Below are positions 1 through 64,000 of a stretch of DNA of 64,000 nucleotides, piece by piece. The notes beneath the pieces are model-generated. The model saw only the letters and a program-made list of their open reading frames with translations. It was not told the origin of the DNA and did no database searches. This DNA is from Escherichia coli (GTDB lineage: Bacteria > Pseudomonadota > Gammaproteobacteria > Enterobacterales > Enterobacteriaceae). Location of the stretch: NCBI RefSeq assembly GCF_003334765.1, contig NZ_QOWT01000012.1; one strand, 5' to 3'. Numbering within the stretch: position 1 is the stretch's first letter; every line of letters starts with the position of its first letter. Position numbers and translations under genes: made by a program.

Positions 1-1512
1 AGGCTGGGTAACATCAATCTGATAATTCACACCATCAATCACATCAAAGTTATAGGTGCGGAAACCATCCCAGTTGATGAGTGACTGTGGTTTCGTGTTG
101 TCAGGATCAATCTGGTTAAACTGTCCGGCGGAGCACTCCAGCCACTCTTTCACCTCTTTACCGCTGGCTTTCACCACAATCAGCGTATTGGGGTAGAGAT
201 AAAGATCGGCGGCATTACGGAAGGTCAACTGGCCTTTTTCCACCTCCACATAGCTTGCCGGATCATTTTTGCGACCACCAACTTTAAACGGTGCAGCAGC
301 TGAAAGCACCGGCAGTTTTGCCAGATCCGGATCGCCCTGAATGTAATGCTCGACATACGCTTTTTGCGCGTTGTTCACCACCTGCACGGTCGGATCGTCC
401 TGCACCAGCGCCAGATAGCTATACATATTGTCGGCGGATTTACCGATTGGCTTGCTGACGAACTGGCGTGTGGCATCGTGATCGGCTTTGAGTGTTTCTA
501 CCAGCTTGCTGTCTTCCGCCGCGAGGGATTTTTTATTGGCGATGTCGTAAATCGGCCGTGCTTCCGCTTTCGCCTGCGTCACCTGCCATTTACCGCTGTT
601 ATTACTGAGTTGTAAGTCGACCACCCCAAGATGATCGCCCCACATGCCCGGCATTACCGCCGGAACACCATTCAGCGTGCCTTTCGCGATATCAGCCCCT
701 TCGATATCAGCAAAATCTTTACCTGGGAAAACGGCGTGAGCATGGCCAAACATAATGGCGTTAACGCCAGGAATTTCACTGAGGTAATAAACTGAGTTTT
801 CCGCCATCACTTTATACGGATCGGCAGATAGCCCGGAATGCGCCAGAACGACAACGACATCGGCACCTTTCTCGCGCATTTCAGGCACGTATTTGCGCAC
901 GGTTTCGGTAATATCATTCACCGTCACTTTTCCGGATAAATTAGCTTTATCCCAGCCCATGATTTGCGGCGGCACGACGCCAATATAGCCAATCTTCAGC
1001 GTCTGTTTTTTTCCGTCTTTATCGACCACTTCGGTATCTTTAATTAAATACGGTGTAAACATTGGCTGTTTGGTTCTGGCGTCAATGACGTTGGCATTTA
1101 CATAAGGGAATTTCGCTCCCGCCAACGCATTTTTCAGGTAATCCAGACCGTAGTTAAATTCATGATTGCCGAGTGTACCGACCGTATAATCCAGCGTATT
1201 CAGCGCCTTATAAACCGGATGAACATCACCTGCTTTTAATCCTTTCGCCGATATGTAATCGGCCAGCGGACTCCCCTGAATCAAATCGCCGTTATCGACC
1301 AGTACGCTGTTTTTCACTTCATTGCGGGCATCGTTAATCAGGCTTGCCGTACGTACCAGTCCGAATTTTTCCGTGGCGGTGTCTTTGTAATAATCGAAAT
1401 CCATCATGTTGCTATGCAGATCAGTGGTTTCCATGATACGTAGATCGACCGTCGCTGCATTCACACTGGCGGCAATCAGCGTGGCCAGGAGCGTTGCGCT
1501 AAACTTAATCAT
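1..1512 (-). CDS. cpdB: 2',3'-cyclic-nucleotide 2'-phosphodiesterase/3'-nucleotidase, C-terminal part truncated by the window edge (N-terminus at 1512)
   Basis: Minus-strand frame open from the window edge to an ATG at 1512; the N-terminus reads [24 protein letters not shown] (signal peptide) and the body matches my recollection of CpdB; RBS upstream. Confidence 0.85.
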
Positions 1513-1701
1513 CAGGGACATCCTTTTATCATCGGGAATACGAAAGAAAAGGGAGAATAAACGCCTTACTTATAGAACAGTGAAGAATGCCACAATTTTA
1601 CGCTTTGAAAATGATGACACTATCACAGTTGGCGCATTCATTAACGATAGGGTATAAGTAAAACAATAAGTTAACACCGCTCACAGAGACGAGGTGGAGA
1701 A

Positions 1702-2442
1702 ATGTTAGATCAAGTATGCCAGCTTGCACGGAATGCAGGCGATGCCATTATGCAGGTCTACGACGGGACGAAACCGATGGACGTCGTCAGCAAAGCGGAC
1801 AATTCTCCGGTAACGGCAGCGGATATTGCCGCTCACACCGTTATCATGGACGGTTTACGTACGCTGACACCGGATATTCCGGTCCTTTCTGAAGAAGATC
1901 CTCCCGGTTGGGAAGTCCGTCAGCACTGGCAGCGTTACTGGCTGGTAGACCCGCTGGATGGTACTAAAGAGTTTATTAAACGTAATGGCGAATTCACCGT
2001 TAACATTGCGCTCATTGACCATGGCAAACCGATTTTAGGTGTGGTGTATGCGCCGGTAATGAACATAATGTACAGCGCGGCAGAAGGCAAGGCCTGGAAA
2101 GAAGAGTGCGGTGTGCGCAAGCAGATTCAGGTCCGCGATGCGCGCCCGCCGCTGGTGGTTATCAGCCGTTCCCATGCAGATGCGGAGCTGAAAGAGTATC
2201 TGCAACAGCTTGGCGAACATCAGACCACGTCCATCGGCTCTTCGCTGAAATTCTGCCTGGTGGCGGAAGGGCAGGCGCAGCTGTACCCGCGCTTCGGACC
2301 AACGAATATTTGGGATACCGCCGCTGGTCATGCTGTGGCTGCAGCTGCCGGAGCGCACGTTCATGACTGGCAGGGTAAACCGCTGGATTACACTCCGCGC
2401 GAGTCGTTCCTGAATCCGGGATTCAGAGTGTCTATTTATTAA
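1702..2442 (+). CDS. cysQ: 3'(2'),5'-bisphosphate nucleotidase
   Basis: 246-aa ORF starting [22 protein letters not shown], inositol-monophosphatase-like motifs (WLVDPLDGT); matches CysQ. Confidence 0.92.
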
Positions 2443-2989
2443 TTAATTTATGCAGCAGGTCCATCACTTGCTGCACCTCTTCCTGTGTGAGCGCCCCGTC
2501 TTTGGCCCATTGCACGCGACCATCCTTATCCAGCACCACTACAGCGGAACTTTCTTCATCCAGCTGCCAGGCACCGCGCGCGACGCCATTGCTATCGACA
2601 ATAAACTGCGACCAGGGATAAAGCTTTTTATTACTCTCCAGACTGCTGCGCACAAACATCCCTGAACCCGGAATCGCGTCGTCGGTGTTAACAATGGTGG
2701 TGGTCTGGTAGCGATCGTGCGGTAACTTCGCTGATTTAATCGCTTCAATCAGCGTCGCGTTTTTCTCTTTTGCAGAGGTGCGACCAGCAATATGTTGCAG
2801 TACTCGCACTTTTCCCACTAACTGTGCGCTGTTCCAGGTTTTGTAGCTAAACTGATCTTTATCAAGCACCAACTCGCCTCGATCGGTAATGCCAATCGGC
2901 GGCACTCGCTGACCGGTTTCGAACTGATGTGCGGAAGCCATCATCGGCAACAGCAGGCAGGTGAGTGCCAGAATCTTGCGTAGGGTCAT
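2432..2989 (-). CDS. ytfJ: Periplasmic protein YtfJ
   Basis: 185-aa ORF with N-terminal signal peptide ([20 protein letters not shown]), convergent with cysQ, as in the E. coli gene order. Confidence 0.85.
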
Positions 2990-3313
2990 GGTGTTTCCTT
3001 CTTATGATATGCAGGTGATCCGACCACTTGGGTCTGAGTTTTAATCATATGTGCTATTTATCGAATTTCCCGCAAGTGTGATGCCAGTTTGCGGTCAAGC
3101 GCACAAATCATATGAAAAATGAATGCTTATACTGAAGACCGCGCTTCGGTAAAAAGATAATTCTGAATAATTGTAACCTTTAGGTAAAAAAAGTTATACG
3201 CGGTGGAAACATTGCCCGGATAGTCTATAGTCACTAAGCATTAAAATTTGCGCCTCATAATAGTTGGGCCGATTGTGGCACCGCACAGGCGTAATACTCA
3301 GCAGGAGATAACA

Positions 3314-3520
3314 ATGAAAATTTTCCAACGGTACAACCCACTTCAGGTGGCGAAGTACGTAAAGATCCTGTTCCGTGGACGGTTATACATCAAGGACGTT
3401 GGCGCTTTTGAATTTGATAAGGGTAAGATTCTTATCCCAAAAGTGAAGGATAAGCTGCATTTGTCAGTGATGTCCGAAGTTAACCGTCAGGTTATGCGTC
3501 TGCAAACAGAGATGGCTTAA
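3314..3520 (+). CDS. ytfK: Small protein YtfK (68 aa)
   Basis: ATG at 3314 preceded by a GGAG RBS; product [30 protein letters not shown]... matches YtfK. Confidence 0.8.
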
Positions 3521-3581
3521 CCAAAGTGCTATGCAGTAATAAGACGGCTCCTGATTCAGGAGCCGTTGATGTTTCTGGGGG

Positions 3582-4925
3582 TTACGCGACGCTTTCTTCT
3601 TTATCTTTAGCGTCAGGCAGTTTTGGCGAAAGGGCGGTGGCCTTGCTGTCGATCCGGGTCACCAGCAGCTGGTCGATGCGGTAGTTATCGATATCCACCA
3701 CTTCAAATTTGTAGCCGGCGAATTTCACCGAATCGGTGCGTTTCGGGATCTTACGCAGCATAAACATCATAAAGCCGCCGATGGTTTCGTAGTTGCCCGA
3801 CTGCGGGAACTCGTCAATATCCAGCACGCGCATGACGTCGTCAATTGGGGTGCCGCCGTCAATCAGCCATGAGTTCTCATCACGGGCGACAATCTGCTCT
3901 TCCAGCCCCTGACCGACTAGATCGCCCATCAGCGTGGTCATCACGTCATTGAGGGTGATGATCCCCACCACCAGCGCGTACTCGTTCATGATCACCGCGA
4001 AGTCTTCACCTGCGGTTTTAAAACTTTCCAACGCCTCTGAAAGGGTTAACGTATCCGGCACAATCAGCGTGTTGCGAATTTGTACGCCGCTGTTCAGTGC
4101 CAGGCTTTGGTTAGCCAGCACGCGGTTCAGCAGGTCTTTAGAATCGACATAGCCGATGATGTGGTCAATATCTTCATTACAGACGAGGAACTTAGAGTGC
4201 GGATGTTCCGCCACCTTATTCTTCAGGCTTTGCTCATCTTCGTGGAGATCAAACCAAATCACGTTTTCACGCGGTGTCATTGACGACGGAACGGTACGGG
4301 ATTCCAGCTCAAAGACGTTTTCAATCAGCTCGTGTTCCTGTTTACGTAACACGCCCGCCAGCGCACCGGCTTCCACTACCGCGTAGATGTCATCAGAAGT
4401 GATGTCATCTTTACGTACCATTGGCAGTTTGAAAATACGGAAGATTATGTTCGCCAGTCCGTTGAAGAACCACACCAGCGGGGTGCAAACGTACAGGCAG
4501 AAGCGCATCGGGTTGATGATACGCAAAGCGACAGCTTCTGGCGCAATCATACCGATGCGTTTCGGGGTTAAATCCGCAAACAGGATAAACATGCCAGTCA
4601 CTAACGAGAAAGAGAGAATAAAGCTCAGTTGCTCAGAGAGCTCTGCCGACATATAGCGGGAGAACAGGCTGTGAAAAGCTGGAGAAAATGCCGCATCACC
4701 GACGATACCGCCGAGAATCGCCACTGCGTTCAGACCGATTTGGACCACGGTAAAGAACATGCCGGGATTTTCCTGCATATTCAGAACGCGTTGGGCATTT
4801 ATATTGCCTTCATCAGCCAGCAGTTTAAGTTTGATTTTGCGTGAGGCGGCAAGTGAGATCTCGGACATCGAGAAGAACGCACTTACAGCGATCAAGCAGA
4901 GTATGACTAAAATACTGTTTAACAT
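3582..4925 (-). CDS. ytfL: Inner membrane CBS/CorC-HlyC family transporter (YtfL/PaeA)
   Basis: 447-aa ORF with hydrophobic N-terminal half and CBS-pair/CorC C-terminal region; matches YtfL. Confidence 0.88.
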   Translation of the reverse strand: MLNSILVILCLIAVSAFFSMSEISLAASRKIKLKLLADEGNINAQRVLNMQENPGMFFTVVQIGLNAVAILGGIVGDAAFSPAFHSLFSRYMSAELSEQLSFILSFSLVTGMFILFADLTPKRIGMIAPEAVALRIINPMRFCLYVCTPLVWFFNGLANIIFRIFKLPMVRKDDITSDDIYAVVEAGALAGVLRKQEHELIENVFELESRTVPSSMTPRENVIWFDLHEDEQSLKNKVAEHPHSKFLVCNEDIDHIIGYVDSKDLLNRVLANQSLALNSGVQIRNTLIVPDTLTLSEALESFKTAGEDFAVIMNEYALVVGIITLNDVMTTLMGDLVGQGLEEQIVARDENSWLIDGGTPIDDVMRVLDIDEFPQSGNYETIGGFMMFMLRKIPKRTDSVKFAGYKFEVVDIDNYRIDQLLVTRIDSKATALSPKLPDAKDKEESVA

Positions 4926-5099
4926 ATCTTATCCGACCTTTCAGGCCAGATCCTCGGAAGGGGAAGTTGATTAATTTGTGTGAAATACAAATTGAAAGCC
5001 GATTCGAAGAAAGTGAACCGGCATTTTCAGTGGCTAGTATAGCGTAAGGTACTGTAAAGTCGCCAGAGGGTTAAAATTCAGACTGCTGATAAATGCAAT

Positions 5100-5205
5100 A
5101 CTGCCTGATGCGCTATGCCAATCAGGCCTACGCAGTCCTTGCAATATATTGAATTTGGACGATTTTGTAGGCCTGGTAAGGCGTTTACGCCGCATCTGGC
5201 ATAAA
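5100..5205. repeat. REP (repetitive extragenic palindromic) elements
   Basis: GCCTGATGCG...ATCAGGCCTAC and GTAGGCCTGG...CGCCGCATC palindromic units typical of E. coli REP. Confidence 0.7.
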
Positions 5206-5247
5206 TAAAGCGCACTTTATCAACAATCTACATTTGTACCCGTAACG

Positions 5248-5886
5248 CTATGCTTCCGGTGGCAGACAGACGCCAATTCCGCCAATTCCACAGTAACCAT
5301 ACGGGTTTTTATGCAGATATTGCTGGTGGTCATCTTCGGCATAATAAAACGGTGTGGCGTTAGCGATTTCCGTGGTGATGTGACGATCATCATCGGCGGC
5401 AAGCATCGCCGCCTGAAAACGTTCCAGACTGGCGCGAGCTGCGGCATCCTGTTCTGGGGTCAGCGGATAAATCGCTGAACGATACTGCGTGCCGTGGTCA
5501 TTGCCCTGACGCATTCCCTGGGCGGGATCGTGATTCTCCCAAAATACCTGTAGCAACTGCTCATAGCTGATGACGGAAGGATCGTAAACAATGCGTACCG
5601 CTTCGGCATGACCCGTATCACCGGAGCACACTTCCCGATAAGTCGGATTTGGCGTATAGCCTCCGGTATAGCCTGCGGCGGTGCTGTAAACGCCGGGTAA
5701 CTGCCAGAACAGACGCTCCACACCCCAGAAACAACCCATCGCAAAAATGGCAATCTCCATTCCGTCAGGTACATTGGTCATTGAGTGACCGTTGACCGCA
5801 TGCAGCGTGGCTACGGGCATCGGGGTGTTACGTCCAGGCAGGGCATCGGCGGGGGAAACCAGATGCTTTTTATCAAATAAACTCAT
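5248..5886 (-). CDS. msrA: Peptide methionine sulfoxide reductase A
   Basis: Start chosen at the internal ATG giving [18 protein letters not shown]...; GCFWG catalytic motif present; 212 aa. Confidence 0.9.
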
Positions 5887-6049
5887 GGTGTCGCTCTCCC
5901 GAAAATCGGTCATTGGGGTTAAGGTTGTAACAAGAGGCGTATTTGCACACAATAACCACCGTGAATAGGTCTAAAGTAAAACATAAGAAATATTTGGGGT
6001 TTAGTCTGCTTTTTAATCCATATTACTGGATTTTTGTTAAGCCGTTTAA

Positions 6050-11601
<5,552 letters not shown>

Positions 11602-11603
11602 CA

Positions 11604-11945
11604 ATGCGAATATTTGTCTACGGCAGTTTACGCCACAAACAAGGCAACAGTCACTGGATGACCAATGCCCAGTTACTGGGCGATTTCAGTATCGATAACT
11701 ACCAGTTGTATAGCCTGGGCCACTATCCAGGCGCAGTTCCGGGGAACGGAACAGTACACGGTGAAGTTTATCGTATTGACAACGCCACGCTGGCCGAACT
11801 TGATGCCTTGCGCACCAGGGGCGGTGAATACGCGCGCCAGTTGATTCAGACGCCGTACGGGAGTGCATGGATGTACGTTTATCAACGACCCGTCGATGGA
11901 TTAAAGCTAATTGAAAGCGGCGACTGGTTAGACAGGGATAAGTAA
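11604..11945 (+). CDS. ytfP: Gamma-glutamylcyclotransferase family protein YtfP
   Basis: 113-aa ORF MRIFVYGSLRHKQGNSHWM... (AIG2-like YGSL motif). Confidence 0.85.
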   Translation: MRIFVYGSLRHKQGNSHWMTNAQLLGDFSIDNYQLYSLGHYPGAVPGNGTVHGEVYRIDNATLAELDALRTRGGEYARQLIQTPYGSAWMYVYQRPVDGLKLIESGDWLDRDK

Positions 11946-11954
11946 TAATAAAAG

Positions 11955-11982
11955 CACGCCACCTTCGGGTGGCGTTGTTTTA
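11955..11982 (+). terminator. Rho-independent terminator downstream of ytfP
   Basis: Hairpin ACGCCACC-TTCG-GGTGGCGT followed by TGTTTTA. Confidence 0.7.
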
Positions 11983-12282
11983 TGCGATGTATCTCGCGAT
12001 TTTTTTTTGTAACTTTTCCATCTTTTGCTTTTCTCTCCGAGCCGCTTTCCATATCTGCAATCGCATAAAAAACTCTGCTGGCGTTCACAAATGTGCAGGG
12101 GTAAAACGGGGGCACGCTTTGAACGGTGAGTATGAGTGAGGTCGGCTAACTTCCAGCAAGTGGCTATGAACAGCAAAATGGTGGTCGGGTTTGCTTGTTC
12201 TTACCGTTCAAGCCTTGCAACCGCTGAGAATAATGATGGTGGAATAGAGAGTTTATTTATCGCGGGCATAAAAAAACCCTTA

Positions 12283-12324
12283 CTAACCGAAGCCCGGCGT
12301 TCAGGGTTATTGCGCTAGAAGAAC
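12283..12324 (-). terminator. Probable intrinsic terminator downstream of ppa
   Basis: On the minus strand, a GC-rich hairpin (…CGCCGGGCTTCGG…) followed by a T7 run immediately after the ppa stop. Confidence 0.5.
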
Positions 12325-12855
12325 TTATTTATTCTTTGCGCGCTCGAAGGAAGCAACGATTTCAGCTTTAGCGGCTTCTGCGTTTTCCCAACCTTCAACT
12401 TTCACCCACTTGCCTTTTTCGAGGTCTTTGTAGTGCTCGAAGAAGTGAGCGATCTGCGCTTTCAGCAGCTCTGGCAGATCGTTAACGTCTTTAATGTGAT
12501 CGTATTCTTTGCTCAGCTTTGTGTGCGGAACAGCAATCAGTTTCGCATCTTCACCGGCTTCGTCGGTCATTTTCAGAACGCCAACCGGACGGCAACGGAT
12601 CACAGAACCCGGCTGCAGCGGGTACGGAGTCGGGACCAGTACGTCAACCGGGTCACCGTCCAGAGACAGGGTGTGGTTGATGTAACCGTAGTTGCACGGA
12701 TAGAACATCGCGGTGGACATGAAGCGGTCAACGAACAGTGCGCCGCTCTCTTTGTCGATTTCGTATTTGATCGGATCTGCGTTAGCCGGGATCTCAATAA
12801 CAACGTAGATGTCTTCCGGCAGATCTTTACCCGCAGGGACGTTGAGTAAGCTCAT
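12325..12855 (-). CDS. ppa: Inorganic pyrophosphatase
   Basis: 176-aa [35 protein letters not shown]...; matches Ppa. Confidence 0.95.
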
Positions 12856-13164
12856 GTCTGTTTCCTTTAAAAATATGTGGCAAACAAGTGCCGAGTATTA
12901 TAGCCAACTCGCGCCGAATGTCTTCGCTTGTTTTCGTCTTCATTTTCCTTTTTCGCCAATTTTAAGACGGTATACAGAGCAGGAAAATCCATAACCGTAG
13001 CCGCATTTTTCATAGTGAGATGAAAGCGATTACAAACTTGTGATTAACGTTTTATTTACTTCTTTGAAGTGTGATGTAACGCAATCCGTTACATAACGAA
13101 TTGTCTATAGTTTTTTCGCGAACATCTTTTCACCAATAATAATTACCCCGACGAGGACAACCCT

Positions 13165-14121
13165 ATGTGGAAACGCTTACTTGTAGTCTCTGCAGTCTCG
13201 GCAGCCATGTCGTCTATGGCGTTGGCCGCTCCATTAACCGTAGGATTTTCGCAGGTCGGATCGGAATCTGGCTGGCGCGCCGCAGAAACCAATGTGGCGA
13301 AAAGTGAGGCCGAAAAACGCGGAATTACGCTGAAAATTGCCGATGGTCAGCAAAAGCAGGAAAACCAGATTAAAGCGGTACGTTCCTTCGTCGCGCAAGG
13401 GGTGGATGCGATCTTTATCGCTCCGGTGGTTGCGACTGGTTGGGAACCGGTATTAAAAGAGGCGAAAGATGCCGAAATCCCGGTCTTCTTGCTCGATCGT
13501 TCTATTGATGTGAAAGACAAATCTCTCTATATGACCACCGTCACTGCCGACAACATTCTCGAAGGCAAGTTGATTGGTGACTGGCTGATAAAAGAAGTGA
13601 ATGGCAAACCATGCAACGTGGTGGAGCTGCAGGGCACTGTTGGGGCCAGCGTCGCCATTGACCGTAAGAAAGGCTTTGCCGAAGCCATTAAGAATGCGCC
13701 AAATATCAAAATTATCCGCTCGCAGTCAGGTGACTTCACCCGCAGTAAAGGCAAAGAAGTCATGGAGAGCTTTATCAAAGCGGAAAACAACGGCAAAAAC
13801 ATCTGCATGGTTTACGCCCATAACGACGACATGGTGATTGGTGCAATTCAGGCAATTAAAGAAGCGGGCCTGAAACCAGGCAAAGATATTCTGACAGGTT
13901 CTATCGACGGCGTACCGGATATCTACAAAGCGATGATTGATGGCGAAGCGAACGCCAGTGTTGAACTGACGCCGAATATGGCAGGTCCCGCCTTCGACGC
14001 GCTGGAGAAATACAAAAAAGACGGCACCATGCCTGAAAAGCTGACGCTGACCAAATCCACCCTTTATCTGCCTGATACCGCAAAAGAAGAGTTAGAGAAG
14101 AAGAAAAATATGGGGTATTGA
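13165..14121 (+). CDS. ytfQ: ABC transporter periplasmic sugar-binding protein (galactofuranose)
   Basis: 318-aa ORF with signal peptide and periplasmic-binding-protein fold signature; first gene of the ytfQRT-yjfF cluster. Confidence 0.88.
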   Translation: MWKRLLVVSAVSAAMSSMALAAPLTVGFSQVGSESGWRAAETNVAKSEAEKRGITLKIADGQQKQENQIKAVRSFVAQGVDAIFIAPVVATGWEPVLKEAKDAEIPVFLLDRSIDVKDKSLYMTTVTADNILEGKLIGDWLIKEVNGKPCNVVELQGTVGASVAIDRKKGFAEAIKNAPNIKIIRSQSGDFTRSKGKEVMESFIKAENNGKNICMVYAHNDDMVIGAIQAIKEAGLKPGKDILTGSIDGVPDIYKAMIDGEANASVELTPNMAGPAFDALEKYKKDGTMPEKLTLTKSTLYLPDTAKEELEKKKNMGY

Positions 14122-14127
14122 GGGTTG

Positions 14128-14240
14128 CTATGCCTGATGCCGATTCGTAGGCCGGATAAGGCGCTCGCGCCGCATCCGGCGGTGGTGCGCTGAAGCCTGA
14201 TGCGACGCTTACCGCGTCTTATCATGCCTACTGGGAGCAC
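14128..14240. repeat. REP elements
   Basis: GCCTGATGCCGATTCGTAGGCCGGATAAGGCGCTCGCGCCGCATCCGGC and GCCTGATGCGACGCTTACCGCGTCTTATCATGCCTAC units. Confidence 0.7.
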
Positions 14241-14260
14241 GCTTTACACCGGGGGAAACC

Positions 14261-15763
14261 ATGACGACTAACCAACACCAGGAGATCCTCCGCACCGAAG
14301 GATTAAGTAAATTTTTCCCCGGCGTCAAAGCGTTAGACAACGTTGATTTCAGCCTGCGCCGCGGCGAAATCATGGCGCTGCTCGGTGAAAACGGGGCAGG
14401 AAAATCAACGCTAATCAAAGCATTAACTGGTGTATACCACGCCGATCGCGGCACCATCTGGCTGGAAGGCCAGGCTATCTCACCGAAAAATACCGCCCAT
14501 GCACAACAACTCGGTATCGGCACCGTCTATCAGGAAGTAAACCTGCTACCCAATATGTCGGTCGCTGATAATCTATTTATAGGCCGCGAACCCAAACGCT
14601 TCGGCCTTCTACGCCGCAAAGAGATGGAAAAGCGCGCCACCGAACTGATGGCATCTTACGGTTTCTCCCTCGACGTGCGCGAACCGCTCAACCGCTTTTC
14701 AGTCGCGATGCAGCAAATCGTCGCTATTTGCCGGGCTATCGATCTCTCTGCCAAAGTGCTGATCCTCGATGAACCCACCGCCAGTCTCGACACCCAGGAA
14801 GTGGAGTTACTGTTTGACCTGATGCGTCAGTTGCGCGATCGCGGCGTCAGCCTGATTTTTGTCACTCACTTTCTCGATCAGGTCTATCAGGTCAGCGATC
14901 GGATCACCGTCTTACGCAACGGCAGTTTCGTAGGCTGTCGGGAAACGTGCGAGCTACCGCAGATCGAACTGGTAAAAATGATGCTGGGGCGCGAGCTGGA
15001 TACCCACGCGCTACAGCGTGCCGGGCGAACATTGTTGAGCGACAAACCCGTTGCCGCGTTCAAAAATTACGGCAAAAAAGGAACGATCGCACCGTTTGAT
15101 CTCGAAGTACGCCCCGGCGAGATCGTCGGTCTGGCTGGATTGCTGGGATCAGGACGTACCGAAACCGCCGAAGTGATCTTCGGTATCAAACCTGCTGACA
15201 GCGGCACGGCGTTGATCAAAGGCAAACCGCAAAACCTGCGATCGCCACATCAGGCTTCGGTACTGGGCATTGGCTTCTGCCCGGAAGACAGGAAAACCGA
15301 TGGCATCATCGCTGCCGCCTCGGTGCGGGAAAATATCATCCTCGCTCTCCAGGCCCAGCGCGGCTGGCTACGTCCCATTTCCCGCAAAGAACAGCAAGAG
15401 ATTGCCGAACGCTTTATCCGCCAGCTTGGCATTCGCACACCTTCAACTGAACAACCGATTGAATTTCTCTCTGGCGGCAATCAGCAAAAAGTGTTGCTTT
15501 CACGTTGGCTACTGACCCGACCGCAATTTCTGATCCTTGATGAGCCAACTCGCGGCATTGATGTTGGTGCCCACGCCGAGATCATCCGCCTGATTGAAAC
15601 GCTATGCGCCGATGGTCTGGCGCTGCTGGTGATCTCCTCCGAACTGGAAGAACTGGTGGGCTATGCCGACCGGGTGATCATCATGCGCGATCGCAAACAG
15701 GTGGCGGAGATCCCGCTGGCAGAGCTTTCCGTTCCGGCGATCATGAACGCCATTGCGGCGTAA
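14261..15763 (+). CDS. ytfR: ABC transporter ATP-binding protein (tandem ATPase domains)
   Basis: 500-aa ORF with two Walker A motifs (GENGAGKST; GLLGSGRTE) and LSGGNQQK signature. Confidence 0.9.
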   Translation: MTTNQHQEILRTEGLSKFFPGVKALDNVDFSLRRGEIMALLGENGAGKSTLIKALTGVYHADRGTIWLEGQAISPKNTAHAQQLGIGTVYQEVNLLPNMSVADNLFIGREPKRFGLLRRKEMEKRATELMASYGFSLDVREPLNRFSVAMQQIVAICRAIDLSAKVLILDEPTASLDTQEVELLFDLMRQLRDRGVSLIFVTHFLDQVYQVSDRITVLRNGSFVGCRETCELPQIELVKMMLGRELDTHALQRAGRTLLSDKPVAAFKNYGKKGTIAPFDLEVRPGEIVGLAGLLGSGRTETAEVIFGIKPADSGTALIKGKPQNLRSPHQASVLGIGFCPEDRKTDGIIAAASVRENIILALQAQRGWLRPISRKEQQEIAERFIRQLGIRTPSTEQPIEFLSGGNQQKVLLSRWLLTRPQFLILDEPTRGIDVGAHAEIIRLIETLCADGLALLVISSELEELVGYADRVIIMRDRKQVAEIPLAELSVPAIMNAIAA

Positions 15764-15776
15764 GGAGAACAGTGTG

Positions 15777-16799
15777 ATGCCTCAATCTCTCCCGGACACT
15801 ACGCCGCCGAAAAGGCGCTTTCGCTGGCCAACGGGAATGCCGCAGCTGGCGGCACTGTTGCTGGTGCTGCTGGTCGATAGCCTGGTGGCCCCGCATTTCT
15901 GGCAGGTGGTGCTCCAGGATGGGCGTTTATTCGGTAGCCCCATAGACATTCTTAACCGTGCGGCCCCCGTTGCGCTGTTGGCTATCGGAATGACGCTGGT
16001 GATCGCAACAGGTGGGATTGATCTCTCCGTGGGGGCGGTGATGGCTATCGCCGGAGCCACAACGGCTGCGATGACGGTCGCGGGATTCAGCCTGCCGATT
16101 GTTTTGTTAAGCGCCCTGGGCACTGGCATCCTGGCGGGATTGTGGAACGGCATACTGGTAGCGATCCTCAAAATTCAGCCGTTTGTTGCCACCCTGATCC
16201 TGATGGTCGCCGGGCGCGGCGTGGCGCAACTGATCACCTCCGGACAGATCGTCACGTTTAACTCGCCGGATCTCTCATGGTTTGGCAGTGGATCGCTGTT
16301 GTTCCTGCCAACGCCGGTCATTATCGCGGTGCTGACGCTTATCCTGTTCTGGCTGTTGACCCGCAAAACGGCGCTGGGGATGTTTATCGAAGCCGTTGGT
16401 ATCAACATTCGGGCGGCAAAAAATGCCGGGGTAAACACGCGGATCATCGTCATGCTTACCTACGTGTTGAGCGGGCTGTGTGCGGCGATTGCGGGCATTA
16501 TCGTGGCGGCGGATATTCGCGGTGCCGATGCCAATAACGCCGGGTTATGGCTGGAGCTGGACGCCATTCTCGCGGTGGTTATTGGCGGCGGATCGCTGAT
16601 GGGCGGACGTTTTAACCTACTGCTTTCGGTGGTGGGGGCGCTGATTATTCAGGGGATGAACACCGGAATTTTGCTTTCGGGCTTTCCGCCAGAGATGAAC
16701 CAGGTTGTAAAAGCGGTGGTGGTTCTTTGCGTGCTGATTGTCCAGTCGCAACGCTTTATCAGTCTGATTAAAGGAGTACGTAGCCGTGATAAAACGTAA
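15777..16799 (+). CDS. ytfT: ABC transporter permease
   Basis: Polytopic membrane protein; start placed at the ATG at 15777 after an AAGGAGA RBS (the longer ORF from 15753 overlaps ytfR). Confidence 0.85.
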   Translation: MPQSLPDTTPPKRRFRWPTGMPQLAALLLVLLVDSLVAPHFWQVVLQDGRLFGSPIDILNRAAPVALLAIGMTLVIATGGIDLSVGAVMAIAGATTAAMTVAGFSLPIVLLSALGTGILAGLWNGILVAILKIQPFVATLILMVAGRGVAQLITSGQIVTFNSPDLSWFGSGSLLFLPTPVIIAVLTLILFWLLTRKTALGMFIEAVGINIRAAKNAGVNTRIIVMLTYVLSGLCAAIAGIIVAADIRGADANNAGLWLELDAILAVVIGGGSLMGGRFNLLLSVVGALIIQGMNTGILLSGFPPEMNQVVKAVVVLCVLIVQSQRFISLIKGVRSRDKT

Positions 16800-17781
16800 T
16801 TTGCCACTGATGATCACCATCGGCGTCTTTGTGTTGGGTTATCTTTACTGCCTGACCCAGTTTCCCGGTTTTGCTTCCACAAGAGTGATCTGCAATATCC
16901 TGACCGATAACGCCTTTCTTGGGATCATTGCCGTTGGCATGACCTTTGTGATCCTCTCCGGTGGGATCGATCTCTCCGTCGGTTCGGTGATCGCCTTTAC
17001 TGGCGTGTTTCTGGCAAAAGTGATTGGCGATTTCGGCCTCTCGCCGCTACTGGCGTTTCCGCTAGTGCTGGTGATGGGCTGTGCCTTCGGCGCATTTATG
17101 GGGCTTTTGATCGACGCCCTGAAGATCCCGGCATTTATCATTACCCTGGCGGGGATGTTCTTTTTGCGCGGTGTCAGCTATCTCGTTTCGGAAGAGTCGA
17201 TTCCGATAAACCATCCCATTTATGACACGCTCTCAAGCCTTGCGTGGAAAATCCCTGGCGGCGGTCGCTTAAGTGCGATGGGACTGCTGATGTTGGCGGT
17301 GGTGGTTATCGGTATTTTCCTCGCGCATCGTACCCGTTTTGGTAATCAGGTATACGCCATTGGCGGCAACGCAACGTCGGCGAACCTGATGGGGATTTCC
17401 ACTCGCAGCACCACTATTCGCATTTATATGCTCTCCACCGGACTGGCAACGCTGGCGGGGATTGTCTTCTCGATTTATACCCAGGCCGGATATGCGCTGG
17501 CGGGCGTAGGTGTGGAACTGGATGCTATCGCCTCAGTGGTAATTGGCGGTACGCTTCTGAGCGGTGGCGTTGGAACGGTATTAGGGACGCTTTTTGGCGT
17601 GGCGATTCAGGGGCTAATACAGACTTATATCAACTTTGATGGCACGCTGAGCTCATGGTGGACGAAAATCGCCATCGGTATTTTGTTATTTATTTTTATA
17701 GCATTACAGCGTGGATTAACGGTGCTGTGGGAGAATCGTCAGAGTTCGCCTGTGACAAGAGTCAACATTGCGCAGCGATAA
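16786..17781 (+). CDS. yjfF: ABC transporter permease
   Basis: 331-aa polytopic membrane protein paralogous to the preceding permease; overlaps the ytfT stop. Confidence 0.88.
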   Translation: MIKRNLPLMITIGVFVLGYLYCLTQFPGFASTRVICNILTDNAFLGIIAVGMTFVILSGGIDLSVGSVIAFTGVFLAKVIGDFGLSPLLAFPLVLVMGCAFGAFMGLLIDALKIPAFIITLAGMFFLRGVSYLVSEESIPINHPIYDTLSSLAWKIPGGGRLSAMGLLMLAVVVIGIFLAHRTRFGNQVYAIGGNATSANLMGISTRSTTIRIYMLSTGLATLAGIVFSIYTQAGYALAGVGVELDAIASVVIGGTLLSGGVGTVLGTLFGVAIQGLIQTYINFDGTLSSWWTKIAIGILLFIFIALQRGLTVLWENRQSSPVTRVNIAQR

Positions 17782-17813
17782 AAACGCCTCTCCGTGTGGA
17801 GAGGCGCAGGAGA

Positions 17814-18812
17814 TTACGCGTCCGGGAACTCACGGATAAAGCGTTCGACATCTTCAACCATATGGTCGTTGCCGACAAAGAACGAACGGCGCTGGTGCAG
17901 AGTTTCCGGGATGATATCCAGAATACGCTCTTTGCCATCGCTCGCTTTACCGCCCGCTTGTTCCGCCAGGAATGCCATCGGGTTGCACTCATACAGCAAA
18001 CGCAGTTTGCCGTCCGGGTGGCTGGCGGTGCTTGGGTAGAGATAAATACCGCCTTTCAGCAGGTTACGGTGGAAATCCGCGACCAGTGAACCGATATAAC
18101 GTGAGGTATAAGGGCGGTTGGTGGACTTATCTTCTTCCTGGCAGAATTTAATGTACTTCTTCACCCCGTTCGGAAACTTAATGTAGTTTCCTTCGTTGAT
18201 GGAGTAGGTTTTGCCTTTCTCCGGGAAGCGCATCCGTTCCTGGCACAGACAGAAAACGCCCAGCGAAGGATCGTAAGTAAAGGCGTGAACACCGCATCCG
18301 GTGGTGTAAACCAGCATGGTAGAGGAGCCGTATACCACGTAACCTGCCGCAACCTGTTTGTTACCAGGCTGGAGGAAATCTTCTTCCGTTACCGGCGTGC
18401 CAACAGGCGTAACGCGGCGGTAGATGGAGAAAATGGTACCGACAGAGACGTTAACATCGATGTTGGACGAGCCATCCAGTGGGTCCATCAGCACCACGTA
18501 TTTTGCGTGTTCACAGCCTTCAAAGACGACAATCTCATCTTCTTCTTCAGAGGCAATGCCCGCAACGATATCGCGTGCTTTCAGTGCGGCTTTCAGTTTT
18601 TCATTAGCGAACAAGTCGAGTTTCTGCTGAACCTCGCCCTGCACGTTCTCAGCACCGCTGGCACCCAGGATATCAACCAGTCCTGCTTTGTTGATATCGC
18701 GATGGATAATCTTGGCGCCCAGTTTTATTGCCGACAGCAAAGCAGTGAGCTCACCGGTAGCATGAGAAAACTCGTGCTGCTTTTCGACAATAAATTCACC
18801 TAACGTTTTCAT
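17814..18812 (-). CDS. fbp: Fructose-1,6-bisphosphatase class 1
   Basis: Start at the internal ATG giving [26 protein letters not shown]...; 332 aa; matches Fbp. Confidence 0.93.
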
Positions 18813-18987
18813 AAAACTTTCCCTGCAATGTTTATGGAGTAAAGCGACCGCAACAATCTTAACAAATAATCTCAATGTTGCGCTCAGGTGAATCGCGCCA
18901 GCAAATTGCGGATTATCCTGAAATGCGTTTCTCACTTGCCCGACATATGCGTAAAATGAGCGGCAGATTAAAAAAGGATAGTGACGT

Positions 18988-20361
18988 ATGCGCATTCATA
19001 TTTTAGGAATTTGTGGCACGTTTATGGGCGGTCTGGCGATGCTGGCGCGCCAGTTAGGCCATGAAGTAACGGGTTCGGACGCCAATGTGTATCCGCCGAT
19101 GAGCACCTTACTTGAGAAGCAAGGCATTGAACTGATTCAGGGTTACGATGCCAGCCAGCTCGATCCGCAGCCGGATCTGGTGATTATTGGCAACGCCATG
19201 ACCCGTGGAAATCCGTGTGTGGAAGCGGTACTGGAAAAAAACATCCCTTATATGTCAGGTCCACAGTGGCTGCACGATTTTGTGCTGCGCGACCGCTGGG
19301 TGCTGGCCGTTGCCGGTACACATGGCAAAACCACCACCGCGGGAATGGCAACCTGGATTCTGGAACAGTGCGGTTACAAACCGGGATTTGTGATCGGCGG
19401 TGTGCCGGGGAACTTTGAGGTTTCGGCGCGTCTGGGCGAAAGCGACTTCTTTGTTATCGAAGCGGATGAGTATGACTGCGCCTTCTTCGACAAACGCTCT
19501 AAATTTGTCCATTACTGCCCACGTACGCTGATCCTCAACAACCTTGAGTTCGATCACGCCGATATCTTTGACGACCTGAAAGCGATCCAGAAACAGTTCC
19601 ACCATCTGGTGCGTATCGTTCCGGGGCAGGGCCGTATTATCTGGCCAGAAAACGACATCAACCTGAAACAGACCATGGCGATGGGCTGCTGGAGCGAGCA
19701 GGAGCTGGTGGGTGAGCAGGGGCACTGGCAGGCGAAAAAGCTGACCACCGATGCTTCCGAATGGGAAGTTTTGCTGGATGGCGAAAAAGTGGGCGAAGTG
19801 AAATGGTCGCTGGTAGGCGAACATAATATGCACAATGGCCTGATGGCGATTGCGGCGGCTCGCCATGTTGGTGTAGCGCCGGCAGATGCCGCTAACGCGC
19901 TGGGTTCGTTTATTAACGCTCGTCGCCGTCTGGAGTTGCGTGGTGAAGCGAATGGCGTCACGGTATATGACGATTTTGCCCATCACCCAACGGCGATTCT
20001 GGCAACGCTTGCGGCGCTGCGTGGCAAAGTTGGCGGTACGGCGCGCATTATTGCCGTGCTGGAACCGCGCTCGAATACCATGAAAATGGGGATCTGCAAA
20101 GACGATCTGGCACCTTCATTAGGTCGTGCCGATGAAGTCTTCCTGCTGCAACCGGCGCATATTCCGTGGCAGGTGGCAGAAGTGGCAGAAGCCTGCGTTC
20201 AGCCTGCACACTGGAGTGGCGATGTGGATACGCTGGCAGATATGGTGGTGAAAACCGCTCAGCCTGGCGACCATATTCTGGTGATGAGCAACGGCGGTTT
20301 TGGTGGGATCCATCAGAAACTGCTGGATGGTCTGGCGAAGAAGGCGGAAGCCGCGCAGTAA
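18988..20361 (+). CDS. mpl: UDP-N-acetylmuramate:L-alanyl-gamma-D-glutamyl-meso-diaminopimelate ligase
   Basis: 457-aa Mur-ligase family ORF (GTHGKTTT P-loop); matches Mpl. Confidence 0.93.
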
Positions 20362-20384
20362 TTCGGCCTTAGCCTGATATAGTG

Positions 20385-20495
20385 TGCGTAGGCCGGATAA
20401 GGCGTTCACGCCGCATCCGGCATTTGAGCATAGTGCCTGATGCGACGCTTGATGCGTCTTATCAGGCCTACAGGTGCACCGCATCCGGCAAACCA
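20385..20495. repeat. REP elements
   Basis: Paired palindromic units TGCGTAGGCCGGATAAGGCGTTCACGCCGCATCCGGCA / GCCTGATGCGACGCTTGATGCGTCTTATCAGGCCTAC. Confidence 0.75.
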
Positions 20496-20516
20496 TACTC
20501 ACATCAACAACGAAAA

Positions 20517-21068
20517 TTACCCTTCATTCTCCGCCAGTTCGCGCAGATACTGGAAAATCTGGCGTGCGGATTTCGGCGGCTTATTCCCTTCTTTCTCTTT
20601 CTTCGCGTTGCGGATCAGAGTACGCAGTTGCTGACGATCGGCATCGGGCCACAGATTTAATACCTCAGCGATGGCGTCATCACCTTGATCGATCAGACGA
20701 TCGCGCAGGTTTTCCAGTTTATGGAACAGCACCACCTGCTGGTTGTGACGGTTTTTCAGCTTATCCAGCGCCTGACGAATAGGCTCTACGTCGCGCTGGC
20801 GCAGCATCTTACCGATGAGCTGCAACTGGCGGCGGCGACCTTCCATCTTAATACGCTGGGCGAGCTCAATAGCCGCGCGCAGATCCGCATCTAACGGGAT
20901 CTTATCCAGCGCGTTTTTCCCCAGATCAACAATTTCCGCGCCAAGGCGTTTTAGCTCCTCGGCATCACGTTTAATTTCACTTTTACTGACCCAGATAATT
21001 TCATCGTCTTCGTCTTCGATGTCATCACCGGGAACGTCGTCGAGCCAGTCTTCGGGCTGCTTAGTCAT
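20517..21068 (-). CDS. yjgA: Ribosome-associated DUF615 protein YjgA (DarP)
   Basis: 183-aa acidic N-terminus [24 protein letters not shown]...; matches YjgA. Confidence 0.88.
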
Positions 21069-21162
21069 CTCAGGCTCCTTAAAAAAAAGAGGCTAATGTT
21101 ACCAGTTAAGATGCGCACTGAAAAACGGTTCTCTGTTAGACTTCAGAGAAACTCTCTACATT

Positions 21163-22515
21163 ATGGCACTTGCAATGAAAGTAATCTCTCAAGTTGAAGC
21201 GCAGCGCAAGATTCTGGAAGAAGCAGTTTCCACTGCGCTGGAGTTGGCCTCAGGCAAATCGGACGGTGCGGAAGTTGCCGTCAGCAAGACCACCGGCATT
21301 AGCGTAAGCACGCGTTATGGTGAAGTGGAGAATGTTGAATTCAATAGCGATGGCGCGCTGGGGATCACTGTTTATCACCAGAACCGCAAAGGTAGCGCAT
21401 CATCCACCGATTTAAGCCCGCAGGCCATTGCCCGTACTGTACAGGCGGCGCTGGATATTGCCCGTTATACCTCGCCAGATCCCTGTGCCGGCGTGGCAGA
21501 CAAAGAGCTGCTGGCCTTTGACGCACCAGATCTCGACTTGTTCCACCCTGCGGAAGTTTCCCCGGATGAAGCCATTGAACTGGCGGCCCGCGCAGAACAG
21601 GCGGCATTGCAGGCGGACAAACGCATCACCAATACCGAAGGTGGCAGCTTTAACAGCCACTACGGTGTCAAAGTTTTTGGCAACAGCCACGGCATGTTGC
21701 AGGGTTACTGCTCAACGCGTCATTCGCTCTCCAGCTGTGTAATTGCCGAAGAAAATGGCGATATGGAGCGTGATTACGCCTACACCATTGGTCGTGCGAT
21801 GAGCGATCTGCAAACGCCAGAGTGGGTTGGGGCCGACTGTGCTCGCCGTACTTTATCGCGCCTGTCACCGCGTAAACTCTCCACCATGAAAGCGCCGGTC
21901 ATTTTTGCCAATGAAGTGGCAACCGGGCTTTTTGGCCATCTGGTGGGGGCGATAGCGGGTGGATCGGTTTACCGTAAATCCACCTTCCTGCTGGATTCGC
22001 TGGGTAAACAAATTCTGCCGGACTGGCTGACCATTGAAGAGCATCCGCATCTGCTGAAAGGGCTGGCATCGACGCCATTTGACAGCGAAGGTGTGCGCAC
22101 CGAGCGTCGCGATATTATTAAAGATGGCATCCTGACTCAGTGGCTGCTGACCAGCTACTCGGCGCGGAAACTGGGGCTGAAAAGCACCGGACATGCGGGC
22201 GGTATTCACAACTGGCGGATTGCCGGACAAGGGCTAAGCTTCGAACAAATGCTCAAAGAGATGGGTACCGGGCTGGTGGTGACGGAGCTGATGGGCCAGG
22301 GCGTGAGTGCCATTACCGGTGATTATTCCCGTGGTGCAGCGGGCTTCTGGGTAGAGAATGGCGAAATTCAGTATCCGGTTAGCGAAATCACCATCGCAGG
22401 TAATTTAAAAGATATGTGGCGCAATATTGTCACCGTCGGTAACGATATTGAAACACGCAGTAATATACAGTGTGGTTCTGTGCTGTTGCCGGAGATGAAA
22501 ATCGCCGGGCAGTAA
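21163..22515 (+). CDS. pmbA: Metalloprotease PmbA/TldE
   Basis: 450-aa [25 protein letters not shown]...; matches PmbA. Confidence 0.92.
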
Positions 22516-22694
22516 AAAACTGGCGCGACCTGCCGCGCTATAAACTAAAAAATTACACAAAATCATTCGCACTGCATCGAGACGGAAAGTGAATGAGGGC
22601 CGGGGAGCGTACTCGCAGTACGTGACCCGGGCGAATGAGCGTAGCCGTCGATGAGGCAGTGTGAAGGATGAAGTGTAAATAAAAAAGGAAGTGA

Positions 22695-23084
<390 letters not shown>

Positions 23085-23128
23085 TTCCTCATTTCCCTGT
23101 TGCCTGCACTCAGGTAACAGGGAACTTA

Positions 23129-23593
23129 TCATCGCAAATGATGCACCACCTGATTGCTGCTGCCGCGCCAGATCAGGGAAGGGTCTTTTAAATCCTGCAC
23201 AAATTTGCCGTCGACCAGTACGTTAATCAAATCAACAACCTGCATTTGCGCAGCGTTGAGATCGTCGAGTTTATAGCCTGTCCACACCCAGATGTCTTTA
23301 TCCGGACACTCGGCGCGGATGCGTTTTACCAGTTTCAGAATATCCGGCACGTTTTGCGGATGCAGCGGATCGCCGCCGGAGAGGGAAATCCCCTGGCGTT
23401 TGATACGAGTGTCATTCAGATCGTTAATGATCTGGTCTTCCATTGCTTTGGTAAATGGCTGACCAGAATTTACCCGCCATGTGCTTTTGTTATAGCAACC
23501 GGGGCATTCATGAACACACCCGGAGACAAACAGGGTGCAGCGAGTGCCGGGGCCGTTGACGATGTCGACAGGATAGTACTGATGATAATTCAT
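23129..23593 (-). CDS. nrdG: Anaerobic ribonucleotide reductase activating protein (radical SAM)
   Basis: 154-aa ORF with CxxxCxxC (CVHECPGC) radical-SAM motif. Confidence 0.9.
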   Translation of the reverse strand: MNYHQYYPVDIVNGPGTRCTLFVSGCVHECPGCYNKSTWRVNSGQPFTKAMEDQIINDLNDTRIKRQGISLSGGDPLHPQNVPDILKLVKRIRAECPDKDIWVWTGYKLDDLNAAQMQVVDLINVLVDGKFVQDLKDPSLIWRGSSNQVVHHLR

Positions 23594-23619
23594 TATTTCG
23601 CCTGGCTTATCAGTCCGCG

Positions 23620-23735
<116 letters not shown>

Positions 23736-23750
23736 AACGTAGAGTGAAGA

Positions 23751-25889
23751 TTAACCTATCTGCCCATTTCCCAAATGTTTAACGCGGCGCTTAACTTCTT
23801 CCTGCTTACCGGCGTTAAATGGACGTGCATCCGGGCTACCTAAATATCCGCACACGCGGCGAGTTACCGACACACGGGAGGCGTCATGGTTACCACATTT
23901 CGGGCAAGTGAAGCCTTTGCTGGTGCACTCGAACTCACCGGTAAAGCCACACTCGTAGCACTCATCAATCGGTGTATTGGTGCCGTAATACGGTACATGC
24001 TGATAGCTGTAATCCCAGACATCTTCCAGCGCCTTCAGGTTGTGCTGAATGTTTGGATACTCGCCGTAGCAAATGAAACCACCGTTCGCCAGCGGCGGGT
24101 AAGGCGCTTCAAAGTCGATCTTGTCGTACGGGTTCACCTTCTTCTCCACATCGAGGTGGAAACTGTTGGTGTAGTAACCTTTATCGGTCACGCCCGGCAC
24201 CACGCCAAACTCAGCAGTATCGAGACGGCAGAAGCGGTCGCACAGGTTTTCACTCGGCGTGCTGTAGAGACTGAAACCATAACCCGTTTCTTCTTTCCAC
24301 TGATCCACTGCCTGACGCAGACGTTCAACAATGGCGATACCTTTCGCGCGAAGCTGCTCGTTGTCGTAAACATGCTCGCCGCCGAACAGCGCGTTAATGG
24401 TTTCGTGGATGCCGATGTAACCCAGCGAAATAGACGCACGACCGTTTTTGAAGATTTCAGAAACATCATCGTCAGCATTGAGACGCACGCCACAAGCACC
24501 TTCCATATAGAGGATCGGGGCCACGCGCGCTTTCACGCCTTCGAGACGAGCGATACGGGTCATCAGCGCCTTACGTGCCAGCACCAGACGTTCATCCAGC
24601 AGCTTCCAGAAGGTGGCTTCATCGCCTTTTGCTTCCAGAGCAATACGCGGCAGGTTCAGGCTGATCACGCCGAGGTTGTTACGACCATCGTGGATCTGCT
24701 CGCCGTTTTCATTTTCCCACACGCCGAGGAAGCTGCGGCAGCCCATCGGGGTTTTAAACGAACCGGTGACTTTCACTACCTGATCGTAGTTCAGGATATC
24801 CGGATACATGCGCTTGCTTGCGCACTCCAGCGCCAGCTGTTTGATGTCGTAGTTCGGATCGCCTTTTTTATGGTTCAGACCATCGCGAATCGCAAACACC
24901 AGTTTCGGGAACACCGCAGTTTTACGGTTTTTACCGAGACCTGCGATACGGTTACGCAGGATAGATTCCTGAATCAGGCGCGATTCCCAGCTGGTGCCCA
25001 GACCAAAACCAAAAGTTACAAACGGCGTTTGACCGTTGGCGGTATGCAGGGTGTTTACTTCGTACTCCAGCGACTGGAAGGCATCGTAGCACTCTTTAAT
25101 GGTACGAGAGTTAGCGTAGCCTTCTGCGTCCGGGATGCTCCACTCTTCTGCGGTCTTGCGATGTTTGTTGTAGCTGGCGGTGACAAACGGTGCCAGCACT
25201 TCATCGATACGGTTAATGGTGGTGCCGCCATAAATATGGCTGGCAACCTGAGCAATAATCTGCGCAGTTACCGCGGTTGCCGTTGAGATCGACTTCGGCG
25301 GTTCAATCTCGGCGTTCCCCATTTTAAAGCCCTGGGTCAGCATGCCTTTCAGGTCGATCAACATGCAGTTGAACATCGGGAAAAACGGTGAGTAATCGAG
25401 ATCGTGATAGTGAATATCGCCACGCTCATGTGCCTGCACCACGTCACGCGGCAGCAGGTGCTGACGTGCATAGTGTTTAGCCACGATCCCGGCCAGCAGG
25501 TCGCGCTGGGTTGGAATCACCTTGCTGTCTTTGTTGGCGTTTTCGTTGAGTAACGAGGCGTTGGTCTGCTCGACCAGACCACGGATCTCCTGGTTCAGGC
25601 GACCGCGTTTTTCACGTTCAATGTCGCGATCGTGACGGTACTCGATGTAAGCACGAGCCAGTTGTTTGTATGGACCCGACATCAGCTGGTTTTCAACTGC
25701 GGTCTGGATCTCATTGATATCCACCTGGTTGCGGCCCTGCATCTGCTCGCTGACAACCGCGGCAACAGTGGCGCAATAATCGGCATCATCGACTTCCGCT
25801 GCTTTAGCTGCACGCAGAATCGCTTCTTTGATGCGCTCTGATTTAAACGGCACTTTGCAGCCGTCTCGTTTCATCACATGCGGTGTCAT
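23751..25889 (-). CDS. nrdD: Anaerobic ribonucleoside-triphosphate reductase (class III)
   Basis: 712-aa ORF with N-terminal ATP-cone and C-terminal glycyl-radical region (…RVCGYLG…); matches NrdD. Confidence 0.93.
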   Translation of the reverse strand: MTPHVMKRDGCKVPFKSERIKEAILRAAKAAEVDDADYCATVAAVVSEQMQGRNQVDINEIQTAVENQLMSGPYKQLARAYIEYRHDRDIEREKRGRLNQEIRGLVEQTNASLLNENANKDSKVIPTQRDLLAGIVAKHYARQHLLPRDVVQAHERGDIHYHDLDYSPFFPMFNCMLIDLKGMLTQGFKMGNAEIEPPKSISTATAVTAQIIAQVASHIYGGTTINRIDEVLAPFVTASYNKHRKTAEEWSIPDAEGYANSRTIKECYDAFQSLEYEVNTLHTANGQTPFVTFGFGLGTSWESRLIQESILRNRIAGLGKNRKTAVFPKLVFAIRDGLNHKKGDPNYDIKQLALECASKRMYPDILNYDQVVKVTGSFKTPMGCRSFLGVWENENGEQIHDGRNNLGVISLNLPRIALEAKGDEATFWKLLDERLVLARKALMTRIARLEGVKARVAPILYMEGACGVRLNADDDVSEIFKNGRASISLGYIGIHETINALFGGEHVYDNEQLRAKGIAIVERLRQAVDQWKEETGYGFSLYSTPSENLCDRFCRLDTAEFGVVPGVTDKGYYTNSFHLDVEKKVNPYDKIDFEAPYPPLANGGFICYGEYPNIQHNLKALEDVWDYSYQHVPYYGTNTPIDECYECGFTGEFECTSKGFTCPKCGNHDASRVSVTRRVCGYLGSPDARPFNAGKQEEVKRRVKHLGNGQIG

Positions 25890-26125
25890 GATCGCTCCAT
25901 ATTTTTAAGAACAGGTTATCCACAGAAATTGGGAAAGGCGTTTTCCGGTTTTTTCGTTTCGTTTTCCGGTGCTTTCCGCAATCGCCATCCGCTTATCCAC
26001 AACGCCGCACCTTTTTCGTGGGGAGCTGTAGTAGCAATTATAGTCGATTAATACAACATATTGGGTTGGGACGCATTTTAAAGTCTATATATAGTGCTTT
26101 GCATCAAGGATGTTTGAACTTTTTT

Positions 26126-26139
26126 TGATGTAGCTCAAA
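26126..26139. promoter_or_regulatory. Candidate FNR-type site upstream of nrdD
   Basis: TTGAT-GTAG-CTCAA approximates the FNR consensus TTGAT-N4-ATCAA; located in the nrdD upstream region. Confidence 0.4.
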
Positions 26140-26282
26140 GTAAAAAGCAGAGCGTACGGATGACGGGCGCTACAGCGTTATGTAAATTTTTTAATGAATT
26201 TGCTGGTTGAAAAATCAACAAAAACAACATGCTGACAGACAAAACCCCGGAATGACCGGCATTACCGGGGCTTAGGGAAGAT

Positions 26283-27938
26283 TTACTTCTGTAACCACCA
26301 GACAGCCTCAAAAGGCCGTAAATTCATGGCACAGGGTTGTGGTGAGGCTTCTTCGTAGTTATGCATCACAAGCTGCCAGTTGCCGCGCATTTGCCCTGGC
26401 TGCCAGGGTTGGATCTCACGGCTAAGGTTGGCAATGACCAGCAAGGTTTGCCCCTTCCATTCACGGCGATAGCACCACAATACAGGGCTGTTTGGCAGCA
26501 GATCCTGGTAATTGCCCCATGTCAGGATGGCTTCCTGCTTACGCAGTGCGATTAACTTTTGGTAGGTGTAAAACACCGAGGAATCATCGGCCAGCGCGGC
26601 TTCTACGTTGATTTGTTGATAGTTATCGCCCAGGCCAATCCACGGTTCGCCAGCCGTAAACCCGGCATTATCGCCGTTGCTCCATTGCATGGGCGTGCGG
26701 CTGTTGTCACGGGATTTACTGGCGAGGATTGCCAATAACTCGTCGGCATCACGCCCATCGTTGCGCAGCTCGGCAAACATATTGAGGCTCTCCACGTCGC
26801 GATAGTCAGTAATGCGCGTGAAATGCGGGTTGGTCATGCCAATCTCTTCGCCCTGGTAGATATACGGCGTTCCCTGCATGCCATGCAGCACCATCGCTAG
26901 CATTTTTGCCGCAGGCACGCGGTATTCACCTTCATCACCAAAGCGAGAAACAATGCGCGGCTGATCGTGGTTACACCAGAACAAGGCATTCCATGCTACG
27001 TTGTGCATTCCTTGTTGCCAGTGGCGGAACAATGTTTTCAACGCCACAAAGTCAGGTTTAGCCAGCGTCCATTTTTCACCACCGGGATAATCGACCTTCA
27101 GGTGATGAAAATTAAAGGTCATCGATAATTCACTGCCTGCCAGTGCCGCGTATCGCTGGCAATGCTCAAGGCTGGTGGAGGACATTTCACCTACGGTCAT
27201 TAACCCGCGTGGCGTAAACACATCGCGGTTCATCTCGTGCAAAAACTCGTGTGCTCGTGGCCCGTCGGTGTAGAAGCGACGCCCGTCGCCATCCAGGTCT
27301 TCAGGGAAACGCGGGTCTTTGGAGATCAGATTCACCACATCCAGGCGCAACCCATCGACCCCACGATCGGCCCAGAATTCACAGACTTTTTTCAGCTCTG
27401 CGCGTACCGCTGGATTCTCCCAGTTGAGATCCGCCTGTTCTGGTGCAAAGAGATGCAAATAGTACTGTTCGCTTTCCGCATGCCAGCGCCACGCACTACC
27501 GCCAAATTTTGAACGCCAGTTATTCGGTGGCGTTTCTGGTTCGCCATCGCGCCAGATATAAAACTGGCGGTAAGGGCTTTCTTTGTTCAGCGCCTCGCGA
27601 AACCAGGCATGTTGGGTAGAGGTATGGTTAAACACCATATCGAGAATGATACGAATCCCGCGCGATTTTGCCTGCGTCACCAGTTCGTCAAAATCGTCCA
27701 GCGTGCCGTAGGTGGGATCAATCGCCGTATAGTTCGCTACGTCGTAACCGTTATCGACCTGGGGAGAGACATAAAAGGGGGTTAGCCAGATGGCATCAAC
27801 GCCCAGTTTATGCAGATAGTCCAGGCGTTGGATAACGCCACGTAAATCGCCGGTACCGCTACCCGTGGTGTCCTGAAAACTCTTTGGATAAATCTGGTAG
27901 ATAACGCCGTTTTGCCACCAGTGGGGAAGATTAGTCAT
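26283..27938 (-). CDS. treC: Trehalose-6-phosphate hydrolase
   Basis: Start at the internal ATG giving MTNLPHWWQNGVIYQIYPKSF...; GH13 family; 551 aa. Confidence 0.92.
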   Translation of the reverse strand: MTNLPHWWQNGVIYQIYPKSFQDTTGSGTGDLRGVIQRLDYLHKLGVDAIWLTPFYVSPQVDNGYDVANYTAIDPTYGTLDDFDELVTQAKSRGIRIILDMVFNHTSTQHAWFREALNKESPYRQFYIWRDGEPETPPNNWRSKFGGSAWRWHAESEQYYLHLFAPEQADLNWENPAVRAELKKVCEFWADRGVDGLRLDVVNLISKDPRFPEDLDGDGRRFYTDGPRAHEFLHEMNRDVFTPRGLMTVGEMSSTSLEHCQRYAALAGSELSMTFNFHHLKVDYPGGEKWTLAKPDFVALKTLFRHWQQGMHNVAWNALFWCNHDQPRIVSRFGDEGEYRVPAAKMLAMVLHGMQGTPYIYQGEEIGMTNPHFTRITDYRDVESLNMFAELRNDGRDADELLAILASKSRDNSRTPMQWSNGDNAGFTAGEPWIGLGDNYQQINVEAALADDSSVFYTYQKLIALRKQEAILTWGNYQDLLPNSPVLWCYRREWKGQTLLVIANLSREIQPWQPGQMRGNWQLVMHNYEEASPQPCAMNLRPFEAVWWLQK

Positions 27939-27987
27939 TACGTTATTCCTGCGAATGCGAGGGGGCGCAATTGCGCCCCGAAGAAAA

Positions 27988-29409
27988 TTAAACAATGTCC
28001 AGCGTGCCCAGGCGGTATTTCCGCTGATAGATAAACGAGGTGAGTACAATCGGGATGATGATGGCGATAGCCATTGCCAGCGCAAACACCTGCCAGTAGC
28101 TCGGTTGAATCGAGAGAATTCCCGGCAGGCCGCCTACGCCGATGCCATTCGCCATAACGCCGTTCAGGCCGCATAGCAATCCTGCCAGACCAGAACCAAT
28201 CATCGCGCACAGCATCGGGAAGCGATATTTCAGGTTGATGCCGTACATTGCAGGCTCAGTGACCCCAAGCCAGGCGGAGATAGCGGCAGGCACGGAGATC
28301 TCGCGTTCATTGTGCTTGCGGCTGGAAATGATAATGCCTATCACGGCGGAGCCCTGAGCGATATTCGACAGCGCAATCAGCGGCCACACTGGCGTACCAC
28401 CCATGCTTTGAATCATCTGCAAATCAATAGCAAGCGTGGTCTGGTGTACACCGGTGATCACCAGCGGGGCGTACAGGAAGCCAAACAATGCTGCGCCAAT
28501 AGGTGCAAAGCTGCCGGTCATCAGGTGACGTACCGCAAAGGCAACGCCATCGCCAATCATGCGTCCAAACGGACCAATCAGCGCATGGGCGAGGAACACC
28601 GCGAGGATCAGCGAACAGACGGGCACCACCACCAGATAGAGGTAATCCGGCACGATGCGTTTAAGGCGAGTTTCAATAACGCCCAGCGCCAGCCCGGCTA
28701 ACAGTGCCGGGATCACCTGCGCCTGATAGCCTACTTTGGCGATGCTGAACATGCCAAAGTCCCACACTTCCGGCAGCTGCTGCCCGAGCAGATAAGCGTT
28801 CATCAGCTGTGGAGAAACCAGCGTTACGCCAAGTACGATACCAAGGATCGGCGTGCCGCCCATTTTTTTCACCGCTGACCAGCAAATCCCGACCGGCAGG
28901 TAGAAGAAGATCGCTTCACCGATCAACCACAGAAAATCGTAGATCGTTTGCAGGGAAGGGTACATTTGCGCCAGCGTTTGACCGTTGCTCATGGGCAAAT
29001 CGCCGATCACATTGCGAAAACCGAGGATCAAACCGCCGCTAATCAACGCGGGCAGCAACGGGAAGAAGATCTCCGCGAAATGAGAGATCAACTGCTCATG
29101 CCATTTCATATTCTGCCGGGCGGCTTTTTTTACCTGCTCTTTATCAACCTGCGCCTGTCCGGTTGACGCAATCAGTGCTTGATAGTAATCACCCACATTG
29201 GTGCCAATCACCACCTGAAATTGCCCGGCATTGGTGAAACAGCCTTTCACCATGGGGAGTTGCTCAATTTCTTTCGGTCTGGCATTGGCCGGTTGGTTGA
29301 GGACAAAGCGCAGGCGAGTAATACAGTGGCTCACCGTCGCAATATTGCCGCGCCCGCCGACCAGTTCAATCAACCGATCGATATCCGTTTGGTTTATTTT
29401 GCTCATCAT
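27988..29409 (-). CDS. treB: PTS trehalose-specific EIIBC component
   Basis: 473-aa ORF with N-terminal EIIB cysteine motif (…VSHCITRLRF…) and polytopic EIIC domain. Confidence 0.92.
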   Translation of the reverse strand: MMSKINQTDIDRLIELVGGRGNIATVSHCITRLRFVLNQPANARPKEIEQLPMVKGCFTNAGQFQVVIGTNVGDYYQALIASTGQAQVDKEQVKKAARQNMKWHEQLISHFAEIFFPLLPALISGGLILGFRNVIGDLPMSNGQTLAQMYPSLQTIYDFLWLIGEAIFFYLPVGICWSAVKKMGGTPILGIVLGVTLVSPQLMNAYLLGQQLPEVWDFGMFSIAKVGYQAQVIPALLAGLALGVIETRLKRIVPDYLYLVVVPVCSLILAVFLAHALIGPFGRMIGDGVAFAVRHLMTGSFAPIGAALFGFLYAPLVITGVHQTTLAIDLQMIQSMGGTPVWPLIALSNIAQGSAVIGIIISSRKHNEREISVPAAISAWLGVTEPAMYGINLKYRFPMLCAMIGSGLAGLLCGLNGVMANGIGVGGLPGILSIQPSYWQVFALAMAIAIIIPIVLTSFIYQRKYRLGTLDIV

Positions 29410-29527
29410 AAAGCCCCATGGCAGATGACATTTTTGGTTGGCTGCAGAATATATTGCGCGGAAAAATTTAAAAACGGGAACGTTCCCGAAACGCAGCGAA
29501 GATCACAATTTATCGTTCAGGAAACGA

Positions 29528-30475
29528 TCAGGACAGGGTGGCGGGGATGATGATTTGTTGCGGTTCGCTGCGCCCGGTTACCTGTGCGATCAATTGGCAG
29601 GCCGCCTGGCGTCCAGCTTCGGCGTAACCAGGATCTACGGTGACGATCTCCGGATGAAGGAATTTCATTAACGGCGTATTACCGACGCTCGCCAGTTGCA
29701 AGGTGTCGATGCGTTGCTCTTGCAGGTATTTACTTGCGCCAAGTGCCAGCGTGTCGGTTGCGCACAGTAAGGCGGTAGTTTCAGGCGTAATCACTTTTGC
29801 TACGTTCTCATAGCCTTGCTTCATAGCAAGCCCTGGCAGAGCGGCAACGGGATGCAGTTTATGCGCTTTGCAGAACGCCAGGTAGGCTTCGTGACGTCGC
29901 TTACCGGTCGTCACGTCACTGTGCGGCACGCCGAGATAACTGATATTACGATGCCCCTGGTCATAGAGCCGTTGCATCAGGATCTTGATTGCCCCTTCGT
30001 CGTCATAACAGACCGAAGCAAAGCCTTTTGCGTCACGCGCCAGCAGAACCAGCGATGACTGCCAGTGGGCTAACATTTCTTCTGTTATGCCGGTAAAACC
30101 GAACAGCACTACGCCGTCGATATTACGCCGTTTTAGGATCCCCAAATGTTCGGCAACTAATTGCGGGGAAAACTGACTTTCCATCATGATTGGGTCGTAA
30201 CCTTGTTCATAGAACGCTGGCAGCATGGTTTGAACGGCGAGATTTTCTGACAACGAATCCAGGCGGGTAACAATGATGGCGACCACTTTATCGCTTTGCC
30301 CACGCATAGCGCGCGCAGAGCGGGAAGGGGAAAATCCATGCTGATTCATCACTGCTTCCACGCGCTCGCGCGTGCGCTGGCTCACGCCGCTTTCGTTATT
30401 CAGCACCCGGGAAACCGTAGATTTCCCCACGCCGCTTAAGCGCGCGATGTCTTTGATGGTCAGCCGATTTTGCAT
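29528..30475 (-). CDS. treR: Trehalose operon repressor (LacI family)
   Basis: 315-aa ORF with N-terminal HTH (TIKDIARLSGVGKSTVSRVLN). Confidence 0.92.
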   Translation of the reverse strand: MQNRLTIKDIARLSGVGKSTVSRVLNNESGVSQRTRERVEAVMNQHGFSPSRSARAMRGQSDKVVAIIVTRLDSLSENLAVQTMLPAFYEQGYDPIMMESQFSPQLVAEHLGILKRRNIDGVVLFGFTGITEEMLAHWQSSLVLLARDAKGFASVCYDDEGAIKILMQRLYDQGHRNISYLGVPHSDVTTGKRRHEAYLAFCKAHKLHPVAALPGLAMKQGYENVAKVITPETTALLCATDTLALGASKYLQEQRIDTLQLASVGNTPLMKFLHPEIVTVDPGYAEAGRQAACQLIAQVTGRSEPQQIIIPATLS

Positions 30476-30659
30476 CCTGTTGTCCCGTAACGTGTTGTTT
30501 AATTATTTGAGGCTAACTTTACCCGTGCATTCAGCAATGGGTAAAGTCTGGTTTATCGTTGGTTTAGTTGCCAGCAGGTATTATATCGCCATAAATGCTA
30601 CGAATATTATTGGATTCTCCTTATTATTTGCGGCGCTTTTTTCACTTACCGGAGGTTAT

Positions 30660-30713
30660 ATGGAACCTGATCCCACGCCTCTCCCTCGACGGAGATTAAA
30701 ACTTTTTCGGTAA
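30660..30713 (+). CDS. mgtL: mgtA leader peptide MgtL (17 aa, proline-rich)
   Basis: ATG at 30660 encodes [21 protein letters not shown] within the long mgtA 5' leader. Confidence 0.75.
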
Positions 30714-30853
30714 GCCCGTCTTTTCACGGCGTTACCGGATGCGTAAGGCCGTGACGTTTTAACGTCCCTGCTCAGCTTTATTACCTTCAGGTAAGGCTTC
30801 GCCACGCCTGAAGACATTTCTGTACTGTTTCAGACAGTGCGGAGGGACTCCTT

Positions 30854-33550
30854 ATGTTTAAAGAAATTTTTACCCGGCTCATTCGCCATTTACCTTCCCG
30901 TCTGGTTCATCGTGATCCATTGCCTGGCGCGCAGCAGACAGTGAATACGGTGGTCCCGCCGTCCTTAAGTGCGCATTGCCTGAAAATGGCGGTGATGCCC
31001 GAAGAAGAATTGTGGAAAACGTTCGACACCCATCCGGAAGGGTTAAATCAGGCGGAAGTGGAATCTGCCCGCGAACAACATGGTGAAAATAAATTACCCG
31101 CACAACAACCGTCGCCGTGGTGGGTACATTTATGGGTCTGCTATCGCAACCCCTTTAATATTTTACTCACCATTCTCGGCGCTATTTCTTACGCCACGGA
31201 AGATTTATTTGCCGCGGGCGTTATCGCGCTAATGGTCGCCATTTCTACGTTGCTGAACTTTATTCAGGAAGCACGTTCCACTAAAGCGGCAGATGCCCTG
31301 AAAGCGATGGTCAGCAATACTGCGACGGTGCTGCGCGTAATTAACGACAAAGGCGAAAATGGCTGGCTGGAGATCCCGATCGACCAGCTGGTGCCCGGCG
31401 ATATTATAAAACTGGCGGCGGGGGATATGATCCCGGCAGATTTACGTATCTTGCAGGCGCGGGATCTGTTCGTCGCTCAGGCGTCGTTAACCGGTGAGTC
31501 TCTGCCCGTAGAAAAAGCAGCTACCACTCGCCAGCCGGAGCACAGCAATCCGCTGGAGTGCGACACCCTGTGTTTTATGGGCACCACCGTGGTGAGCGGC
31601 ACGGCACAAGCAATGGTGATTGCTACAGGTGCCAATACCTGGTTTGGTCAACTGGCGGGGCGTGTTAGTGAGCAGGAAAGCGAGCCGAATGCCTTTCAGC
31701 AAGGGATCAGCCGCGTCAGTATGCTGCTGATTCGCTTTATGCTGGTGATGGCTCCGGTGGTGCTGTTAATCAATGGTTACACCAAAGGCGACTGGTGGGA
31801 AGCGGCACTGTTTGCGCTTTCGGTCGCGGTAGGCTTAACGCCGGAAATGTTGCCGATGATTGTTACCTCGACGCTGGCGCGCGGCGCAGTAAAGCTGTCG
31901 AAACAGAAAGTGATCGTCAAACATCTGGATGCTATTCAGAACTTTGGCGCAATGGATATTCTGTGCACTGATAAAACTGGCACCCTGACACAGGACAAAA
32001 TTGTGCTGGAGAATCATACCGATATCTCCGGTAAAACCAGCGAACGCGTGCTGCATAGCGCGTGGTTGAACAGTCATTATCAGACCGGACTTAAAAACCT
32101 GCTCGATACAGCGGTGCTCGAAGGTACGGATGAAGAGTCAGCGCGCTCGCTGGCCAGTCGTTGGCAAAAAATCGATGAGATTCCGTTTGATTTCGAGCGT
32201 CGCCGGATGTCGGTGGTAGTGGCAGAAAATACCGAGCACCATCAGCTGGTTTGCAAAGGTGCATTGCAGGAAATCCTCAATGTGTGTTCGCAGGTGCGTC
32301 ACAATGGCGAGATTGTGCCGCTCGATGACATCATGCTGCGTAAGATTAAGCGGGTTACTGATACGCTGAATCGTCAGGGGCTGCGCGTGGTTGCGGTGGC
32401 GACGAAATACCTGCCAGCGCGTGAAGGAGATTACCAGCGGGCGGATGAATCCGACCTGATCCTCGAAGGATATATTGCTTTCCTTGATCCGCCAAAAGAG
32501 ACAACTGCTCCGGCACTGAAGGCATTAAAAGCGAGTGGAATTACCGTAAAAATCCTTACTGGCGACAGTGAGTTAGTTGCAGCGAAAGTGTGCCATGAAG
32601 TGGGGCTGGACGCGGGAGAGGTGGTCATTGGTAGTGATATTGAAACGCTATCTGACGACGAACTGGCAAATCTCGCACAGCGCACCACGCTGTTTGCTCG
32701 TCTGACGCCGATGCATAAAGAACGCATTGTGACCTTACTGAAGCGCGAAGGGCATGTGGTTGGCTTTATGGGCGATGGTATTAATGATGCGCCCGCCTTA
32801 CGCGCTGCGGATATCGGCATTTCTGTGGACGGCGCGGTAGATATTGCCCGTGAAGCGGCTGATATCATCCTGCTGGAAAAAAGCCTGATGGTGCTGGAAG
32901 AGGGGGTTATTGAGGGACGTCGCACTTTCGCCAACATGCTGAAATACATCAAAATGACGGCGAGCTCTAACTTCGGTAATGTGTTCAGCGTGCTGGTGGC
33001 GAGTGCTTTCTTGCCCTTCCTGCCGATGTTGCCGTTACACTTGCTTATTCAGAACCTGCTGTACGATGTGTCACAGGTGGCGATCCCGTTTGATAACGTC
33101 GACGACGAGCAAATTCAAAAGCCGCAGCGTTGGAATCCGGCGGATCTGGGGCGCTTTATGATCTTCTTCGGACCGATCAGCTCGATCTTCGATATTCTGA
33201 CGTTTTGCCTGATGTGGTGGGTATTCCATGCCAACACGCCGGAAACGCAAACGCTGTTCCAGTCGGGATGGTTTGTGGTGGGCTTACTGTCGCAAACGCT
33301 GATTGTGCATATGATCCGTACCCGCCGTGTGCCGTTTATTCAGAGCTGTGCATCGTGGCCGTTAATGATCATGACCGTGATCGTGATGATTGTCGGGATC
33401 GCATTGCCGTTTTCACCGCTGGCCAGTTATCTGCAGCTGCAGGCGCTGCCGTTAAGCTATTTCCCGTGGCTGGTTGCGATTCTGGCAGGGTATATGACGT
33501 TAACCCAGTTGGTGAAAGGGTTCTATAGCCGTCGTTACGGCTGGCAGTAA
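30854..33550 (+). CDS. mgtA: Magnesium-transporting P-type ATPase
   Basis: 898-aa ORF with the P-type ATPase phosphorylation motif DKTGTLT and GDGINDAPAL. Confidence 0.95.
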   Translation: MFKEIFTRLIRHLPSRLVHRDPLPGAQQTVNTVVPPSLSAHCLKMAVMPEEELWKTFDTHPEGLNQAEVESAREQHGENKLPAQQPSPWWVHLWVCYRNPFNILLTILGAISYATEDLFAAGVIALMVAISTLLNFIQEARSTKAADALKAMVSNTATVLRVINDKGENGWLEIPIDQLVPGDIIKLAAGDMIPADLRILQARDLFVAQASLTGESLPVEKAATTRQPEHSNPLECDTLCFMGTTVVSGTAQAMVIATGANTWFGQLAGRVSEQESEPNAFQQGISRVSMLLIRFMLVMAPVVLLINGYTKGDWWEAALFALSVAVGLTPEMLPMIVTSTLARGAVKLSKQKVIVKHLDAIQNFGAMDILCTDKTGTLTQDKIVLENHTDISGKTSERVLHSAWLNSHYQTGLKNLLDTAVLEGTDEESARSLASRWQKIDEIPFDFERRRMSVVVAENTEHHQLVCKGALQEILNVCSQVRHNGEIVPLDDIMLRKIKRVTDTLNRQGLRVVAVATKYLPAREGDYQRADESDLILEGYIAFLDPPKETTAPALKALKASGITVKILTGDSELVAAKVCHEVGLDAGEVVIGSDIETLSDDELANLAQRTTLFARLTPMHKERIVTLLKREGHVVGFMGDGINDAPALRAADIGISVDGAVDIAREAADIILLEKSLMVLEEGVIEGRRTFANMLKYIKMTASSNFGNVFSVLVASAFLPFLPMLPLHLLIQNLLYDVSQVAIPFDNVDDEQIQKPQRWNPADLGRFMIFFGPISSIFDILTFCLMWWVFHANTPETQTLFQSGWFVVGLLSQTLIVHMIRTRRVPFIQSCASWPLMIMTVIVMIVGIALPFSPLASYLQLQALPLSYFPWLVAILAGYMTLTQLVKGFYSRRYGWQ

Positions 33551-33559
33551 AGAATAAAC

Positions 33560-33760
33560 TGGGCACGATAGCCCCGATTCAGATTGCAGACAAAGTGAGC
33601 GTTGTTCATGCCGGATGCGGCGTAAATGCCTTATCCGGCCTACAAATTCAATCAATTGCAGGAATCACGTAGGCCTGATAAGCGTAGCGCATCAGGCAAT
33701 TTTGCGTTTGTCATCAGATTTAATCCGGGCATGATAGCCCGGATTTCCATCAAGATTAGC
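33560..33760. repeat. REP elements and hairpins between mgtA and ridA
   Basis: GCCGGATGCGGCGTAAATGCCTTATCCGGCCTAC and GTAGGCCTGATAAGCGTAGCGCATCAGGCA units; flanking GGGCACGATAGCCCCG-type hairpins. Confidence 0.7.
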
Positions 33761-34142
33761 GACGAACAGCGATCGCTTCGATCTCAATTTTTACGTCTTT
33801 CGGCAGACGGGCAACTTCAACGCAAGAACGTGCCGGGAAGGTGGCATTGTGTTCGGTGAAGAAGGCTTCGTAGGTAGCATTAACGGTTGCGAAGTCGTTC
33901 AGATCTTTCACAAACACGGTGGTTTTAACGATGTCGCCCACTTTCAGGCCTGCGGCTTCGACGATCGCTTTTACGTTATCCAGCGACTGACGTGCCTGTG
34001 CAGCGACGTCTGCCGGTACTTCGCCCGTTTTCGGATTTACCGGGATCTGGCCGGAGGTGATGATCATATTGCCCAGATCAACGCCCTGTACGTAAGGACC
34101 GATAGCTGCCGGTGCATTTTCCGTCGCGATAGTTTTGCTCAT
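33756..34142 (-). CDS. ridA: Enamine/imine deaminase RidA (YjgF)
   Basis: Start at the internal ATG giving MSKTIATENAPAAIGPYVQGVDLGNMIITSGQIP...; 128 aa. Confidence 0.9.
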   Translation of the reverse strand: MSKTIATENAPAAIGPYVQGVDLGNMIITSGQIPVNPKTGEVPADVAAQARQSLDNVKAIVEAAGLKVGDIVKTTVFVKDLNDFATVNATYEAFFTEHNATFPARSCVEVARLPKDVKIEIEAIAVRR

Positions 34143-34214
34143 GATTTCTCCTTTATTACAGCGGTAAAAAGTCTGGCTCATTATAGGGAGCCAGACTTTT
34201 ATTACCAACCGCAA

Positions 34215-34676
34215 TTAATTGGCCAGCACCACATTATGGGAAAACTCTTTTTCACAGTATTTGCATTTGAGCGCGATGTCATTGGCGCGTTTTCGCACGG
34301 CAAAGCTGGAAGAAACCGGTTCGGCATGGCTGATACAGTTGCTGTTCGGGCAGACCAGCACATTGTCGATGCGCTCCGGCAGACTGGGGCGCGATTTACC
34401 CACCACTTCATAGTTGTCGATACGGTTAACCGTGGCTTGCGGCGCATACAATGCCAGTTGATCTACCTGATCTTCACTCAAAAAGGTATTTTCGATTTTG
34501 ATCAGATCTTTGCGGCCCATCTCGCCAGAAGGCAGGTTCAGACCAATGGTGATGCGCTGATCCGTTTCGGTCAGCTTGAACAGACTCAACAGCTTAAAAC
34601 CGATCTGGGCGGGGATATGGTCAATTACCGTGCCGCGTTTAATAGCTTCAACCTGCAATTTATTATCGTGTGTCAT
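34215..34676 (-). CDS. pyrI: Aspartate carbamoyltransferase regulatory subunit
   Basis: 153-aa [25 protein letters not shown]... with a C-terminal zinc-binding cysteine cluster. Confidence 0.95.
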
Positions 34677-34688
34677 CTCTATTTCCCC

Positions 34689-35624
34689 TTACAGTACCAG
34701 ATCGCGATTCAGAACCAGTGCCAGTAACGCCTGGCGAGCGAAAATCCCGTTGCCTGCCTGCTGGAAGTACCAGGCGTGTGGCGTTTTATCAACATCCGTC
34801 GCAATCTCATCAACACGCGGCAGCGGATGCAGCACTTTCATATTGGCTTTGGCGTTGTGGAGATCGCTGGCGCGAAGAACAAACTGCGCTTTCACGTTGG
34901 CGTACTCGGACGGGTCCAGACGCTCTTTTTGCACGCGGGTCATGTACAGGATGTCTACTTCCGCCATCACTTCTTCAATAGAGCTGTGCAGACTCCATGC
35001 GATCCCTTTTTCATCGAGCATATCCAGAATGTATTGCGGCATTGCCAGCGCGTCCGGCGCGATGAAGTAAAAACGGTTGCCATCGAACTTCGCTAACGCC
35101 TGAGTCAGGGAGTGAACGGTGCGGCCATATTTCAGGTCACCAACCATTGCGACGTGGAGATTGTCCAGACGCCCCTGGGTTTCCTGAATAGTGAATAAGT
35201 CCAGCAAGGTTTGCGTCGGATGTTGGTTGGAGCCATCACCGGCATTCAGTACCGGTACATTGCCGGAAAACTCGGTGGCCAGGCGCGCCGCACCTTCCTG
35301 CGGATGACGCATCACTATCGCATCGACGTAAGTGCTGATAACCGAAATGGTATCGGCCAGCGTTTCGCCCTTTTTACCCAGTGATGTATTGGCGCTGTCG
35401 GAGAAGCCCACCACGCTGGCACCCAGGCGGTGCATAGATGTTTCGAAAGAGAGGCGGGTACGGGTAGAGGCTTCGAAGAAACAGCTGGCAATGACTTTGT
35501 GCTTCAACAGCTCTGGTTGCGGGTTTGCTTTCAGTTTCGCCGCTGTCGCCAGCACCAGATTAAGGTCATCGCGACTAAGGTCGTTTATGGAAATGATATG
35601 TTTCTGATATAGCGGATTAGCCAT
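34689..35624 (-). CDS. pyrB: Aspartate carbamoyltransferase catalytic subunit
   Basis: 311-aa [24 protein letters not shown]... with the STRTR carbamoyl-phosphate motif. Confidence 0.95.
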
Positions 35625-35627
35625 CTT

Positions 35628-35762
35628 TTATCTCCTGACGCCTGGGCAAAAAAAAGCCCCTCGATTGAGGGGCTGGGAATGGGTGATCAACGGGAAGAAA
35701 AACGGCAGGCCAGCGTCTTTTTTCAGACGCGGTAAGACAAAATGTCGAACACACTGAACCAT
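35628..35762 (-). CDS. pyrL: pyrBI operon leader peptide (attenuator)
   Basis: 44-codon ORF MVQCVRHFVLPRLKKDAGLPFFFPLITHSQPLNRGAFFCPGVRR ending 3 bp before the pyrB start; contains the attenuator hairpin/U-tract region. Confidence 0.75.
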   Translation of the reverse strand: MVQCVRHFVLPRLKKDAGLPFFFPLITHSQPLNRGAFFCPGVRR

Positions 35763-36042
35763 ACATCCTCCCGGCAAATTGTCCGGCATTATACTCATAG
35801 CCAGAAGCGGTGCAAGCATTTGATGCAATATTTTGTCAGCGCAAACGGTTTATTTGAATTAAAAGTCAAAATGTATGCATTTTTATTTGCTTTGATTCTG
35901 GAGGAGAACTGTCGTTCGGTATCAATAATTGCAGACATTTCCTGCTTTTTTCTTTTTCACTTTCACGCAATCAGATATGCATTTTATTCCATTCATCCGA
36001 CTTATAGGGCGGAGTGTGAAAACGAACGGCTAACACTATTGC

Positions 36043-36438
36043 TTACAGCTCAGGGATGCGCGCTATCACTTTAATTTCAAAATCAAAGCCTGCCAGCCAG
36101 GTAACGCCCACCGCCGTCCAGTTTGGATAAGGAGGGGCGCTAAATATTTCATTTTTGACCGTCATGATGTCTTCAAATTGTTTTTCCGGATCGGTATGAA
36201 AGCTCGTAACATCAATGATATCGTCAAAAGTGCATCCCGCAGCAGCCAGGGTCGCATGCAAATTATCAAATGCCAGTCTGACTTGTTGCTGAAAATCGGG
36301 TTCTGGTGTTCCGTCCTCTCGACTTCCTACTTGCCCGGAAACAAACAGCAAATCGCCGGAACGAATAGCCGCAGAATAACGATGCTCAGCATACAGTGAA
36401 TGTCGGCCAGCAGGGAAAACAGCGGTTCTTTCTACCAT
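36043..36438 (-). CDS. yjgH: RidA-family protein YjgH
   Basis: 131-aa ORF of the YjgF/RidA fold; position between pyrL and bdcA as in E. coli. Confidence 0.82.
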   Translation of the reverse strand: MVERTAVFPAGRHSLYAEHRYSAAIRSGDLLFVSGQVGSREDGTPEPDFQQQVRLAFDNLHATLAAAGCTFDDIIDVTSFHTDPEKQFEDIMTVKNEIFSAPPYPNWTAVGVTWLAGFDFEIKVIARIPEL

Positions 36439-36568
36439 TTGGTTATCCTCAAGATTTACGACATGAACAGAAGATTTCTCTTTACCGGGAGCCGCTTTTA
36501 GCGGACGACGTGAGTAAACAAAACCCAGACATCATGGATAATGGCTGGGCTTAATTGAGCGTAGTCGG

Positions 36569-37282
36569 TTATGCGCCAAACGCGCCATCAATGGTATGCA
36601 TCGCGCCGGTAACAAAACTGGCTTCTGGCCCTGCTAACCATGCGACCATACCAGCGACCTCTTCCGGTTGCCCATGTCTTTTGATAGCCATCAAACTATG
36701 CAACATATCGCGCATTGGCCCGTTGGCGGGATTAGCGTCGGTATCAATTGGCCCTGGCTGGACGACGTTAATGGTGATCCCACGCGGTCCAAAATCACGG
36801 GCCAGCCCGCGCGCCATGCCTTGCAGGGCAGATTTGCTGGCGGCATAAGCAGCCATGCCTGCAACAGGCATACGATCGCCATTCACGGAGCCGATGATTA
36901 AGATGCGCCCGCCTTCGGGCATCTGCCGGGCGGCTTCAACAGAGGCATGATAAGGAGCATGAATATTGATTTTGAAAAGGCGATCAATATCGTCGGCATT
37001 TAATTCCAGGGCATCGCCAAAGACGCCAATACCTGCATTTACCACCAGGATATCCAATGCGCCGCTCTTACGAACGACATCAATGACAGCGTCTCTGTCA
37101 GCACTATCTGTAAATACTGCTGTCGCTCCAGTCTCTTGTGCCAGATGTTCAGCGGCATCTTTCGACCCCGCATAAGTGAATCGTACATTGGCCCCATCAG
37201 TGACGAAACGACGTACGATAGCGGCACCGATTCCACGACTGCCACCGAGGATGAGAACTGTCTTACCTGTAAAAGCGCCCAT
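36569..37282 (-). CDS. bdcA: Short-chain dehydrogenase/reductase BdcA (c-di-GMP-binding biofilm dispersal mediator)
   Basis: Start at the internal ATG giving MGAFTGKTVLILGGSRGIGAAIVRRF... (Rossmann TGxxxGxG motif); 237 aa. Confidence 0.85.
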   Translation of the reverse strand: MGAFTGKTVLILGGSRGIGAAIVRRFVTDGANVRFTYAGSKDAAEHLAQETGATAVFTDSADRDAVIDVVRKSGALDILVVNAGIGVFGDALELNADDIDRLFKINIHAPYHASVEAARQMPEGGRILIIGSVNGDRMPVAGMAAYAASKSALQGMARGLARDFGPRGITINVVQPGPIDTDANPANGPMRDMLHSLMAIKRHGQPEEVAGMVAWLAGPEASFVTGAMHTIDGAFGA

Positions 37283-37352
37283 AAGGACTCCTTGATTTAT
37301 TATGTAACATGCATTACAAAACTGTTTTAACTTTCTGTCAACAAGTTTTGTA

Positions 37353-37946
37353 ATGGTCACTAAAAAACAATCTCGCGTTCCAGGTCGTCCCAGACGTTTC
37401 GCTCCTGAGCAGGCAGTCTCTGCGGCAAAAGTGCTTTTTCACCAAAAAGGTTTCGATGCTGTCAGTGTTGCTGAAGTTACTGATTATCTTGGTATTAACC
37501 CCCCGAGCCTCTACGCAGCTTTTGGCAGTAAAGTTGGGTTATTTAGCCGTGTACTCAATGAATATGTCGGTACGGAAGCTATTCCGCTTGCCGATATTCT
37601 TCGTGATGATCGTCCGGTAGGCGAGTGCCTGGTTGAGGTATTAAAAGAAGCGGCGCGCAGATATAGCCAAAACGGCGGCTGCGCTGGCTGTATGGTTCTT
37701 GAAGGTATTCATAGTCATGATCCACAAGCGCGTGATATTGCCGTTCAATATTATCACGCCGCAGAAACGACCATTTATGACTATATCGCCAGGCGGCATC
37801 CACAAAGCGCACAATGTGTGACTGATTTTATGAGTACCGTGATGTCAGGGCTTTCTGCGAAGGCACGGGAGGGGCACTCCATCGAACAACTCTGTGCAAC
37901 AGCTGCACTGGCGGGGGAAGCGATAAAAACTATTCTCAAGGAGTGA
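37353..37946 (+). CDS. bdcR: TetR-family transcriptional regulator BdcR
   Basis: 197-aa ORF divergent from bdcA with an N-terminal TetR-type HTH. Confidence 0.82.
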   Translation: MVTKKQSRVPGRPRRFAPEQAVSAAKVLFHQKGFDAVSVAEVTDYLGINPPSLYAAFGSKVGLFSRVLNEYVGTEAIPLADILRDDRPVGECLVEVLKEAARRYSQNGGCAGCMVLEGIHSHDPQARDIAVQYYHAAETTIYDYIARRHPQSAQCVTDFMSTVMSGLSAKAREGHSIEQLCATAALAGEAIKTILKE

Positions 37947-38078
37947 TGCTGGCCTTGACCCGAAAGGCGGGAACGCGCCTGCCGATAAGTTGTGATAAGA
38001 CAATAATTCACGCGTTAAGGCTAGCGGAATTGATCATCTTTTCGTATAACGGTGGAAATGAAACATTGTTTTAATTAA

Positions 38079-38543
<465 letters not shown>

Positions 38544-38665
38544 TGACTTTTCGCCGTAAATAACTCCAGGTTTACGGCGAGTTTGTGAAAAGAGCGTTTT
38601 TTGATATTTTTTTGTGAGTAGAATTTGTAATGCTTAGACGTTCTTATTAACTCAAGGAGTCCGTC

Positions 38666-64000: not shown

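Follow-up and report, generated by a model that had tools for sequence, protein, structure and literature searches.

The interval between ytfP and ppa in the E. coli DNA studied here is very probably a dead chpSB locus, from which a toxin-antitoxin module was lost by deletion and decay, and not a site where the module was never present. Throughout, the window denotes the whole stretch of 64,000 nucleotides (64 kb) that was analysed, and coordinates are positions in it. Judged by its sequence, one segment of the interval is a decayed, non-coding fragment of the toxin gene chpB, of the unitary pseudogene type; this relic apparently encodes nothing and is inert. What still works in the interval is the ytfP terminator, along with a putative ppa terminator.

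The interval is bordered on the left by ytfP (11604–11945, plus strand, from the ORF call), which encodes a gamma-glutamylcyclotransferase family protein identical to WP_001219160.1 as annotated in matching genomes, and on the right by ppa (12325–12855, minus strand), which encodes inorganic diphosphatase. Further out on this stretch of E. coli chromosome lie tamB (7822–11601, plus strand) and ytfQ (13165–14121, plus strand). All four genes were confirmed by annotated genomes that match at 100% identity. The original prediction had described a TA-free interval of about 380 bp, with a terminator hairpin and no ORF, at a site where K-12 carries chpS/chpB. The measured length is 379 bp (11946–12324), and the gene order ytfP, chpS, chpB, ppa is indeed seen in the K-12 strains CJ236 and MG1655. 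In CJ236 the gap between ytfP and ppa is 886 bp, and MG1655 is a 100% match to the K-12-type chpSB. The K-12 genes measure 252 nt (chpS) and 351 nt (chpB), and a published table gives their order, with spacers of 211 nt and 79 nt (PMC5120126).

The relic lies at 12118–12242 on the plus strand and is homologous to chpB nt 19–145 (codons 7–49), with 72–74% identity. When it is aligned with K-12 chpB, 92 of the 125 aligned bases are identical (73.6%). A blastn search of the 64-kb window with the K-12 chpSB region gave 72.4% identity over 127 nt (E 1.7e-12), and a local alignment scored 108, compared with 24.1 ± 3.3 and a maximum of 39 for 2000 dinucleotide-preserving shuffles (z = 25). At the protein level, tblastn with ChpB against the 64-kb window returned a single weak match (residues 15–42, 50% identity, E 0.002), located in the interval. 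The relic is syntenic with chpB, having the same orientation and flanks collinear with K-12. It thus corresponds in site, orientation and flanks to the chpS-chpB module of K-12 (also chpBI-chpBK), a member of the MazEF/PemIK family. The expectation that the interval would hold no sequence homologous to chpSB was therefore not borne out.

What is left of the gene carries several marks of decay. About 60% of the toxin gene is missing from the relic, which has no start codon, a premature in-frame TGA at 12127–12129 and two frameshifts caused by single-base deletions, one after 12138 and one after 12187. The 33 substitutions relative to K-12 chpB are distributed 11/11/11 over codon positions 1, 2 and 3, and the GC content has fallen from 0.54 in chpB to 0.48 in the relic. 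Such an even spread over codon positions fits neutral decay and not a functional, divergent allele.

The remainder of the module is absent from the window. At the first junction (12109–12117), about 310 bp of the K-12 sequence are missing, comprising the chpS promoter and operator, the entire chpS gene and the start of chpB. In their place stand 9 nt, GGGGCACGC, for which a comparison with the chpS promoter region and with chpB nt 10–18 of the orthologues gave no match. A tblastn search with K-12 ChpS found nothing in the interval, and its matches in the rest of the 64 kb were noise (E > 2). ChpS orthologues from several genera, eight in all, likewise had no match on the window allele. Ten to fifteen nucleotides or so 5′ of the chpS start, a perfect or near-perfect palindrome, AGTTATACTTTGTATAACT, was found in 11 of 11 intact alleles from several genera (positions 2024–2042 of the K-12 locus, L001, and the equivalent positions in L007–L011, L033, L042, L051, L069, L072 and L086). 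The palindrome presumably serves as the operator of ChpS/ChpSB and overlaps the −10 region. Even when three mismatches are allowed, the window contains no match to it.

The second junction, together with the 3′ end of chpB, lies at 12237–12247 on the plus strand, where TGGTGGAATAG corresponds to the last codons of chpB (GTGGTGGAATAA in K-12). Here about 190 nt inside chpB (nt ∼146–338) have been deleted, between CTGGTGG and GTGGTGG of the intact alleles. Since short repeats are found at the deletion ends, deletion at short direct repeats by slippage is a reasonable mechanism. For the first junction, intact alleles have GGTAAA in the last part of the left flank as well as at the start of chpB (ATGGTAAAG), which makes it a candidate microhomology. 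Because the 9 nt at this junction cannot be assigned, the left breakpoint is not fixed exactly and microhomology is an unproven model.

Compared with K-12 chpS-chpB, the window thus has no antitoxin gene, operator, promoter or toxin start, and cannot work as a toxin-antitoxin module. An intact ChpB ORF (116 aa, PemK/MazF family), which together with an antitoxin gene directly 5′ of it (ChpS, about 83 aa) and an operator-promoter characterizes a functional module of the MazEF type, is likewise absent. The description of the allele as TA-free holds in the sense that there is no functional chpSB, but the locus is a degraded and once-occupied one and not an empty site.

On both sides, the relic is embedded in sequence shared with alleles that carry chpSB. 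The left flank (11946–12108) ends in GGGGTAAAACG (12098–12108) and corresponds to the 159–160 nt found 5′ of the chpS promoter in K-12. It contains the terminator hairpin of the original prediction, ACGCCACCTTCGGGTGGCGT, with an 8-bp stem including 6 G-C pairs (11956–11975) followed by T-rich sequence. In the terminator scan, this ytfP hairpin is terminator-like on both strands, and it is present in all alleles aligned. The scan also gave a second, small hairpin (11983–11998) followed by a T9 run, the whole spanning 11983–12008 on the plus strand. The predicted fold of 11946–12010 has an energy of −24.5 kcal/mol (z = −4.5), and none of 200 shuffles was as stable. On the other side, the right flank (12248–12324) is common to K-12, with 72 of 74 nt identical. 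It includes the putative ppa terminator (12270–12308, minus strand), with a stem AACCCU...AGGGUU (12275–12308) and a U-run reaching 12270. The stem is present in the predicted fold, where its z-score is not significant, and it is conserved in all alleles; a function as ppa terminator is presumed.

The left flank differs more from K-12 than its surroundings do. Its identity to the K-12 flank (L001, 1843–2004) is 84%, compared with 99.1% for ytfP and 98.1% for ppa. The left-flank haplotypes do not follow the presence of chpSB: in locus L009 the flank is window-like (95%) and the operon is intact. This shuffling indicates, at the level of sequence comparison, that recombination has occurred around the left flank of the ytfP-ppa interval.

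In order to place the relic among related species, we scanned for YtfP in one genome per species, which gave 80 loci, and then located ppa, ChpS and ChpB in these. Intact chpSB was found between ytfP and ppa in E. whittamii and three other Escherichia representatives, and at the same site in Lelliottia, Enterobacter asburiae, an Enterobacteriaceae isolate, Pseudocitrobacter and Kluyvera. The relic seen in the window, with both its junctions, was also found in E. albertii NBRC 107761 and in another Escherichia species representative (L010); the junctions are identical in all relic subtypes. Many species of Citrobacter, Klebsiella, Kluyvera and Enterobacter have gaps of 99–170 bp in which no chpSB was detected. 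Separate chpSB relics occupy the site in Citrobacter sedlakii (L029), where the part corresponding to ChpB residues 63–107 is left, and in Enterobacter cloacae DSM 26481 (L035), where it is ChpS residues 1–31. Being independent and different, these relics show that loss of chpSB recurs. The distribution indicates that chpSB at ytfP-ppa is old in the Enterobacteriaceae and has been lost repeatedly.

The gap is also a hotspot for other cargo across the Enterobacteriaceae (loci L013–L086, from locus position ∼3343). The inserts include a gene for an Hcp (TssD)-toxin fusion in Salmonella arizonae and Citrobacter youngae, and a gene for a methyl-accepting chemotaxis protein in Enterobacter soli, Silvania and Pluralibacter, along with other ORFs. 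No EsiB homologue was found in the larger gap inserts of other genera.

Divergence was measured over chpB nt 19–145. The intact Escherichia chpB genes differ among themselves by 1.6–4.7%, and the relic differs from every one of them by 24–30%. Relics within E. coli differ by 0–6%, and the E. coli relics differ from the E. albertii relic by 12–17%. With the relic at 24–30% from all intact Escherichia chpB genes, the loss appears to be old. The shared junctions, the roughly equal distances between all relics and all intact genes and the species split within the relic clade all point to a single old loss of chpSB. This loss probably predates the split between E. coli and E. albertii, an age that is read from the divergences, and the relic may later have been exchanged between species.

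A distance of this size raises the question whether the relic descends from the Escherichia gene at all. It lies about 26% from all intact genes sampled, and none above 80% identity was found; the syntenic chpB genes of Escherichia and other genera include no intact parent closer than about 75–78%. Decay of the Escherichia orthologue is thus hard to separate fully from descent from a chpB allele that had diverged before, and an origin from some other chpB- or mazF-like gene that is not orthologous to Escherichia chpB could account for the distance. However, the relic is nearer to Escherichia chpB than to the chpB of five other genera at the same site: identity is 73–75% to Escherichia chpB, against 62–69%, or no full-length alignment, in other genera, those compared being Lelliottia, Enterobacter, Pseudocitrobacter and Kluyvera. 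Moreover, the even spread over codon positions fits decay, and both flanks are those found around intact chpSB. We therefore consider such a foreign origin unlikely.

The opposite view, that the allele arose lately within E. coli by deletion from a K-12-like chpSB, gains something from the flanking genes, which are 98–99% identical to K-12. It is very improbable nonetheless, as the relic is far more distant from the intact Escherichia chpB genes than these are from each other, and as a relic with identical junctions is found in E. albertii, already clearly diverged from those of E. coli.

We also looked for any product or signal in the interval. That there is no ORF is correct in the biological sense, as no credible gene is present, but not in the mechanical sense, as ORFs of 56–82 aa exist. 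None of these had a family match in NCBIfam. A scan of 11000–13500 against Rfam at E ≤ 1 gave nothing within the interval, the sole match being a sub-threshold S15 leader inside ppa. Nor did a promoter scan find any sigma-70-like site within the interval; the only site was in the ppa promoter region (12924–12897). The longest plus-strand ORF (12136–12318, 60–64 aa, or 60 aa when GTG-initiated) crosses the relic in another frame and continues across the putative ppa terminator. The window, L010 and E. albertii have it open, whereas it is broken in E. coli str104, SCU-111 and A37, and annotated as a hypothetical protein in one sampled genome. We rejected it as a gene because it has no NCBIfam match and is not conserved among the relic subtypes.

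The persistence of the relic across species boundaries, and the fact that this ORF is open in three of the loci, could be taken to mean that the relic has been kept in a new role, that of a small RNA or small protein, or of a 3′ regulatory region of ppa. We give this little credence, since the interval has neither an Rfam match nor a promoter-like site, the ORF lacks a family match, crosses the putative terminator and is broken in three strains, and divergence in the relic is no slower than in the adjacent non-coding flanks. That the window instead shows the ancestral ytfP-ppa spacer, into which K-12 gained chpSB by insertion, is hardly credible: many Enterobacteriaceae do have short chpSB-free gaps (100–170 bp) and toxin-antitoxin modules are described as often acquired horizontally (review PMC7167474), but the gap of the window is 379 bp long and holds chpB-homologous sequence that is correctly ordered and oriented and whose stop-codon end adjoins the shared right flank.

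The frequency of the relic was determined in 5426 complete E. coli genomes. The relic, searched for as a 146-nt core, was present in 2322 of them (43%, a figure that includes esiB genomes), in one copy each and always on the chromosome. K-12-type chpSB was found in 3100 genomes (57%), and esiB, the gene of a secretory IgA-binding protein, in 188 (3.5%). Identity of the relic to that of the window was at least 99% in 1528 genomes, 95–99% in 106, 90–95% in 687 (a band represented by the loci of str104, SCU-111 and A37) and 80–90% in a single genome, HH45. Together, the counts for relic and chpSB amount to 5422, with HH45 in both. Because this sum covers nearly all of the 5426 genomes, the relic and chpSB are essentially alternative states of the locus. 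The near-complementary counts also argue against a chpSB elsewhere in the genome from which the window comes. In almost all relic genomes sampled, the relic is unannotated.

A few genomes show other states. In HH45 (L003, 1370–1640), 101 nt inside the relic are 100% identical to K-12 chpB, and the relic also has a 131-nt G/C-rich, low-complexity insertion; PGAP labels this version a partial PemK/MazF family toxin pseudogene. We considered HH45 as an intermediate and rejected it, as the G/C-rich insert suggests that it is probably an artefact of assembly or else a single case of gene conversion. E. coli N50 (L088, 1–4006) represents a rare state in which a bgl-like operon beside ppa, with a licT antiterminator, a GH1 glycosidase and a beta-glucoside PTS IIABC, replaces the usual sequence on the ytfP side. 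In FDAARGOS_1250 (NZ_CP069571.1, 477168–479196), an IS1A copy is found in the gap of an otherwise 100% identical ytfP-ppa stretch.

The locus is known to be polymorphic. Among 47 complete genomes, chpBS was reported in 53%, esiB in 15% and neither in 32% (Pastorello et al., 2013, mBio, PMC3735183). The allele of the window corresponds to this "neither esiB nor chpBS" state. In the accessible text of that study, the third state is a simple absence and no chpB remnant is mentioned; here, the absent state carries the relic. Short repeats flanking esiB are also described there, and in esiB-carrying strains we find the ytfP terminator hairpin duplicated, flanking esiB on both sides. In E. coli A37 (L087, 2334–4368), esiB lies between the two copies of the hairpin and is followed by the relic. 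Unlike in the accessible account of Pastorello et al. (2013), the esiB state thus also carries the relic, at least in A37. Its position 3′ of esiB means that the esiB allele is derived from the relic allele: in this one genome, esiB is inserted into an already decayed allele.

Decay of chromosomal toxin-antitoxin modules at conserved E. coli positions has likewise been described (Mine et al., 2009, on ccdO157, and Fiedoruk et al., 2015, both as cited in PMC7167474). The process seen with ccdO157 is the same, a chromosomal type II module degenerating by deletion, nonsense or frameshift mutation. The present case differs from ccdO157 in that the module is another one, that its decay has gone very far, with the antitoxin wholly lost, and that the relic is common to several Escherichia species. 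The literature searched, a set to which Fiedoruk et al. (2015) and Ramisetty and Santhosh (2016) did not belong, nowhere mentions the chpB relic. The TA-free allele, the three-state polymorphism of the locus and the decay of toxin-antitoxin modules are all already known, and the allele itself is common and ordinary; what is added here, namely the relic and how old it appears to be, is modest.

Taken together, the dead-locus reading suggests the following course of events. In an ancestor within the genus Escherichia, ytfP and ppa would have been separated by chpS-chpB, a type II toxin-antitoxin operon. One deletion would have taken the promoter and operator, the entire chpS gene and the start of chpB, and another the chpB codons ∼50–112, between the CTGGTGG and GTGGTGG repeats; the order in which the two are given here is presumptive. 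The remnant, about 125 nt of the 5′ part of chpB and its last few codons, would then have drifted as non-coding DNA, acquiring the two frameshifts, the early stop and ∼26% substitutions. The fossil in the ytfP-ppa gap shows that the direction of change in Escherichia was loss and not gain.

Possibly, though we hold this to be rather doubtful, intact chpSB and the fossil were already alternative states of the site before the split of E. coli and E. albertii, and both have been kept since then by balancing selection or by repeated re-introduction. If true, the presence or absence of this toxin-antitoxin module would be a trans-species polymorphism. Balancing selection could, for example, result if ChpB were by turns beneficial and costly in phage defence or under stress, and in the case of re-introduction the intact allele would have returned by homologous recombination between Escherichia species. 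The deep divergence of the left flank (84% identity, against 98–99% in the neighbouring genes) would then be a footprint of the coexistence.

The relic leaves the knowledge of how chpSB works unchanged, and it is a further instance of a chromosomal toxin-antitoxin module that has decayed. Its presence means that surveys scoring chpSB as present or absent, together with the non-annotation of the relic by PGAP, hide a toxin fossil in 43% of complete E. coli genomes. Provided that the estimated age is right, researchers would have in this locus a convenient natural system for studying why both states persist.

Follow-up and report, generated by a model that had tools for sequence, protein, structure and literature searches.

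The spacer between pmbA and cybC in the E. coli DNA examined here (a stretch of 64,000 nucleotides, hereafter the window) carries a 126-nt palindrome, which sequence comparison identifies as a diverged copy of the known ERIC/IRU family. It is very probable (roughly 0.9) that this ERIC/IRU copy inserted into the Escherichia pmbA–cybC spacer, where it would form a co-transcribed hairpin between the two genes and exert a modest effect at the RNA level. The element belongs to the ERIC/IRU family, is multicopy, is present in some strains and absent from others, has a hairpin that is kept by compensatory changes, and is strongly conserved where present. An earlier sequence-only reading of this region missed the main point, namely that the palindrome is a copy of a known repeat. 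The family has been known since 1990–91, and the pmbA–cybC copy is present in K-12. The ERIC/IRU/RU-1 repeat is said to have been described by Sharples and Lloyd in 1990 and by Hulton and co-workers in 1991. Reviews present ERIC/IRU as a 127-bp imperfect palindrome of enterobacteria, class it as a MITE, and date the cataloguing of the K-12 copies to 2006; the catalogue is reportedly that of Wilson and Sharp.

The spacer and the flanking genes contain the following features:

21163–22515, + strand: pmbA (tldE), the upstream gene, with its stop codon 37 nt before the ERIC (ORF list, RefSeq).
22523–22538, + strand: GC-rich hairpin GCGCGACCTGCCGCGC, outside the ERIC (spacer comparison of 80 Enterobacteriaceae loci).
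22553–22678, + strand: ERIC/IRU element, an imperfect palindrome of 126 nt (profile match, paralog alignment, fold).
22553–22578, + strand: left terminal inverted repeat, or outer arm (repeat finder, I1; family consensus structure with compensatory changes).
22600–22631, + strand: central stem-loop, the diverged counterpart of the ERIC core targeted by ERIC1R/ERIC2 (repeat I3, paralog alignment).
22653–22678, + strand: right terminal inverted repeat, or outer arm, purine-rich in the mRNA sense (I1, family alignment A3).
22685–22691 and 22698–22700, + strand: cybC Shine-Dalgarno sequence AAGGAAG and start codon, beginning 7 nt past the ERIC end.
22698–23084, + strand: cybC (cytochrome b562), the downstream gene, intact in the source strain (ORF list, RefSeq).

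The gene names were confirmed by the RefSeq annotation of an identical E. coli sequence (strain L73, 100% over the tested 1.1 kb). The ERIC is thus intergenic, between the co-oriented genes pmbA and cybC. Two − strand open reading frames of 97 aa (22405–22698) and 96 aa (22553–22843) traverse the element; they show no sign of being genes and were treated as mechanical. Open frames within ERICs are noted in reviews.

The palindromic structure of 22553–22678 is far above chance. Folded as RNA, the + strand of the element reaches −63.8 kcal/mol versus −31.6 ± 3.3 kcal/mol in 200 shuffles (z −9.7); the − strand fold is −44.7 kcal/mol (z −5.75). The repeat finder returned outer arms of 26 nt each, which are 77% complementary, and an inner pair at 22600–22613 and 22617–22630. 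All repeats quoted in the sequence-only reading, which had proposed a nested inverted-repeat palindrome between pmbA and cybC, could be located: GCACTGCATCGAG at 22569–22581, TCGATGAGGCAGTG at 22648–22661, GTACTCGCAGTAC at 22609–22621, and CCGGGG and CCCGGG at 22600–22605 and 22626–22631. The palindrome itself therefore stands, while the extent given for it, about 100 nt at 22545–22665, needs correction to 22553–22678 (126 nt), the right arm having been cut short by 13 nt.

Family membership was assessed with an nhmmer profile made of nine ERIC copies from other loci and genera, from which every Escherichia pmbA-locus copy was left out. The profile matches 22554–22677 on the + strand with 64.9 bits (E 3.4e-19; model positions 9–130 of 133), and this is the sole ERIC profile match within the 64-kb window. 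We refer to the orientation with TTACACAAAATCATTC at the left end and GAAGGATGAAGTGTAA at the right end as forward. The central region aligns in register with the family ERICs, and the central stem is preserved via altered bases. By manual base-by-base count on the alignment, the core matches the ERIC1R and ERIC2 primers at only 13/22 and 15/22 positions, and a search of the window with a degenerate ERIC core pattern gave a match count not above chance. The element was probably missed by eye because its core has diverged from the ERIC primer sequences. The copy ends in TTACAC and GTGTAA, versus TATACAC and GTGTATA in the paralogs, and its TA target-site duplication is not intact: AT/TACAC...GTGTA/AA here versus TA/TACAC...GTGTA/TA in the paralogs. 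The lost duplication fits decay following an old insertion and bears on the state of this copy, not on family identity. Likewise, both deviations, the missing intact TA duplication and the low identity in the primer regions, reflect the age of the copy, not its family.

When 5,426 complete E. coli genomes were searched with blastn, full-length diverged paralogs came to light, with 60–80% identity over 93–97% of the query. Five of them were aligned (hsdR–hsdM, queA–acpH, puuR–puuC, rhlB–gppA, and downstream of the T6SS tla1 gene); all of them have the ends TATACACAAAATCATTC...GAAGGATGAAGTGTATA, with an inverted repeat in the centre. The paralog family is ERIC/IRU because the queA–acpH copy contains GTGAATCCCCAGGAGCTTACAT.AAGTAAGTGACTGGGGTGAG, the target of primers ERIC1R and ERIC2 (primer sequences from PMC3696847); a Citrobacter copy also has the primer sequences. 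With the hsdR–hsdM paralog as query, a median of 13 places per genome was found in the 5,426 E. coli genomes (range 3–20). The E. coli queA–acpH ERIC terminates at the acpH start codon. Internal insertions of about 80–100 bp to the right of the core were seen in two ERICs, namely the queA–acpH copy (L004, 1585–1665) and a copy in L037 (~3950–4050). Taken with the family, the pmbA–cybC element is alike in being an imperfect palindrome of about 127 bp with terminal inverted repeats, intergenic in a likely transcription unit, multicopy in enterobacteria, alignable over its full length, variable in presence among strains, and equipped with a hairpin kept by compensatory changes. It differs in its 70–80% identity to the E. 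coli paralogs, in the primer matches of 13/22 and 15/22, and in the TA duplication that is not intact.

The annotation sources consulted were silent on the element. RefSeq/PGAP annotation has nothing at the site, including the K-12 MG1655 copy at 4459349–4459476. The Rfam scan that the sequence-only reading had put forward as a check gave no match at the element, either in the whole window at gathering thresholds or in the region at E ≤ 10, where only chance matches (sobemo_FSE, sR30) appeared. A reader of the sequence alone sees an unexplained 126-nt hairpin because RefSeq/PGAP leave ERICs unannotated and Rfam has no ERIC model. Above gathering score, the window holds other Rfam matches at 30645–30760, 48340–48534, 1513–1635, 4987–5044, 5124–5166, and 54507–54588; the families are the magnesium riboswitch (30645), Ysr276 antisense RNA, ES239, STnc450, ES036 (CssrF), and one tRNA.

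Two other classes of small palindromic repeat were compared with the element. REP/BIME units are about 35–40 nt long and rich in GC, frequently occur in clusters, and owe their mobility to a REP-associated transposase; they can stabilise upstream mRNA as barriers to 3' exonucleases. Correia/NEMIS elements of Neisseria are miniature inverted repeats with TA ends that are co-transcribed as long hairpins and processed by endoribonucleases, with RNase III cleavage at the inverted repeats; they can also carry promoters and IHF sites. The pmbA–cybC ERIC is like the latter in being a TA-ended miniature inverted repeat, but the sequence families are unrelated. REP/BIME units and the pmbA–cybC element are both intergenic palindromic repeats of E. 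coli, and REP-like repeats do occur in the same spacer at three other loci (L023, L051, and L055). The element is nevertheless 126 nt long, has no sequence similarity to REP/BIME, and matches the ERIC profile over its full length at E 3.4e-19; naRNA4, the REP-derived Rfam model, finds four other sites in the window and none here. A REP/BIME-type or other non-ERIC palindromic repeat is accordingly an explanation with next to no chance of being right, and the statement of the sequence-only reading that the palindrome is not a canonical REP unit holds. The four naRNA4 (CssrE) matches, which are REP/BIME-derived, lie at 14150–14228, 20391–20468, 47335–47410, and 47431–47506. The 20391 match lies in the mpl–yjgA interval; its apparent K-12 counterpart is the Term-seq 3' end at 4457270, annotated as antisense to yjgA.

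The hairpin of the ERIC family was examined in an alignment of 16 copies in common orientation (A3), of which seven are Escherichia orthologs, four are paralogs, and five come from other genera. The consensus structure comprises 34 pairs, with standard pairing in 94.9% of the cells. With the 3' partners slid by 1–3 columns as a control, pairing falls to 32–47% of cells. Two-sided changes were found at 13 pairs, versus 1–6 in the slid controls. The palindrome is thus actively maintained, and the pairing test is compatible with maintenance at the RNA and the DNA level alike. E. coli-type ERICs have the more stable fold in the forward sense, also where transcription runs through them the other way, as at hsdR–hsdM, and only the Kosakonia and Phytobacter copies have the opposite fold bias. 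The + strand fold advantage was considered as a local adaptation to the mRNA sense and rejected, because the reverse-transcribed hsdR–hsdM copy shows the same bias; it is a trait of the E. coli-type subfamily.

At the pmbA–cybC site, the element is present at ≥90% identity in 3,885 of the 5,426 complete E. coli genomes (~72%), K-12 included, and missing from the remaining ~28%, which have only paralogs of 60–80% identity. Junction queries distinguished three alleles:

Filled, with the cybC start intact: ~3,530 genomes.
Empty: ~1,540 genomes.
Filled, with the K-12-type 26-bp deletion: ~360 genomes.

The ~360 genomes of the last group fail across the cybC junction and probably share the K-12-type deletion. 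This deletion was seen in K-12 (L002, 781–795) and EC359 (L008, 4477–4490) just downstream of the ERIC, with the junction AAGGAA/CTATTCTTGC; it corresponds to 22691–22716 of the window and removes the cybC Shine-Dalgarno sequence and ATG. The K-12 cybC is a pseudogene because of the loss of these two signals.

The history of the site was traced in a locus scan with PmbA as query and one genome per species, which yielded 80 Enterobacteriaceae loci. The block AATAATAAAAAAGGAAGTGAGCA-ATG is kept in nearly all of them. The GC hairpin at 22523–22538 is, to judge from these spacers, an ancestral feature of the pmbA–cybC spacer. A GC hairpin after pmbA is kept across many Enterobacteriaceae, and in several genera (L071, L074, L086, L088) it is followed by a T-run and resembles an intrinsic terminator. 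In this set of 80 loci, which lacks E. albertii, E. fergusonii, and E. marmotae, a forward-oriented element after the GC hairpin occurs in Escherichia only. Five species-representative genomes are filled, at 94.5–97% identity: E. whittamii, two named E. coli, and two Escherichia sp. The empty E. coli allele, which occurs naturally in strain CUVET20-1573 among others, consists of the hairpin and AAATCTTCATAATAAAAAAGG, and the spacers of Citrobacter amalonaticus and Citrobacter sp. R56 consist of the hairpin and ATAAACTTCAATAATAAAAAGG. The empty arrangement is taken as ancestral because the empty E. coli allele resembles these Citrobacter spacers. Spacer comparison thus places the insertion of the ERIC in the Escherichia lineage, between the older GC hairpin and the cybC ribosome-binding site. 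The left flank of the filled allele differs from the empty allele. A clean insertion or excision was considered and rejected: the filled and empty alleles each retain a different portion of the ancestral spacer.

In several other genera, the pmbA stop codon is immediately followed by a classical ERIC that points the other way (TAA/TACCCGTCATACTTC...), and these spacers lack the GC hairpin. Such reverse copies were found in Citrobacter sp., S. enterica diarizonae, E. asburiae, Kosakonia, and Phytobacter (L020, L029, L037, L058, L062, and L063, at ~3852–3980). Their orientation is unambiguous, as illustrated by nhmmer strand scores of 124.6 versus 22.3 bits in L020. The pmbA–cybC spacer was struck by ERIC at least twice independently, because the copies in other genera have the opposite orientation. 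Relics consisting of the two terminal repeats alone remain in several Citrobacter species (L014, L018, L019, L024, and L043). Other repeats downstream of pmbA were observed in L023, L025, L051, and L055 (C. sedlakii, C. amalonaticus S646, and Superficieibacter); these are REP-like GC-rich palindromes, for example GCCGGATAAGACGC...CATCCGGC, and L023 had no cybC match. Small repeats in general seem prone to settle in the spacer downstream of pmbA. Partial ERIC-like matches (model ~31–124) were also detected downstream of cybC in L074 (4825–5120), L009 (5611–5700), L022 (4922–5009), and L026 (6030–6130), with three tandem partial ERIC copies in 'Enterobacter pulveris' (L074).

The sequence-only reading had offered three roles for the palindrome: a terminator, an sRNA, or an RNase target. 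An intrinsic (Rho-independent) terminator of pmbA that halts transcription before cybC would suit a very stable hairpin shortly past a stop codon, and the pmbA–cybC spacer of several other genera does possess a real hairpin with a T-run. The element hairpin, however, is followed by AAUAAAAAAGG and has no U-tract. The terminator scan found no + strand terminator-like site near the element and scored only the GC hairpin on the − strand; this E. coli hairpin has no + strand T-run and is terminator-like solely on the − strand, where no gene reads towards it. In the curated K-12 Term-seq table (Adams et al., 2021; PMC7815308), the interval bounded by 4457270 and 4463010 is free of 3' ends. For the + strand, Adams et al. 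give a Rho termination region at 4460186, past cybC and antisense to nrdG. Because there is no 3' end at the element and the Rho region is beyond cybC, + strand transcription appears to run through cybC in K-12. The cybC Shine-Dalgarno sequence begins 7 nt past the hairpin with no promoter between, and a scan of 22300–23300 revealed no sigma-70-like promoter. A terminator role is, on this evidence, very unlikely.

It is equally improbable that the element encodes a small RNA, whether as a gene in its own right or as a stable product processed out of the pmbA 3' UTR. The strong RNA structure, its evolutionary conservation with compensatory changes, and the much better fold of the + strand would agree with such an RNA. 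Against it are the lack of a promoter-like site, a terminator, and an Rfam match even at E ≤ 10, the lack of a dominant 3' end in K-12, and the occurrence of the family at ~13 unrelated intergenic sites per genome. Because it is multicopy and absent from this site in 28% of E. coli, the element is to be regarded as a repeat and not as a dedicated RNA gene. It is neither a terminator nor a separate RNA gene.

The spacer in many other genera is as short as 28–40 nt among the 80 Enterobacteriaceae loci, which speaks for normal expression of cybC from pmbA transcripts. We infer that the ERIC is co-transcribed in the pmbA–cybC mRNA or the cybC leader; the indirect transcript data are from K-12, where cybC is a pseudogene. 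Within such a transcript the element would form a long hairpin by itself: the ERIC folds alone, and the fold predicted around the cybC Shine-Dalgarno sequence is the same in the filled and the empty allele. The hairpin would then act as an RNA-level element between pmbA and cybC, either as a passive barrier to 3'-to-5' exonucleases or as a site of RNase E or RNase III processing that makes the stability of the pmbA segment independent of that of the cybC segment. A co-transcribed hairpin affecting mRNA stability or processing is the most likely role by analogy with Yersinia. Any effect should be modest and dispensable, because more than one quarter of E. coli strains are without the element.

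The closest parallel is offered by the ERICs of Yersinia enterocolitica, which likewise lie between two co-oriented, presumably co-transcribed genes. De Gregorio and co-workers reportedly found in 2005 that the ERICs which destabilise mRNA in Yersinia are adjacent to stop codons or span them, and that their 3' inverted repeat presents an AU-rich site to RNase E. The E. coli copy differs in its position 37 nt past the stop codon, its purine-rich 3' arm, and, apparently, its opposite orientation. The reverse copies in other genera are more Yersinia-like in that they abut the pmbA stop and have an AU-rich 3' arm, GAAUUAUUUAGGGUA. According to reviews, Yersinia ERICs have an orientation-dependent effect on the stability of co-transcribed mRNA via RNase E, and this is the sole experimentally supported function of the ERIC family. 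Of the roles suggested by the sequence-only reading, an RNase target is consequently the only one that fits published ERIC data, and it may apply to the E. coli copy by analogy. The literature search returned nothing relevant on ERIC at cybC or on the pmbA–cybC intergenic region.

Where the element is present, it is highly conserved. Three further Escherichia genomes (L009, L011, and L012) differ from the window at 22–24% of the four-fold degenerate sites within the 300 nt of pmbA and cybC that border the spacer, and at 4 of 128 ERIC positions (3.1%; Fisher p ~3e-6 to 8e-6). The ERIC of the filled allele is thus about seven-fold more conserved than the adjacent four-fold sites. The contrast is weaker in two closer genomes, L010 and L013 (11–15% at four-fold sites versus 3–5% in the ERIC, p 0.02–0.03). 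The short non-ERIC parts of the spacer and the adjacent gene ends also diverge less than average, and the low ERIC divergence could partly reflect constraint on the whole spacer or very short recombination tracts. Among 14 orthologous copies, 13 sites are variable; of the stem changes, five preserve the pair, mostly through G·U in the + sense, and four disrupt it. This pattern is weakly biased towards pair-keeping changes, too weakly to indicate selection at the RNA level. In Escherichia sp. MOD1-EC7003 (L010, 3889–4016), three linked substitutions (GTGAAT to GTGCAT and ATGAGC to ATGCAC) produce a perfect 6-bp helix where an internal segment is otherwise poorly paired; selection for pairing or a template switch within the quasi-palindrome could have produced them.

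The copy may be a selectively neutral relic without effect on expression, a reading which we regard as a real possibility at odds clearly short of even and which traces the conservation to infrequent local mutation, to recombination in short tracts, or to correction templated by the hairpin. Its dispensability in the ~28% of E. coli without the element, the decayed target-site duplication, and stem substitutions that are only weakly structure-preserving all agree with a relic, as do the below-average divergence of the neighbouring spacer and adjacent gene ends and the multi-base helix-perfecting change in L010, which fits a quasi-palindrome template switch. The seven-fold lower divergence than at four-fold sites within 300 nt, repeated in three independent species comparisons, speaks against it. 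Gene conversion between copies cannot explain the conservation, the paralogs being too diverged (70–80% identity), and the published Yersinia data indicate that ERICs can alter mRNA levels. The ERIC might instead have been recruited as an RNA element, kept by selection, that sets cybC expression or pmbA mRNA stability; this is rather unlikely. If it were true, the filled/empty polymorphism would be a functional regulatory polymorphism, and the independent reverse insertions of other genera would count as alternative solutions for the pmbA–cybC junction.

The co-transcribed ERIC hairpin of modest effect remains our preferred reading, and the identification has consequences of its own. It removes the pmbA–cybC palindrome from the candidates for new RNAs and closes an annotation gap. 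To our knowledge, the effect of an ERIC hairpin on expression has so far been tested in Yersinia only. With its natural filled and empty alleles, the conservation of the filled allele, and the independent reverse insertions, the pmbA–cybC spacer would be a convenient test case for ERIC effects on expression in E. coli.

Follow-up and report, generated by a model that had tools for sequence, protein, structure and literature searches.

The mgtL-mgtA regulatory leader in an Escherichia coli genome: an ordinary copy of a known system with a minority allele in the arm shared by the alternative stems

The window, that is, the whole analysed stretch of 64,000 nucleotides of E. coli DNA, shows 100% identity with E. 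coli strain H3 over 24 kb. The gene neighbourhood is canonical: nrdDG, treCBR, mgtL-mgtA and ridA-pyrIB-pyrL. The mgtA gene (30854-33550, plus strand) encodes a Mg2+-importing P-type ATPase of 898 amino acids that matches the equivalog family TIGR01524 with 1607 bits against a cutoff of 611. The gene treR (29528-30475, minus strand; TIGR02405, 589 bits) is transcribed divergently from mgtL-mgtA, and it is intact, with an ATG start and 315 amino acids. Within its first 149 amino acids TreR differs from the K-12 protein by L34R and V113I, the former in the N-terminal DNA-binding region. In the window-identical strains E2865 and H3, RefSeq flags treR as a pseudogene ("incomplete; missing N-terminus", 951 nt). 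This flag is probably an annotation artefact.

Several other features of the window may be mentioned. A second leader-peptide attenuator, pyrL upstream of pyrBI, lies at approximately 35628-35762 (minus strand), as annotated in H3. According to the same annotation, two genes are disrupted: one encoding a hypothetical protein at approximately 38666-40293 (plus strand), which is frameshifted and has an internal stop, and yjgN at approximately 42679-43875 (plus strand), which has an internal stop. A tRNA-Leu gene in the leuX position (54507-54588, plus strand) is directly followed by the gene of a site-specific integrase (approximately 54682-56592, plus strand). This pair indicates the boundary of a genomic island integrated at the tRNA. 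The Rfam model Ysr276 matches positions 48340-48534 (plus strand) with 175 bits against the gathering score of 100. The match is antisense within pepA and may be due to the conserved coding sequence of this gene rather than to a genuine small RNA. The other Rfam matches above the gathering score are ES239, STnc450, ES036 and four copies of the REP-element-derived naRNA4. The coordinates listed for these matches are 1513-1635 (plus strand), 4987-5044 and 5124-5166 (minus strand), and 14150-14228, 20391-20468, 47335-47410 and 47431-47506 (plus strand).

The region upstream of mgtA contains a short open reading frame, mgtL, at 30660 (ATG) to 30713 (TAA) on the plus strand, 140 nt upstream of the mgtA gene. 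Translation yields 17 codons and a stop: ATG GAA CCT GAT CCC ACG CCT CTC CCT CGA CGG AGA TTA AAA CTT TTT CGG TAA. Codons 3, 5, 7 and 9 encode proline and codons 2 and 4 encode acidic residues, so that residues 2-5 form the motif EPDP. The DNA of this reading frame is identical to loci annotated as mgtL (WP_001387276.1) in RefSeq genomes of E. coli. Two further mechanical reading frames overlap the leader, one of 34 amino acids at 30595-30699 (plus strand) and an antisense one of 53 amino acids at 30656-30817. Both were dismissed, having neither a Shine-Dalgarno box nor a conservation argument.

A full-length match to the Rfam family RF01056, the mgtA Mg2+ sensor (Mg sensor, or Magnesium-II), covers positions 30645-30760 on the plus strand. 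It spans model positions 1-115 of 115 and scores 121.9 bits with E = 4.9e-24, well above the gathering score of 40. The mgtA reading frame starts 94 nt past the end of this match, so that the matched element lies in the 5' leader of mgtA. The treR-mgtA intergenic region is present in all 5426 complete E. coli genomes, with coverage of at least 80% in 5424 of them, and the RefSeq annotation at these matches reads "mgtL: mgtA regulatory leader peptide MgtL", followed by mgtA. In the two remaining genomes less than 80% of the query is covered; in one of these, GCU-H1, the match covers 28% and there is no annotated feature there. Three matches reside on plasmids. The low-coverage and plasmid matches may represent disrupted or relocated leaders.

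The region from 30591 to 30853, together with its upstream promoter, is thus almost certainly the native regulatory leader of mgtL-mgtA in E. coli. It is an already known system in an ordinary copy; the counter-evidence considered below concerns details of the mechanism, and none of it speaks against the identity of the locus. The initial annotation had placed a 17-codon proline-rich reading frame in the 5' leader of mgtA, and this is borne out by the translation, the Rfam match, the RefSeq annotation and the conservation.

The promoter has the features of PhoP-activated genes. A candidate PhoP box GGTTTATCGTTGGTTTA (30550-30566, plus strand), read directly from the sequence, is a direct repeat (T/G)GTTTA-N5-(T/G)GTTTA, whose core is identical to that of the PhoP box TGGTTTATCGTTGGTTTAA of Salmonella mgtA (PMC3335776, Table 1). 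Strict matches to the box were found 80-118 nt upstream of the mgtL start codon in 27 of 44 enterobacterial loci. The predicted -10 hexamer TATTAT (30579-30584, plus strand) lies 12 nt downstream of the box. In Salmonella, the mgtA promoter belongs to Architecture I, in which the box is followed by 12 nt, the -10 hexamer, 7 nt and the transcription start, and the leader is 264 nt long (PMC3335776). The promoter considered here has the same layout, a single putative PhoP-binding site in the direct orientation 12 nt upstream of the -10 hexamer. Given this geometry and the Salmonella distance of 7 nt between the -10 hexamer and the start, transcription is predicted to begin at approximately 30590-30591. 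The 5' leader of mgtA would then occupy approximately 30591-30853 (plus strand), about 263 nt. The interval given for the leader by the initial annotation, 30600-30853, contains the reading frame and ends just before the mgtA start codon at 30854. However, its left boundary falls about 10 nt short of the predicted transcription start. A generic sigma-70 scan of 30400-30950 produced no pair of -35 and -10 boxes. This is expected for an activator-dependent promoter, in which the activator site replaces the -35 box, and nothing positive is learnt from it.

The leader is highly structured. Its minimum free energy is -85.4 kcal/mol (z = -4.07), and none of 200 shuffled sequences folds as well. According to the Rfam alignment and the fold, stem-loop A (30645-30714, plus strand) is a three-way junction that encloses the entire mgtL reading frame. 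The outer helix is formed by CUUACCGGAGG (30645-30655) and UUUUUCGGUAAG (30704-30714), and the inner hairpins by 30661-30663/30673-30675 and 30680-30684/30691-30695. The left arm contains the Shine-Dalgarno box GGAGG of mgtL (30651-30655), which is thus covered, in agreement with the published description of the mgtA leader, in which the three-way junction sequesters the Shine-Dalgarno box of the upstream reading frame (PMC11552253). The right arm contains the last two sense codons of mgtL and its UAA stop codon. Stem-loop B (30724-30754, plus strand), placed by the Rfam alignment, is the OFF-state hairpin, with -17.2 kcal/mol and z = -3.67 when folded alone. Finally, the right arm of A (UCGGUAA) may pair with the left arm of B (UUACCGG), forming the alternative ON-state stem-loop C (30706-30739, plus strand), which excludes both A and B. 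The fold of 30700-30745 has -16.0 kcal/mol and z = -2.51. The published model assigns A with B to high Mg2+ and C to low Mg2+ (PMC11552253). The predicted folds thus comprise two mutually exclusive conformations, A with B or C alone: all three helices can form, and all three are conserved in the 42 distinct leaders described below.

Downstream of stem-loop B, the distal part of the leader (30764-30848, plus strand) forms a separate domain; the fold of 30760-30853 has -37.6 kcal/mol and z = -5.23. Its closing helix GUCCCU (30764-30769)/AGGGAC (30843-30848) covers the Shine-Dalgarno box of mgtA, and two hairpins are enclosed (30785-30813 and 30820-30842). In the RNAalifold consensus of 29 species this domain has 24 base pairs. 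Compensatory changes occur in 11 of them, and there is hardly any variation in the closing helix. The covariation and the covering of the Shine-Dalgarno box imply that, besides attenuation, there may be a layer of translational control of mgtA. We found no explicit discussion of this pairing in the literature examined.

The comparative data come from a search with a degenerate DNA pattern encoding M-[DE]-P-[DE]-P-x-P-x-P-R in one genome per species. It returned 120 loci, which were filtered by the length of the reading frame (12-18 amino acids, 46 loci) and by the presence of mgtA downstream. In 40 of the 46 loci, from other Enterobacteriaceae, an MgtA homologue starts 190-315 nt downstream; two others are chance matches and were rejected (L054 and L074), and the rest are cut off. 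Many pattern matches came from high-GC genomes, Nocardia and Streptomyces among them; these chance hits lie within long reading frames and were removed by the length and mgtA filters. The alignment (A1) comprises 42 distinct leaders.

All parts of the switch are conserved in this alignment. The OFF structure, A together with B, is paired in 95.3% of cases, compared to 35-50% in slid controls. It contains six pairs with compensatory double changes, five of them in stem B, and none of 500 shuffles reaches the observed score. Taken separately, the outer helix of stem A is paired in 97.2% of cells and stem B in 96.3%, the latter with compensatory double changes in 5 of 11 pairs. Stem C is paired in 89.4% of cases, versus 13-47% when the partner is slid. 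Its core is invariant, as expected for an arm that is obliged to pair with two different partners. In the divergent E. coli strain E69 (L067) a 10-nt deletion and substitutions near the window positions 30630-30640 affect the region just upstream of stem A, and A, B and C are unchanged.

Conservation of the N-terminal half of MgtL is partly circular, as most of it was fixed by the search pattern. Length and frame, and the features of codons 6 and 8, lay outside this selection. The peptide has 17, 16, 15 or 14 amino acids in the 42 distinct leaders, and the start codon lies 48, 45 or 42 nt from the CGGUAA arm, a spacing divisible by three throughout. The stop codon of mgtL is the UAA of this arm, that is, of the right arm of stem A, in all leaders but one (41/42). 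Codon 6 is either GCN or ACN, and all four third bases occur in the ACN codons; codon 8 is CTC, CAT or GAC. The C-terminal residues vary freely, with the exception of [FS]R at the very end, whose codons belong to the arm of stem A. Hence the C-terminal half appears to be constrained as RNA and by the reading frame rather than as a peptide. On the other hand, the in-frame length variants, the register of the stop codon and the free third base of codon 6 are the signature of coding constraint, and on these comparative grounds mgtL is to be regarded as a translated reading frame.

These observations are fully compatible with the published model of the Mg2+/mgtL switch (PMC11552253, PMC12360218, PMC11282234, bioRxiv 10.1101/2021.02.02.429294). 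Its application to this locus would be as follows. Transcription would begin at the PhoP-activated promoter, from approximately 30590, and produce a leader of about 263 nt capable of two mutually exclusive folds. In the OFF fold, stem A and stem-loop B would coexist; the ON fold would instead contain stem C, formed by the right arm of A and the left arm of B. The choice between them would be coupled to the fate of the ribosome on mgtL. When Mg2+, and prolyl-tRNA, are sufficient, mgtL would be read to the UAA within the right arm of A. The arm is then occupied, B forms, and transcription would stop before mgtA. At low Mg2+, or when proline codons are poorly decoded, the ribosome would stall or drop off within M-E-P-D-P-T, leaving the right arm free to form stem C, and the polymerase would proceed into mgtA. 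The conserved distal domain would additionally pair the Shine-Dalgarno box of mgtA. To this scheme the present analysis contributes the sequence identity, the promoter layout, the assignment of the gene downstream, all structural elements with their conservation, and the signs of coding in the upstream reading frame. The response to Mg2+ and proline, the destabilisation of the ribosome at EPDP and the way in which transcription terminates are taken from the literature or inferred.

The allele of MgtL found here (MEPDPT..., with EPDP) is the peptide used in the published E. coli experiments (bioRxiv 10.1101/2021.02.02.429294; PMC11282234). In these studies E. coli MgtL was translated, and its translation aborted within MEPDPT at EPDP in a Mg2+-sensitive manner dependent on bL31 and EttA; this EPDP-dependent abortion raised transcription of mgtA. 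Mg2+ and proline responsiveness of elongation into mgtA is supported for Salmonella and E. coli K-12 (PMC11552253, PMC11282234). The sensing motif of E. coli is EPDP with its acidic and proline residues, and the evidence points to Mg2+-sensitive destabilisation of the ribosome at this motif, and not to proline supply alone.

Two other readings of mgtL have to be considered. The first is that it is a chance short reading frame in an intergenic region, devoid of leader function. A frame of 17 codons by itself is not beyond chance, such frames being common, and several other mechanical reading frames overlap the region. However, we take mgtL as real because identical DNA is annotated as mgtL, RF01056 matches here, the reading frame is conserved with mgtA downstream, and the indels and the stop codon keep the frame and the register. 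The comparative, Rfam and annotation data already refute the chance reading, and we give it practically no credence. The other reading is that of a pure Mg2+ riboswitch, in which the RNA itself would bind Mg2+ and switch between A+B and C with no need for translation of mgtL, the reading frame being incidental to the RNA structure. Rfam indeed files the RF01056 element as a riboswitch aptamer. Moreover, Mg2+-dependent folding of the RNA alone modulated Rho termination in vitro, as summarised in PMC11552253, which cites Hollands 2012 for this result. The poor conservation of the C-terminal half of MgtL is also what would be expected from constraint at the RNA level. However, RNA structure alone leaves unexplained why all indels between the start codon and the CGGUAA arm are multiples of three, why the stop codon coincides with the UAA of the arm in 41 of 42 leaders, and why the third base of codon 6 is free. 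In addition, the E. coli experiments cited above demonstrated translation of MgtL, its EPDP-dependent abortion and the effects on mgtA (PMC11282234; bioRxiv 10.1101/2021.02.02.429294). We therefore consider a switch independent of mgtL translation unlikely. The two mechanisms are not mutually exclusive, and whether Mg2+ is sensed directly by the RNA, via translation of mgtL, or both, is stated to be unresolved in PMC11552253. The translation-coupled switch remains the reading adopted here.

When the leader is aligned with the characterised leader of K-12, the peptide is identical and two substitutions are seen in the transcribed part: A for G at approximately 30594, near the 5' end, and T for C at 30707. 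A few more substitutions occur upstream of the promoter. The initial annotation had called the leader intact. This stands, as every part is whole: the upstream reading frame with its Shine-Dalgarno box, the three stems A, B and C, the hairpins of the distal domain, and mgtA with its 898 codons; however, the leader does not coincide with that of K-12 base for base, and the minority synonymous substitution T30707 falls in the arm common to stems A and C. It changes the Phe16 codon from TTC of K-12 to TTT (plus strand, alignment A2), converting a G-C pair of stem A into G.U and a C-G pair of stem C into U.G. The computed penalty (ddG) is +2.9 kcal/mol in stem A, the same in stem C, and zero in B. 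Among the 42 leaders, U in this position is unique to the window, and the other 41 have C. The 60-nt allele of the window occurs in 485 of 5425 complete E. coli genomes (about 9%), and the K-12 allele in 4846 (89%).

Since the substitution weakens A and C equally, the ribosome-free balance between A+B and C is unchanged, and T30707 is most likely neutral. A shift of the set-point might nevertheless be imagined for the state in which the ribosome is stalled, A is unavailable, and C competes with B. In the allele comparison, C with U (-15.7 kcal/mol) is slightly weaker than B (-16.9 kcal/mol), and C of K-12 has -18.6 kcal/mol; the weakened C would thus bias this lineage to the OFF state and to lower induction of mgtA. 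The presence of C at 30707 in all other species-level leaders and in 89% of E. coli genomes agrees with this. Against it, the equal weakening of A leaves the ribosome-free equilibrium the same, G.U and U.G remain pairs, and the order of co-transcriptional folding probably outweighs a difference of 2.9 kcal/mol. Moreover, the occurrence of the allele in 485 complete genomes from varied hosts suggests that it is tolerated or neutral. Such a bias to the OFF state is therefore improbable, and the prediction that, in this lineage, the allele carried by about 9% of E. coli moves the Mg2+ set-point or alters the induction kinetics of mgtA should be treated as a long shot, slightly less probable still. 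If true, T30707 would represent natural variation that tunes a leader-peptide attenuator, in a position otherwise invariant in about 40 enterobacterial species. In any case, it is a cheap natural variant for probing the influence of shared-arm strength on the switch.

The termination step deserves separate consideration. A scan for intrinsic terminators of the region 30400-30950 yielded no terminator-like site, so the type of terminator used in E. coli is not readable from the sequence. In a scan for rut-like composition, the ratio of C to G was 1.3-1.8 over 30620-30739 and about 1.6 over 30750-30819; being modestly above 1, these values are at most weakly suggestive and are not used as evidence here. 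The literature gives different answers. The Term-seq and EttA studies of E. coli treat the mgtA site as Rho-dependent (PMC7815308, PMC11282234). However, when Rho R66S was used in ChIP-qPCR, E. coli mgtA had a termination score of 1.0 (PMC5499598), and hence a role of Rho in E. coli is not established. According to a 2025 review, the Rho mechanism of Salmonella "may not be conserved in E. coli" (PMC12360218).

This bears on the statement of the initial annotation that the locus has the known Mg2+/proline-responsive attenuation arrangement. Every defining feature open to sequence analysis was found, and the peptide is the published E. coli allele. However, the proline response and Rho-dependent termination were established in Salmonella, and the E. 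coli evidence favours EPDP destabilisation. Thus the phrase "known attenuation arrangement" should not be taken to imply Rho dependence of the Salmonella kind, as the termination mechanism of E. coli is still debated. As a discovery the locus carries little weight: the mgtL-mgtA leader is a textbook case of translation of an upstream reading frame and alternative RNA folds controlling a Mg2+ importer. The present analysis confirms the initial assignment and documents the conservation of each structural part of the switch, including the distal domain that sequesters the Shine-Dalgarno box.

The closest known system is mgtL-mgtA of E. coli K-12 (b4702/b4242), which has the same peptide, stems A, B and C, distal domain, PhoP box and flanking genes treR and mgtA. 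The mgtA leader of Salmonella enterica has the same PhoP box core, the same 12 nt to the -10 hexamer, and a leader of about 264 nt, compared to 263 nt here. It also has 17 codons in mgtL with proline in positions 3, 5, 7 and 9, a stop codon in the right arm of stem A, the same alternation of A, B and C, and the same context GCGGAGGGA of the mgtA Shine-Dalgarno box. The peptide itself is different, being MDPEPTPLPRWR[IV]FLFR in S. enterica subsp. diarizonae and arizonae, and the E. coli experiment with Rho R66S did not reproduce the Rho dependence demonstrated in Salmonella (PMC5499598; PMC12360218). The corL-corA leaders of E. coli and Salmonella, by their published description, also combine a three-way junction containing an upstream reading frame, alternative stems, and control by Mg2+ via translation of this frame (PMC11552253). 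However, this leader lies outside the window, the regulated gene is corA, and corL has a UUG start codon and a single proline. Finally, the alternation of A, B and C corresponds to the 1:2, 2:3 and 3:4 pairings of classical attenuators. As in trpL, hisL and pyrL, translation of a leader peptide selects between mutually exclusive hairpins. However, the latter terminate intrinsically, at a hairpin with a U-run behind it, and no such terminator is detectable in the mgtA leader. In addition, the signal read by mgtL is the stability of the ribosome and the decoding of proline codons at low Mg2+, and not cognate amino acid starvation alone.
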